Positions 1 through 64,000 of a DNA stretch of 64,000 nt are shown one piece after another (positions within the stretch are counted from its first letter, which is position 1; each line of letters begins with the position of its first letter). This DNA is from Trichosphaerium sp. ATCC 40318 (lineage: Eukaryota > Protista > Tubulinea): NCBI GenBank assembly GCA_038496445.1, contig JALMLS010000070.1, forward strand, positions 1-64,000. The letters run 5' to 3'. A program made the translations under genes and the position numbers. The notes under the pieces are model-generated. The model was not told where the DNA came from. It made no database searches and saw only the letters and a list, made by a program, of their open reading frames with translations.

Positions 1-2
1 TG

Positions 3-755
3 TTGGAATGGAGAGATAAGTTTTGGAAACTTCAAGGTTCTGATAGTAAGCGTAAAGCTGTATCAAAAGCACCTAGTAGAGGACTATCTCCAAGGGTAAA
101 TTATACAACACCAACAGCAAAACCTATCTTACTAGCTCCTGTTGATTCTCTTTCGCAACCACTTCAAAAGAACATTGTTATAAAGCAAACAAAAAAGAAA
201 CAATGGAAACAAGATACAAAAGAAGAACGTGCAGCTAAAGCTGCACGTATAGCCAAAGCAGAAGAAGCACTAAGACTTGCTGAGAAGGAGAAACAAGAAA
301 TAGAAAAGTTAGAAAAGTTAACAATAGAGAACGATAAACAAGCTGCTGAGCATAAAGCAACTTTAGTTGAACATGAAAAGAAACTTGCAGAACATGAAGA
401 GACAGTTGCCGAACATGAAAAATTAGTTGCCGAGTCTGTACAAAAGAGGCTAGAAGCTGAGGCTGAACAAGAAAAGTCTCTGAGTAAAGCATATGAAGCA
501 GCACATGCTTGGAGGACTAAATATGAACAGCTAGAAGAAACAACAGAAAAGTTGAGAGAAGTCAATCAAAAGTTGATGGACATGTCTCATAATCCGAAAG
601 CAGGTAGTATTATGGAAGCTGAACTTGCTTCTGAATGGAAAGAAAAGTATGAGAAGCTTTTAGCTGTTACAAAATCAAAACCAGCTGGAATGGCTGGTTT
701 TGTTAGTGGATATATTGAAGCTTTTGTTTGTAATATGAAATGTTCACTTACTTAA
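3..755 (+). CDS. Coiled-coil hypothetical protein, probably 5'-partial
   Basis: 250-aa stop-free frame from the window edge. E/K/A-rich heptads (AEHEKKL-type repeats). TAA at 753-755 followed by an A-rich 3' region. Confidence 0.7.
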   Translation: MEWRDKFWKLQGSDSKRKAVSKAPSRGLSPRVNYTTPTAKPILLAPVDSLSQPLQKNIVIKQTKKKQWKQDTKEERAAKAARIAKAEEALRLAEKEKQEIEKLEKLTIENDKQAAEHKATLVEHEKKLAEHEETVAEHEKLVAESVQKRLEAEAEQEKSLSKAYEAAHAWRTKYEQLEETTEKLREVNQKLMDMSHNPKAGSIMEAELASEWKEKYEKLLAVTKSKPAGMAGFVSGYIEAFVCNMKCSLT

Positions 756-1145
756 ACCAAAACCCAAAAAAAAAATAGAAACCAAGTGCTTGTGATTGTA
801 CATTATTAAAAAAAAATAAAGCCAATAATTATATATACACTACTGAACAATGCGTTATGTTTATTGAGTAAAGGAAGAAGAAGAAGGCAGCAATGAAGGT
901 GATATTTTAGAAATGTGCTTGTTGAGTCTTTGTTAACATAAGTCCATATTATCCTGTAGTTGCTCTTTCTGTTATGATGCTAATATAAAGCAAAGCGTGG
1001 TTTTATTGAGGTTTGGACAATTACAAAAGGTACAAGTAGATAACAAATATTGTGGTCGATAGTGTTCAGCGAAAGGTCCAAGGATATCTTCAGTGAATAT
1101 TAAGTACGTAACTTAACACTTTCTTATTTCATAAGTAAAAGTCTT

Positions 1146-1769
1146 CTAATGCGGAGCGTTCATAGCCATATGCCTTACCTTATCCCATTCAGATAGGAAT
1201 TTTTTTGGGCAAGGTGTTCTCTTGAATTTTGTTTTCTGTTGTAGCTCATGTCGGTACATACGAATACCGAACATTGTATCTGTAGTAGTGTACAAACATC
1301 CATGAGCATATACCATTTGATCAAAACCACCACGTATCCATAGCTTTTTATAAAAGCGACAAAACTTGGTTACTACTAAAACATAACACCATTTACCCAT
1401 TGAAAAGAAAATAAGACCACACTCGCCAGCACATGCTGAATCTAACTTTGAACCAGTAGGAGCTGTGAAGAATATTTCGTTTGTCGTATCATCAATGATA
1501 TTCTGTCCTTCAATGTGGACAGAAGTCCATGCTGGAGGGACAACTTGAGCTGTTATTTTTAAAATCTTTGATTTGTTTTTGATAGTTGTGGTGTGACATT
1601 TGATTGTGTTGTTGAAAATACTATCATAGACAGTGAACTTAGTTGAAGTTAGAAATGGATATAAGTATATCATGCTTACTATGGCACGAAAACGTATTTT
1701 AATATCGCAAGAAGCCATCTGTAGCGCTTTGTCTATCATTTCTGGCGGTAAATCAAGAAGACAGGCCAT
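1146..1769 (-). CDS. Intronless F-box-like hypothetical protein
   Basis: ATG at 1769. N-terminus MACLLDLPPEMIDKALQ matches the L-x-x-L-P-x-E F-box start. The rest is beta-rich and unrecognised. Confidence 0.6.
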   Translation of the reverse strand: MACLLDLPPEMIDKALQMASCDIKIRFRAIVSMIYLYPFLTSTKFTVYDSIFNNTIKCHTTTIKNKSKILKITAQVVPPAWTSVHIEGQNIIDDTTNEIFFTAPTGSKLDSACAGECGLIFFSMGKWCYVLVVTKFCRFYKKLWIRGGFDQMVYAHGCLYTTTDTMFGIRMYRHELQQKTKFKRTPCPKKFLSEWDKVRHMAMNAPH

Positions 1770-2348
1770 TGATAATTCTTGCGTATGATTGGGTGTTAGT
1801 GTGGTTATGATCAAAAGGTATTTATAAATCTAATAAAAGAAGATTTATGGTAAACTTATCATAAATTCGAAGCGGTTTTGACTTACGGTTCAATAAATAC
1901 CTTTCTTCATGTTGGCGTAACGACTACCGCGGGAAAATGTAGTGTTATTATCACTTACAAAATCTAGTCAGCCATACACTGAATAAATGCACTTGAAACC
2001 AAATGAACTAAAGAACCATCACTACTCATAGTTTTGATTTACATTGTAACAATTGTGACGTTTGAACCTGTGTTTGATGTATTCGATATGAGTGCTACTT
2101 CTGGACTATTTACAAAGTTTAAAAAAAGATCTCCATCTTTAGAAACTACATCGTAGATGCAAGAAGATCATTAATGGAGGAACTAGATTTGTGAGTTTGA
2201 CAGCAATATGAAAAACTTATCTAGGTTTTTAAAGAATAGATTTCAAGGAAGTTCTTCACTACAATGCTACTAATAGATTAGTTTATGTAATCCAACCAGG
2301 TAAAAACTAGGTTAACAGAGCGTTAATAAAGCTATACATTTTTTTATT

Positions 2349-2834
2349 TTACAAGTACTCTTCTCTGAAGTCAAATTCTTCGCTACTACTTGACATGTGT
2401 ACATTGTCTGTTATCTTCTTTCTTGCTATCAATCTTTTGAGGTCTTCATTGCTCACATCACAATCTGGAGCATATACCATCTTGACACGAAGTGCTTCAT
2501 TGCCACGTTTATACTTGTTCCGAAGAGGAATATCAAAAGTTCCTGCGAACACACTGTTCATATCTCCAAACTCATCCAAGTGTATCACAGCCTTACCAAT
2601 AGTTTTCTTAACACCAGAAAGTCGCTTTTTTAATTTAAAATCAACAAACATGAGCTCCGTAGTACTAGAAACAACTTTGATTGGACTTGGCATTTGCTTT
2701 GCTGATGTGTTCAGCACACGTTTTTTACGACGCCTGGTATCAGCAGAGGACCGTAGTTTTACTTCCAAGATACAATCAGGAGCTGTGTTTGTGTCTTCGA
2801 CGCTAATACTTAGTGCGCCCTCTAGTATAGCCAT
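2349..2834 (-). CDS. C2-domain-like small protein
   Basis: ATG at 2834. GALSISVE...ILEVKL...FVDFKLKKR...KTIGKAVIHLDEF...FDIPL...LRVKMVY follows the C2 strand pattern. Confidence 0.55.
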   Translation of the reverse strand: MAILEGALSISVEDTNTAPDCILEVKLRSSADTRRRKKRVLNTSAKQMPSPIKVVSSTTELMFVDFKLKKRLSGVKKTIGKAVIHLDEFGDMNSVFAGTFDIPLRNKYKRGNEALRVKMVYAPDCDVSNEDLKRLIARKKITDNVHMSSSSEEFDFREEYL

Positions 2835-3203
2835 GTTTTGAGTCTTCCTTTGCGCGCTGTCCACAAGATCTCGAAGCACTACATGCTGTTGGTACAATAC
2901 TTAATTTTTTTGCCTGCTAACGTACGTTCCCTTCTTGCCATTTTATAATCACGTGGTTGTGGTGCGATGCTCCCTTTATTTATCTGGTCTGAAATTTATG
3001 CACAACAGTATTGTTGTAGTTTTGTAAAAGCGTTTGTGATCGCAGTCAAACTTGTTGTTATAGAACCTGGCATGTAGATAATACGTAACCACGTGACAAT
3101 TTGGTAAAATACTACAAGTTTAAAACTCACGTGCGTACTTAATACTACGACCCGGTAGGTACTGCAAGTGCGCTTATATGGATTATCACAGACAGAAAAC
3201 CCG

Positions 3204-3227
3204 AACAGTAATTAATTAATTACTGTT
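3204..3227. repeat. Perfect 24-bp palindrome
   Basis: aacagtaattaa|ttaattactgtt is its own reverse complement. Confidence 0.9.
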
Positions 3228-4260
3228 AGGAATGTGCTACAATAAAACTACAAATAGTTTCGCTACCAGATTGTTCCAAATTACCATGTTTTACCTGGAT
3301 CATACGAATTGTACTGGCTTTGTGATCATACCTTAGAAATTTCGTTGAAGTCAACCTTTAAGAAACCTGTTGAAAAGTTAACATGTTTATTACAATGTTG
3401 TCAACATGCAAATTTAGTCCACTCATAACTTGAACTACTTTTTATTCCTGCATGTAGTTTCTCATGGCAATAAACTTTGTAAATACATCTGAAGTAAGGT
3501 ATGAACAATATTCACTTCCAAACATTTATCTGTTTGCATAGACAAGACCATCTCCATAAAAAGTCGCCGAGGTTGTTTTTTTTTGGCAGAAAAAAATGCC
3601 GTTTCGTGATGTTGTTTCGTTTACACGTGATAAGCATAGCGTACAAGTTTATAATTTGCCATATTCTTAGGCACCTTGTCGCTGTCAAGTTATAATCTCT
3701 GAATCTGATAATATAGTGACCACACTGACGTCCTTCTTACAATACACGTAAGAAAGCTGTAATTAGCGTTAACACTATGACTATCAGAATGAATACAGAG
3801 GCTGATAAAGAGTAAAGTATTGGGGACGTAAAAAGTAACTAATTCTTCTCAATCAGGCGAAATTTATTTGTAGCAAAAGATTGTATAGAAATGAAAAGTA
3901 TGCTTGAAGAATCCACCAGGCATAAATATGCGAGTAAATTCACCAACGAGAATTCAATGATAATACCAACAGTACAACAACACGCAACAGCTTACAAGTG
4001 TCTTGCTTTTAAAGACCGAAGTGCTAACATGAAAAAGACGTGGTTTAGCTGGCATAGTTTATAACGTACCCTCAAAGGACTTGGTATCTTTTTAAAGTTA
4101 ATTTGGCAAAACGCAGCAATCTGAGGCATGCACTTGTTAGAGGTCTTCAGTTTTTCAGAAGATAGATATGTTTCAGAAAATGTGGTATGTACCGAAAATA
4201 AATAAGTTAGACTCCACTGGCTTTGTTTTAACCAACTTTAAATATTAAGTATATTTATTA

Positions 4261-5128
4261 TTACAATGAGCAAGCCCATGCTACAGCGTCAACATTTACA
4301 GCAAAGTCAAAAGAATTAAGCTCTATGTGTGACACCTCATCGGTACATTCCCATTTCCACGCAACACAATGTCTTTCGTTTAGTACACGGCGTACTTCTT
4401 GGTTTACTTCCCACCAACGCGATTTTTCAGATTCTTTTAATGTAAAACGCCATGAAAGGCCTTTCTTGCGCGTATCAAGCATGTTAACCCACCTAGAAAG
4501 CAAAAGTAAGCACATCAACATTCTTTTTTTGGTTCAGAGTCTAAACAGACGAAAAGTCGATCTTTTTTTTTTAATGTATAACATACCTAGACATTGACCT
4601 ATACGTGCTGTAATCGTTTATTGGTCTCTTAGTTTTCTCAGAGCAGAATATAGCTACTGAAAGCATGAATGAGTCATGGTTACTACCAAGCGTAAGTATA
4701 ACACGTGTAACAATCAAGGTAAAAAACAAACAACCCTCTAATTTTTTAGCACGCACATAACTTTATAAAAACTTCCTTCCTGATCATCCGCAGGTATAAC
4801 ACCTAGCTTTAGAGATATTGTCATAGCCAAGGCATATAATACAGGTCTTGTTGATTTACCGAAGACTTTCTGTAACATAGGGTCATAGTCTAAAGAGAAG
4901 AGCGAGAATGGATCCTTTATGAAAAAATTAGAACAAAAAAATTGCCTGTAAATAAAATGGTTTCTATTATTTTTCTGCTCTTTGTAAACATCGTACCGCG
5001 CTCTCATTACTTCTTTGTCCATTGTCGTCTTTGTTACCATTCAGAGCGAAGCTCACTTCTTTGTAACTGGGTACGCCAATGTTATTATTGTTTAGGACTG
5101 TACAAAACTTTGGGGTGACTGGTATCAT
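4261..5128 (-). CDS. Hypothetical protein, 4 exons; paralog of 50222-51175
   Basis: Spliced product MIPVTPKFCTVL...|DPFSLFSLDYDPMLQKVFGK...|NHDSFMLS...YSTYRSMS|RWVNMLDTRKKG...NSFDFAVNVDAVAWACSL. Same introns and motifs as the second copy. Start codon uncertain. Confidence 0.8.
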
Positions 5129-6789
5129 GTGATCAATGCAGATTTTCTTAGTGAACTCTTTGCTGTTGGCGAAACTGATAGAATTGCCTGTGAAATGATT
5201 GCGCAATGTGAACTTGAACTGAGCGCATCATGAATTAGTTTGACATGACGCGTCATCGTCATGTGAATTTAAGACGTTATCACGTGCCTAAGCCTTTTTT
5301 TGTACACGGTGAGCGGTTTGTTTTATTTTTGTTTTCACCTCTTTTCGTGGTGCGAAGGAGGTTCCGTGGAGGTTAATACTCGTATGTGGGCGAACTAGAA
5401 GTGGTTTTAGCAAAAAGTTGTTCTTTTAATTTCCTTCTTTATAATAATACGTGCCGTAGTAAGCAGCAAAGTTTGGGTATTGATTTATCCGGTTGCTACT
5501 AGTAGAGGTAATAGAAACAAGAAAGGCAATGTAGATCCATGTTGTGAGTGTATGAGCCGCGTTGGTGGGAAGTAAACCACGAGCGAAAAGTAAAACTACT
5601 TGCGCTAGTATTGCAAGGATTTAATCATACAAAGCGCCTGACTGGAGAATCACCTTGCTTCCCTGTAGTAGAACATTAGAAAGGGCGCGTCGCAAACCCT
5701 AAAGTTGCTACTATACCTTGTTGCAATACCTGTGAGGAGGGAGAGTAACGGTGGCAATATTGATATTTAGCTAAGAATTTGATGTCAAAGCAGATCCAAA
5801 TTGTCAACACTCGTCAGTCGCGGTCTACTAACCGTGCGGTCCACCAACCGTACGGCGCTTTGAATAGCTCTTGTACCAAGGAGTACCGAATAAGCTTCAA
5901 TAACAACAAACGCAGGTATGGTAGTGACTGTAGTGTTTAGTGCTAGGTGGCTAATGAGTGCTACCCGCTTTTGTTTCGGTAACACTAAGCTATTTGCTTC
6001 ATGGTTTCACTAGCACAGGTCTTTCTACGCGTCATGTGCCAACATTACAAGTACCGGTTGAAAAGGATTGTTTATAATCACGTGATGTTGAATAGTTTTT
6101 TTTAGAATTATTTTAATGTCACTTGTTAAGTTTTGGCTGATATTAGGCCTAAGGAGTTTAATAAGAGATGATGTATACTACGGGATTTGTCTGCGGACAC
6201 TTATCGAAACGTTTTTTTATAAAAACTCCGTTACAAGTACCGAAAACGCGTCTGCCAAATCATCGGCTTGTAAGCTTGAATATTCAACAAGAACGCCATT
6301 GTAATGGTTGTAGAACACAACCTAGAACAATTTGGGACTATGTTAGCTACACAGACTGCCTGTTTTTGGGAATCACTCCATTCTTGTGTTGACGGAAAAT
6401 ATTACTTTATTTAGTGCACAACACAGACGTACAAAATAAACTCCTCGCCATTTGATTACAGCATAAGTAGCAAGGTGTATAAACAGAGCCACATCATCAA
6501 TATTATACTTATATTGTCTACTGGCTACCAAACAGTCATTTCCATCATTCCAAAAATAGTTTTTTTACATGTATTCTCCATCTGCACCTATAGTCTTCTA
6601 AAGCTACAGACAAAAATTTAGGAGCTAAGGCCTAGTGGCCACAATTACGTTTACGTTAGAACATCTAGGTTTCTTGAATATAATTGTCTCCGCCTTAACG
6701 AAATGGATCCATATTATGCAATGTTCAGTATTATTTCAGTTTGGAAGCTAGCTTCCAATTCATTTACAGAATAAACTTATGTACACCTT

Positions 6790-7450
6790 CTATTAACGCA
6801 TTTATTGATTGTTTCGAATGTTACTGTAAGGTCTGGGTTTGGTTCAGTAAGAAATTTACTGAAGGTAGAACGGAAACCTGATGGATCTTCATTCTGGTCT
6901 ACTACAAGAAACGTAAGGCAACAAAACTAACAGTATACCAAGTTTAAATTTAATACTTCCTGGTGGCTTTGTGATTGTAAAGCGTCTCACAATACTAATC
7001 ATTGTAACGAATTCTGTTGTTGCAAGGTTCTGACCAATAGCAGTTTCTTGGACCACTGAATGGAACCAAGAAAAAGAGCTTGCACCTGTTGTAGTAAATC
7101 TATCTGGATTGAAGGTATTTGAGTATTGCCTGTGAGTTAACAGTAACTAAACCTCAAACAATATACCGCATACCATAATTCTGGGTCACGCATAACAAAG
7201 AATTTTGTCAGAAGGACATTTTGGCCTGCCTTTAGATTAGTATTTATAAAATGGTTTGAAGGATCAAGGTGGGTCCTCTAAAGTGTAGCTGTACGTCATT
7301 GATAGCTCTTGTTTTTAAATACGAACCAGGAAATTATTCGAAGGACAAAGACATCAAGTGCAAAAAAAGAAAGGCTTACTCAATACCTTGGAACGTCTGG
7401 TTAGACAACTGACACTAGTTGCAAAGGTACTTTGACTCCAGCTTGACAAC
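6790..7450 (-). pseudogene. Cytochrome P450 C-terminal pseudogene fragment
   Basis: AGQNVLLTKFFVMRDPELW|QYSNTFNPDRF (PERF-like motif), then VPFSGPRNC / IGQNLA heme motif split across frames. No intact N-terminus seen. Confidence 0.75.
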
Positions 7451-7569
7451 ACAATAGACAGTTGTTAAGCTCGCTCACTAAACTCAGTGTACCCGAAATA
7501 ACATCTTGAAATTATGGGTTTAAGTTAACCAGCAAAAGTGGATCCATCTTTCCTAAATCAAACATAAAC

Positions 7570-10565
7570 ATGTTACAACGTCACACAGTGTTTCTATTTC
7601 TCGCTATTACACTTACGAATGTACGGTTTTGCTCTTTCCCAAAAACTTTCGCACTACAGGTTAAACAATTCTCCTACACGGTTAAAATCAAGCCTATTAT
7701 TACAACATAACGCTTGAAAACACGTGTTTACTAATGTCACAAGAAAATTACAAGTTTGGTGGGTTTTTTTTTGAAGACCTTAGCGCTGTAAGCGCATCAA
7801 GCAAAGCTAAAACGCATGAATTTGAGAAACACTAAGTAATGTCCCACCCAATTTTTAATTTATATTTATTAGGTGATTGTAGCGCAGCCCACAGCGCCTT
7901 CAGGTACCATAAAAACGCGGAACGAGAGCAAAAATTTATTTAATTTTTTGTCACAGCGCCTCTCGCTCCTGTTTCGCCAACACAAACGCCTACCGCTCCT
8001 GTTTCACCAACACCAACGCCTACCGCTCCTGTCTCGCCAACACAAGCGCCTACCGCTCCTGTCTCGCCAACACAAACGCCTACCGCTCCTGTATCACCAA
8101 CATCAGAGCCCACTACTGTTACACCAACACAAATGCCAACTGCTCCTACAATGGCTCCCGTTTCACCTACACCCGCACCTACTGTTGTGCCTACGCCGCC
8201 TGTTTCACCTACAGTAGCTCCTGTCGCTCCTACGCCTGCCCCAGTCTCTCCTACAAGTGCACCAACGCCTTCACCTGTAATAAGTTTCACGTGCTACATT
8301 TCACCACAAGGTTTGTCAACTGTACGTATCCGCGATCGTTTTTGTTTTACATACGGCTAACCATTGCATACAATAGAACAATGGAACTAATGAATTCCCA
8401 TTCTTTAACATCAGTGATTGTTTCAACTCTCGACCAAACTCTAGTGTTCTACAAGAAGCAATCGTCATCGCTTCTGGTATGTTTGTCAAATCACGCTTAC
8501 AACACGTGATTTCTTGGTTTTAAGTCAACCTTATAAAACTTTGTAGGTGGCGTGTACAACTACACATCTCAACAAAAGGCTGTCATTTCGCGTCTGAATG
8601 TTACAAGTATCACAATAAAGTCCATAGGACTTAAAAGTGAGTTCCGTGGAGTAGGATTGGTACGAAAAACTTGTTTTAGATAAGAACTTACTCAGCAAAG
8701 GATCTTTGTTTTGATGCTTCTGTTGCACACATTATTGACTCCATTGATGCTTATCCATTTAAAATATGCCCTAATGGGATTGCGAAGCTTGAGGACACTT
8801 TTAAAATTGTCAATAGTGTATTACGTGAAGGTAAGTTGTAATTACAAAAAAACCTAACTAAAAACCATACTTACTCCTTTTATTTAGTTCAAATTGACTT
8901 ACCATTCATCAAGTCGTTCGAAGTAATAGACTCAGAAATAACTGATAAACTATCCCTTGCGAAATTCCTAACACTAGAGATCATAATGGAAAATGTTAAC
9001 ATTACAAATTTTATTCTTTGTGCGCACATTTCGAAATGAGTTCACGTTCACTTTACACCTCTTTTTTTTTTTAATTCTCCTTGAGCTAACGTTTTCTTAA
9101 CTAAAGCTACTCCCACTGGATGTTCTAAGCTAGATTTATATGGTGTCATATCTACAAATGTTGCTTTCAGAACAGACTGTGATCAATGTACATTCTTGTT
9201 TGAAGTTTTGACATGTGATATGTAGCATGTGACTTACTCTTTACTAGCTACTATCAGGTTGAGCTCTTTCACACAATCTAGCCTAGATTTGAGTCGGTCA
9301 ATAAGCGTCTCAATCGATGAGTCATCTTTCAGTAACTACATGGGTGGCTCCGACAATGTAAGTTGAAAAAAATAGAGAAAAAAAGCTTTTTCCATGTCGT
9401 TGTATCTAACCTCCTTTGTTTGAAGCCTGTTTTGGTTTTAGCAAGTGCCATACCAGAGAATTACACCATTTCAATCATAAACTCAATCTTTGCTGATAAC
9501 GGGTACATTCAGAAACATGCCCTTTTTGTGAAAATGCCGAAAACACGTGTTTCCAAGTTCATTTAACGTTTGTCTTGTATTAATGCTGTAACGTTCACAG
9601 GGTGGATTTCGAGGAACCAGTATATTCTTCATATTATTCTACCATATTGTTTGGCAATGCTTTTTTCGATTCAGCAAACAATGCATCAATTGTTATTTCT
9701 GGATGTACTTTCATAAACAACACTGCAATTTTAAAGAACACAACTATATTTGCTCCTCCTTTCGGAAGAGGTTCCAAAAAAAGACTTGATTGGCCTAACA
9801 ACAGCACACTTGACTTTAATACTGAACCGAAAACTCCAAGTAAGATAACCTCTAGTGGTTCTCTGTTTAACTTATCATTTTTCTTAGCTTGTTTCCCTGG
9901 ATCAGACACTTTATCAAAGAACGACACTTGCGTTCTATGTGACTATGGCCAGTACTCACCAAAAGGCGGTATGTGTCAGCCATGCCCTGCTGGTAATATT
10001 GCGAAACTACAAGGTCAAGATAAATGTGAACCTTGTCGCCCAGGACTATTCCAAAACGAAACGTACAACTGATTTAAACAGTTTTTTGACATTTAACTGA
10101 TTTTGATACCTAGTGGACAAGGTAGATGCAATTCTTGTCCTCGATGGACTATTGCTCCTGGTCTTGGTAGTATAACTTGCACATTATGTGGTCCCGGGAA
10201 TTACACAATAGACAATTTGAAATGCACACCATGCCAAGCAGGTAAAAACTTTTTTTTTGTTAAGTACCACTTGACTTAAAGCAATCTAGGTTCTTACCAA
10301 ACACCTCACGACTCAGATAGTGCCCTTGTATGTACTTCATGCCAATGGTTTGAAGGATCAAAGGAAGGCGCTGTAAAGTGTAATTGTACGCCATTTATTC
10401 TTTTATTTGCACATAAAGTAACTTGGTTTTTTTATAGTTGGCAGCACAGTTATCTATGTTGTTATTGCTGGTGGTATACTTATTGTAGCTGCTGTTATCT
10501 TGATTATTGTATACTGTACTTGCTGCAGAAAGAAAAAACGGCAAGGATACATGCAAGTAGGATAG
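7570..10565 (+). CDS. Type I membrane protein: signal peptide, Pro/Thr mucin stalk, beta-helix-like region, Cys-rich ephrin-receptor-like repeats, TM, short tail
   Basis: MLQRHTVFLFLAITLTN|VIVAQP signal. APVSPT repeats. ISGCTFINNTA. CQPCPAG/CEPCRPG/CNSCPRG repeats. TM VIYVVIAGGILIVAAVILIIVY, then CCRKKKRQGYMQVG*. Many GT-AG introns. Confidence 0.85.
7957..8102 (+). repeat. Coding 30-bp tandem repeat (~5 units; PTAPVSPTQT)
   Basis: cgcctaccgctcctgtNtcRccaacacMaR repeated with period 30. Confidence 0.9.
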
Positions 10566-11248
10566 ACAAAAGCTCCTTCGGAGAGAGCAGTAGTTAACTG
10601 TAATTATTAATAAAGTGATTCATCCCTTCTTTCTTAACATTCCACGGATTAAACTATATGTGTGTGCACTGCTACTATTTGGTCGGGCAGAACACCATCA
10701 AACAACTTTTGTTACCCATACAATTTACCTGCAACAATTCTAAAAAATCTTGTAGAAGTACAAAAAAGAGCCAGTATTACAGGTAGCTGTGGATCTACTA
10801 GTGTACTTAAACTGGTCATGGATAAGGCATGACTTTTTACCAAACGTTCTTATACCTTCGCCAGCCAGAACTACCACAGGGTTCATCTTGGGATATTATT
10901 TAAGGATCACTTCCTGAACTACCTCCAACAGAGGTAGGCACTTTTTGGAGTACCATTTCTGTGGGACAAGTTTGGTGCTGTGCTACGAGTGCAATAACAA
11001 CTGTGCTGCACCACAACCTCCATCAACTTTACCTCCTACAACTGAAGCGCTAACCACTGTTATTCAAGCTTGTCTTGGTATGCTACATGCCATATTTTTC
11101 GTTTATAGATACCCTAGCTTTACTTTTGCAGCACTTGTTAGCAAGTAATTCGAAATCACGAGTTAGCAACATTTGAAAACAGGTTATTTGTTAAACATGA
11201 GAGAAGTCGATTGACTTTTTTAAGTAAACTCAATTGTTTACACGTAAT

Positions 11249-12660
11249 ATGCAGCACACTGAACGGTAAGTCTTTACGTAAACGTCTCAGAGAAAAAGTA
11301 ACGCTTTGTTAGGAATACTTCACCCCTTCATCTTCTATACCTCCCAATAGAACTCTTGACGCTAATACTACAACTATTACCCAGATTCATGCGATTTAGA
11401 GCATCAAACGTTTGTATGCTTTTATCAGAGATAATACACCTGCACGTAGGTTATACTTTCCTCAATATAACAGACCATCAAAGCCTTAACCTACTAAGAG
11501 ACTCTCATTTGATAAAAAACACTGGAATTAACTTAACATCGTTTACTGGCTTAAAAGATGAAGATTTAACGGGATTTGATGGAGCATATAAACTATGGCT
11601 TCGTAGTGTACATATAACAGATATTGGTCTTTCAAAAATATCACGTGTCAGAAGTTTATTACTTTGGAATTGCACTGGGATATCAGGAGAAGGTTTAAAA
11701 ACTGTTTCTGGACTTAAGGAGATAACAGTTTTAAGTTGCGATCAATTAGAACCTAGTAGCTATAAGGCTTTTGCTGGAGCAGAAATAATTAGTTTGAATT
11801 GTTCAAATGTAAATGATGAAGCTGTAAAAACATTCGCTGGTGTAAAGACTATAAAACTAATCGGTTGTAGATATATTACAGATTCCTCAATATATGCACT
11901 CTCAGGTGCACATACAATACACCTAAGTTCAACTAATATAACAGACAAAGGTATAAAATCGCTTTTATCATCAAAGAAGAATAAGGGAAGTATTCGCAAT
12001 ATCTTACTTTCAGAGCTAAAAATAACAGATGAATCACTTTTTGCTTTGGGTTCTTATGGTGTTCCTCACACTGTAGATATTTGTTGTTGTAAGAATATTA
12101 CAGACATCGGTATTTGTGCGCTAGAGGGCGTTCATACAATTGCATTGAGTTATACGAAAGTTGGAGATGAGGGATTGAGTGCTTTGAGCGGAGCTTATAG
12201 TATCACTATTGATGATTGTAGTCGGGTTACAGCCAAAGGGATTAAAGCTATTAGCGGCGTTCATTACATTAGTATGCGCCATAATAAGCAAGCAGGAGAC
12301 GATTGGCTTCAGGCTATATCGAGTAATACTCATACGATCAATCTTGCCTATTGTAGGAACATTACTGATAAGGGTATTGTGTCACTTTCTAATGCTTCAC
12401 ATGTTATACTTGCAGGTTGTTTGAAAGTAACAGATGAAGGTCTTAGATCATTGAGTAACGCAAAGGTTATATCACTTGCTTGTTGTAGTAGTGAGATCAC
12501 TGATAATGGTATAAAGCACTTGACAAGTGTTGAAGAATTGAATGTAACAAGATGTTCAAGTGTTTCTAGTAATTGCTTACAATACCTTCCATCACTCAAA
12601 AAGCTGTCAGCCAAACGTACACAAATAGGATATAAGTACAGGAATAAATACAAAAAATAG
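11249..12660 (+). CDS. F-box / leucine-rich repeat (cysteine-containing LRR) protein
   Basis: ATG at 11249, one intron (11266-11312), then LLYLPIELLTLILQLL F-box and many ITDxGIxxLxxxxxIxLxxC repeats. Confidence 0.85.
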
Positions 12661-12970
12661 GACAAAGAATACAACTTGGTGTTGATGACAACATTCTTCC
12701 TTACACTCTTGCAGTATTGAATTCAAATAAAAGTATAGTGATCTGCATTTGCTCCAGGTTGTGGAAATTATCTCGCTGTTATACACATCTGTTTGCTTTT
12801 ACTTTTACTGTTGGACTGAAGATGCAAATAGCGTTCACTACCCTCATGCCTTATATGACTATGGCAACACTATCTCAAGAGAATGTATTGATAGGCTTGA
12901 AGCCTTATCCATGGATGTCTTCTTAGTCTAAATCAGCGTCTTACAAAATTAAAAATGATTAAGCTAATGA

Positions 12971-15900
12971 CTATTTATTTGAACAATATTGCTCAAACTT
13001 GCTGAACGTTATAAGGATCGGACTAAAGGGAGTTATGTACTTCCCAAAGTAACTAAAATATGTAAAAAGAATTGAAGAAAGGTACTATGCTCTTAACCAA
13101 GCCAACAAGTCTTGTTTGTTACTTCAAAAAATTGGTAAATGGTGTCCAACGTTCAGTGTCTAACATCTTTGTATACTCTTGTGCTTTCTTGAGTAATGGT
13201 TGCCTTATTGGTGCCTTTGGTATATTTTCAGGTGCCACTTGGTATGTTTTTTGTCCTGTTATCCGTGTGATGATTGCTTCAAGTTCTTTGACAGTAAAAT
13301 TATTAGCAAAGTCCATCTAAAGTATTTGTGAGTCAATATAAGCAGTGCACAATGACAACTTTACCATTTCGATGAGAGCACAATTCTTTTCAATCTGATT
13401 CAATGCCGCAGAACTGACATTTGTATATCGTAGGCTCAGAAATGATAAACAAGGGAATGGAAAGTCATCAAAAGGTCCTTCAAATGATCTATCATCAATG
13501 TATGTATTCCCAATTAATATGGTCTTGAGGTTATGCATTGGTTTACTGCCCCATGTGATGACTTCAACCTTTGAATTATGCAAAGATAGAAAACATAACT
13601 GAGGAGTCTTTAAGTCAACACATATTGCGTGAACACTTAAAAGTTCTACAAGTTGTGGTAAGTACCAAGAAATATTGTAGTTTTAACAAATATGTACTTA
13701 ATGTTTTGAGACTTTTACTGGAAATGCACAATTCCGATCCACAATCAACATGTTCAATTGTGAGTGTTTCAAGCTTCAGCAGCTTTTTGATTGCTCGGCA
13801 GTTGAAGAGTGAAATATTCTTGACCTCAAAGTGTGATATTTCTCGTTCTCTGTGAAAAGCCAGGAAATACAGATTCTTCAATATACAGTTCTCTCTAAAT
13901 AAGCCTCCATTAGATGTATACAAGGAGTTTAATATACCAGTAAAGGGCAATCTATGAAACTTGTGTATGGGCTGTCTTTTTGGCGATGGGCAATATAATA
14001 AGAGTCGTCTTTTTTCTGTTTATCAATGTACTCAAGTTTATCATGTGATATCCTCCAAGAATACTTCTTACCTTCAAATGGACTACTGCCAAACGTGAGG
14101 TACTTTACTGCTGGTAATTTGTTGATATTACAAACGCCCTTTCCACGTTGTACTGAAATAGCTTCTAATGACAATAAAGATGGAACACTGATGGGTTCGT
14201 CATCGTGAAGTAATGAATACAAGTGTAGAAGTTTGAGTGATGGTGTAAGCAATTCTGTGGGATCTATCGGAGAGCGTCTGTCACCACGTTTAACGTTCAT
14301 AGCTTCCCGAGGTGTAAATGAACCTATTTCTAGGTCTGGATAATGCGCTTCTAAATTGTGCTCTAGACATACTTGCTTAAGGTGTGGTGTGTTAAGCTTT
14401 TTCTACACCCAAGTTATTAATATAGGTTTTGAAGTAGCGTACAAGCTCTGGACAGTGGCCGCAATCAAAAATCTCAAGTGTATCCGATTCAATACACTCT
14501 GGCAATGGGCTTTCCCTTACTTGCAGTATTTTAAGTTGGCTAATGATGTCAGGGAATGCCTATTAACAAATGGCATTAGAAGTTTGCGATCAATGCTCTG
14601 GCATTAAGCCTTAAATGTAACACGGCGAGCGCAAATCACGGACCTGTATCAAGGTATCACTGTGTATATTGTGAAGTGATAGTACAGTCAGATTAGGTAC
14701 TGTAAATTGCGACATTGTGACTTTATTGGAAGCAGAAATCTTCAACGCTCTAAATATTCTTGAGATAATAGAGAAGTGAACCCAAGGATACTTACGTTAC
14801 TTGTGGTAGTATCACTTTATAGCCAGATCTGTATCTGTTATTCAAGCAAAATTGAAGTGTCTTTAGTTTTGACATTTTTTGGCATGAAGCAAGCATTGAC
14901 TTTTGCTGGGCTGGCATATCTCTGGTGATTATTTCCAAGCACACCAACCTTTGTTTGGTGAGTCAATCATTAGAATGGAACAGCACGTACTCATGTAGTA
15001 ATGTGCCGAACATATCCCAATTTGTATTGTTGATTGTACACACCAAGCACTTCAAACGTTGAAGTTGCCTGTTGCTACATTTAAGAAGCTGTTCATTCAA
15101 GGAAAAACGTCCAAAAGCCTGAAGGTATATTATCGGGCACTTGGCCATTATCTCATCAAACCAACCCCATGTATTCTTCCAAATAGTAAGTAGGATCACG
15201 TTTAAATTATTATCAGTACATGTTTAAGTGATAACTCTTTGATTGTCTACACTCGTTCATTAGATATTAATAAGATGTAACTGAATATATCACGATGGTT
15301 TTATGACTGCAACTGATAATGTAATAAACAAACGTACAAGAGATTGAAGGTTTTTAAACTCGCCTGCCAGCTCTTTCAAATTCTCCAAGTCACTTTCGTG
15401 AGTATTAATCAAGCAAGTAATAGATTGCTTGTTTGTAACTGATTCAATAGGGCACTTCTCTATATTGTAATCAATGAGGTACTTGAAAGGGGTAACAAAC
15501 CATACTTGAAATTGTGACACTTCTAAAGAGATATCTCCGGCATATATCAAGCCAATATTGACATGTTAGTTTACATGCCTTGTGATCATAAATCGTTAGA
15601 AAGCTTAATATCTGTACAATCACTTCTAATGGTACTTTGTCATGTACCTGTAGAAGACAAGTTAGAATGACTCATCAGAAAATAATGAACATAAACAGGA
15701 TGTGTTTGGTAAAACACTTTGCCTTCTCTTGATAGAAGGTAGCGCAGGTTCATGTAATAAAGATTCTTCGCCTTCGTCTGTACATGCTGAAATCAGGTGT
15801 TTTTTTCCTGGAAGAGGTCTTTTATTATGGCTATTATCTGTTGTTGAAGATGTCTTGGACGAGCCAATGATTTCTTCCTATTCATGAACCAGTTAACAAT

Positions 15901-16291
15901 AAAGCAGAGGAACTTGAACACAAATTTCTCGATGTCTCGAAAGCATTTCTAACAATACGCACAGGTTTTAATCTAAAGACAAGTGTTTGCTTAGAATAGA
16001 GGGTATTGCGTAGTTTGGAGATCTCAAGCAAAAGAGATTCCTGTAAACCTTCTCGAACTTCAGCAAAGCGCCATGATACGCGGTTTTATAGCGTACCAGA
16101 GCTGATGGACATTGTTTTACTTGTTTTGGCAACTGTTAACGCCATCAGCTGTTTTCCGTTTAATTCCAGTCTCCTTATCGCTTTTTAGTTCCTTCTAAAT
16201 AATAAACGTACTTTGCGTCATTTGAGATTTCTCCAAGACCCACGCTTTCTAGCCATGCGCATACCTCGTCAACAGTCCAATACCTGTCCAT
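12971..16291 (-). CDS. SAM + F-box + LRR-like multi-exon protein
   Basis: MDRYWTVDEVCAWLESVGLG...LNGKQLMAL (SAM). KVPLEVIVQILSFLTIYDHKACKLTCQYW (F-box, ~15650-15560). LxxLxL repeats downstream. Several internal junctions not fully resolved. Confidence 0.7.
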
Positions 16292-16516
16292 GGATGTCTA
16301 CAAAATACTCTTAAGCCCAACGTACTTATTCTGTGCACCACAACTTAATAAGGAAGGTGGAGCATATCGTGCCGAAAGGCACTGTATCATGTTTGACAAT
16401 AAACAAAACAAGGTTTTTATCGTTATTCGATGGTATATACCCTTTTTGAACCAGAAATTGTGAAACATCGTACTTTGGAGAAAGCAAACGGGTTAAAGAA
16501 AGTGGCTAGAGGTAAG

Positions 16517-16578
16517 CTACAAGAACAATAATGAGTGAAAGATTTTCTACAAGAACAATAATGAGTGAAAGATTTTCT
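16517..16578. repeat. Perfect 30-bp tandem duplication, intergenic
   Basis: ctacaagaacaataatgagtgaaagatttt occurs twice in tandem. Confidence 0.95.
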
Positions 16579-18656
16579 TTTTACTTTCATGATATAATGG
16601 CAAAGGTAGAAACGCACGTTGTGCCAAAGTTGACTTGAAGGGTGCTAACTCAAGCATACAACGTGTTGTTTTTCTGTTGTGTTGGGTGGTTTTTATGGGT
16701 TTAACCCAATAGGGTTGTAAGTACCCCAAATGAAGATAATGTACCTGCTATTCGTTGTTATTGGCATCAATGCCTGAAAGGTATAACCAATGACAGTATT
16801 ATATTAAGAGTGATTTGCTCATGTGTTGCTTGAGTTGTTGAGAAAATTTGGGTGATGTGGCAAAGCAAACAATATGTTTAGTTTTCATCTTGTAGATTTT
16901 CTACGTAGCAAAAATGCGCCTCACGCGAGAACGTAAAAACTCACGCAAATACATTATTACCCTAATGTCAACATATATGAACTGATGTTCAAGTCCGACA
17001 AAAAGTTCATGTTTTCTTTCGCTAAAATCGATTAAACATGCGACATGTTGAGAATAAATTTGATAAAATACACTAATCTGTGAATTGTAACAATTAATGT
17101 TGACAAAAATCCTTTGCCGGGTATATCCAGAGCAATTCCATTTATAGAAGCATATTACACGGTGCTAGACAAGGGAAAAACGATTTCTTGAAATTATATG
17201 GAAGTTTGTTCCTCGCCCTCTGTTTACATAAAATCTAACGTTTGGAATCCAACATTGACCATTTCATGCGTGATTTTATAGTAGGAATGCAAAAATCAGT
17301 TCGGTTATATTCAGAAACTTGCAGGCAAGTTCCACATTAGATTAGGTCTTTTCTTGATTATTCATGAATTTCAGGTGCGTAAAATACAACTCCTTTTAGG
17401 AGTTGTAATATTAATCCTGTTAGAGTGCCACAAACAATTATTGGAGTTTGAACTAAATGACTGGTTTTACCGACACTGGCTTTTACATACAAGAGGTTTT
17501 TTTATTTTTATCTGTAAGTACCAATAGCCGATAAGCTATGGCCGGTCCGAAAAGACCAATGAATTTCAAGCACCTTGAAAAAACGTTGCCATCTGGTAAA
17601 TAATATTACAGAGTTCTGCAGGCGTTATAGGGATACACTCTCAGTCAAAATAGGGGACTGTGCGTTGATTATTTGGAAGCCGCCCTATCCCAGTTATATT
17701 TATTTCTACGATCAGGTAGCTTACAAAGTACTACCTTTGAGAAAAATTAGATCACTTGCTCAGTAGCGAAATAATTAATTGATTTTAATGACACTACGTC
17801 TCCAGGGACAACCAACAATCTTTAAAACAATATTTACAAGGACAGCCTAATGCAAAGTATTGTCTTAATGGTGGTACGCTGGCATTGATAAGAATTCTAT
17901 ATGCCAGAAGTATAGAAAAGAGTCATGGTGATTACTATACAAGCCGCTTTGGAAGGGACTGAATTCAAGGCAGGAAAAAAATACAGTTACATCCAGAAAG
18001 TAACACATAGATTTGTGCTTACTTTTAGCGTTCTACAGCCCCCAATAGTACTTTGCAAAGGAAAGAAAAAAATTAGCTAAAATGACTGCAACGCAATAAA
18101 ATTTGTAAAATACATGTGAACTTATTTAATGCCGAACAAAAAAAATTATATGCAGGCGCGCTAGTGATAATTGTTACACTAATATTAGTGTCTTTTTTTT
18201 TGAACTCCCTGAAGGAACTTTTTGGCAAAATGACACGAAAAACCACGTGAATCATCTGTTACCGTTCTCAGTTTCACATAATTTTTCTATATTGTCTCCC
18301 TTGCCCTTGATTACTTGAAATGTCAATAGATAGCGGGGTCGGATGAGTTGGGTACCCACTGGGATTTGGTTTATTTTGCCTTATTCCAACAACATATTGT
18401 TTTTTGCTATCAAAACATGTTATGCGTCAAAGTTTGAACTAACTCTTTGTTAAAAGCCATTCATTGATTGTGAATCTTATCTCAGATTGCTTCTTGTCCG
18501 GTATTAACATCATGAGTTCTGGATAGAGAGGTTTGAGATTTGTTCAGGCTTCATTTGAAGGGTAGTTTCTCATGAAACCATCTTAAAAGACGAAAATTGG
18601 CAAGTTTTTGTTGCCACATCACTTATTTTCTCGAAAAACAACTCAAGCAACAACAC

Positions 18657-21600
18657 ATGAGAAAATCGCTTCTAATTATAATACTACTGGTTTTGTACCT
18701 TTCAGATGTTGATGCCAATAACAACGAAGAGCAGGTACATTATCTTCATTTTGGGTTAAACCCGATGATACTTATCTACAACAAAGGAAAAACCACGGGT
18801 TGTCTGGTGCACAACTTATGACTGCGTAGAGGTAACACCCTCGGAAACCAAAAGAAACGTGGAACAGATCCAGATTGTACGTCTTTTGATTGTTTAAAGT
18901 AAGGTTACCCTGCATTCACCTCTGATATCGTCATCAACTTTTTTATAATTTCTGTGTAGGTTTCAACTTCAAGTGTCTCGTGGGAGATAGATTACCTTGA
19001 TGTCGGTACAGGATTCAACGACCCTACAGATGGCGCTACAAGACGTCAAGTTCTTGAATCGGTATTGTTGGATGTTGGCAACACGTTTGCCTTACCAACC
19101 GGAGTTCCATCAGGTACGTGGTTTGAAAAGCAGTCAGCAGAACCATTACCCTTTTGTTGTAAAAGTGTCATTCGTTAACATTTGATTATAGTGCAGATCC
19201 ACATTGAAGTACAGCAGTCATTAAACACGGTAGCACCTCTACTTGCGAAAGCAGGACCGTTGTTTACTCTAGCTGCTGGATTTCAAACGCCTTATCCAAT
19301 ACAAGCTTATTTGACTGGAACAAACCCCACTTTTGGTACTTACCCCCACATCCGTGTTCAAGTTAACTTTGGAGGACTACGTGCGTTTCTGCCTTTTTTA
19401 CGAATTTTTCGTCAAAAAAGTGAGCTACAACTTATGACTCACACTTTTTTTCTTATAGCTTACCATTACGGTGCTGGTACTCCTCCTATCAACCAAGTTG
19501 ATTTCTACTCTGTCATGCTTCATGAACTTACGCATGGACTTGGATTTGTAAGTAACATTGGTCCTCTCGGAGGAGGTATTAGGCCTAACACTGTGGTATG
19601 TTCTTTTCAAGCAACAAGTTTTTCTTCTTTTCTAACTTGTTTGTTTTAGCTTTATCGAACTTCCTTTGATAGACACCTCAAAGTCGCTTCTACAAACACT
19701 CCACTATTAGACGCCACTGGAGCATTCACGGTAGCACCCGGAGCTCCAACGTACATAAAACTCTTACCTACAAAGTCACCTCAACACTAATTTCAACGTT
19801 CTATGTAGTGGAGGTTTGGGTCAAATTGTGTTCGATTCTGTGGATACTACTGACTGCCCAAGAGTCGGAGAGACACTTCCTGTCATCTTTACACCATCTG
19901 TTTATGTGTTTGGTACAAGCATCGCACATTTAGATACAGTGGTTCATCCTGATGCTGTTATGCGTCCTAGTATATCATCACAACAACTCAGACGATCATG
20001 GACTGTTGAAGAAATATCTATCTTGTACAGTACGTTTCTGATTTCTGTTGTAATCTTTCTTACGCTATGTGTGTAGCTTTGGGATGGAGATTCAGTACCA
20101 ATCAAACATGTAGTCAACTGTTCGGTAGTTTAACACCAACTACTCAAGCACCAACAGGTCCACCAACGACTCTATCACCAACACCGCCATATGAGCCAGT
20201 ACAACAATGCTTAAGTATGTTTGGACTATTTCCTACAGGTACGAACTTTGTCACGTTTTGTTACTGATTTTGGCACGTGCCAAAATATTTGGCGTTTTAT
20301 AGTCTACTTCGCTCTCTTATTTCTTTCTAGGTGTTGATGATGCTTTTAATGCCATTACTGCAACGCAAGTCGGTTTCTTTGGTCCTCCAACCTCTCCTCC
20401 TGAAACACATTGGCAAGTATGTGGGAGTAATCAAACAAATTTTGGCAATTGTTGGGGAGATCCAAGATCTAATACACCGAACCCTTGTTGCTTGGCATAC
20501 ACTGCTGTTCCGCAACAAAACTGGGCTCAACAAACAAATGTGAACTTCTTAATGCCACCTGTACGTATTCCAAGTGCCAATTCTACAATCAATTCTAAAA
20601 AAAGAAAGGGAGCTTGGATCAGAGGATACGGTCGCCCACTAGAGTCAACAATTGAGTATGCCACTGACTTTGAAATTCCCGAAGGTACATATTTTGTAAA
20701 ACGTTTTGATATATGCGTTAAACAATCGTACTTAGAATGCGTGAATCCAGTATTAAAAGGACGCTGTTGGGTTGATAATTTCATGAACGACACTCTTATT
20801 AATGGACAACGTTTTAATATGCCTTGTGTTGCTTTCAGCGAGAGAGATATTGCGAATATACCAGTATTTCAGCTTACAAGAGCCAATGGACTTGTTACGG
20901 GACCTAACCACCTTAGTGTTATTACAGAAAATGCTGGCAGTGTGTACGGATTGCAAGTAGTTTGGGAAGGATGCTCGTGTGCTCCTGTACCACCTACATT
21001 TGCACCTACAGTTCCTACAACGCCTACAACAACACCGCCTACAACGATGGCACCAACACCTGAACCATGTTTTGTAGCGACTCTTGGTACTGGAACATCT
21101 ACTGATTGTGATGTAAATGTTGCCTTCAGTGATGCCAGCTTTATTGCAACACAACAATGTAACCAGTACGTCTTATTTGTTCACTTAGATAATACAAAGC
21201 TTATTTATTTGTTTAGAACATGTAGTGGTATGGGACTTGCTGTTCATGAGGTTGGCGAATGTCAGATTATTGATAGAATAGCTTTGGATCTAAATTGCTG
21301 TCAAAAAAATGAGTTCTTTGAAGTGACAGTCAAATGTGCTTGCTGTTGTGATTGTAGTACGTTGGCCGTAGCATAATAATATTTTATTGTTAACAAATCA
21401 CTAGCTGGTGTTGTACCAACAGCTTCACCTACAACACCACCACCCACAGAACCTCCAACAACCGCTTCTCCAACCACAGAGGCTCCAACAAACGCACCTA
21501 CACTTGAGCCTACAATATCACCTACAGCTCCACCAACTGCACCTCACGTACTTGATAGTGTATTCATATGTTTTCGCTTACATGTTTTAATAGAGCGGTG

Positions 21601-21964
21601 GATGTTGCTACTACGATCCAATAACTGACGTTTGTGTTGACAATGGTTGTGTTGCAAATAGTGATCGAGTCGGTTCGGACTTGGAATGCAGGAGATATGA
21701 CTACTTTCCTCCAACAATTGGAGGTAAACAAGCCACTTTAGTAGTATTGAAAATCAGTTTACTAATCTTTTTAAAATAGCGGTAAGAGTAACAGAATGCT
21801 CATGTACTTCTCCTGATCTTGATGGCCTTTGTACTGTACAATCTACCCTCAGAGGGAATGTTTGCATTGACAATGGATGTACGGATCGATTACAGACTGT
21901 AGGACCTAATAATTACATTGGATGTACCTTATTTGGCAATGAATGTCAATGTTCAGTCTGCTAA
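18657..21964 (+). CDS. Secreted multidomain zinc metallopeptidase-like protein with Pro/Thr linkers, a jelly-roll-like domain and Cys-rich C-terminal modules
   Basis: Signal MRKSLLIIILLVLYLSDVDA. DFYSVMLHELTHGLGF (HExxH). GTSIAHLD...DAVMRP. PTT-rich linkers. WVDN...LING...GPNHLSVITEN..GLQV. Ends ECQCSVC* at 21964. Confidence 0.8.
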
Positions 21965-23927
21965 AACAACCGTGACATTATTGAATTTAACCCTTCCTGT
22001 ACCGTAATAAAGAATTAGCTATTCGATCGTGTTCGAAACATTTTGCACTTACCTAAATAATAGTCATTTGCTTAGCATCACATTACACTGGTTATAATAG
22101 GCGCTTTAATCAAGGCCTTGCTTGCCCACAAGGAAATATGTTGGATGTTGAGGATGCGTTTGCAAAAGTAGAAAACGACGATAGGGAACAGGTGAAGCGA
22201 ACTGGTTTTTTCCTTTTAAAGATATTTTAAGGTGTCGTTTCAGTTGTACGTGGTTGTTGACACCTTCAGCTGAAATTCAATGGTTACCTTAAAACTACCT
22301 AGTAGTAGCTTACAATTAGTTTGGGAGTGCGATCAGCACCGAATACGAGCCGTATAAACATAATACAGGCTATTACAACAAGTTTTATGCAAAAACCGAT
22401 GAAAACGCCTCATAGCACTACTCAATGTTACCACATGGGTTTTTTCGCGTTTTGGTAATGTTACGTTTTAGAAAGAGTGTAGTGGTAATTACCTTACTTT
22501 CCTTATAACCGAAGTAGACAACAGCAACGATAGTATAAATCAGAATACATCTGTAATGAAGACATTGTCCGTTACTCGTATTCGGCAACAATTGAGCGAT
22601 TCATTTGTAGATAGAAGTCACGCACCGTCACCAATTGCAAGCCTTCATGTTTTTATTCGTTTGGTGTTCTAGATTACTACTTTTTAATTTGTTCAAGGCA
22701 ACCTGAGTGTATTTATTGTGGATGATAGATGCTGGAGTTGAATCTCGAATCTTGGTGCAATGTGCCAGATTGTGTAATCTCAACTTTAACAAACTATAAC
22801 AATACCTAACCCAGCATCGGCTTCTGAATAATCTGGTGAAGGACTATGAACTTGGTTACTGGGTTGTTCAACGTACTTTTTGTTTTAACATATGTTTAAG
22901 CCCGTATGTTAGCTCATTTGGTGCATGTCCATAAATTATTCAAAAAAAGGAAGGATGCCAATATAATACACCTGTGTTACGGGTGTGTCCTTCACGTCGA
23001 GCCATGTATTTTTACATATGCGACAATGGTGCTGCAATTGGGATTACGAGTTTCTTAGACCAATTTTAAGTACCCTAACAAGGTAACAGCACTACATGAC
23101 CCCGCCCCGAGGTCAAATCGGGACTGCCTGCTACAGTCGTAATTGTAGTACGAAAGACAGCTTTTAGTGTGGCGGTGACCAAACCGCTGAATGGTAGAAG
23201 AACAATCGGTCTTCCTTTTATACTCGTACAAACATTCAAAAAATAAATTGTGGGATACTCTTCACTGAAATATCCAGTTTAAATACTCGAATATGGATAA
23301 TGCACATTTCAAAACGCTCACAAAGGCTTATGCTAGCTATTTACACGCATGAAAACTTGTATCAGCGTAAGTTTCGGTTTGAAAAACGTGATGTAAAGCG
23401 ATTATTTCTTTTTTTGTAAGTTCGTGAATTCAAGTGTAATTCTCGTCTAGTCTTGGTTTCAAACGCTCGAGATGGTTTTACGTGTTCGTTTAAAAACCCC
23501 TGGCTACAGAACGCAACGAAACAGCGTTCAAAAAAAAGAAAATAAAAAGAGACAGTTTGTTACAACGACTTGCACTTTATTGTTTTTTTTTTCCAGTACG
23601 TCTAATCTAAAAATACATTTGAACTGGGAACAAGTCTTTTTTAAGGGTGGTGGGTTTGGTTTTTTTTTAAAGTGATTTGGGTATGAGGCGGTAAAGGGAC
23701 AATCATCAAAGATCAATCTTAACTGAGACCAGCCAAGATTAAAAAAAAATAGACAACGGTTCTTACATCCACCAGATTTGGGTTTTTTTGGTATGTACAG
23801 CCTAACAAAACAAAAAAATAAGCCAAAAGCAAGTCAAAAAAAAAGCAAAAACTGATTGAAAGCAACTGACGAATTCATCTGGAAATCATCTAAAAAATGA
23901 TATAACGTACATGATTTACAAGAGATA

Positions 23928-26900
23928 TTAAGCACCGAACTCTGCAGGATTGTAATCGTTCCCTAAACCGAAAATCAGAAAAAAACTTTGAATGAAAATA
24001 GGAAATTTTCTTTTTGTTTGCTTACCATTAGACAACGTCGGCAATGTTTGTAACGGGTCGTTCAATGAAGGAGAAGCAGGTGCGGTATTGTATACGTGTG
24101 TATCTTTTGCTTTGAATGTAATATCAAATGGACTTAATAAATCGTGCTGACTATTAGATAAACTCGGTGGAGGTGTAGATGTCCGATCAACATGGTTACC
24201 ATCTATCTTTTCAATCTTTGCTGATGTAAGTGTCTTGATAAGGTGTGAATCTGCATTATTATCAACGCTCCCAACTACAGGTGTATGTATAAGGTCAACT
24301 CGAGGGATATCAGCAAGAGAACCAAAAGGAGAATTCTGTGTTTGAACTCTAGGTGTTTCTTCTTCAATCAATCGTCCTGTCTTATCCATAAGGTACATAT
24401 CATTAGGAGAAGCCGCAGGTCTTTGCAAATCAATAGACATGCGTGGCTTTAATGGAGAATTAATATCAACAGGTGCACTCAAGTCTAATTGGAAGAAGAT
24501 GTTAGTCAACGAGAAAAAAATGAGAAAGAAAAAATGATAACGTACTGAAGTGATCATCTATGAGGTTACCACGTTCTGTGGTATTATTGATTTGCTTTTG
24601 ATTTCCTGTTGTTGGTCTCAATGGACTGAATGGATCACCAACACCACCAGTAGGCATATCTGAGTGACTTAGAGATAGACTTGGTGTTATAGGAGCAGTT
24701 TGTTGCCATGTTGGAATATTATTGATATCTTTCTTTGGTTCACAAAATAGCATAGAATCCGTCATGAATATTGAATTCTCCTTAGGATATGACTGTGATG
24801 TTCCACCAGGAAGAGGACTTCCATGTAATGCAATAGGAGATAAAGGACCATTATCAGAGGCAGAAGAGCTTTCTAAATCACTTGAATGTTCTGTTGCTGG
24901 ATCTTTCACAAACAAACCAACACCAAATTCGTTCTAAGAAAGAGGTTGTTAAATACAAGCTATTAATAACAAAAAAATTATTGTAGACGTACGTCAGAGC
25001 TAAGTAGATCTTGTTGAACTTGACCAGGAGGTGGTGAGATCATTTCAGGAGCTAGATACAAATCAGCAAAAAAAACTTAAAAAAAATAGTAGCTCGTACC
25101 TGAAGTTTTTGGTTTCGCTGCTGGTAGAGTATGGAACGGGTTCTCTGCAACAGGTGATGCCATGCTCGGATTATTATTACTTTTATGTTGTATTGAACTA
25201 GCTCTTGTAGGTGTCTGAACCTTAGGAGTCGATGATTTAGATACAGGATCAACTGGACCAACCAATAGATTAGGTTGTGGTGTATTAGGTGCTGGAGCCT
25301 TCTTATTGTTCTCAACGAATCCAGATAAGAACTTCTCAGCAAGAGAAGTCATATCATTTGATGTAGCTGTATTACTCTTACCAGAAGAAGGTTTTGTTGA
25401 TGAAATAGATGTACTCGTGTTGACTTTACGTAAAGTACGCTTAGCTTCAGTCTTATATAGTTCTGAGTTTGTGCCACTCTTTTTCATGTGCCTTGATCCA
25501 GTAGGCAGCGGTGTAGGTGAAGAAACAGCGCTTGAGTTCGCTGATTTGACTATACGTGTCTTTTTTGTTGTAACTCGACGAGAAGGACCAGTTTTCTGTG
25601 TTTGTTGTGTCTGTGTTTGTTGTCTTAATGTCGCAATCTGTTTCTGTTCAGCTTCTTCTAACTGTTCCATCTGTTTCATCAATTTTTTCTTTTCCTCTTG
25701 GAATTTCTTTTTGATTTTTTGTTCTTCATCAGTACTGTTGTTAGGATCTGATTGTTCTTCTTTTACATTTGTTAAGGACCTTGTCGTGTCTTTTGACTTT
25801 TCTGATAAAGGTACAGCAGTCTTACGGTCTGCTGACTGAGACCTCTTTACTTTTGTTGAGTTATCTACAACACGCACAGTGCGTGTGACTTTGCTTGCAC
25901 CGTTAAGATTTCCAGACTTTCCACGTTTCAGATTGGGCCGAGGATCTGGTTCACTTGTACGTCGTACTTCAAGGTCTGAAGTGGTATTCTTGGTTGAGCA
26001 AGCAAAGAGCTTTTTACCTAAACAGAAAATAAGAAAACGTTCCCCGTTCGCTGAAAAAGAAAAACCTTTTTTGACTTTTTTTTGCGTTGTATGTACCTGT
26101 GGCGGCTTGAATTTTATTACAAATTTCTGAAGCGATTGTTTCGCTTGCAGAAGGAGCGAGGTTAAGTGAAGTAACCATCTCAGCAGCAACACGTTCAGGT
26201 TTATCTTTTGCCAAGTCAAACCCAAATGCTACTTCATTTACCTCGCCTTCGACGAGAATACGGAACTGCAACCTTTAAAAAAAGTGAGGAGGGATAAAAA
26301 AGCTCAAACAAAAAAAAAAGAACAAAAGGTTTTATAAAAAGGGACAAGAAGAGGCCGTACATAACAGATCCTGCATCTTCATCAAATGCTGCCATTATTG
26401 ATACATCGCTTTCAGATCGCTCTCGAGTCTCTGTTTCAGGCTCTGTGAGCGTTTCCTGCGCTTTTTTCATGACTTGTGCTCTAAAAAAACAAATGTGAGA
26501 CATCTCAATCACGAAAATATTTTTTTCGGTAAATGTTATCTTACCGCTTCGCTCTTTCTTTCAAGGAGTCTCTACGAGCACTAACGTTACGCACAACACG
26601 CCGCGGCGATCCACGCACATCATCATTTTTATCCCCAGTTGACACTAATGGACTGTCAGAGAAAAGCCAAGAGAAGAAAAGACGCTATCCAACCAAATAA
26701 CGCACCCTTGGAATTATTGGACTCTGACGATTTTCGTCGTCTAGGTTTTAATTCTGGTGACGGAGAAAGAGCAGAAGATTGACTAGATGCATCGCCAGAT
26801 GGTTCTGGCGACTCAGAATCGCGACGGTGCAACTTTTCGTTAGAACGCTTTGTACGAAGCCTTCGCTTTTTTCTTTCTTTAGCCTTAAGCTGGTTGCTAT

Positions 26901-28373
26901 ATAAAATATTAATTCGTAACAATTGATACAAGTACAACCAAAATAAGCGTTTAAAACGAAAAAAAAAAGGCAAAAATAATGCCAAAGCAAACGTACGCTT
27001 CTCTGTTTCTTCTTCTAATATTTACAAGCTCTTCAAGCTCCTCATCAGTATGTAGTTCTATACTCCTAAAAAACCAAGCAGTAAGTACAAACGTCGTATT
27101 GCAATAAATAGAATAAAAAAAGGTTCAAAAAAAAAAAAACGCTACCTGTTATCCTTTTCTTCGTCTATGATTAAAAATGGATGTTCTAGTAGCTCTTCTG
27201 AAGAAAGCCGAGTCTCCGCTTTATCCAAACATAAACGAAGAAACTCCTTCACTTCAGCATCCTTTACGCGCAAGTAACCTCTAGGCATACGCCCCTTAAA
27301 ATACCGTAAATACAAATTTTTTTTTTCGCGACTCCGAAATTTCACAAACACAGCAACTTTTTATCCCATAAACGTTACAAAAATACTTGCACACGTATAG
27401 AAACAATATTCAAGTTACTACTTCCAAATAGGGCAAACGTAAAAAAAAGAGCTCACTTTTGACATTTTGTCAAAAAAAGGCGCACCTCGGAAACACGCTT
27501 AAAAATCTGTGCTGCGTTCTCGCATTCCTTGTATGGGTATCGCCCAGTAGCCATCTCTAGTAAACACATGCCAAAAGACCAAATATCAACGCGTTCATCG
27601 TATTCTTCCTCGTACAATTCTGGAGCCATAAATTCAGGCGTGCCTAAAAGTTCAGCGTCAAAACTAGTGCGTGTTCACTTGTATAATTTTGGCGAAGGGG
27701 GTAACAACGTTCCCGTAGCGTGTTTTTTTTTTTTGAGTCGTACCAATAACACTCAACGGTGCGCTGTCATGCAACAAAGTTGCGAGGCCTAAATCGCCGA
27801 TTTTAACCTGCCCAATTGTTCCGTTGATAAAAATATTGTCGCATTTGATGTCTCTGTGGATTACTGGCGGATCTTGCGTGTGTAAATACTTGAGGCCTTC
27901 TAGCACCTGTACACACCACCCTTTAATCACTTTTAGCTTTACATGTCCCGCGCGTTTAATAAACCTAAGTATAGCTGAGTAAGAAGAGATTCTGTTCGAT
28001 TTTGGCCGTTTGGAGTTGTTGTTCAACAAATAATATTTTAAACGTACTTGCTGAGCGTCCCGGACGTCATACACTCTGTTATGATCACTACTTGGAGTTT
28101 TTCACGATCAACCCAAGAATTATGAAAAACAATAATATTGGGGTGAGACAGTTGCTTGAGGAACTTTACTTCTTTGATGAGTTTTTGAAAATCCACTTGG
28201 GCGCTGTCTAATTTTATTTGGTTCCATGCCACCTCTAGCCCTTGGTCTCTATCAATGCCTCTGTAGACCACTTTGAAGGCTCCCTGGCCAAGTTTGTCCG
28301 CAAAACGTATGTAGCGATTGTCTGCGTCAGTTTCTACGACGCCAGCTTCATTTTCTGACTGACTATTGGCCAT
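23928..28373 (-). CDS. WNK: WNK (with-no-lysine) Ser/Thr kinase
   Basis: [12 protein letters not shown]...EVAWNQ (Lys in the Gly loop). [55 protein letters not shown]-like module [21 protein letters not shown]. Long S/P-rich tail ending [10 protein letters not shown]. Confidence 0.93.
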
Positions 28374-28981
28374 TGTCGCTGATTACTTTGTTGGTTTCTT
28401 TTTGAACTTGAAGCTCTTTGTGCAAACACCGCAAAGGCCTCAACGGGTAGTACTTTTAGTTGTGTGTTTGATGGGTACAATAATAATAGATAATATCAGC
28501 CTACATGCGCAGAAAATGCGTATCTATCAATTACAATGTTGCAAATTCAACGCAGGTTGTACCGTACTTTTTTGTCCCGTTTTGATCGCTTGAAACGCCA
28601 ACAATGTAGCTCTCACTGCACGTAATGCTAGTTAGGTTTCCGAGGATTCACTTCGAGACTACTTCGTGTACTGCATAGTTGTACATAAACAGAAGACCCT
28701 AAATCTCTTTGTACACGCGTTTAGGGCTCATAGGAATTGTAGTGACAAGATTACAAAAAAAGAAGTTCCATCGTAAAACTGTCACTCTGCGCAACACCGG
28801 ACTTCGTCTCATTTATAGACAGTCGTTGCACTAACCACAAAAAGCCAATATAGTAGTGCTCTCGTAACGCCGGCAACGGCATTTTACGAAAAGTACATGC
28901 CAAGTTTTTTTTTGTACAACGGATTTTCTAAAACAGTGTTCGTTGACTGTTCAATCGTTTTCAAACACGCTTGATAACACC

Positions 28982-31336
28982 ATGAGTAAGGACAAAGCAC
29001 GTTTGTTGGTTCGTATAGTGAAAGGGCGTATGTTGAGGCCACTTTGCCCTTACGGTACGCTTTAAATTTATAATTCACTGCGTTTTAGCTCGTCAAATGG
29101 GCACCAGTGGTACCTGTTGCGCTTTTTGCAGTGCAGAACTAGTCACAAGTTATAGCGCTTATATAAAAGCCATGACAACATGCTATACATTTTTGCGATT
29201 GTGACGCTATTTCTAAACATTGTACGCAGGAAAGACAGATCCGTTTGTAAAGGTATCTCTGGGCAAAGCTACTCACTTTGTAGTCCTCCCTGACGTTGAT
29301 AACCCTAAACCAAAGAATACCGACCCTGTTTGGAACAGTGAAGTATCATTTGTCATAGAAGGTATTTTATTTACTAACCGACCGCATGTAACGCCAGTCT
29401 AGACACAAAAGCGGAAAATTTGGGCAAACTGAAGCCTTTGCGTATTGACGTTATGGACAAGAAGAAACCTTCGTCTTCTGATAAATCTATTGGCCACGTT
29501 GTTATCCAACTGTCAGAATTGATGCGTGGAAAGTCTCATATTCAAGAATGGCCACTGGAGGGATCTTCACCAAAGGATAAACGTGGAACAATCCTTGTCC
29601 ATCTATTTCCAGTTGATTTTGGTGGAATTGGTGCGCATGGATCCGAGTTATTGATTGTTTTTGTATTTCTTTTTCTTCTACGAAAGTGGCCTTACAGTAT
29701 GTTAGAACTTCCTACGGATAAGGCTGCACGCTCTATTCCAAAAGGAGAACTTCGTAAACTAGGGATTACATCAATCCCTGAGCCACGTGCTCTCATTAAC
29801 TTCAAAAAAAAAGATGTTTCCAGAACTGTACAAATCGCAGAAGGAAGCTTTGGTATTGTGTACAAGGGCAAAACAAAAGGTATGTCATGTTTGCTTTTAA
29901 TTGTTTTTTTTATTCGGAAACTTATTTTCGTGTCAGGTATCAAAGGTACAATTGTTGTAAAGGATATGAACGTTACTGAAGACGCTGCCTTTGATGAGTG
30001 GAAAAAAGAGATTGAAATGATGAGTCATTATAGATCAGATTATGTCGTTGATGTATTTGGTTACGTCTACACTAATCGTGTTGTTGTGCGTTTTTTTTTA
30101 CAGTTTTGGTTTGAAAAAATTTCGGTTAACGTTTTTATTTGTTTAGACTATTGTTATGGAGTATATGGCCAAGGGATCACTTTGGGATATTATTCACGAA
30201 AAGAAACTTGCCATTGGCCCTTTATTGCGCCTCAAGATGGCGCGTCAATGTGCTCGGTTAGTTGTTTTTATTCGGTCTTTTTATTTATTTAAATCTATAG
30301 TGGTATGGCTTACTTGCATTCTAATGGTGTACTCCATCGTGATATCAAGAGTCTCAATATTTTGGTATGTGATACTCGTATTTTTGTTGAGAGTACTTAC
30401 AAGGATGATAGTGCAAAGATGACTTCCAGTGTAAACTAGCTGATTTCGGTTGTGCTAAGCTTATCGGCGATAAGAAGATTCATACAAATCCTTCCTCTAC
30501 TTTACCTCGAGGTGCTGAACCTGAGAAACAAACAGCAAATGTTGGAAGCCCTCTGTGGTGCGTACTATGACATTAATACCTGTTAATCTATGTTTGAAAT
30601 TGGTTATGGATCACCGTTCTCACTTCGCCTTAGGATGGCTCCAGAGGTACCAACTGGTAAATACACATATTCTTCAGATGTTTACAGGTACCGAAATACC
30701 CTTTAGACGTCACTTAATTGAGTTTGTAGTATGGGATTGGTATTTTATGAATTGCTTGAAGGAAAAGTACCTAAATGGGATCCTTATAAAGTGGAGGTCA
30801 TTCTTCCTGAAACCTATGCAGTGCGTAGCTGTTTTATTTTTTGTTTCACCAGTTTCGAACTAATTTTTTGTAGAGTCAAGGAATCGTTGCGAAATGTATG
30901 CACAAGAATGAAGCGATGCGCCCAACGGCTGCTGATGTGCTTCGTTTCTTGACTCATGTGATAATGTCGATTTGTAATACGATAAAGGTACTAGCCTATC
31001 TAACGTACTAAGCGCTAATAAACGAATAGGAGAAATATCCAAAAGAATTTAAAAGTCTCAACAAGAGTACGTTACTTGCGCGTAATTGTACTCGATTGAC
31101 CTTGTTTTAGAAAACAATAATTTCAGCTACAAGGATGATGAACCTGAGTTCTTATGCCTTTTATCCAAAACAGAGTACGTTCTACAAAAAAAAAACAATC
31201 AAAAAAGTTCGACTCAACAAACTGTTTTTTATTTTACTTCAAACGAGTCTCTGCGCTAACGAATTACTTTAGCAAGTCGATCATGAAGATTCTTAAGCAA
31301 GTGCCTGACGTACATATTGCAAACTTCAAAATGTAA
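28982..31336 (+). CDS. C2-domain tyrosine-kinase-like (TKL) protein kinase
   Basis: RLLVRIVKGR...KTDPFVKV...DPVWN (C2). IAEGSFGIVYKG, MEYMAKGSL, LHRDIKSLNIL, KLADFG, VGSPLWMAPE. Ends VHIANFKM*. Confidence 0.9.
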
Positions 31337-31616
31337 AGGATACGCAAGCGCACTGTTTGCCAAACTCACTTGTCGCCACTAATGTCCGCGTACGTTTACT
31401 TGAAAAAACTCCAGTCACTATTTTCAATTATCGCTTACACAGGCGATTCAGGCTTCTAATTTGCGGTCCCGTTGTATAATAAAGCATTAAGCGTTTCGAT
31501 TGATCGCTTTTGGGTTATTTTATTTTTTTTTTTGTTTTGAACAAATGTGAGCGTGCACTAAACCGTCGCTACGCTATTTTTACAAGTCAAAAAACACTAA
31601 CGGAGCTACTCTCGCT

Positions 31617-34018
31617 ATGCCCCGTGAAATTATATCTATACATATCGGACAAGCAGGTGTTCAACTAGGGAACGCCTGTTGGGAGTTGTACTGTGTCGAA
31701 CATGGCATAGAGAAGGGTGCGTAGGCGTGATATGTATTTGTAAGTGACATTTCCGTAAAACAGATGGTACTATGAAGGCAGACCCTGAGGGTGATACTTT
31801 TACTACGTTTTTCGCAGACACTAATTCAGGTTCGTCACTCTACAATTTCGATCATCCCATGCACTAAAAAAAGGGACGTCACAGGTCGCTACGTACCTCG
31901 CGCTGTTTTTGTGGATTTGGAGCCTTCCGTCATAGACGAAATACGTCATGGACCGTTTGGGTACGCTAGTTAGTACCAGTGTTAACTTGTCAACTCATTG
32001 TTGTTAGCTCTTTGTTTCACCCTTCTCAAATGCTATCTGGTAACGAAGACGCTGCAAATAACTTTGCTCGTGGCCACTACACTGTTGGTAAGCTATTACT
32101 AAAGTTTATACCATCTCATATCAAACAGGAAAGCAGAAATTAGAAGAAACTGTTAACAGTATAAGAAAAGTACGATAATATTTATTAAAAATCACTAAGA
32201 ATACTTCCTTTGTTTATTTTATGTCTCTTTGACAATCAAGTGATGCATAAGTGCTAAAATATACTGCGTAGGTTGCTGAACTATGCGATTCACCACAAGG
32301 ATTTCTTACATTTCACTCTGTAGGTGGAGGAACAGGATCAGGTATCATTTTTTTGGCTGTTTTGTTTTGTACTTTTAGAAAGTGTCACGTGATAATTTTT
32401 TTTGTTGAAAATCTTGTAGATTAACTCAAGTGTTTTTTTAGGGTTTGCAACGTTGTTATTAGAGAGGCGTACGGATATTATTTTTGAAAATGAAAATATT
32501 GGACAGAAGATACGCTAACATTTCTTCTCTCTTAGTTTCTGCCGACTTCAAAAAAAAGCCAAAACTTGATTTTTGCATCTATCCAAGTCCACAAATTGGA
32601 AGTGCTGTTGTAGAACCATATAATTCTGTGCTATCAACGCATGGACTACTTGAATACACTGACTTGTGTTTTGTTCTTGATAATGAAGCTATATACGATA
32701 TCGTTCAAAAGTGCGTTAAAGGAACAATTTTTGTCTTCTAATAATTTACTTTCTAGGTCTTTGGACGTGAGTAACCCAAGCTACAAAAACCTTAATGAAT
32801 TGTGTGCTCAGATCATATCTTCTTTAACATGTTCTCTACGCTTTAATGGTGCTTTGAACGTGGACATGAATGGCACGTGTTTTTTTTAAAATGACCTAAA
32901 CAATTTTGTATATCACTAACAATTCCTCTTTAGAATTCCAGGTCAATCTAGTACCGTAAGCCAGTTTGATAATAATATTCTTACTTACATATTCTTATTT
33001 TCTCACTTCTTTTAGGTTCCGTAGAATTCACTTGTACGACAGCGATCTTTTAGTATTTGAGCCTTTTTCAAACATTTGTTTAGTATGTTGTGTTCTTATG
33101 CACCAATTACTTCACCTGGTAAAGCATGGGCTGAAACGTACGTTATTCTTATCATATTAATGGTATCTTAAACTGACTGTACTAACGATTACAATAGTAT
33201 GTCTGTCAGCGAATTGACAACTTCAGCATTTGAGTCACAAAATATGATGTGTAAATGCGACCCACGTGGTGGAAAGTACATGGCAACATGTCTTATGTAC
33301 AGGTAGGATGTTCTTCGTTTTAACTAAATGTCATCGAGTATGTGTTGCTTATATTTTCTCTCAGAGGAGATGTGAAAGGTAAAGATGTTCACGCTGCAGT
33401 CAATAAATTAAAAACCAGCAATGTAAGTTTCCTTATTGTATGATAATCACGTGACGCCCATTTAGGCATTACAATTTGTTGATTGGAGTCCATGTGGATA
33501 CAAAACAGGTGTAAATGCTCAGTCGCCAGCTGTTGTACCTGGTTCTGATATGGCAAAGGTATGTGCCTTTGTTTTATGATTGTTTATGTTTATTTTTGAT
33601 TTTATAACTGTTTATCTAGACAACCAGATCATTGACTATGTTGGCCAATAATACAGGTTCGCACCTTAAGGTTCTAAGTATGTCTAAAATACGCTTTTAG
33701 CCATTGCCAAGGTGTTTCAACGCATTAATAGAAAGTTTGACTTAATGTTCGCAAAACGCGCTTTTGTCCACTGGTACGCGATAGTGTAGTATTTAAACCA
33801 TAAAAACTTATGTAATTTAAAGGTATGTCGGAGAAGGAATGGAAGAAGTGGAATTTACAGAGGCCAGAGAAGACCTACAAGCTCTAGAAGAAGTACACTT
33901 AATTTCTTTGAATTCCACTTTTTTTTAACGGTTTTTCCTCAAGGATTACGAGCACGTGTCAGGTGACGGTGATAATGCTGAAGAAGATGAATTTGTAGAG
34001 GATGAAGTATATGAGTAA
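31617..34018 (+). CDS. TUBA: Alpha-tubulin (divergent), 19 exons
   Basis: [80 protein letters not shown], acidic tail. All 18 introns placed by conservation. Confidence 0.97.
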
Positions 34019-34133
34019 TATGTCTTATCATAAAGCGAACCTTAAGTGGGTTTTTCGATTTTTCTTAATTGACGTAATAAATTATGTTAGTTTTTTTTAA
34101 GTTCGTTGATCTGCCATGTCTTAAAGCGCTTGA

Positions 34134-34721
34134 ATGATATCGTGGCTAGCGTTAGTTGCTGTAGGATTATTATGGGGTATCACAAACCCATTAATGAGGC
34201 GTTATTCTGCTGTATGAACGGAAATACGTTACATTCTAATGTAAACGCTATGTAGGGAATCCTTGATTTGCCAAAGAGTGATTCTACGCTTCAGAATATG
34301 ATTCAAGAGTATATTTACCTTTTTTCGAACATCAAGTACTTAGCGTCGTTTCTCTCGAATATGGCTGGTTCAGTACTATTCTATCTCTCCCTGAGGTGCA
34401 TTTTTGACACTTTAACGTATTCTTTTAACGTTAAACCCATTAGAGAATTACCGTTAATGTTGGTAGCGCCAACAGCCAATTCTTTGACACTTGTACGAGC
34501 TTAAAACCGAAATCAGCTATTTTTTACTTACTCCGCGTATTAAGGTTGTAACGACATTTGTGAGTATTTTACTAGGCGAAAAACCGGTATCTACAGGTTT
34601 GTGGCTTGTTTTTACTGTCATTTATCTAACTTTTTCCTTCAACCAAGCTGGCGCTTTTGGGATGTTGTGCATCGTTGCTGGTGTCTCTCTCTGTATACTA
34701 ACCGACGAAGGCGTTCTATAA
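34134..34721 (+). CDS. TMEM234: TMEM234-like small drug/metabolite-transporter-superfamily membrane protein
   Basis: VGLLWGITNPLMRR...YLASFLSNMAGSVLFYLSL...LVAPTANSLT...LLGEK...GMLCIVAGVSLC; 5 exons. Confidence 0.85.
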
Positions 34722-35957
34722 GCTATTGAGTAGCTCAGAAATAGCTTGAAAACAAATAGCATGAAGTGAAACTACGTTCCAACAATAAACTTAAACATTT
34801 TCACGTGATAGCACATTGTCAGCTTTTTTCTTTTATTTCGACCTTAAACAGCGCAAAGCGCATTAATTATGTACAACCATGGGAACCCAGGGTTATTTGA
34901 TCACCTTATACTAGAAAAGTACCGTATGTTGCCTAAAACCATTGAACCCTTCTTGTTTCGCGTCTGAAACTATTTTAGAAACCGAAACTACTGCCAAAGC
35001 GAAGTATGGATTAAATTACGGCCCAGGCACTACAATATCAGCTGGATATGGTCCCTACAAAAACGTCAGTCCGTTAATAAACCCTTATTAGTACTAACAT
35101 TACTTTTAGGTGGCTCTAAACTTAGGAATGCAAGGTCATAGCAGTTACATGGGCCTAGTTCAGTATGGCAATTATTTAGGCTCAAAAGGGTTGCTGTTGT
35201 CATGTTTGAGTCGTGTTTCGGTGATAACAGCAAGTAAAGCAAGTTTGAGCGAGATAGTGGCAATGGGTCATTATAAAGGTAGGACTAAAAGCAAGGCTTG
35301 TAGCTCTAACAGCGGAAAGGAAGGTATTACACAGCTGCGATGGATTGGTGTCTGGGAGGCCATAATAAGGGGCAACGTGTCAGAGGATTGAATATTTCTT
35401 ATACACAAAGTGTTGCAAAGAACACAGCAGGCAAGAAAAAAAAACCCTCCAAGTTTTTTTAAGAATATATTCTGATGTGTCACAAAATGTCAACCTCTTT
35501 AGTTTATAGTTGGTATTAAGGTCGGAAATGTATTAGATTTTAATGCTCCTTATGTTAGTTCAGATTTTTTACCTGTAGTAATGCTGGTATGACCCTATTT
35601 TTACCTTTTTTTGGCCTTTTTTTTCCAAAACAAAAAGTTTCTTTGAAGTATTGATGTTTAACACGTGTTCTAGGCTGCGCGTACTTTTTTTGATAACAGT
35701 TACGTATAAATCATATACTCGTCCATTTAAAAAAAAACCTCCGGTGGGCTCTGTATTCATCTTTTTTTTTATTGTTTCGTAGTGTTTTTTTTTTCTTTTA
35801 GCTCTAACGTATATACTCAGATGTATTTGCTGCAAATGTTTTGCTTAATACTAAAGCACCAAACTTTCCATTACTATGTCAAACAGCCATGGTAGATCTA
35901 GTGTATAGTCGATATCTTATTAATACCAAAAGAACAAAACTTAAATTTATCTCAAAA

Positions 35958-36637
35958 ATGGGCCATCGTTCAGATCCTACTCTAGCTTTTGGTGTGATGT
36001 ATGAAGATAAGGATCCAGAAATACAGGCAAAGGTAGTCACATATAAGTGCTTTAAAACGTAGCATATTACAGGCTTTAATTAAATTAGAAATAATTTTTT
36101 TTTTGTTGAAGGTGCTTTTGAATAGAACAAATAAATTGCCTGTAGTACTTGGTAATATATTATGGCAACTGCCTTGGTGTCCTCAATTTTCTATTCGTTC
36201 AGAAATAGGAGTAGTACTACAAAATAATTTCCCAACAGAGTACGTCAGTCATACCACAAACAAAAAAACCAAAAACCGTTCATTTTTTCATTACTCCAAA
36301 ACACTCACGTGTTCATGCAAATGATAAACACAAGAAATTAATCACCGAATTCTACTAGATGAAAATACATATTTTTTTATCAACTAACAAAGCGTTAGTG
36401 GATTCCAATTTTCTTCTTATTTTTTTCTTATTTTCAGAACAGTTCTCTCATATTACAAGTAGGTTTGCGATTGGTGTTTTATATTACCCTGATGCTAATG
36501 ACGTATCTTTCATTAATTATGAATATCGAAACAATGATAATCCAGAAGGATTTAAACATGGTGACAATGTCGAAGATACTAAAAATCAACAACGTGGAAC
36601 ATATTTTGAATCTGTTTATTGTAAGAACATGTTCTGA
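35958..36637 (+). CDS. Small hypothetical spliced protein
   Basis: MGHRSDPTLAFGVMYEDKDPEIQAK|VLLNRTN...|..FAIGVLYYPDAND...YCKNMF* joined through GT-AG introns. No family recognised. Confidence 0.5.
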
Positions 36638-36959
36638 AATAGAACTAATATGCAGAACAAGAAACAAAAATAAACAAATAATGTGCCTTGCAGAGTACTC
36701 CTTGACAAAATTTTATGCGTGGGCACAACCATTTGTAAGCGTTATTCCTTCACCGGGTTTACTTGTTCAAGGTTTGCTAATACCTTCAAGCCAAGTTTGT
36801 AACAACACAGCAACTATAAGCGGTCAAGGTATTTGACATTCGTTACAATATAGGATAATACCAACGGATACAGTTGTATGGAGATTATTGTATAACTACA
36901 AACAAACGGAGTAATGTATATGGTATTAGTCATGGTGAGGCGTAGCGTGAGTTTGAATA

Positions 36960-37058
36960 GGATCAGTAGTTCAACCGACAGTTGCAATCACTCAAATTGC
37001 GACCATCCTCGAGCTGCTTACCAGCTAAGATAAAGCGTTGCTGATCTGGAGGAACCTA
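36960..37058 (-). pseudogene. Ubiquitin-like exon fragment
   Basis: [23 protein letters not shown] matches ubiquitin residues 36-58. The frame then stops and no intact flanking exons were found. Confidence 0.65.
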
Positions 37059-39813
37059 TCAGAATGGTATCACCTACCAGAAGTTTCGCTTGATCAAAAA
37101 AACAGTGCAAAAACTTCATTTTTGGCATCGCTGTGCGTAGGTGATGCTATGGTAGCACTATTTTGACTTTTTGCAACAAAGAGAGCAAGGATAACAATAC
37201 GGACTATAAGTCACGTCACAGTAGATGTAAACCATACAGCTTTTGATCTCTGTGCAACTCAAGTCTAAATACTTTGTTTGTCCAAGTTTAAACGCCACAC
37301 AATCCGTATTTTGATAATACCTAATGCAACATGCACATACCTGCAACTGAACGAAACCTAGCACAAAAATGAAAGTCAACCAAAAAAAAAAACTACCGTT
37401 AAAGAAAAGTAATGACTTTGCTTTTTGTGGAGGAAGACCTAAAGCTGCAACAACATAGGAGTACTGGCTTGAACTTTGTTCAGCTTTTATTGTAGAGGTA
37501 TCCCATTCGTAGGTGATAAGGGTTTACTGTTACCTCGTGCAGCTCCGTTGTGGTTTTTGGTCTTTTCTCCATCGCCTGTACTCTCTCAATAATCTACCTG
37601 CCGCCTATACAACATAAGGTAACGTTAATTTAATTTCTTGTGCAACTTCTCATCTTTTTCAGTAGCACAGCTCATAACTAGACAGCACCGAATGATCCTT
37701 CTTTTAAGGCTCAAACTCAAAAACTATGTGTTAGGCGCTATTTTGTTTTGAGGCTACAACGCTCACAGTGCACGTATATACAGTTCTGAGATTGCGTTTA
37801 GTGTTATTCCAGAACTAGTTGGTTTTTTTGTGGTAGCCACAGTCACATACGCGTGCTGAGGGTTGCTATGGTGTTAGTAGAGCAAAAAAAAAAAGATAAA
37901 GGGCGTTTTGTCGCAAGTCGTTGCTTACACATGCAACTGGTCACGTAACCGAAAGCAACTGCGGTATTACTTCATTCAGGCATTAGTTTGTTTCACTGTC
38001 GGCTTTATTTATGTTTATACGCTCACCACAGCCTCGGTATAAAAACCAAAGTGTTAAACGCAAGTAAAACCAGTCCAATAGCCACTGCTACGCACCATTG
38101 CGCGAAAGGTGCCTGGTCACAACTTTTAACTTTGGTAATGCTGCTTCTACCTAAATCGTAAGCCCAGTGCATTGAACACTGCAAGCATGTTCGTTGATGG
38201 AATCAAAAATCACGTTCGTTGATCACGTGAAAGCCTCATATTAATGCAGACGTACATACGGTGTCTGTCAGCTTACATCGTAGTTGCAAAGCAAGAAAGA
38301 TATCAAGGACGCCGCCTACTAGGCGGAGTGTATTTGTGAGGTTTGCTATTTCAAGATAATTATACAGAAGTCTTCTCGGCCTAGTTCGTTTGTTTTCGTA
38401 TGTTACTTTCCCTTCCAAGGATGACTCAAAGACTCGTAATCACTGTACTGTCACATATTACTAATATCAGTATGTTACATAGATAACTGGTATCATTCCT
38501 AAAGAGAAAGTAACGATAGCTGAAGGAATATGACATTTTGAATGCCAAAGCGACTCTTTTACACTCTTAACTTTTTGTGCACTCATACGGAAACGTATCT
38601 GGAAAGGGATTAGATGAAATATAATTTGCTTTGAAATACAAAGAAAAAAAAGGTATTGGTACTTTCCTCAGCGCTGTTTCCGATGTCTCCTTATCTGTTC
38701 TTCTGGATAACTGCTTGTATATCTGTAATACTAGTTAGTTCCTACTTATACTAAGGATATTTGAATCACGTGCTTGATAGAGGATAAACGTGCTGTAAAT
38801 CAAAGTTAATAAAGTTAAGAACATGCGGCAACAATGTTACAATTGTTGGCGACTCGTTGGTAGATATGCGTTCAATCGACGATCCCACTTCAAACAAGAC
38901 AAACACGGTGAACAGCGAACAAAATAGAGCTCTAAAGCGTTTGTATCAAGAACTTATGTCAATCAAACATTTATTAACAAGAGTCTCGTAAAGGAGTTGA
39001 TTCGTTGAGGTACCAAAACATTGTTATCATTACGTTTGTTATTGCAGTGAATGGCTTGCTGATTGTTAGGAATAATCAAGCATTGCTTCCTATAGGACCA
39101 TCGCTTGTACTTGTGCTTAGATGGTATTTTTATAATGGTTTTTAATTGCTTAGCCTTATTGTTTAGGAACGAGTGCTCTCGTCAAATTATTGGAGCGTCA
39201 ATCCAAGTACTTGAAGTCCCAATATCCTAGAGTACTTTCTATGTACATAGATATCAAGAACGTGCTTGATAACTTTACAAAACTCTGCTTTGAAAATCAT
39301 GGGTATAGTTTCAGTGTTAAAAAAACAGCTAGATTCCAACATTAGTTTAATGGACATTGTGTGAAATTGTTAGATATCTGGCTAATATCTGGCTCAGCCA
39401 TGGCATATTTTTGGCTCAGCCATGGCAGTTCTCTGTTTATTATTGAACCTACCATAAGTTACTTTTAAATAAAAAATTACCCAAACATTACCAGTGTTCA
39501 AGGCAATAATTTTGTGGAATATTAGTCAATTTAAGTCCTCACATGTAGAAATATGAGGCAATTGGTGAAAACATGTACATTTTATTCATAAGTACATAGA
39601 CACCAACTAAAAAGATTATTTCCAATACCTTTCGTATCATGCATAGTTTAGTACATTTAGTATACTCTATAAAAATGTGAGTAATGTTTGAAACCTTAAT
39701 GGCTCATGGTAGCTTTTTTTTACACAAGGTAAAAAAAATAGCCCATATAAAAAACTCCCCAAAATGGTCTGTATTTTTCAACCTTGACTATTTCTCAACT
39801 TTTATAATCCACA

Positions 39814-40948
39814 ATGAAGCGTAGAAGAGCTTTGTTAAATGAGAGTGCAGCAAAACAAAAGGAATTAGAGCTAATACAACAAAAAAAACAACAAAAAACA
39901 CAAAATAATTACACAGATACGCAAGCTTCCCGTGATATGGCCTTAAAACAGGATGTATTAAAATTTTCTGATGAAGGCTTTCATTTGCTTAACACGGCAA
40001 GATTACGTTACAAAGTGCCATCAAGTGCTGGTGCAGGTTCAAATAATATGTGCGTGCACAAAGATTGGGTAAACAAACCTCTTAATTTTTTTTATGCTAC
40101 CATTCCACCATTGGCTATTACAAGTATTTGTGATTCTATCAATAACATGATGAACACAAAAACATCCACCAACAAATATGCTAAAAGTTACATGCAATAC
40201 GTAACACATGTTACCCCAGGTGACTGGCTACAGTTTTATGGCATTTACATTAAATTGATGATTGCACACACTAAATTGAAATCGAACATTAGACACAATT
40301 TTCGTGACCTTAAAGCAATCCATAAATGGAAAATGGGATTCAACAGGTATGAAACATTTATGAATACTTCTCATTGTTATAGATGGGGAGCAATACATGC
40401 TGCATCTACTTTATCAAGTGAGGTTTTACAAAACATCACAAACGATATGATAGAGTCATGGAATGACCACTGGTATGCAAGTACTGACTTGGCATATGAC
40501 GAATCTCTTTGAGAATACAAACCAAGTCCAGAAACCAAATGAAAAAAGGAATTTATTGAAAAAGATCCTATTCCTTCTCATTACATTCCACGTAAACCAC
40601 ACAATACAGGTTTTTTGGCATGGTCAACAGCCTCAAAATCTAATACAACTAATATACCATATATTGTTGATGTAGCACCTCACATAACATTTCCTTGTAC
40701 AACTGGAGAAGAGGTAAACCAACTCATTACATTTTGTGTTAATGTTTTTTTAGGAGCTCTCTAAAATGTTGGATAAGTGGCATAAACGTTATGATCACAA
40801 ACCTCACATTGTGGCAGACTCTGTGTTTGGTAGTCAACTGACAATAAACAAGCTTAAACAAAAAGCTTTTTTCACAGTATCTGGATCTCATGCTAAGGAC
40901 AAGCATTTGTGGCAAGTTCTACAACAAAACACCGGTTCTCTATTATAA
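39814..40948 (+). mobile_element. Decayed piggyBac-like DDD transposase (pseudogene)
   Basis: PLNFF, MGFNRY, LAYDESL (first Asp), YIPRKPHNTG, HIVADSVFGS (second Asp). In-frame TGA at 40510 and 40540, a 40-nt intron at 40714-40753, and truncation before a third Asp. Confidence 0.8.
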
Positions 40949-42270
40949 CGGACTTATGAGGAGGACAAGGAGTGTATTAGTATCGAAAGTTATTTTGATA
41001 AAAGTTTGTTATGGATGCAATAGTGGTAACACAATGTTTGAAAACAGAGTTCGTCATGGTGAGTACCAAGAGACAGTACCAAAAACTATCTTTTGACAGA
41101 ATGGCAATGCGTAACCAAAGAATTATTACACTTGAACAAAACCAATGTACAAGGGAAAGAAAAATATAACAATAAAATTCCACTAGTATCACTTTCAGTT
41201 CAGTCAAGATCGTAACTTGAAGATTACCACGGTTGCTGTTTCAATTCAACACTACAGATTCAGTTGTTCGCAAAACTGATATTAATTTAACTGCCATACC
41301 CAACAATGGATGACATTTGTGAGGAAGGTCGGGTCTTGTACCTACCGAACCAAACCCCGACCGAAAGCGAACTGCACTCTATATTAGCTTGTATTCACTG
41401 TCCTGCACTCAAATTGTTTTAAACAAAGCTGAGAAGACCTAGTGACTATCTAGATATTTACTTTTGCAAAAAAAACATCGAGATATCTAGGTATCTGGTT
41501 TTTACGGTGTCTTAAAATGGTGTGCTGTAACATATTGTGAAATATATCTAGTTTTTATTGGTTCCCAAAAAGTACATATCCAGATAACTAGATCTCTATT
41601 GGCGAGGCTGAATTGACGCGTGATAGAACTTGAATCCATTGAGTGTACAACCGATGAAGAGTGTGATATTAACCTTTCACCCTCATTCAGACGGCCCTTA
41701 ATGGCTGCAATCTTCGAGAACCGAATAAGCAACGTCGGTAATGACGTGTTATAACAACAACTTTACTTCTTGTAAGGTAAAATTAGTCACGAATTGGGTT
41801 TGAGAAACGATCACATGTTCTGGAAATGTCACGTTTATGTTTGAAGGCAACGATTTGATGTGTTATCAAGCGTTTGAATTATGTAACAATAGGGACAGGG
41901 ATAGTGTAGTAAATAATTTACATTTAACTTGCCAATCGGTACCTACAAATAACAGATGCCTACACATCTGTAACACTGTTTCTATAGTACAATATTGTTG
42001 GATTCACATGAGCGCTACAAAAAAATTGGGACTTTTTCGCACGATATGAAAATTCGTACGAAGTTTTGTTATGTCACGTGATACACATTTTTTCGATAAA
42101 TAACGCTATGTTTTGAAACACGTTAGAAACGTGATATTAATGGGCGTCTTATATCCATACAGCATTATAACGCGCAAATAAAGCGTAGAATTGTTGTTAC
42201 TTACTGATAGGAAGAATTGTGCGAATTGTCTGGTGTATTGCGTCATTTGTATAACCCAAATCACACGATG

Positions 42271-42480
42271 TCCCTTTTCTACAATTGTTAACCAATGAAC
42301 CTCTGTATCGACGAACTAGTCGAGTTATCTGTACAAACATAAAAAATTTTGAGTTCTAGCTCTCAACACATTTTGAATCCCTTTTTCTACAATTAGTGAC
42401 TCGATGAAGCTCTACATCGATAAACTGCTCTATTTCTGTACTAGCGCAAAATTCGCGGAGTTTCTTTTCAACCCAATTGC
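42271..42480. repeat. Degenerate ~107-bp tandem duplication upstream of the Reeler/LPMO-like gene
   Basis: tcccttttctacaatt..gaacctctgtatcgacgaact at 42271 recurs as tccctttttctacaatt..gaagctctacatcgataaact at 42378. Confidence 0.7.
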
Positions 42481-42704
42481 CAGCACATTTTACATGTGCT
42501 TCTTTAGTTAGGTCGTTTTTTTTCTTTTATTCAAACATACCACGCCAATAACAACACTTGCATCACAAAAGGTTCAAAAAGAAGGTATGTAAGCTTGTAA
42601 TTTTAATTTTAAAATACCTTTAACGTAGACCTTTTGTCTTCTTTACCCACACCAAGAATCTCTTCAATCTCTTTAATATTCTAAATTTCTGACCCTAGTT
42701 AACA

Positions 42705-45700
42705 ATGTCAGCAGCTTTATACTGCAGTGTTACCATCGCTTTAGTCTTCTTTGTGTCGAGTTCCCTTTCCGATTCAAGCGCTTCTCCTGATATTATCTTC
42801 ACTTGTAACGCTACAGCTACTAACTGGGGATGCCCTCCGACTGATTGGCAGAACGTAACAGTTACCGTAAATGGCGAGGAAGTGCAAGTACCAGACCGCT
42901 TAGTCTGTGAAACGATACCAGAACCACTCATGAGTTGGGCGACAAAGACGGTCCGGACTGATAACTATAAGGTTTTCGTTGGCCCACAGGATAACCCACA
43001 GACCGAGTATGTGCCTGGGAGTATCCTCGAAGTAACCGTACTTACCACAAAGTACTGGTCAAAGTACAGAGGGTTGATGATGTACGATCACTTTTTTCTG
43101 TTGTCATCTTACGCTTTTGGTTCCCTCTCCAAACGTAACCAACTAATAATGTTTTAAGGTACGCTGAAGATTCGAACAATAATCACGTGGGGGAATGGAA
43201 GATACCTGATGATTTCCCACGTGCGTAAACACAAATTTAATTGCTTTTGTAGATAGATCTTTGTCGCTTTTTTCATCTTTGTGTATCGCAGTTGCCGAAA
43301 CATGAACTTACACATATGTTTAGCCACATTCCAGTTGCCTTGGGCGTCCGATCATCAAACTTGCGCTCATACGTTGATGCACGCGACTGCTCAATTGAAG
43401 CCTTTGAGATCGACTATTGCGTTTGTAGCTCCACCAAAGGGTACTGGAAAAATCACTTTCCGAGCACTCATAAAGAGCGGTGATGCCAACACTGGTGACT
43501 TTTGGTGGCCTAATCTGGATGGTGACTTTACAATGACCGAATCAAGTGAATCACTTCCAACAAACACAGGATGGTTCCAAACAGAGGTACTTTGTAACAT
43601 CTATTTATTTATTATCTTACTCTTTCAAAGCTTGGCCAATCTTGTACTGAGCGATGTGAGATGGAAAATCTTGAATGCGACTTAGTATCTTTGGAGAGTA
43701 TAAACAGTATTGATAAGATTAACTCCGAATTGAAAGTATCTGGCTTTTTATGCAAGAAACCCTTCCTCAGTGGATGTAGCGCTCTTGGTACAACACAAAG
43801 TACAGCAGGATTTTGTTACTATGACGATACAAGATGTGCAACTCAAGGCCGCTCTAATGATAGAGTAAGTTGCGATGCAACGAGTACAAATGAAGAAGAC
43901 AGGTATGTATACATCTTACTTTCTTCTTTGTTTCTAACTTCTTCTCTAAGCATGCGCTTTTGTCGATGCTTGGATGCTACCCTAGCACCAGTCTCACTAG
44001 ATAACACTACTGTACCTTCCGACTATGGCGACACATCTTCATCCTCCCGACCAATAATCTCCGTTTTGTTGCTATGCTTGTGCACATTCGGTATTGCTTT
44101 CTTCACATCCCAAAATGGTCGCACATCAGCTCCATTTATCCTTGGACTATTACTCGTTGCTATCATCCTATTGCCTTCAGCTCACGGACACAACTGGCTA
44201 ACAGGCGTTAGCCGATCACCACGTGCTAGCACCCAACAACCATGCCCGTCTAAGAGTCAAGAGGGACCTCATGTTCAAGTTGGTCCTGGCCAAGAATTTG
44301 AACTAGAATTTGTTCAAGGACACGCTGGCTTTTCTTACTTTGCAATTGTTAACAAGAAGAACGAGAGTAACTTAAAACTTCACAACACCAAACTGCTCGC
44401 AAGATACTTCAGTGAAGCGCCTGCATCAGCAATCTCAACACTTCCCGTTTTTCACAGACGTTTTAAGAACCGTCCTGCAACAGCGACCGACGCCTACTTA
44501 GGACCTGCGATTGCCAAGACTGATCCTGCCTTTTTACCTCGACCGGAAGTTTTTGGAGGATGGCTAGGTGCTGCAAAGTTCTTTCAATACTTACCAGAGC
44601 ATCGTCAAAACAATTACGCTGAATACCACAATCCAAATATGCCTTGGATTGAAGGCGTTTACAGAGGAAGACATATCCTTAGGAGAACTATAGATTCTGA
44701 TGTTGTTAAGATTAAGATACCGGAGACCTCAGAAAAGGGAAGTTATATTGTTCATTGGGTCTGGAATGGATATCGTGATTGTATAGATGTTGAGTATGTT
44801 GATCAGCAAGTTGAGCATATTTATGGACTTAAATTAAATGGGACACAATACACGTACGTTCTTCAAAATGTGTGAATGTCGATTTTACTTATCAATTGAG
44901 CTTAGGCGTGTGGATCACTGTTTCTTCCCACAGTACAGAAGTGCAGGAAGTACGAACTTTACTTTTAAAACCATTTTCTAACACTGTTTTTTTTTTCAGC
45001 ATGTACAAAAATATACAATGACATCTCTTACTGTGCTCGAACATGTGGCTCAAACTGTTTTGGCATCGCTGTTATGCCTCTGTCAGTTGCATCAACATAC
45101 GCAGAAGAAGCTTCACTTGTTGATAGCGGTTGTTTTGAGAACTTCGATAACTTTACAGCAATTGAAAACCCTGAGGATATAAACGTTTGTTTCTCTGTCG
45201 TACCAAGGGTACCGTCCGAAACCTTTGGAGAAACAGAGGTAGTCTTTGAGGGTGATCCTGCCTATAGAGCCACATGCTATGTGAAAGGAACTGGCCGTTT
45301 GTTTCTGGGCTATGAACCAGATACAGAAAAAGAAATACCATGGAGACACGGAGATAAATGCATCGATTGCAACACAAGAGAAATCAACAAAGACTTATCA
45401 TTGTTCAACATACCAAACTGGCCGCTCTCTGAAGATTGTATAAACTGTGACCTTGAACCTGTAGAAGTTACTAAGCCAAAGGTACCTAAGTTAATCAACG
45501 AACAGTCGAGTATGGCTTGCAACGGAGCAAGGAACGTTTGGACTAAAGTGAACGGAGAGAACCATTACAGCTGTAATGGAACAAATAACGAAGTTTCTGC
45601 GCTATGTCATAAACAACTTAGATTCGATGGTCGACTAGAAAAAACTGATGCTTTCTTCCCTTCAGAGTGTGCTATGGCTGCTAGCTTAGATCCTGAATGT

Positions 45701-45853
45701 ACAGACAAGATCACAATGTTCGATCGCACCTTCGTTTACGGTGGTGTAACCGCTGGCCAGTGCTATTGTCAGACAAAGGTTGAATGCTGTAACGGTTGCT
45801 CACTGGTTGATAGAGGTGTTAACTATCACTCTTATGATCTTACAATGGTTTAA
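42705..45853 (+). CDS. Putative polyprotein: signal peptide, Reeler, Cys-rich, TM, internal signal peptide, His-brace (LPMO-like) domain, Cys-rich modules
   Basis: Introns at 43082-43158, 43221-43323, 43587-43630, 43903-43950, 44854-44905 and ~44950-44999 give one continuous frame. Reeler motifs YVPG..LEV, YRGLMMYA, VGEW, TLMH, FVAPPKGTGKITFRA. Probable 5'-UTR intron at 42585-42698. Confidence 0.85.
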
Positions 45854-46151
45854 AGTATTACAACAAACTCAACTTAGGAATAAAAACAATTATCATTACC
45901 ACTTCATAAATTCTGTCTTAAGTATTACAATCGTAATTTCCCGTTCCTTTAGATTTCGTAAATCTAAAGTTTTTGAAGGTAAGCAAACGACAATGTCAAA
46001 ATCCATCAAATCGCCATCTTTTGGAACTCAATAAAGCAAACTGGTCCACAAACAATGAATTTCAATGTTATCCTGGAGGTTCCTTTTGTGGTGAAACACA
46101 TGTTTATTGATTTGTACATAACTCTCCCGTAGGAAATGAGCAAATAGGAAG

Positions 46152-46801
46152 TTAACCTTCAAATGAGATATCAACCCATGCAACCCAGGATGGGCTTACA
46201 GATGTTTCAACCTTGACAAAGCGTGCTGTGATTGGTGAAGGGAAGGTGTAAGTTAACACTTGATTTCGATACGTATATCCATCAAAAGTGTGCGCCAATG
46301 TTGGTGTGCTGCAGTCCTCACCGTAGTAAATCTTGTGAACTGTACGACCGTTAGGTGCTTGGGTGATAGTCAAGGTTATTTTGGATATACTCTTATTCTC
46401 CCAAAAGTCCATAACGAGCCAGCCAGGAGCATGAGCTTTATGAGCATGAGTATTGTTGGGTTTTGTTTTTGTATGTGCGTACCACCGGAGTTCCAAATGC
46501 CTCCATTTACAAAGTCTAGAACAGTACTGCCTGGATAATTTGTAGAAGCAAAGGCAGAGTTGTAGGTTACTGGGCCTGGAGTACTAGTTGGTGTAATGTT
46601 TGGTGGATATGATGGGGTATATGCTGGTGGAGCCGTTGTTGGTGGATTGGTTGTAGGAGGTAACGTTGTAGGAGGTACCGTTGTAGGTGGTAACGTTGTT
46701 GGTGGATTGGTTGTAGGAGGATTGGTACCAGGGACCTGTTGTGTGGAGGTTGATATTAGTGTAGTAAGGAGAATCAAGTATATTGTAAGAAGAGTTGTCA
46801 T
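46152..46801 (-). CDS. Secreted Pro/Thr-stalk protein with F5/8 type C (discoidin/CBM32-like) domain
   Basis: Signal MTTLLTIYLILLTTLISTST. (x)PPTT repeats. WNSGAHAPGWLVMDF...ARFVKVET..SPSWVAW. One intron. Confidence 0.85.
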
Positions 46802-47317
46802 TGTTTTGTGGATTTTTGGATTTGTGAAAAAGAAGTTGAAAAATACTACAAACTTCCAAAATGACGCCATTTCTCGTATCATACACGAAAACAGAGTAGT
46901 ATTAATTACAATTGGTTCGGGGAGCCACGTGATTATGTGTGCAAACTTTTTTTTTCTACAAAACTACACGTTACGTGAAAATATGAAATTTGGTCTCACT
47001 TGTCTTCACCAAACTTCGCGGAGGCCCATATAATGTCAGCGGTACTTATTTTTTCACTTTTACGTTACCGTACAAGACCCTCCATAACTATTTTTAACTA
47101 TTTATGCCGGAGGCGCGAAGATGCCTATTTCTTGATGGCTCATTTGAACAGATCTACTCAACTAAGTCTCCACTTCGCACTTTTGAGGTTAAATTAGCTA
47201 TTTAATACAATCACAAGCTTCACTCGTAACAATGAAACAAATGTGCATAGTGAAGTACATCGTCTGAAACCCAGCGTTGGCGGCACCGTAAAAGGATACT
47301 ACAGTATTTCTACTGTC

Positions 47318-48298
47318 CAAGTTTTGCCAATGTAGGGTTGAAGAAGGTATACTGCCGTATTTTGTGCTAGAGTGCATAACACTTCTACGCTTATTGTTTC
47401 ATTCAAGTTTTGAGACAGACTGACTTTTAGCAAAAAAAATCCAGCTTCTGCCCGATCTGTCAGATCTGACGGATTTGACACTTCTGACAGATCTTGCAAA
47501 TTGTCATTTTTTTAAATGTGATCTACCCTCACGCCTGTCCAGTGAATCCAACCGTTTCAAACCCACGTGATTTAACAAACCCAAGCAAACTTTTTTATTT
47601 ACATATTTGACGCCTAGCGGCGTTTACAAAGCCTACAGCAACGCTGGTGGTGTTTTGGGGCGGTTTTGACGTTGTTACACCTTCATTACTGCTTGGATGC
47701 TACCATAGCGCTTCTGTTAGCGTGGGGTAGGCGCTAGCGTAGCGCTAGTAAGTTATACACGTACGTTGATTTTTTGAAGCAAAACATACAGCAAACAGTG
47801 TTTGAGGCATTCATACCGTGTTTGGCGGTAATGCGATAGCTTTGTAGGACATCATACCTTTTTAATTCGTTTTTAACGCATTGAACACCTCTGTGGTTTG
47901 ATCGTACCGTGTACAGTTGGCGTAGGTAAAATACTGCGATCATCTTCCATGGTTTGTTGAAACTTACATTGAAAATTTTGCTATCACTTACCGTAAGGTA
48001 CCTAAGTCATACAATGAAGGACAACATTGTAACACAAATATTTCACATTGTGATAGATCTACACCATTTGACAGAAGTGTCAGATCTTGCTAGATCTGCT
48101 AAAAGTGCTAAAAACTCACTTTCTAGAAAATATTAGTAAAACTTGAATGAAACATACAATATTTACACTACATAACAAAAGTGTAGTGCCAGTGTATTAT
48201 GCTCAGTACATTTCCCAACGCTCATAGCAGGGCAATTTTGGCACTCAGTACACAATTATAAAATAGTATTATAACCTAGCGATGTACCAAACTTCGTA
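47318..48298. mobile_element. Degenerate long inverted repeats, possible MITE or non-autonomous element
   Basis: 47395-47411 tgtttcattcaagtttt is the exact reverse complement of 48138-48154. Further nested blocks are acttttagca/tgctaaaagt and tgacacttctg/cagaagtgtca. Ends uncertain. Confidence 0.5.
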
Positions 48299-50221
48299 TT
48301 TGAATTTTTTTTTCATAATTTTCTTTTATTCGAATATATTCTTGCTTTTATGGTGATACAAAACGGCACAAATTACATCCTTACTATCCTAAAACCATTT
48401 CTTTACATCCTCACAACGTCTGAGACTTTTTTTTAATACAGCGACTGAACAGATACAAAATTATGTCAAAATATGTTTTACCTCAAATGATGGCTATTTC
48501 TACTAGTGGAAAGTACTAGAAAGTGGTTTTGACAGATCACGTGGCCACGTGAGCGTGCTCAAGATTGGCTCGCATTGTACTCCTAAAGAACTTGCTGGCT
48601 CAGTGGAATTTCGCTCACTTAGCTCTTACACTTCCCGTAGTTGTATGAATCAGAAACTACTTGAGACGTCGCAGTGTTCCGTTACAATATCTGTGTTTCA
48701 GCAATTTAGCGATAATTAACTATTCAGTCATGTGCGTATCTGAACCTCGCTAACTACCACTAATTCTGCACAAACGGATGTTTTCTCAACGAAAAAAGCC
48801 CAAAAACACTTACGCCGTTTCGTACACGTGATAATTGAGTAAATAAAAAATTCGAATCGAAAGCAACGCTGTAATGGCCTTCAATAGCCTTTAGATAACA
48901 GTAATATTACGTATGCGGTATTTAGACCAGAAAGGAAAACTGCGTCACTGTTCATTTCGAAAAAAAGCGTTTAAGACTTTTTCAAAAGGCAGTTTTATTT
49001 TTGAGGTAATTAACATTTACATGGTATGACGGAGTTGTTGGGCGTATCAAGAGCATCCTTCAAACAACTCAACATCTGTTTTAAAATACTTGATTATCAA
49101 ATAACTTTACTTGTGTGGTCATTATGCGTAGCGGAGTCAGCAGCTAAAGACTCAAAACAAAAATAATCAAACAAAAAAAAAATCAAAATTAAACCGAAGT
49201 TGACACTACAACATACACCACCAACGCCACCCACTTCAAGTACGTCTTATTCTCCTTTACCAAGCCGCTTCACACAAGTGCTTAAGTAAAACTTAGCAGC
49301 GCTCCCTTCCCTCATGACACCTAGAGCTTGTTGTTGAAGAAACACCAACAACATGACCTGTTTCATCTCATACCGCGGGCTCAGAAGTTGTTCGAGTTTG
49401 TTGACTAATGCCAATGCAGAACCTCCTATGTGTCCTAAAACCAACAGAGGAGTTGCCAACTGTAAATGACTTCATCCCTTTCTCTCCCCTCAATCGTTGT
49501 CCGGTACGTCTCTTTAAATATTATAACAAGAGTCATTGCCTTCGTTGTATGCTATAAACTGTATTAATGAATCTATTAGCTTGTTCTGACGCCATTTGGT
49601 ATGAGCGAAACTGTTCATGATGCTTCCAAGCGCATACCGGAGTGTCATGAGAACGAGAGGTATCGTATAAACTACACTTATTCAATTTCTAGAGAGTTTT
49701 ATCATCATATAAACCAAACTGCTTAGGCATTTCGTCTAAACTACGTGTACTTCACTACATTACACTAAACTCCGCCTTATAAACTTCATATTGTGTCGCT
49801 CTACAACTACAGTAAGTATTTTGTGTTTTTCCCTTTTTCATCTTTTTTCTTCTTTTTGGGTATACTTGACGTACTATGGTTATACTGACGCTATTTTCTA
49901 TGTAGTTTAGTCGCGTTCTACACTCCAATTACTTCGAAGACTGTCAGTTTAAAAAAAGGGGAGGAGAAAATTTTTTTGATTTAATTTCTCATCTACACTG
50001 TCACGTGCGGTCGTCAACTTTTTTGTCTTTTTCGGTCGATTTCTTCTAGAATAAACTCGATGACTTCCTAAACTGCAATATTAACTATAGCGACATGACA
50101 ACGTCAGTACGTACGTTATTATCTGCGTTGCAGTTTTTGTCTTTCCTTTTTTTCTTTTTTTTTGTTCTCTATTGTTCATCATTTATTTCATTCTAGATAA
50201 ACCTCGACACACACACAATAA

Positions 50222-51175
50222 ATGTCATACCAACAAGGAAGGAATATTAACAGTATTAACAGTATAAATAGCCATACAATAACTCCATCACCAAGCTATT
50301 GTACTGTTTTACTGTCTAGCAACCTGGATGTCCCTAATTACAATGAAGTAACGGTATCTACATCAAGTGGATTATCTGATGGTAGTAACGGTAACGGAGA
50401 ACCTGTGGTAAATATTATAAACAAAAACAACCGAGGCTCTCGGATAAAGAAACTGTTTTTGGGACTTCAAAGCCGTAATCTTCTAATTTTTTTTATGTTA
50501 GGTACCATTCGACCTATTTGAAATAAAATATGATCCATTGCTTACAAAGTTCTTCGGAAAGAACCCAAGACCTGTATTATATGCTCTATGTATGACAATA
50601 GTGTTAAAATTGGGAGTTATTCCGGTTAATGAAGGGCGGTATTATCAAGTCGTGTAAGTTAATATTTTAACAAAAATTACTTTTTTTACGGTTTCTTCGT
50701 TTTTCACGTGGGCTCTTTAACTAACTGCTATAGAAATCATGATGCATTTATGTTGTCTATATCTATTTTCTCAATGGATAAGACGAAAACATCTACAAGC
50801 GCATACTCAACATATAGATCTATTGCTAGGTAAGGCTAACATGAGCTAACATAATAAAAACAATACCCAAATTAATTAAGTTATTCCCTTTTTATGAATT
50901 CCATTCTCCCTTGTCTCTTGTTGTTGCTGACAATAACGTTTAGGTGGGTAAACGTATTAGATACACGAAAGAAAGGAAGGTCATGGAGATTTAGCTTAAA
51001 AGACAGCGAGCGCAAGCGTTGGCGTGAAGTGCATCAGGAAGTTGATATGGCACTTAAACAAAGGCGTTGTGTAACTTGGACGTGGAAATGTAACCAACAG
51101 TGGTGTAATATGGAACTTAATTCGTTTGATTTTGCTGTTAACATCGATGCTATTGCGTGGGCGTGCGGGCTGTAA
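50222..51175 (+). CDS. Hypothetical protein, 4 exons; paralog of 4261-5128
   Basis: MSYQQ...PSYCTVL...VPNYNEV...|VPFDLFEIKYDPLLTKFFGKNPRPVLYAL...|NHDAFMLS...YSTYRSIA|RWVNVLDTRKKG...NSFDFAVNIDAIAWACGL*. Confidence 0.85.
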
Positions 51176-52180
51176 TGTGACGAGCAGTGTTTGCAAATAT
51201 ACAAATAAAAATTTTTTCAAACAAACTTTTTTGTTTATTTTCTGTTTATACTTGATTTCTGGTATTCTAACACTATCCATACCCACCCAAGGTATAAAAG
51301 AGAGTCTTCGGAGACTAATTAACCATTTATGACGCAAAACATACGTACCAAGGAGAATTGTGCACAAGCGAAGTGCAGTTTATGTTGAAATAGGATTTAT
51401 ATATCGTTAGCTGTTGTTGAGTTAGCATCATGAAGCGCTAAGGAATTAGAGATTGAGTGGCTGTACTTTCTTAGGTATCCAAAGGATTACATTGCCAAAG
51501 CCAGTACGTTTTTTAGGAGTACGTAAGTAAAATGATACGTACAATAGTGTACTACCTAAAAAAGAAAAAAACAGAATACAAATTAATCATAGAACCAACT
51601 ATTATTCTACACACAAGCCATAGCATTCGCGTTCTAGAATGTAGGCTTTTGTAAAGATGTGTAAAGCGGTCACGTTCCTAAAGAACTTCTCCACCGGAAT
51701 TAAAACGGAATTTTGTGTTCGGAACCTTTTTCTTGGACTGGATACGAAACAGAAAAAGACAAAATATCACGTGATATTTGCCGTCGTTTCGTTTTAAAAC
51801 TACATTTCTCCATTCTGAGAATAATGGTTTCTTAAATAGCGCCGTAGTGTGGATTTGTGTAACAATTGAACTCCGGAACGGTGTTTGTTCGCGATGATGT
51901 TTAGTTGTTTGAATGTCGCGTAAGGTTCCGCTTCACTCCAGTTATGAGCGTATTAGTAGTCGTGGTTTATAATACACTCCAATTAACAACCACAATGCGT
52001 ACGCGGCCTCTTGTAGGCCGATAATATGTAATCAGTATGTTATTATTGGCCACAAATACAACCAAGGCTAAAGCTGTTGATTGAGGCGATATTAACTATT
52101 TCTGTGTTCAATGAGGAATTGTAGTGCCTAACTGATAGACCTAAGGCTGTGGGTGTAGTACATATTTATTTCAGTACATG

Positions 52181-55100
52181 TTACTTTGAGCGTTTCAAAT
52201 AGGTCTTTCCATACTGAGCGCTCTCAATAGAATCTGTCATCAGTAGGCGGTAAACTGATACTTGCTTCTCTTGACCCATCCTGTACGCTCTTCCAATAGC
52301 TGAAAAGAACTCAGTAAAACAACGATTACGACTATAGTAGTACCTTGCTTTTCAATTGCTTGGGCTTCAAGTCTAGACTTGAACAATGGATCTACAATCA
52401 CGTGAGAATTACTAGATTATTGTTTTCGTACCTAACATGAAGACAACATCAGCTTTCATCAAGTTCGTTCCTGATGCAGCGTTCGAGATGCTGTACAATA
52501 CAATGAGGACTAATGTTTATTTAAAGGACTTGCCTGATAAGAATTACTTTATAGTTGCCATCTGTTCGTCTACCTTGAAACAAGTCAATTGCCTTAGTTC
52601 TTCTGTGAACGTTTCTACAGAAATAGGACATTAGAGTAAGCTACTCTAGGATATCTATACGTACCCTTCTATAAACACAGCATTGACACCATTTTGACGA
52701 AGTGCTTTGTCTATTTGGTTAAGAAGCTCTTTGTGTTGTGAAAACAGAATCACTTTCTTTTCGGAATTTTCTTCATCTTTCAAAAACTGAAGCAAGCATG
52801 CAACTTTACTACCATAGCTATACAATGACATTAGGCAAAGTGTTCAAACAACATGTTTCTCTAAACTTACAGTAGTTGCATTTCAACATAGGTGAGATCA
52901 TTGTACTTGTAGTCATCACCTTCAAGGCACTCCTTCTTTGCTTCAGCAAACGTCGTTTCAATTGGATCCTACATTTTACATAAACGATACTTATCAATAC
53001 ACCTTCTTATGGTGAACAGCTAAGTCTGACATACCACTTCAGTTAATATTGCCTTGCTCTTTTTCGCCTTTAAGTATTGCTCCTTAGCTCTCTAAATGGC
53101 ACATCAAACGTTTACTTTTGCTTTAAGTACTTACATCTACATGACTTTCCGTAATATATGTATAGCCACCATGCTCTCTTTTGTTCTGTACAGGCTGCTC
53201 TTGTGTTATAGCATCTTCATAGTACTCAAGGTTCTGTTTTGCCTCTTCCACGTTTCTCTAAAGGTTGTAAGACTTAATGTAGCTTTTAAAACATAGCTGA
53301 TTGCTCTTCTTAAAATGAAAAGAGCACATACTGCCGCTTCCTCGCGAGCTTCGTTAAGAAGTTCAATGATTGTATTTTGCCCCAAGTTCATTCCACAAAG
53401 AAGTATAGCTTGCTCTATTTACAAGGTTCAGTAAACACCAAATTATCTCGTAGACTTACTGTATCTGTCTAGAAGGTAAGCATAGTCATACAAAGCACGT
53501 TCGATTGGGTGGAAATCTACTTTTGTGATCTTTTCAATGTAGGGTGGAACATCAAACTCTTTGGCCACGCTCTCCTTTGTGTTACGCCATATCATGTTTT
53601 TCTCGAATAGGTTACATACTATTTTACTGCAAGAGAAGTGTAAGTCTTACAAATCAAGGACTATTTACCTTATGTATGCACTGGTAAGATAGAAGCTTTT
53701 AACTTCAGTGTCATGTGTTTTCTCTTTAATCAAAAACTGAAAAGCATGTTTAAAGGTATCTCTAAAACCACATTGTCAGTACAAAGATTGTATATATTTA
53801 TAACGTGCTCAGTGGGAAATGGTGTGCCTGAAGAATACGATTAGTATTTACGAACATAGAAGTTAATTTGTTACGTACCAGTGACATACCACTTATGATT
53901 TGCCTTTAAGTTCACTACTGAATCTAGATAGAAAGGTTCATTGATGTGTTCGTGGCCCTAAAGGCTTATAAGTACGACTAATCCAATGGGTATTTACCTC
54001 ATCTAATACAATGCGCTGCCACGAGAAGTGGTCAAGTACTGGTAGCACCTTTGAGTTTTTCGACAGGGCTCTATTAATTACGACCTTCTATTTCTACGTT
54101 AGTACTTTGTGTAACTTTGGCAGACTCACAGAACGGTTAGATTCAACTGCTTTTTTTCTATCTCTGTATATGAACTTTGTAGCAGTGCGAGCTTCGGGTA
54201 GCACCAATCTGATGTAGTTCATGTTCCTCAAGAACTCATAAGATACCACAACAACATCTATCAAAGGTAAGACTGTTTAATCTAACTTCTCCAAAAGGTA
54301 CACACCTGCATTCGATAGATTCCTGCTATTGTATTTACGCAGTTGAACAATAGTAGTCAATCTGATAATATCTAGCTCACAGTTTGAGTGAGTCTGTAGT
54401 TCATCACACCATTGTTTAGCAAGGTGATTTGGGCACAATACTATGTTGGTTAAAAACAGCATTGGAAGTATTTTGACCGTACTTAGAGTTGCTCTTGAAG
54501 AGAAAAAGGCGCACTTCTTCTTTTGAGTGATTGTTCTAGACAAACGCTCTCGGGTGTAGCAGTCTGTTACAGACATTTCAAATTGGGTTACACTCTCTTT
54601 GAGAATTGAAGGTTGATGTTTGTCTTTTGGATTTCCGAAAATTAACTCCAAAACTAACAGGTGTTACAACATCAACAACTATCTCTTTTTTTTTCTTACT
54701 TTCTATTGTTTTTCCAAGACCCATGTCATCCAAACTATGCATCAGGTACAGTTGAAGTAGATAATATTAGAGTATGTACCTGCAAGTATACCACCATAGA
54801 AAGAGATCTTGCCTCGGTCTTGACTTGGATCAAGTTGTTCAGCAGTTTTTAAGATGCCTTTAATTGAACTGTAATAAACAGTTGGTCTTGAATTACGCCA
54901 TGGAAATGCTGAAATATAATCAAACTCTATTACAAATCAGTTTGTTTAGTGCTGTAATATTGACATACCACAGAATCTAGAGTTTTTTTCAACTGCCATC
55001 ATCCAACTGAAGGCTTTTAATTGATAATTATGAAGGGTGAGGTTTAAGTTTTCAGGTTGCTCCAGTAGCGTAACACCAGCCTATTATTATCTTAACTCTT

Positions 55101-55936
55101 TTTCTATTATATCATTACAACGTACTGTATGCGTTAAGGCATTGTCTAAAGGAGTAAAATACCATTTTTCTATATTTTTCAGGTTTTTAGCCACAAAATT
55201 TGTTATCTGCACTCTTCCTGGTATTTTCTCATTTGCGTTCATCATAGCACAAAGGCTGTTACATTTAGTGAGAAGAAAAATTAATTATTAGACATTGCAT
55301 ACCGGTTGGTGTTAATAAGAACTAAGACATCAAATTGTAATTCATTGTCATTTGGTTGGATTTCTGAGTGATTGATTGATAGCCGATACAGCGATTTATC
55401 TTTTGCCATTTCTACCCAATGGTCATATATTTTATTGCGTTGAGATAGAGGGTATCTGTTATAAATTTTGAATAGGCGTCCATCTTGTGTGGCAAGCTAC
55501 CGAATTGTAAGGAACATTGACAAATCTTCATATCGGATTACCATCATATATACTCCTAGCCAATCAGGTACAAGAGTAAGATCTCTAACTGGAATAGATC
55601 TAATATCCTCTACTTTTGTATTGTCTTCAACGCTCCATATATCCTTGTTGCCTAGCAAGTTTACCCAACAAAGTGCATCATTGCAGCTTACTGCATTCCA
55701 AAACCGCTTAAATAAACAAGTTACTTGTGATTGTAGTGTCTATGAGAACAACGTACGTCAACACAAGCTGCACTATTCAAATCATTGTGTGATACTTGAC
55801 CGAGTATCATCAACGTAATCTCATATGGTAACTCTGGTGTTTGGTCATGTATCGGTTCATGATCTTTTTTTCTTCGCTTTCTTTTAATCACAATCTTTCT
55901 CCTGCATTTTCTCTTTCTGTTACTTTTGCCACTCAT
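52181..55936 (-). CDS. F-box + SNF2-family (Rad5/Rad16-like) helicase
   Basis: Basic NLS-like start. ELPYEITLMILGQV (F-box). LHNYQ, GGILA-DDMGLGKT, VLCPNHLAKQW, WQRIVLDEGH, WYVTGTP, KVILFSQ, ASGTNL, QAIGRAYRMGQ. Confidence 0.88.
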
Positions 55937-56506
55937 ACTTTTCAATCTACTACAAATTTGGTATATTGGTTTTGACGGTTAGGGTACTATACGTACTAAT
56001 CGTTGTAGTAATTGAAGTTCAAATACTAGGTAATGAGATGCGCGCCAGAAGTCAGTTTAGAAAAAATGAGTAACCGGTTAAGTTGTCGCGTTAAGTAATA
56101 GCATCTTGCGAATAGCCAGGTGTTAGCCCGTCAAACTTTATGTGCTTGCTCTAGCTGGTTTATCTAAGAAAGATTCATTCGCTTTGAATCGCTCTTTTAT
56201 CAATCTAAATTGAGAGCTTTCTTCCATTCAATGAATGCGCGAATAGTAAATTGATAAGTGCTTATTGAAGCTCGTAAAACCAACGTAACAAAGAACCTCC
56301 TGTTTTACGTATGCTTATGAGCCTAGGTATTGTAATAGTGGACACTGTATTACAATACTGGATACACTTGTACTGTTTATGGTATGCATCTGTAAATGCA
56401 ACGCTTTTGTGAAAGGCTATCTTTATTTAAATGTTTCAAAATACAATATGACAAGCCATACCTAAACTACAATTCTAGGGTTATACATACAATCTAATTT
56501 AAATGT

Positions 56507-57319
56507 CTAATCCAAAGGATACTCTATGTCAACTATGTTCTTGTCACAATAACTTGGTGTTGTGGTTTTTCTTTTTCTTTTGGATCGTACACCGTTTTTA
56601 TAATAAACCAGCGTCCACAATGATCCATCCTGAAGCCAACCTTTACAATCTCCATCAAGTTTATCATTAATAAACCAACAATGAGATTCTAATTGACCAT
56701 TATCATACCATGTCTTATATTCTCCATGCTTCCTTCCGCTAACATTATTAAATAATGACAAAAGTTGGCCGTTTTTATGCCAACTTTTTGCCTCTCCTTC
56801 AATTTTACCTTCGACGTACTTAAATATTTTCCTTAATTGACCATTTCTATACCATGTCTTTTCTATCCCATGACGTTTGTTATTTACAAACTGAGTATGA
56901 CTACACAACTGACCACTCTCATGCCACCTCATGCATTCTCCTTCTTTTCTACCATTTACGACGAACAACTTTTCACTCAATTTACCACTTGCATACCATC
57001 TTTTAACTTCTCCTTCTGGTATATTATTAACATAACTGAACTTTTCTGCAAGTTGACCATTATCATAGTATCTTAGACACTTTCCATAAAGTCTACCATT
57101 TTTCCATTCTGTTACATGCTTTTTTACAGCTGTACGAAGGAATAATTGTCTCACGTGTTTGTGTTTTGAGGCGTAATGTAAAATCCATTTTCCGTGTTTA
57201 TTAAGCTCAGTATCAAATCTAGTTGTAGTTGCTGCGTGTTTAGATAGCAGAGGCCATTTTATATAAACTTCAACGTCTAAATCTATAATATCAAGCTGTA
57301 ATTCCATAGGAAGTGCCAT
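56507..57319 (-). CDS. Intronless F-box-like + MORN-variant (YwqK-like) repeat protein
   Basis: MALPMELQLDII N-terminus, then about 8 repeats of G.xKxWYxNGQL. Confidence 0.85.
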   Translation of the reverse strand: MALPMELQLDIIDLDVEVYIKWPLLSKHAATTTRFDTELNKHGKWILHYASKHKHVRQLFLRTAVKKHVTEWKNGRLYGKCLRYYDNGQLAEKFSYVNNIPEGEVKRWYASGKLSEKLFVVNGRKEGECMRWHESGQLCSHTQFVNNKRHGIEKTWYRNGQLRKIFKYVEGKIEGEAKSWHKNGQLLSLFNNVSGRKHGEYKTWYDNGQLESHCWFINDKLDGDCKGWLQDGSLWTLVYYKNGVRSKRKRKTTTPSYCDKNIVDIEYPLD

Positions 57320-58049
57320 TAGAACGTTCTCGAATGATTTTGAGGTATTCGTCTAATAAAACTCTTAGACACAAAGTTGAGCTTGCTATAAAAACATTCT
57401 ACCTTGCGTTTGCTTGCCATTGGATGTTAGCAAGATTGTTCAGTTACTTCGTAGGAAGATAGTTGACCTTTATTGACTTGAAGCACTACCTTAAAATGAT
57501 TAAGACAGGGACAGCTCATTGTGGAGACTATACGTAACACGCAGTGCCCGTATTTAAGCTTCAATGTTGAGCCTCAAGTACTCTAGCATCAAGAACACAG
57601 TCAGAATATTTTAAGAATAAGGTGGTAGGTAACTACACTATTCAAACAATGTTGTATATTTGATATTATTGACATTGTTCAGTAATCTCTCATAAGACTT
57701 ATACAACGGTAAATTTATTTTGTTGGACATTTAAATTGTGCTGTTAATAAAGTATTATAATTAATTTTAGGCCAAACTGCATTTTTAAGAACAGGATGAT
57801 GAGGTCTGATAAAGAGTTAGTATTTGGTTGTTTTGTCTTTAATTGACTCCAAAATGTACCTAGGGAACAATGGAAAAGCGTTGGCAACAGGTTTTATCAA
57901 CTTGTTTCCTCTACAAAGAATATAAGTTGGGTAATAAGTCGTAAGAAAAAGGCTGGTTCAAGTTTTACAACAACAGGAGAAAGTGTTATTAGGAAGCTTA
58001 AACGCTTGTTCTTTATGCCAAATGGCTTTGTATAATAGATGTAATTTAT

Positions 58050-60243
58050 CTAGTTCAGCTTGGCGTAGCTTGCAACCGTAGAAGGCATTTAAAAAACAGT
58101 CCAACGAACTGACACGTACCGAAGTGCCATGTAGACGCAGTATTCTGGAACTTTTGTAAAATCCAAACTAAACGAACACATTAGAACGAAACGCTTTCTT
58201 TTCTTCATAATTTTTTCGAAAACGCACCCAGTGACATTCATGTTATCGTAACATCCTTTTAAAAAAATCACGTGTTAGTTGACATATTCATTTGAGTAGA
58301 AAAAAAATCTCAACAATGTTTTTTTTCTCCTTTGTACCTCTTTGGAAGACAAACTTGTTGAATGGCTGAGCTGTGTGCATAGCATGTATGTGAGCTAGTT
58401 TATAAACATTCATATTTTTCTCGCTCGCTTGGACATCTATTAATTCAGGAGAGTAAATAAGATCTGGAACCAAATGATTCAATGCAATCTCACTAAACAA
58501 AAAAATATCAATAACCATCATCCATTAACAAACAAGTATTCAATGGTTATCTATTCAACCATTATTATGTAACATACCTTCCATACATTACAGCAGTCTA
58601 AAGAAGAGTTAGAGCGTGTAAACGGCGACATAGTAGACAGCTTTGTTTCGAAGTTTTAAGGTACCTTCCACCATTTAGGCCAAATTGTTGGTTCATCTAG
58701 TTCATTCTCCCAGATGTAAATAGCTGTTTTCATTGAAAGCTCTGCAACTTCCCGAATTCTAAAAGAAGAAAAAAATGTCAACAAAAGGATCAAACAAAAA
58801 ACGAAGCATACCTCTTTCCTGGTCCATACCAAGTAGGTCCAAGATTATGCATACCGCGATGGGTTAAACCAAGCTTCTTTGCTATACGTCGAAGTCTTCT
58901 TTGTGTGTAAATATGATAACCATAGCCACCTTTTCCAACCTGAACAGAGTTGTTAAAAAAAGTATTACGAACACTTCTTCTTTTGTTTTACTCTCACGTA
59001 CAACAAATCCTTGAGGGAACCAAGAACCAAAGAATGGAGTCAAGAATACGTCAATATCTGTACGCATAACTAAATCATAGTCATCCAAAACTTTACCATC
59101 CTCTGATGCAAAGAATTCGAGTGAATACAAATTCTTGTAATCTAAAAAAACACAAGAAAGTTAGATACATTGTCGAATTGTTACACGTGAATATCTCTTG
59201 ATGTACGTACTCCTAAATGTTTCTGTATTTGGTGGTGTGTGCTCTACAATTATACAATTCGGTTTTGTCTCATCAACCTTCTCATACGGGACACATTCCC
59301 ATTCTTTTGGAATGACATCAGCAGATTGTGGATCTGTAAAAATGAATAGATCTATGAGGACGTATTCATTTGTTATAAGGTCCCAGCATTCATGTAACCA
59401 TCTAGAACAATATTAAGCATATCATAATAAAACAAAGATTTGATACATAGTGTTTATAAAAGGTCGCTAGGTTGGACACAAACGAAAAACGCAAACAAAA
59501 CCAAAAGTTGATTTTTGACTTAAATGAAGCGGTACTGTCATTTTGTTGTTCAAGATACCAAAAGCGTAATACATACACTAGTGTTACTGTATAATTGCTC
59601 TTTCAGTGCGATTGAAGAGAAAAAAATAAGCTTTTTGGTTTCGTGGTTTTTTCAGCAACGTGGCAATTAAAAATGTTGTTTGTGGTATAATTTACGGATT
59701 TCTATGCGTGAACGATTGCTTTTTCAGTTTGGGCGTTTTTTTTTTCTTTGTACGTACTTTAGCTCCTTTAAAAAGTCTTTGGTTAAGCTACGACCATCGT
59801 GGAAGTACACAGCAACAGCTCGCTTCATCTACAGCAATTAAATGTGTCAATAAATAACTACAATGCTAAAGAGCTATTGTAGACGCCTTTATCGCCGTAG
59901 GTGGCTAGTTTGTACCTTTGGGAAATTGCTTCCATCTCTTTGTCTTATTTCTGGAACACCTTGGTTTCCAGTCGTCGCAACGCGCGTTGCATCCTTTAAT
60001 TTGTCTAATTTGGAGGTTAAATGGAGTGTACGGCTTTTCGTCTTATTTACCGATCTGACGTTGCAAAATATCCATACGACTCCTTAGAGCTGCGTTTTCT
60101 TTCCCTTGGATGTCCTCAAATGCATTGTGAGTGCCTACATTTGTACTAGGCTCAGACATCGCAGAGCGGAACATAAACAAGTATACTAGCTGTATGAACG
60201 CTAGTATAAATATAAAAACAGTCAACTGGCTGTATCGATTCAT
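58050..60243 (-). CDS. Type II membrane DxD glycosyltransferase-like protein (DUF7164-like)
   Basis: N-terminal anchor LTVFIFILAFIQLVYLFMF. YDLVMRTDIDVFLTP, VGKGGY, GMHNLGPTWYG, WPKW, EIALNHL, HIHAMH. Multi-exon. Family name recalled from motifs, not searched. Confidence 0.75.
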
Positions 60244-61128
60244 TGCGGTGCTAAATGTCAAAAAACCCGAAATTTCTGGCTGTTTTACGTTGAGAAAGCC
60301 TGGAGTGGTAACGAAAAACATAGAAGCATGTGGCAGTATCAACCTAACTTGGAAGTTTTTTCGGCGCCGGCTACAGAATCTGTAGTTGGCTAATTTAAAC
60401 CGTTAAAAATATGATTTTGTGTTTGCTATACCATGGCACTACGTGCTTTTTTTAAGTTCTACATAGGTCCAAAGCCTAGTGTCAAAATGCAAAAAATAAT
60501 TTTCCCTTATTTTTCTCAGCGTAAACTGCTAACCGTTTAGTGACCACCTCTAATATTCGGTTTAAAACTATCTAAAAGACTGAACTAATTATTGTCCCAT
60601 CACTAGCTGTCAACCTAACAATACCCAAAGGTAGAGTTAGCTTACAACAACATTTGGTCCGGAAAATATTGCAGTAGCATCAATAGCACTTGCTTCAGAT
60701 TTACTTCACTTTCTTTCCAGATTTTATGCAAAGAATGTCATAGGAAGTACGTTAGACTGAATCATTGAGTTGTGACCATGTACAACGATGCACTGTTGAC
60801 ACTATGTTTGTAACTGGAGATTTCGCCTAGTTTATTCATGAGAAACGAAATGTCAGCATACTGTGCGACACAAAAAAAGCTGTGTACCACAAAACGTTGA
60901 CATAATATCAAGATACGCTAAGACGCATGTACAGCATTAACAGAGTAAAACCTGTTTATACTTCACAAGCAAGTGGCGCGTGGAAAAAAAATGTGAAACG
61001 GAAATATAAAATATTTTAGCTCGAATAGTCAAAATAGCGAAAGTTTCAAAGGTGGCGCACCGTTTCATACACGTGACCAAGTAAGCTTGCTAATACCTTC
61101 ATACAACAGCCTAATAAATGAGAATAGA

Positions 61129-63525
61129 ATGACAAGCGATACACCAGACAAATGTCACGTGTTTCGTCTTCCGCTTGAGTTACAACTGGATATTATCGAT
61201 TTAGACTTTGAAGTGTATTTAAAATGGCCTCTGCTATCAAAACATAGCGCATTAGAAACGAGATTTGATAATGACATGAATAAACATGGTAAATGGCTTA
61301 AACGATCAAAAGGAGGCTCTAAATACAAATCTGATTGGAGCCATGGCAGAAGACATGGAGAGTACAAGGAATGGTATTCCAATGGTTGTTTGTCTTTACA
61401 CTGTAACTATGCCAATGGGAAACTTTGTGGTGCGTACAAAAAATGCAATAGATATGGATATATTCAGCTACATTATAGCTATAATGATGACAAGATCCAT
61501 GGAGAGTACCAAAAACAACAATGGGCTTTCAAATCAAATGGTGTATTCCAGAAGAGGTGTAACTACATCAACGGGTTAAAACATGGAGAATACAAAACGT
61601 GGTATGTAGATAATGGTCAAATGATGGAGCGAAATAGTTGTACCAAGAATGATAAAGTTGACAGCGAGTTCCAAGGATGGCATGAAAGCGGTGTATTATC
61701 GAAGAAGTGTAACTACATCAACGGTAAAAAACATGGAGTATACAAAACGTGGTATGCAGATAATGGTCAAATGAGGAAGCAATGCAGTTACATCAATGAT
61801 AAACTACACGGACAACGAAATGAGTGGTATGAGAATGGCCAGTTAAACAAGCAGTGTAATTACTTCAACGATAAACTCAATGGAGAGTGCCAGGAATGGC
61901 ATGACAATGGCCAGCTATACGAGCAGTGCCAGTACACTAATGATAAACTCAATGGAGAGTACCAAGAATGGCGTTATAACGGCCAATTAAGCAATCTTAG
62001 CAATTATATTGAAGGTAAGCTCCATGGAGAGTCCAAAGACTGGTACAGTAATGGTATATTACGCATTAAGTGCAACTACATCAACGGTTTAAAACAAGGA
62101 GATTATTTTGAATTTTTTAATAAGAATGCACAAATCATCAGAAAGCAATGTAGTTATCTCAATGATGAACTACATGGAGAGTACAAGGAATACTATGAAA
62201 ATAGCCAATTGCGTGAACACTGTCATTATGTAAACGGCAAAAAAGAGGGACAATCAAATATTTGGAATGATGATGGCAAATTGATTAGGCAACGCTACTG
62301 CTGCAATGGTGAAGTCCAAGAAGACTCTTGGTTTGATCATGAAAATAATCAAATTTCAAAGCACGTGCATTACAAAAGTGAAAAAGAGAGAGTGTGGAAG
62401 TATTGGAACAGTAATGGCCAGCTTATTAAAGAAGAAAATAAATATAAAACTGATGACGATCAGATTGTTATGGATGGAGAGAATAAAAGATGGTACATAA
62501 ATGGACAACTGAAGATACAAAGCTACTATTACAGAGGCTCACTCCATGGGGAGTATAAGGAGTGGTATGACAACGGGCAACTGAAGAAGCAATGTTACTA
62601 TTGTAAAGATTCACTAAATGGAGTGTATAAAGAGTGGCACAGTAATAGCCAACTGAGAACGTCAGCAGTTCAGAAAAACGGAAAACAAGAAGGAGAGTAC
62701 AAATCTTGGCATGACAATGGTCAATTACAAGGGCACTGCAATTACATCAATGGTGAACAACATGGAGATCGCAAGTACTGGTATGACAATGGTCAATTGT
62801 ATGAACATTATTTATTCATTGATGGCACAAATAAAGGACAATACAAGGCTTGGTACAGAAATGGTAAATTGAAAGCACTATGCAACCACATCAATTTTGG
62901 GTTTGAAGGAGAGTTCAAAAAGTGGTTCCTTAATGGTAGATTGAAGATGCAATGCACCTATGCCAATGGATATCGATATGGGCAATATAAGTCTTGGTAT
63001 GACAATGGTCAACTGAAGAAACAAAGGAACCATATCGATTATGATTGGGCTGTTATGATACTAGATGGAGAGTACAAAAAATGGTATGCCAATGGCCAAC
63101 TTAAGGCTCAGTTTTGTATTGTTGAGGGATGGTACAGTGGAGAGTTCAAAAAGTGGCATGAAAATGGCCAAATACGCCAACATGGTCACTTTGATGGTGA
63201 GTCTAGCAAGCATGGTGATTTCAAAAAGTGGTACAACAACGGTCAATTACAGGAGCAATGTAAGTACATCTATGAAACTCTGGATGGACAGTATAAGTAT
63301 TGGCATGAAAATGGACAATTAAAGAAGCAACACAACTATGAAAAGGGCAAGATAAAAGGGGATCATAAAACTTGGTATGACAACGGCCAATTGAAGAAAC
63401 AATGCAACCATGAAAAAGGTGAGTGTAAAAAATGGCATGCCAATGGCTATCTCAAGTCCTATTTGGTTCGAAGTATCACTGGATTCCACTGCGGAGCTGA
63501 AGGGTGTCGATGTAAATACGGATAG
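61129..63525 (+). CDS. Intronless F-box-like + long MORN-variant repeat protein
   Basis: ATG at 61129. RLPLELQLDII, then more than 25 ~24-aa repeats HGEYKxWYxNGQLxxxCxYxNG. Confidence 0.9.
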   Translation: MTSDTPDKCHVFRLPLELQLDIIDLDFEVYLKWPLLSKHSALETRFDNDMNKHGKWLKRSKGGSKYKSDWSHGRRHGEYKEWYSNGCLSLHCNYANGKLCGAYKKCNRYGYIQLHYSYNDDKIHGEYQKQQWAFKSNGVFQKRCNYINGLKHGEYKTWYVDNGQMMERNSCTKNDKVDSEFQGWHESGVLSKKCNYINGKKHGVYKTWYADNGQMRKQCSYINDKLHGQRNEWYENGQLNKQCNYFNDKLNGECQEWHDNGQLYEQCQYTNDKLNGEYQEWRYNGQLSNLSNYIEGKLHGESKDWYSNGILRIKCNYINGLKQGDYFEFFNKNAQIIRKQCSYLNDELHGEYKEYYENSQLREHCHYVNGKKEGQSNIWNDDGKLIRQRYCCNGEVQEDSWFDHENNQISKHVHYKSEKERVWKYWNSNGQLIKEENKYKTDDDQIVMDGENKRWYINGQLKIQSYYYRGSLHGEYKEWYDNGQLKKQCYYCKDSLNGVYKEWHSNSQLRTSAVQKNGKQEGEYKSWHDNGQLQGHCNYINGEQHGDRKYWYDNGQLYEHYLFIDGTNKGQYKAWYRNGKLKALCNHINFGFEGEFKKWFLNGRLKMQCTYANGYRYGQYKSWYDNGQLKKQRNHIDYDWAVMILDGEYKKWYANGQLKAQFCIVEGWYSGEFKKWHENGQIRQHGHFDGESSKHGDFKKWYNNGQLQEQCKYIYETLDGQYKYWHENGQLKKQHNYEKGKIKGDHKTWYDNGQLKKQCNHEKGECKKWHANGYLKSYLVRSITGFHCGAEGCRCKYG

Positions 63526-64000
63526 TAACACTACAGAACTTTGTAGGTTTACAACATAATAAAGAGCTGCAACTATTTAAAGGAACTTTCCTGTATTTGT
63601 TTTTTTTGATTACATACCTAAATGTGCAGAAAGTACAAAAATAACTTTTTGCAATAATCCAAAAATTGGGTTTAAGCGAAATCTCAAAGACAAACCATAA
63701 AATGGCCCATACTCTCAGAACGGGTAATCATTAATGTGTTAGAATAGTTGACGCATTATGGCTTATTATTCTGTGACTCTAAAGCCTTTAGTAGCCCATA
63801 GGTATTCACAATAGACACAACATTCCAAGTGAGACATACACCAGTGGTATCAATATTGAAAAGGCATAATAGGAGGAGGAAATAGTATTTTAACATCTTT
63901 TAGGCAAAAAATTATTTTTTATGCAAATCAGAGGAGCTTTTTTTTGAGGTCAAGTCAAAAATAGTTAAAACATGTTTCCCACGCGTGTATGCGTTATACA

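Follow-up and report, generated by a model that had tools for sequence, protein, structure and literature searches.

Based on the analysis of a 64,000-nt stretch of the Trichosphaerium sp. ATCC 40318 genome (contig JALMLS010000070.1, positions 1 to 64,000 of the forward strand; the window), the gene located at 42705-45853 on the plus strand encodes a precursor for the secretory pathway, which is probably cleaved in the ER at G404|H405 into a membrane-held Reeler protein and a soluble LPMO-like protein with an N-terminal histidine (His1). The gene consists of seven exons and encodes a precursor of 924 aa according to a splice model in which all introns are of the GT..AG type and the frame is open (Table 1). 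The N-terminal signal peptide is followed by a Reeler-type module, a Cys-rich module, a first hydrophobic segment (TM1), a basic loop of 8 aa and a second hydrophobic segment (TM2) ending in P-S-A-H-G. His405, the LPMO-like domain, a Cys-rich region and a PAN/apple-like end complete the precursor.

The N-terminal signal peptide would carry the Reeler-type and Cys-rich modules into the lumen, where the transfer would be halted by TM1. The short basic loop would be kept on the cytosolic side, and translocation would be restarted by TM2 acting like a signal peptide. Signal peptidase is predicted to cleave behind Ala-His-Gly (A-H-G|H, between 44188 and 44189). The products would be the membrane-held Reeler protein and a soluble protein starting at the invariant histidine and comprising the Cys-rich region and the PAN/apple-like module in addition to the LPMO-like domain. 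With its amino group set free, His1 could form a copper histidine brace together with His45 of the domain, possibly with the participation of Tyr195. The released protein may bind copper and have an oxidative or copper-handling activity, and the two halves may act as partners. A complex prediction of the Reeler and Cys-rich modules of the homologue P0001 against its LPMO-like domain yielded a score of 0.02, which gives no verdict on binding.

Table 1. Features of the gene and its predicted precursor, with positions in the window.
Feature	Position	Strand	Remarks
Whole gene	42705..45853	+	exons 42705-43081, 43159-43220, 43324-43586, 43631-43902, 43951-44853, 44906-44949, 45000-45853
N-terminal signal peptide, aa 1-22, MSAALYCSVTIALVFFVSSSLS	42705..42770	+	read from the sequence; homologues begin alike
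Reeler-type module, aa ~63-215	42891..43529	+	spliced over exons 1-3; homology to PF02014-matching modules
Cys-rich module ending R-F-C-x-C, plus linker, aa ~233-345	43581..44011	+	spans intron 43903-43950
Skipped 59-nt stretch	43854..43912	-	one contig of RNA run X1, joint 43853>43913, ends CT..AC (GT..AG on the minus strand)
TM1, predicted stop-transfer segment, aa 359-376, PIISVLLLCLCTFGIAFF	44051..44104	+	small residues and a basic residue (SSSSRP) lie ahead of it
Loop TSQNGRTS, aa 377-384, predicted cytosolic	44105..44128	+	loops of homologues short and positively charged
TM2, predicted internal signal peptide, aa 385-404, APFILGLLLVAIILLPSAHG	44129..44188	+	Pro at -6, Ala at -3, Gly at -1
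His405 codon, predicted new N-terminus (His1), followed by N-W	44189..44191	+	invariant in the 61-sequence alignment
LPMO-like beta-sandwich domain	44189..44853	+	runs on into exon 6 (44906-44949, conserved R-V-D-H-C motif)
His449 (H45 of the domain), candidate second brace His	44321..44323	+	invariant in 61 and in 38 sequences
Tyr599 (Y195 of the domain), candidate axial Tyr	44771..44773	+	W-x-G-Y-x-D-C motif, nearly invariant
Cys-rich middle region of the C-terminal half	45000..45478	+	conserved in 112/150 homologues; AlphaFold2 confidence low
PAN/apple-like module, aa ~801-924	45479..45853	+	fold match; TAA stop at 45851-45853

Over its whole length, the 924-aa model aligns collinearly with homologues of 900-1100 aa, as illustrated by P0001, which aligns over residues 8-921 (E = 5e-171). 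Exon 5 was found to be free of stop codons, as described in the earlier note, while the intron preceding it required a small correction and extends over 48 nt from 43903 to 43950 with GT..AG ends. The resulting exon 4/5 junction restores the spacing C-x11-RFCxC of the homologues.

Re-reading of the sequence located all features of the junction that had been reported for this gene at the positions given in Table 1. In 44 paralogues of the 70-Mb genome a single exon likewise encodes the CxC motif and linker, then TM1, the basic loop and TM2, and finally small-x-small|HNW. When paralogues are compared, synonymous changes outnumber non-synonymous ones in the hairpin (9 versus 4 in 46 codons in the comparison with L003), which is evidence of purifying selection acting on it. 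A distant set of homologues consisted of 150 cluster representatives, 96 of which have the histidine in an internal position. The expectation that homologues keep the junction TM-loop-TM-(small-x-small)|H-N-W was borne out in this set, the (-3,-1) pattern being present in 96 of the 96 internal-type clusters. Position -1 is occupied by A79/G10/S7 and position -3 by A43/V25/T8/S8/C7/G5, position -2 being variable, and Pro or Gly occurs at -7 to -4 in 74 of the 96. Both hydrophobic segments were detected in 88 of the 96 clusters, with a loop of 5 aa (median) carrying a net charge of +1 or +2 in most of them. The hydrophobic stretch of the second segment has a median length of 17 residues, compared with 16 in the true N-terminal signal peptides of the family. 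His-Asn-Trp is present in 133 of the 150 matches; the remainder comprises fragments, HNY/HNF/HQW variants and a single Asp. Since the junction recurs in the 44 paralogues and in all internal-type clusters, it is beyond chance.

Further relatives carry the domain on its own. In about 35 related clusters a Met and a hydrophobic stretch of ~16 residues precede small-x-small|HNW at the true N-terminus, among them a 60-member acantharean cluster on transcript contigs of ~1.55 kb and an annotated protein of Amorphochlora. The (-3,-1) rule holds in 33 of 33 N-terminal relatives, apart from two Pro and one Thr at -1. The mature chain of relatives with an ordinary N-terminal signal peptide thus begins with the same histidine, as had been anticipated. 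According to the domain tree, internal and N-terminal architectures have interconverted at least 11 times, and some of the "N-terminal" relatives may be truncated gene calls. The Reeler module was detected in 78 of the 96 internal-type clusters and in none of the N-terminal-type proteins. A search for the unfused counterpart, a stand-alone N-terminal half ending at TM1, retrieved fragments only.

Alternatively, the gene product may be an uncut two-pass membrane protein with two extracellular domains, in which the histidine at the membrane edge serves another purpose. Such a topology, with a hairpin joining Cys-rich ectodomains, is valid in itself, and the domains on either side of the hairpin are Cys-rich with sequons. 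The conservation of the hairpin among the paralogues, which is as strong as that of the domain, would also fit a structural role. However, the invariably small residues at -3 and -1 around a variable -2, together with the frequent Pro or Gly upstream, correspond to what signal peptidase needs and not to what the end of a TM helix needs. Furthermore, the relatives carry the same histidine right behind a normal N-terminal signal peptide, TM2 is not longer than those signal peptides, and the LPMO-like fold needs a free residue 1. An uncut protein therefore seems unlikely, and cleavage behind Gly404 is the preferred reading.

A more far-reaching version of this cleavage may be considered, in which the hairpin is a gene-fusion fossil used at both ends. 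TM1 would act as a GPI signal and TM2 would be the signal peptide of the former LPMO-like gene. The precursor would then give rise to a soluble His1 copper protein and, in a 1:1 ratio to it, a Reeler protein held by a GPI anchor, while the hairpin would be discarded; the Reeler module might be a metal or electron partner of the copper domain. In 88 homologues the positions -7 to -3 before TM1 are occupied by small residues in 55-67% and position -1 by a basic residue in 31%. We regard this version as speculative and rather improbable.

RNA of the locus was present in one run only (X1), in which it covers exons 1-4 plus 43913-44338. Introns 43082-43158 and 43221-43323 were confirmed by joints in spliced contigs of this run, and intron 3 (43587-43630) was confirmed by a loose end. 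The X1 contigs contain no sense splice between exons 4 and 5 and do not extend past 44338. The contig that skips the 59-nt stretch listed in Table 1 continues unbroken over 43913-44338 and is the sole contig across the hairpin. The minus-strand GT..AG ends of the skip suggest a spliced antisense transcript that would extend over 43827-44338 and thereby cover the exon 4/5 junction, and the hairpin-spanning contig may itself be antisense since it carries this minus-strand splice.

The lack of a sense exon 4/5 splice in the sole contig over the junction would be in agreement with a separate production of the two halves, be it through an internal promoter, trans-splicing or a start codon before TM2, the long ORF then representing a read-through. 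The stand-alone genes in other taxa and the occurrence of a Met in the loop of 24 of the 44 paralogues (e.g. G-K-M-T-T-S) could be taken in the same direction. However, a conserved internal start in the loop was rejected, as a loop Met occurs in 25 of 88 homologues, which is near chance level. The earlier note had argued that the second half is not merely a second gene, and the analysis agrees: the nearest in-frame upstream Met (43952) lies 79 codons 5' of the His codon and ahead of TM1, this Met is not conserved in the paralogues, and the present gene as well as its five closest paralogues have no Met from TM1 to the histidine. In addition, the frame is open across the junction in the 44 paralogues and the 96 clusters, and fused ORFs are found on single transcript contigs in relatives (Trinity ORFs of Flabellula and Rhizamoeba; metatranscriptome contigs of ~3 kb). 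Separate production of the halves thus appears highly improbable compared with a single precursor.

A Pfam search with each exon of the window singly gave no match, so that the Reeler domain named in the earlier note is not recognised in the gene's own exons. However, 16 of 38 homologous N-terminal modules match PF02014 (best E = 1.4e-10; P0013 at E = 2.6e-8) and the gene is collinear with them; its membership in the Reeler family therefore rests on transitive homology. Protein-atlas features of the module point to Reeler clusters (0.90), and the module contains invariant Met and His residues. The adjoining Cys-rich module was found in 79 of the 150 homologues, and the linker behind it contains an N-T-T sequon at 44003-44011.

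It had been proposed that the domain behind the cut site belongs to the histidine-brace copper proteins, which need a free N-terminal His. The predicted structure and the alignment agree with this: the fold is LPMO-like, and both H1 and H45 are invariant. The AlphaFold2 model of the domain has a pLDDT of 90.1 and a pTM of 0.87. The structures that match it best are LaX325 (Z 7.7) and the AA15 structure 5msz (Z 7.7, rmsd 2.6, 116 aligned), followed by AA9, AA11, AA16, AA10 and AA13, all with residue 1 on residue 1; these Z values of 5.6-7.7 are "middling" on the tool's own scale. LPMOs make up ~36 of the best 50 rows of the structure comparison, in which unrelated Ig-like sandwiches are also listed. 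The atlas features of the domain point to LPMO_10-bearing clusters (0.92). The query used for searches and folding ended at 44872 and thus included six intron-read residues past 44853, which have a low pLDDT and did not affect the result.

The domain shares with the LPMOs of AA9, AA10, AA11, AA13, AA15 and AA16 and with X325 the beta-sandwich, a His1 superimposed on their mature His1, a second invariant His and an N-terminal motif of the form H-x-aromatic...P-S-R; a conserved Tyr near its C-terminal strand is a candidate for their axial residue. It differs from them in having Asn at position 2 and Trp at position 3 (H1, N2, W3, R9 and H45 are invariant in the 61-sequence alignment), in the absence of significant sequence similarity, and, in most members, in being internal in the precursor instead of lying right behind an N-terminal signal peptide. 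A Foldseek search of the domain against the PDB gave nothing below E = 0.01, though LPMOs rank high. A profile search of the PDB sequences returned no LPMO; its match to chondroitinase B was dismissed as a chance match of the R-I-D-H-C motif. With hhalign, the family profile aligned to L049, a canonical LPMO encoded in the same genome, with a probability of 8% and to a profile of the L049 relatives with one of 4%. The former alignment sets H45 on the conserved His of the canonical LPMO and the latter pairs W-x-G-Y-x-D-C with F-Y-x-Q-C-x-D of canonical LPMOs; these are sensible motifs, yet the alignment is not evidence of homology to canonical LPMOs. Membership in a named family (Pfam LPMO_10, AA9 etc.) was rejected on the basis of these searches, and because of the lack of significant sequence similarity the domain is filed as LPMO-like and not assigned to a named AA family.

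The C-terminal half was modelled by AlphaFold2 with an overall pLDDT of 67, which is poor outside the last ~120 residues, and gave no Pfam match. In a structure search with the C-terminal model the best 26 rows are PAN, apple, MANEC and WSC structures with Z values of up to 7.4, falling to ~2 by rank 50.

Since PAN/apple-like modules are typical of binding proteins, it may be asked whether the precursor is cut at G404|H405 but releases a domain other than a copper histidine-brace protein, for instance a binding or adhesion module sharing the beta-sandwich. The middling Z values, the Ig-like sandwiches among the matches and the missing sequence-level tie to any LPMO family are compatible with such a domain. 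On the other hand, the invariant positions include exactly H1 and H45, accompanied by the nearly invariant Tyr in the C-terminal strand, and the weak alignments put them on the brace residues of canonical LPMOs. Moreover, the N-terminal motif H-N-W-x3-P-S-R parallels H-G-x-L-x2-P-x-S-R of the canonical LPMO in the same genome. We therefore consider a non-copper domain to be a rather doubtful alternative to a putative histidine-brace protein. Taken together, the interpretation of the earlier note agreed with the analysis on each point that can be tested in silico, i.e. junction, Met, fold and stand-alone relatives.

To our knowledge, internal signal-peptidase processing has so far been described from viruses, IGSF1 and the astrotactins. 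If the proposed cleavage occurs, this process would no longer be a rarity but would define an old and widespread protist family. The earlier note had drawn its parallel from flavivirus polyproteins. A reading of the arrangement as unprecedented in cells does not hold, as signal peptidase also cleaves the cellular proteins IGSF1 and the astrotactins at an internal signal (PMC9162367; bioRxiv 10.1101/493858).

As summarised in PMC9162367 (citing Robakis 2008), the IGSF1 precursor is cut co-translationally into two proteins by signal peptidase, together with signal peptide peptidase, and its internal signal goes back to an ancestral stand-alone gene whose signal peptide was retained. IGSF1 resembles the present precursor in being a cellular protein composed of signal peptide, lumenal domain, TM, short cytosolic stretch and internal signal peptide; it differs in being a single mammalian gene in which both halves consist of Ig loops, and its N-terminal half is not known to have a function. 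In contrast, the present layout characterises an entire protist family, which is large and old (96 clusters; 44+ copies in one genome), and the predicted cut would create a chemically required N-terminal His.

For the astrotactins 1 and 2, work with microsomes showed that ER signal peptidase matures the protein by cutting where its second TM ends (bioRxiv 10.1101/493858). They likewise comprise a signal peptide, a lumenal N-terminal domain, two TM helices and a large lumenal C-terminal domain. However, their fragments are disulfide-linked, and their C-terminal domain is not a metal-site domain that needs a free N-terminus. An astrotactin-like disulfide between the present halves was considered and discarded: the halves contain 14 and 24 Cys, and since both counts are even nothing suggests such a bond.

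Polyproteins of flaviviruses, pestiviruses and bunyaviruses use stop-transfer and internal signals which are cut by the host signal peptidase to obtain several proteins per ORF (PMC7601889, PMC7926653), whereas the present genes are cellular and spliced, and their family has just one internal site. A further precedent is a prolactin signal that was engineered into an internal position (PMC2113988). An extracellular Reeler joined to an extracellular redox module is also found in the Reeler-DOMON-cytochrome b561 proteins (SDR2/FRRS1, Drosophila CG8399), in which the role of the Reeler domain is unknown (PMC10691727). In those proteins a single uncleaved chain joins the Reeler domain to a haem or b561 module, whereas the partner here is an LPMO-like domain behind a putatively cleavable hairpin. 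Our literature searches returned no report in which an LPMO is internal or is combined with a Reeler domain.

LPMO-type catalytic domains are thought to need a position right at the mature N-terminus, and this restricts their fusion to other modules. The present family suggests a natural way round this limit, namely an internal signal peptide that recreates the free His. Because the domain is absent from Pfam and no solved LPMO is matched by its sequence, it represents a candidate new histidine-brace family of phagotrophic and planktonic protists. Candidate substrates of the predicted LPMO-like domain could be the cell walls of prey, material from the wall or cyst of the organism itself, or copper. 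The family comprises about 100 divergent clusters, with at least 45 copies in the Trichosphaerium genome.

The gene at 42705-45853 (plus strand) appears to combine a candidate internal signal-peptidase site with a domain of LPMO-like fold carrying a putative histidine brace. It lies in a eukaryotic assembly (70 Mb, 642 contigs, about 37% GC, introns of 44-103 nt), and its model shows GT..AG borders at each intron. Direct inspection of the sequence located every feature of the hairpin junction where the earlier note had placed it, and the nearest in-frame Met upstream of the His is situated at 43952, ahead of the first hydrophobic segment (TM1), as claimed. The number of Cys is even in both the N-terminal and the C-terminal half of the precursor.

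Exons of the gene and parts of the predicted precursor, in N- to C-terminal order
Feature	Position	Strand	Basis
Exons of the gene	42705-43081, 43159-43220, 43324-43586, 43631-43902, 43951-44853, 44906-44949, 45000-45853	+	seven-exon model, 924 aa
Signal peptide	aa 1-22	+	gene model
Reeler-type module	after signal peptide	+	gene model
Cys-rich module, C-terminal end R-F-C-R-C	after Reeler-type module	+	gene model
Linker with N-T-T sequon	between Cys-rich module and TM1	+	gene model
TM1	aa 359-376	+	gene model
Loop TSQNGRTS	between TM1 and TM2	+	gene model
TM2, end L-L-P-S-A-H-G	aa 385-404	+	gene model
His405	44189-44191	+	gene model
His domain, about 225 aa	from His405	+	gene model
Cys-rich region	after His domain	+	gene model
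C-terminal module	after second Cys-rich region	+	gene model

X1 is the sole public RNA run holding the locus (Logan contigs, at least 99% identity). Its spliced contigs confirm the introns 43082-43158 and 43221-43323, a loose contig end confirms 43587-43630, and the sense splice between exons 4 and 5 (43903-43950) was not seen in this run. This splice was accepted because of homology: the spliced product reads C-x11-R-F-C-x-C with a spacing identical to that of transcript-derived homologues, and the whole 924-aa model is collinear end to end with homologues (residues 13-893 of the cluster representative P0001, E = 5e-171). The one X1 contig over the hairpin (43913-44338) runs continuously from upstream of exon 5 past the His codon. 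Since its single joint is GT..AG on the minus strand and the contig may thus be antisense, it was left out as sense evidence. In full the contig covers 43827-44338, skips 43854-43912 (joint 43853>43913) and keeps the final 38 nt of the sense intron, which suggests a spliced antisense transcript across the exon 4/5 junction and the hairpin.

When the genome was searched in six frames for the His domain, about 50 paralogous loci came up, and almost all alignments begin at residue 1, the His. In 44 copies a single exon holds the CxC motif, a linker rich in Pro and Thr, both TM segments with the short basic loop between them, and small-x-small|H-N-W. Many paralogues have Leu, Arg or Val in place of the Met at 43952, so exon 5 cannot start a separate protein; the claim that the second half is not simply a second gene was borne out in this respect. 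A conserved internal start at a Met in the loop was rejected as well: such a Met occurs in 25 of 88 homologues, approximately at chance level, and both the gene at hand and its five nearest paralogues lack it. For Flabellula baltica and Rhizamoeba saxonica the fused reading frames come from Trinity transcripts, and in most other full-length homologues the ORF fills a contig of about 3 kb.

Over the 46 hairpin codons the three closest paralogues are 98, 91 and 87% identical to the gene, compared with 93, 78 and 78% at the domain start, and synonymous to non-synonymous changes in the hairpin amount to 4:1, 9:4 and 7:6. This excess of synonymous changes indicates that the hairpin is probably under purifying selection rather than shaped by recent gene conversion alone. 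Several contigs carry at least three family members (C12 and C16 four each, C55 three, also C108 and C10), near-identical copies are located on the separate contigs C130, C251 and C503, and a few paralogues contain in-frame stops. The family thus appears to be growing via local duplication, with probable pseudogenes or haplotigs among its copies.

HMMER, run exhaustively against 1.84 billion cluster representatives, yielded 402 matches, and junctions were counted in the best 150 of these. H-N-W is present in 133 of the 150; the others are N-terminal fragments, H-N-Y, H-N-F or H-Q-W variants and one fragment with Asp. This 264-aa fragment (P0086, G-S-N-A|D-N-W-L-L), the sole relative seen with Asp for the first His, represents either a variant that does not bind copper or an error of sequencing. 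The His is internal in 96 of the best 150. In these internal-type clusters the residue at -1 is Ala (79), Gly (10) or Ser (7) and that at -3 Ala (43), Val (25), Thr (8), Ser (8), Cys (7) or Gly (5), while position -2 varies freely and Pro or Gly occurs at -7 to -4 in 74. All 96 predicted junctions thus conform to the von Heijne (-3,-1) pattern. Two hydrophobic segments, as the earlier note had anticipated for homologues, were found in 88 of the 96 (median length 17 each, median loop 5 aa, loop net charge mostly +1 or +2). The Reeler module is common to 78 of the 96, and most of the remaining ones are N-terminally truncated.

In about 35 clusters among the best 150 of 402 the protein starts with Met, about 16 hydrophobic residues and small-x-small|H-N-W, that is, an ordinary N-terminal signal peptide; a Reeler module was present in none of them. 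Examples are a cluster with 60 members, whose 454-aa proteins are encoded on transcript contigs of about 1.55 kb, including the acantharean Phyllostaurus, and an annotated 1327-aa Amorphochlora protein. At least some stand-alone relatives are therefore genuine complete genes. In a maximum-likelihood domain tree both architectures are intermixed, well-supported branches forcing at least 11 changes, and two well-supported clades are purely N-terminal-type, with the caveat for tree and counts that some N-terminal-type rows may be truncated gene calls. The picture is one in which TM2 and the N-terminal signal peptide would be interchangeable in evolution.

The His domain matched no Pfam family, and a family profile search found no solved structure by sequence. 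In a 61-member alignment H1, N2, W3, R9, H45, Y73 and G213 (numbered from His405) are invariant and H28, W192, G194, Y195, D197 and D200 near-invariant. The AlphaFold2 model is confident (pLDDT 90.1, pTM 0.87). Foldseek alone gave weak matches (best E = 0.012, an AA11 LPMO). A structural scan of 48,161 PDB representatives placed the X325 copper protein and an AA15 LPMO on top (Z 7.7 each; the latter with rmsd 2.6 over 116 residues), followed by AA9, AA11, AA16, AA10 and AA13. In a second structural look about 36 of the top 50 were LPMOs, with model residue 1 superposed on the mature His1 each time. Independent language-model features pointed to clusters with some LPMO_10 members (0.92) and to BIM1-like clusters. 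Since the search tool grades such Z values as middling, the domain is read as LPMO-like, without assignment to a named family. His1 and His45 would likely form a copper histidine brace.

The genome also encodes a canonical LPMO with a normal signal peptide and the mature start H-G-R-L-T-N-P-I-S-R, so the organism has the classical as well as the internal layout. This protein (locus L049, G000:C163:22156-25422, ORF 925-1968, minus strand), whose relatives carry Pfam AA9 and LPMO_10, continues with a Pro-rich linker and a Cys-containing tail. Its alignment with the family profile is not significant (probability 4-8%) and covers the segments in which LPMOs have their second His and their axial Tyr. 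The 1542-aa homologue P0016 has a C-terminal TM segment, a WW domain (the only part confirmed by Pfam) and a long insertion at about residues 700-800 with C-x-Y-H-x4-M, resembling a type-1 copper (cupredoxin) site; a putative cupredoxin beside an LPMO-like domain would fit electron supply.

The regions on both sides of the hairpin are Cys-rich with sequons and thus presumably both lumenal or extracellular, which would force an out-TM1-in-TM2-out hairpin. The end of TM2 would then lie at the lumenal face, where signal peptidase acts. In length TM2 equals the signal peptides of the family itself, and it contains a helix breaker as well as a small-x-small site. Taking topology and these features together, cleavage between G404 and H405 is the most likely outcome and quite probable; that this cut and the copper brace both occur has a somewhat better than even chance. 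The internal signal-type segment directly before H-N-W was confirmed, and every in-silico test available supports the proposed cut into two proteins, one a His1 copper protein.

When a prolactin signal was engineered into an internal position, it was cut and both flanks were translocated (PMC2113988), and in astrotactins signal peptidase cuts where the second TM ends (bioRxiv 10.1101/493858). Mammalian IGSF1 is a further precursor that signal peptidase cuts at an internal signal (PMC9162367); the IGSF1 authors were aware of no other cellular protein processed via an internal signal peptide. Given these precedents the mechanism is rare, not new; new would be a large family built on an internal signal cut and a cut that supplies the N-terminal His which the chemistry requires.

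In the 88 homologues, 55-67% of the residues at -7 to -3 ahead of TM1 are small, and 31% have a basic one at -1, a composition that resembles a GPI-attachment signal. As GPI signals in an internal position can undergo processing (PMC2288913), the hairpin might consist of a GPI signal fused to a signal peptide, a reading of low probability; a search for a free N-terminal half that stops at TM1 returned fragments only.

The N-terminal module reached PF02014 in 16 of 38 homologues (P0013, E = 2.6e-8), and atlas features agree with Reeler. Within the Reeler module, one Met (M-x-W-A motif) and one His are invariant in the alignment of the 38 homologues. Such a pair provides the haem ligands in DOMON or cytochrome domains; for Reeler domains, no test of whether they bind metal or haem was found in the literature. 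The last approximately 120 residues match PAN/apple, MANEC and WSC structures (Z up to 7.4, with a clear gap to the rest of the list), and AlphaFold2 gave no confident fold for the rest of the C-terminal half. The convergent neighbour (46152-46882, minus strand) has a signal-peptide-like start, a Thr/Pro-rich stretch with a P-P-T-T repeat and an F5/8 type C (discoidin, galactose-binding-like) domain (Pfam E = 2.9e-7), and probably represents a further glycan-binding protein, secreted or at the cell surface.

Follow-up and report, generated by a model that had tools for sequence, protein, structure and literature searches.

Histidine-brace copper proteins attract wide interest in the conversion of biomass, in pathogenesis and in the biology of copper, and time and again a new family has led to new substrates and roles. 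LPMOs are reduced by the cytochrome domain of cellobiose dehydrogenase. The brace binds copper only after removal of the signal peptide, and reviews describe all known LPMOs and histidine-brace proteins as being unmasked via an N-terminal signal peptide (PMC10952591). Two described groups come closest to the domain analyzed here. X325 is a fungal, GPI-anchored family of about 150 residues in which an Asp provides the fourth copper ligand (PMC10952591), and AA15 enzymes have the His1/second His/axial Tyr arrangement and are present in protists and algae (PMC5823890). For the layout of the gene, the closest parallel is found in viral glycoprotein precursors such as bunyavirus Gn/Gc, which the signal peptidase of the host cuts at internal signal peptides; one ORF contains a transmembrane (TM) hairpin, and its second helix acts as signal peptide of the protein that follows (PMC7926653). 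A literature search that covered few subscription journals returned no description of an LPMO combined with a Reeler domain, of an internal signal peptide combined with a histidine brace, or of an Amoebozoa/protist LPMO.

Here, we describe a gene of Trichosphaerium sp. ATCC 40318 that lies in a 64,000-nucleotide window (contig JALMLS010000070.1, positions 1 to 64,000) and that probably encodes a spliced two-part secretory precursor, from which an LPMO-fold domain of a new family would be released as a putative extracellular copper oxidase of a wall or prey polymer.

Gene layout and transcript support

The gene occupies 42705-45853 on the forward strand, and its seven exons encode a 924-aa spliced precursor (Table 1). 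This joined model was used for frame checks and for one tblastn against the window, and the window exons are colinear with the upstream and C-terminal modules of the relatives. The joints 43081>43159 and 43220>43324 are GT..AG and come from an RNA-derived contig, and the loose end of an RNA contig at 43586 runs on into the first letters of exon 4. In total, spliced contigs lie over exons 1-4, a single contig lies over 43913-44338, and no RNA contig covers 44339-45853, exon 6 included. From its GT..AG splice signals and from colinearity with positions 287>290 of the upstream-module profile (A2), we infer a 48-nt intron at 43903-43950, which would keep the frame if retained; one RNA contig reads through 43913-43950. 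The contig crossing the His codon may be antisense, because its joint is CT..AC. Directly after the LPMO-fold domain an intron with GT..AG starts at 44854, and both introns flanking exon 6 (52 and 50 nt) are GT..AG and restore the reading frame. The motif R[IV]DHCxF was found in nine relatives examined. An 11-nt micro-exon at 44939-44949 had been considered and was ruled out by this motif, which is encoded in 44906-44949.

Table 1. Coordinates of the gene and its features in the window
Feature	Position	Strand	Content
Exon 1	42705..43081	+	ORF with start Met; hydrophobic N-terminal signal peptide (residues 1-22); first Reeler-like part with conserved Met in LMSW; 72.6 bits to A2 positions 5-99
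Exon 2	43159..43220	+	Middle of Reeler-like module; maps to A2 positions 101-119
Exon 3	43324..43586	+	Second Reeler-like half; motifs C..H..A..KP and GTGKITF; 98.3 bits, A2 125-201
Exon 4	43631..43902	+	Cys-rich domain resembling the GnT-V (MGAT5) C-terminal domain; 57.6 bits, A2 204-287
Exon 5	43951..44853	+	Ser-rich stalk, two hydrophobic segments, then LPMO-fold domain
Exon 5 start	43951..44044	+	Ser-rich stalk
TM1	44045..44110	+	Residues 357-378; Kyte-Doolittle segment; predicted stop-transfer helix
TM2	44123..44188	+	Residues 383-404; hydrophobic; predicted internal signal peptide, ends A-H-G before His405
LPMO-fold domain	44189..44853	+	665 nt; second part of exon 5
Domain His1	44189-44191	+	
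Domain Arg9	44213-44215	+	
Domain Cys19	44243-44245	+	
Domain His45	44321-44323	+	
Domain Tyr73	44405-44407	+	
Domain Tyr195	44771-44773	+	
Domain Cys198	44780-44782	+	
Exon 6	44906..44949	+	44 nt; encodes R-V-D-H-C-F-F, motif trailing the domain in relatives
Exon 7	45000..45853	+	Cys-rich C-terminal region, about 283 aa, and stop codon

The upstream module classifies as a Reeler domain on its A2 profile scores, on the Pfam matches of its relatives (27 of 82 A2 members match PF02014, best E 4.3e-11) and on the match of the A2 profile to the F-spondin reeler domain 2zou (E 6.5e-6); the upstream exons of the window alone gave zero Pfam matches. A2 positions 196-296 match GnT-V chains (E 3.6e-6), and a few relatives have cupredoxin (PF00127, 32.6 bits) or DOMON-like domains upstream. 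Within the module, all 64 occupied rows share a conserved Met, and 70 of 74 share a conserved His. Homologues of the C-terminal region make up the C-terminal part of 41 relatives, always C-terminal of the LPMO-like domain; searches with it gave zero Pfam or PDB hits, and Atlas feature scores of 0.80-0.87 hint weakly at a PAN/apple fold.

The LPMO-like domain and its relatives

An earlier note on this DNA had reported a histidine-brace domain, and the forward-strand translation of 44189-44853 reads as it described, with HNWL...SR..PC, then QVGPGQEFELEFVQGHAGFSYFAIV, then VKIKIP...GSYIVHWVWNGYRDCIDVEY. The codons of the second His and of the Tyr lie where that note put them, and its claim of a short His1-His2 spacing is borne out by 44 residues here versus 90 in TdAA15A (PMC5823890). 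The long insert that it proposed is real and conserved, and consists of about 95 residues located after His2. The first His is likewise present as residue 1 of the domain, but it is not the start of the gene product, being residue 405 of the 924-aa precursor. At four positions this copy does not follow the family consensus, namely D141 (N), H92 (F), R143 (Y) and W41 (F).

An exhaustive HMMER search identified 362 protein clusters (50% identity) at E<=1e-3, which we take as the minimum family size, and 180 at E<=1e-10. The sources are mostly protist transcriptomes, including Rhizamoeba, Flabellula, an acantharian and MMETSP, and where a source names the organism, the domain relatives are protists; a scan of a viral-contig collection found zero relatives. 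Word-index searches with the 228-aa domain, the 414-aa stop-free frame and the family alignment returned none or only two proteins; few exact words are shared, and the length filter of these searches hid the roughly 900-aa precursors. Across 115 aligned domains of about 30% identity (range 25-37%), H1, R9, H45 and Y73 are invariant, and position 195 is Tyr in 110 and Phe in 5. Near-invariant residues include W192 (114/115), D197 (111/115) and D200 (113/115), and outside the brace Y146, H28, Q30 and Q35 are also invariant or nearly so. Cys19 and Cys198 co-occur perfectly, with both present in 88 sequences, neither in 27 and no mixed cases among the 115. Judged from these alignments and searches, the family is far beyond chance.

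The AF2 model of the domain is a beta-sandwich with a pLDDT of 93.3 and a pTM of 0.90 (residues 1-10 at 95), in which Tyr195 lies on strand 195-203. AlphaFold run from the single sequence gave a pLDDT of 38.9 and a model of no use. In a structural search against all of the PDB, the top matches of the AF2 model were LaX325 (Z 7.7-7.8) and AA15 (Z 7.7), and AA9/10/11/13/16 structures matched at Z 5.2-6.5 with 13-23% identity. A second structural comparison agreed with this search. By manual count, 16 of the best 50 rows are LPMO or LPMO-like chains, with identities of 12-22% versus mostly 4-12% in the other rows, and in most LPMO rows residue 1 of the model is aligned to residue 1 of the chain. 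Generic beta-sandwiches score nearly equal to LPMO chains, and the structural match is only moderate because no Z reaches 8; Foldseek against the PDB gave only weak, mixed beta-sandwich hits with TM <= 0.33. The model is thus read as having an LPMO-type beta-sandwich core with a moderate match.

By sequence, the domain stands apart from the described LPMO families. The window protein had zero significant matches to Pfam (AA9, LPMO_10 and all others), and the single window sequence had zero matches among PDB sequences. Among the 115 relatives, 4 match AA9 (PF03443) weakly, with a best E of 0.0057, and none matches LPMO_10 (PF03067) at E<=0.1. The family profile (A1) had no hits at E<=10 among 177,635 distinct PDB sequences, and Pfam scans of the window protein and the 115 relatives revealed no similarity to X325 (DUF6595). 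Atlas feature and fold searches led to eukaryotic clusters partly annotated as LPMO_10 (score 0.91; TM 0.54). On the Pfam matches, the domain is assigned to neither AA9 nor AA10/AA15, and for AA10/AA15 the 44-residue spacing also differs from the usual 90-110 or so. We propose that it represents a new family, set apart by Pfam models and by PDB sequence profiles. The earlier note had held that another fold, variable His residues or a strong match to an existing AA family would count against it; what we find is a predicted beta-sandwich whose best structural matches are LPMO-type, two His residues that are invariant in 115 homologues, and no strong AA-family match in Pfam or among PDB sequences.

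The predicted internal signal peptide and competing readings

The location of His405 raises the question of how it could become an N-terminal residue. In the window precursor, it is preceded by Gly at -1 and Ala at -3. All 129 relatives with a match from residue 1 have His there, each after a hydrophobic stretch, and position -1 is Ala in 97, Gly in 15 and Ser in 14 (126 of 129), with A/V/T/S/C/G at -3. This signal-like context is the same for internal domains and for those behind an N-terminal signal peptide. Two hydrophobic segments precede His1 within 75 aa in at least 57 of the 89 relatives whose domain is internal. Transcript contigs of roughly 3 kb from relatives, among them Trinity transcripts of Rhizamoeba saxonica and Flabellula baltica, carry the whole precursor as one ORF. 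In stand-alone forms, which also occur, the N-terminal signal peptide is short (13-18 residues) and the His of the domain takes position +1; in one such protein (P0013) the signal peptide has 15 residues. The ORF of contig L001 is complete, because a TAA in the same frame precedes its ATG by 72 nt. Because complete stand-alone forms exist, the domain appears to need His as residue 1, and cleavage at the internal site is predicted from the -3/-1 rule, which would make His the first residue of the mature chain. A tree of the domain shows 13-19 changes between internal and N-terminal layouts, from which no conclusion is drawn because some "N-terminal" rows come from incomplete contigs.

Because His1 lies in mid-protein behind a second secretion signal, the precursor would have to be cut in two, and we infer the cleavage, copper binding, catalysis, substrate and role of the partner as follows. 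The N-terminal signal peptide would bring the Reeler and Cys-rich domains into the ER lumen, TM1 would halt transfer and anchor the Reeler product in the membrane, and TM2 would re-insert as a second signal peptide after an 8-residue loop. Signal peptidase would cut after A-H-G, giving a membrane-anchored Reeler protein and a soluble protein starting at His405. The free His1, together with invariant His45 and probably Tyr195, would form the copper histidine brace, the insert with its invariant Tyr73 may shape the surface round the site, and a Cys19-Cys198 disulfide may fasten the N-terminal segment to the strand that carries Tyr195. The Cys-rich tail may act as a binding module; the Reeler partner, translated together with the domain, might supply electrons or serve for docking. 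In our view, the released domain is most likely a redox-active copper protein that works outside the cell and oxidizes a wall or prey polymer in LPMO-like fashion.

This reading has to be weighed against others. The domain might be a non-catalytic copper protein of the X325/Bim1 type that acquires or passes on copper at the cell surface without oxidizing polysaccharide, with a conserved Asp (D197, D200 or D171) perhaps as a further copper ligand. LaX325 is the top structural match, aligned over 122 of about 150 residues with residue 1 on residue 1; several near-invariant Asp residues lie close to Tyr195; some relatives have a cupredoxin upstream; and X325 proteins showed no polysaccharide activity, while Bim1 acts in copper uptake (PMC7924993, PMC10952591). 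We nevertheless consider this type unlikely, if a serious contender, since R9, Y73, Y146, W192, H28, Q30, Q35 and the insert suggest an elaborate active or binding surface, position 195 shows the axial Tyr/Phe pattern of LPMOs, with its Cys-rich tail the protein resembles a catalytic domain plus binding module in layout, Pfam scans give no DUF6595 similarity, and the domain is predicted to be released rather than GPI-anchored.

Two further explanations remove the free His1 or the shared precursor altogether. If TM2 were an uncleaved helix, the domain would be a tethered, metal-free beta-sandwich in adhesion or glycan binding, its first His conserved for structural reasons. Cleavage is a prediction, Z values below 8 fit a generic beta-sandwich, and the Reeler and PAN-like neighbors are typical of adhesion proteins. 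Yet practically all of the 129 relatives obey the signal-peptidase rule at -1 and -3, in complete transcripts an N-terminal signal peptide of 13-18 residues leads straight into the domain and its His at +1, and the two invariant His residues with Tyr/Phe make up the brace pattern, so that we regard this explanation as highly improbable. It is scarcely credible that the gene model merges two neighbors, a GPI- or TM-anchored Reeler gene and a separate gene for an LPMO-like protein with its own signal peptide, even though the Ser-rich stretch before TM1 resembles a GPI signal, an in-frame Met occurs at 43953, and the RNA contig that spans the junction is possibly antisense. No stop codon separates the parts in the window, Met 43953 sits 36 residues upstream of TM1, unlike the position of a signal peptide, and in about 80 relatives (25-40% identity) a single ORF spans both parts, on contigs of transcript size from cultured amoebae and metatranscriptomes.

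A bolder version of the favored two-part precursor, which we put forward as rather unlikely, is a one-polypeptide extracellular redox system in which a Reeler module, haem-binding or donor-docking, is supplied 1:1 with a new-family copper monooxygenase, and the internal signal peptide both separates the parts and unmasks the His. The signal peptide would then prevent the enzyme from loading copper before it has left the cytosol, and the Met/His pair of the Reeler module might bind haem like a DOMON cytochrome, or the module might dock an electron donor. The conserved Met and His recall the Met/His haem ligation of DOMON-type cytochromes; Reeler domains are not known to bind haem.

Comparison with known systems

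The family is invisible to Pfam and PDB sequence searches. LaX325 (PDB 6ibh; Pfam DUF6595) superposes with an rmsd of 3.1-3.2 over 122 aligned residues. X325 is a secreted beta-sandwich in which His comes first once the signal peptide ends, and the same is predicted for the amoeba domain. In contrast to X325, the amoeba domain comes from a protist, measures about 220 aa with its conserved insert of some 95 residues, and follows a predicted internal signal peptide. The AA15 enzyme TdAA15A (PDB 5msz; PF03067) aligns over 118 residues with an rmsd of 2.7 and 17% identity; its corresponding residues are His91 and Tyr184 (PMC5823890), and the amoeba insert follows His2 rather than preceding it as in AA15. 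AA9/10/11/13/16 have a C-terminal strand with Tyr/Phe, as does the amoeba domain. Reeler-DOMON-cytochrome b561 proteins (FRRS1/SDR2) share the Reeler module and, with some relatives of the amoeba protein, a DOMON-like one; the b561 domain is absent from the amoeba protein. The Reeler, DOMON or cupredoxin modules indicate a candidate built-in partner.

Most relatives have the predicted unmasking signal peptide mid-way in a conserved two-protein precursor. If this is true, a cellular gene would be using a device that is elsewhere familiar chiefly from viral glycoproteins, and a single cut would both separate two proteins and create a catalytic residue. The difference from bunyavirus Gn/Gc is that the amoeba gene is a cellular protist gene, and that its proposed cut would also create a catalytic N-terminal residue.

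Gene structure and transcript support

The 221 residues that an earlier note had quoted as an LPMO-like histidine-brace domain are confirmed as the translation of 44189-44853 on the forward strand, and the end that it had assigned (44853) is the final base preceding a GT donor. The codons for His1, His45 and Tyr195 of this domain lie at 44189-44191, 44321-44323 and 44771-44773. The window is eukaryotic in character, with ~37% G+C and short GT..AG introns, and a seven-exon model in which every intron is GT..AG and 44-103 nt long encodes a precursor of 924 aa.

Transcript evidence comes from RNA-derived contigs of one public run, with >99% identity to the window. These contain the GT..AG joints 43081>43159 and 43220>43324, and a loose contig end at 43586 continues into the first letters of the exon beginning at 43631. 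A single contig, unbroken from 43913 to 44338, spans the His codon and the hydrophobic hairpin directly before it (TM1 and TM2); these contigs give no cover 3′ of 44338. The last two introns were positioned by homology, since 44906-44949 encodes R[IV]DHCxF, a motif conserved after the domain in relatives. The 48-nt intron 43903-43950, the retention of which would keep the frame, is inferred. The contig covering the His codon starts with a joint, 43853>43913, that skips 59 nt with CT..AC ends within forward-strand coding exons. Because CT..AC is canonical GT..AG on the minus strand, this contig may be antisense, and the joint suggests a spliced antisense transcript; read on the sense strand, it shifts the frame to a stop near 44001. 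The A at 44278 is G in the RNA contig, probably an allele or strain difference and not editing, since Gln30 stays the same (CAA to CAG). The convergent neighbour is probably another secreted glycan-binding protein.

Features of the precursor gene and its neighbours (window coordinates unless given as precursor residues)
Feature	Position	Strand	Remark
Exon 1	42705-43081	+	
Exon 2	43159-43220	+	
Exon 3	43324-43586	+	
Exon 4	43631-43902	+	
Exon 5	43951-44853	+	LPMO-like domain is its second part
Exon 6	44906-44949	+	by homology
Exon 7	45000-45853	+	
Reeler-like module	42705-43586		
Cys-rich domain	43631-43902		homologous to animal GnT-V (MGAT5) C-terminal domain; between Reeler module and hairpin
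Tail	45002-45850		283 aa, Cys-rich
N-terminal signal peptide	residues 1-22		hydrophobic segment
TM1	residues 357-378		hydrophobic segment
TM2	residues 383-404		hydrophobic segment; A-H-G end abuts His405 (His1 of the domain)
Convergent neighbour	46152-46882	-	signal peptide, Thr/Pro-rich mucin-like stretch, F5/8 type C domain (discoidin, galactose-binding; PF00754, 31.1 bits)
Large ORF	56507-57319	-	many MORN_2 repeats, 98 bits
Large ORF	61087-63525	+	many MORN_2 repeats, 221 bits

The domain family and its first residue

The LPMO-like domain had no match in Pfam, PDB sequences or a word-index protein search. In an exhaustive HMMER search, 362 clusters passed E<=1e-3; of these, 180 also passed E<=1e-10 and 10 passed E<=1e-30, and the top match was 39% identical. 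Where a source is named, it is a protist transcriptome (from the Tubulinea Rhizamoeba saxonica and Flabellula baltica, from Phyllostaurus siculus, an acantharian, or from MMETSP samples); the remaining sequences lie on metatranscriptome contigs roughly as long as an mRNA. The family is real and large. We aligned 115 complete domains (alignment A1) that share 25-37% identity with the window copy: all of them have H1, R9, H45 and Y73, and at least 90% retain N2, W3, P18, G44, D141, Y146, P152, D171, G184, W192, G194, Y195, D197, D200 and G213. Position 195 is Tyr in 110 domains and Phe in five. Cys19 and Cys198 occur together in 88 domains and are both missing from 27, with no mixed case, and this all-or-none pattern argues for a disulfide between the N-terminal loop and the strand that carries Tyr195. 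Four well-conserved positions carry non-consensus residues in the window copy (D141N, H92F, R143Y and W41F).

All 129 matches that begin at query residue 1 have His there, preceded by a hydrophobic stretch with A, V, T, S, C or G at position -3 and, at position -1, A in 97, G in 15, S in 14, P in two and T in one. The domain lies within 60 residues of the N-terminus in 34 of 114 full-domain matches and at residue 64 or beyond in the other 80, mostly at 200-920; among 89 internal forms, the two-segment hairpin is present in at least 57. The stand-alone relative P0013 (454 aa, on 1.6-kb contigs) is genuine: an in-frame TAA precedes its ATG by 72 nt, and the protein starts with a 15-residue signal peptide followed by H-N-W. 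That His directly follows a signal peptide in both layouts suggests that the family needs His as residue 1, which most members would obtain through an internal signal peptide.

Fold and relation to known LPMO families

AlphaFold2, given A1 as input, predicted a beta-sandwich in which residues 56-150 form a helix-rich insert (pLDDT 93.3, pTM 0.90; pLDDT 95 over the first ten residues). Foldseek matches to the PDB were weak. An all-against-all structural search placed LaX325 (6ibh; Z 7.7, rmsd 3.1, 122 aligned) and the AA15 LPMO 5msz (Z 7.7, rmsd 2.7, 118 aligned) jointly at the top, followed by AA9, AA10, AA11, AA13 and AA16 chains at Z 5.2-6.3, and re-examination of Foldseek's own top matches agreed. 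No match reached Z 8, below which, by the tool's warning, similarity may reflect a common arrangement. The case for an LPMO fold therefore depends not on the Z score but on enrichment and register: by our count, 16 of the best 50 rows are LPMO or LPMO-like chains, most of which place model residue 1 on chain residue 1 at 12-22% identity, and the unrelated sandwiches among these rows mostly show 4-12%. The ESM Atlas is in line with this, with a feature score of 0.91 and TM 0.54 to eukaryotic clusters with PF03067 in 13-23% of members. PF03067 matched none of the 115 A1 domains and AA9 matched four weakly, and the A1 profile found no PDB chain at E<=10; by these profile comparisons, the domain is outside all known families.

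Proposed precursor processing and possible function

The upstream exons are colinear with positions 5-366 of a profile built from the upstream parts of 82 relatives (A2; 72.6, 15.9, 98.3, 57.6 and 16.7 bits). Pfam Reeler matches 27 of these 82, and A2 matches the F-spondin reeler domain at E 6.5e-6 and, at E 3.6e-6, the GnT-V C-terminal domain (chains 6yjq and 5zic), a small domain that is unexpected in such a place. In some relatives the Reeler module is replaced or extended, always on the N-terminal side of the internal signal peptide: P0094 carries, at residues 366-441, a cupredoxin of the plastocyanin/azurin type, and P0058 and P0093 have DOMON-like domains under the Pfam cut-off. DOMON cytochromes ligate haem through Met and His. 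In the Reeler-like module of relatives, a Met is conserved in all 64 occupied rows and a His in 70 of 74 (A2 alignment columns 128 and 373), both present in the window copy (LMSW and C-x5-H-x2-A-x2-KP), and by analogy we speculate that this pair may be a haem site. In 41 relatives the C-terminal part is homologous to the tail, which had no match in Pfam or PDB and for which a PAN/apple lead is weak.

On balance, we think it probable that the precursor is cut into a membrane Reeler protein and a soluble, copper-binding one: signal peptidase would cleave after Gly404, the Reeler protein would stay in the membrane, anchored by the hairpin, and the soluble protein would be released with His405 as its first residue, binding copper together with His45. 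The main rival, an X325/Bim1-like copper handler, draws on the place of LaX325 at the top of the structural search, shared with an AA15 LPMO, and we regard it as unlikely. We lean toward a domain that may be a redox-active enzyme rather than non-catalytic, given the many conserved residues outside the putative brace, the Tyr/Phe pattern at position 195, a layout like that of a catalytic domain with a binding tail, and the upstream modules of relatives (cupredoxin, PF00127, 32.6 bits; DOMON-like; Reeler). Of the minor rivals, we consider an uncleaved membrane protein improbable, and two genes read as one seem very improbable.

The searchable literature, which most subscription journals lie outside, yielded no description of such a family or layout. 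We propose cleavage after Gly404 as a new route to unmasking His1, in a new family inside the LPMO-fold His-brace proteins. According to reviews, the signal peptide is N-terminal in every known LPMO or His-brace protein, and copper binding by the brace has to await its removal (PMC10952591).
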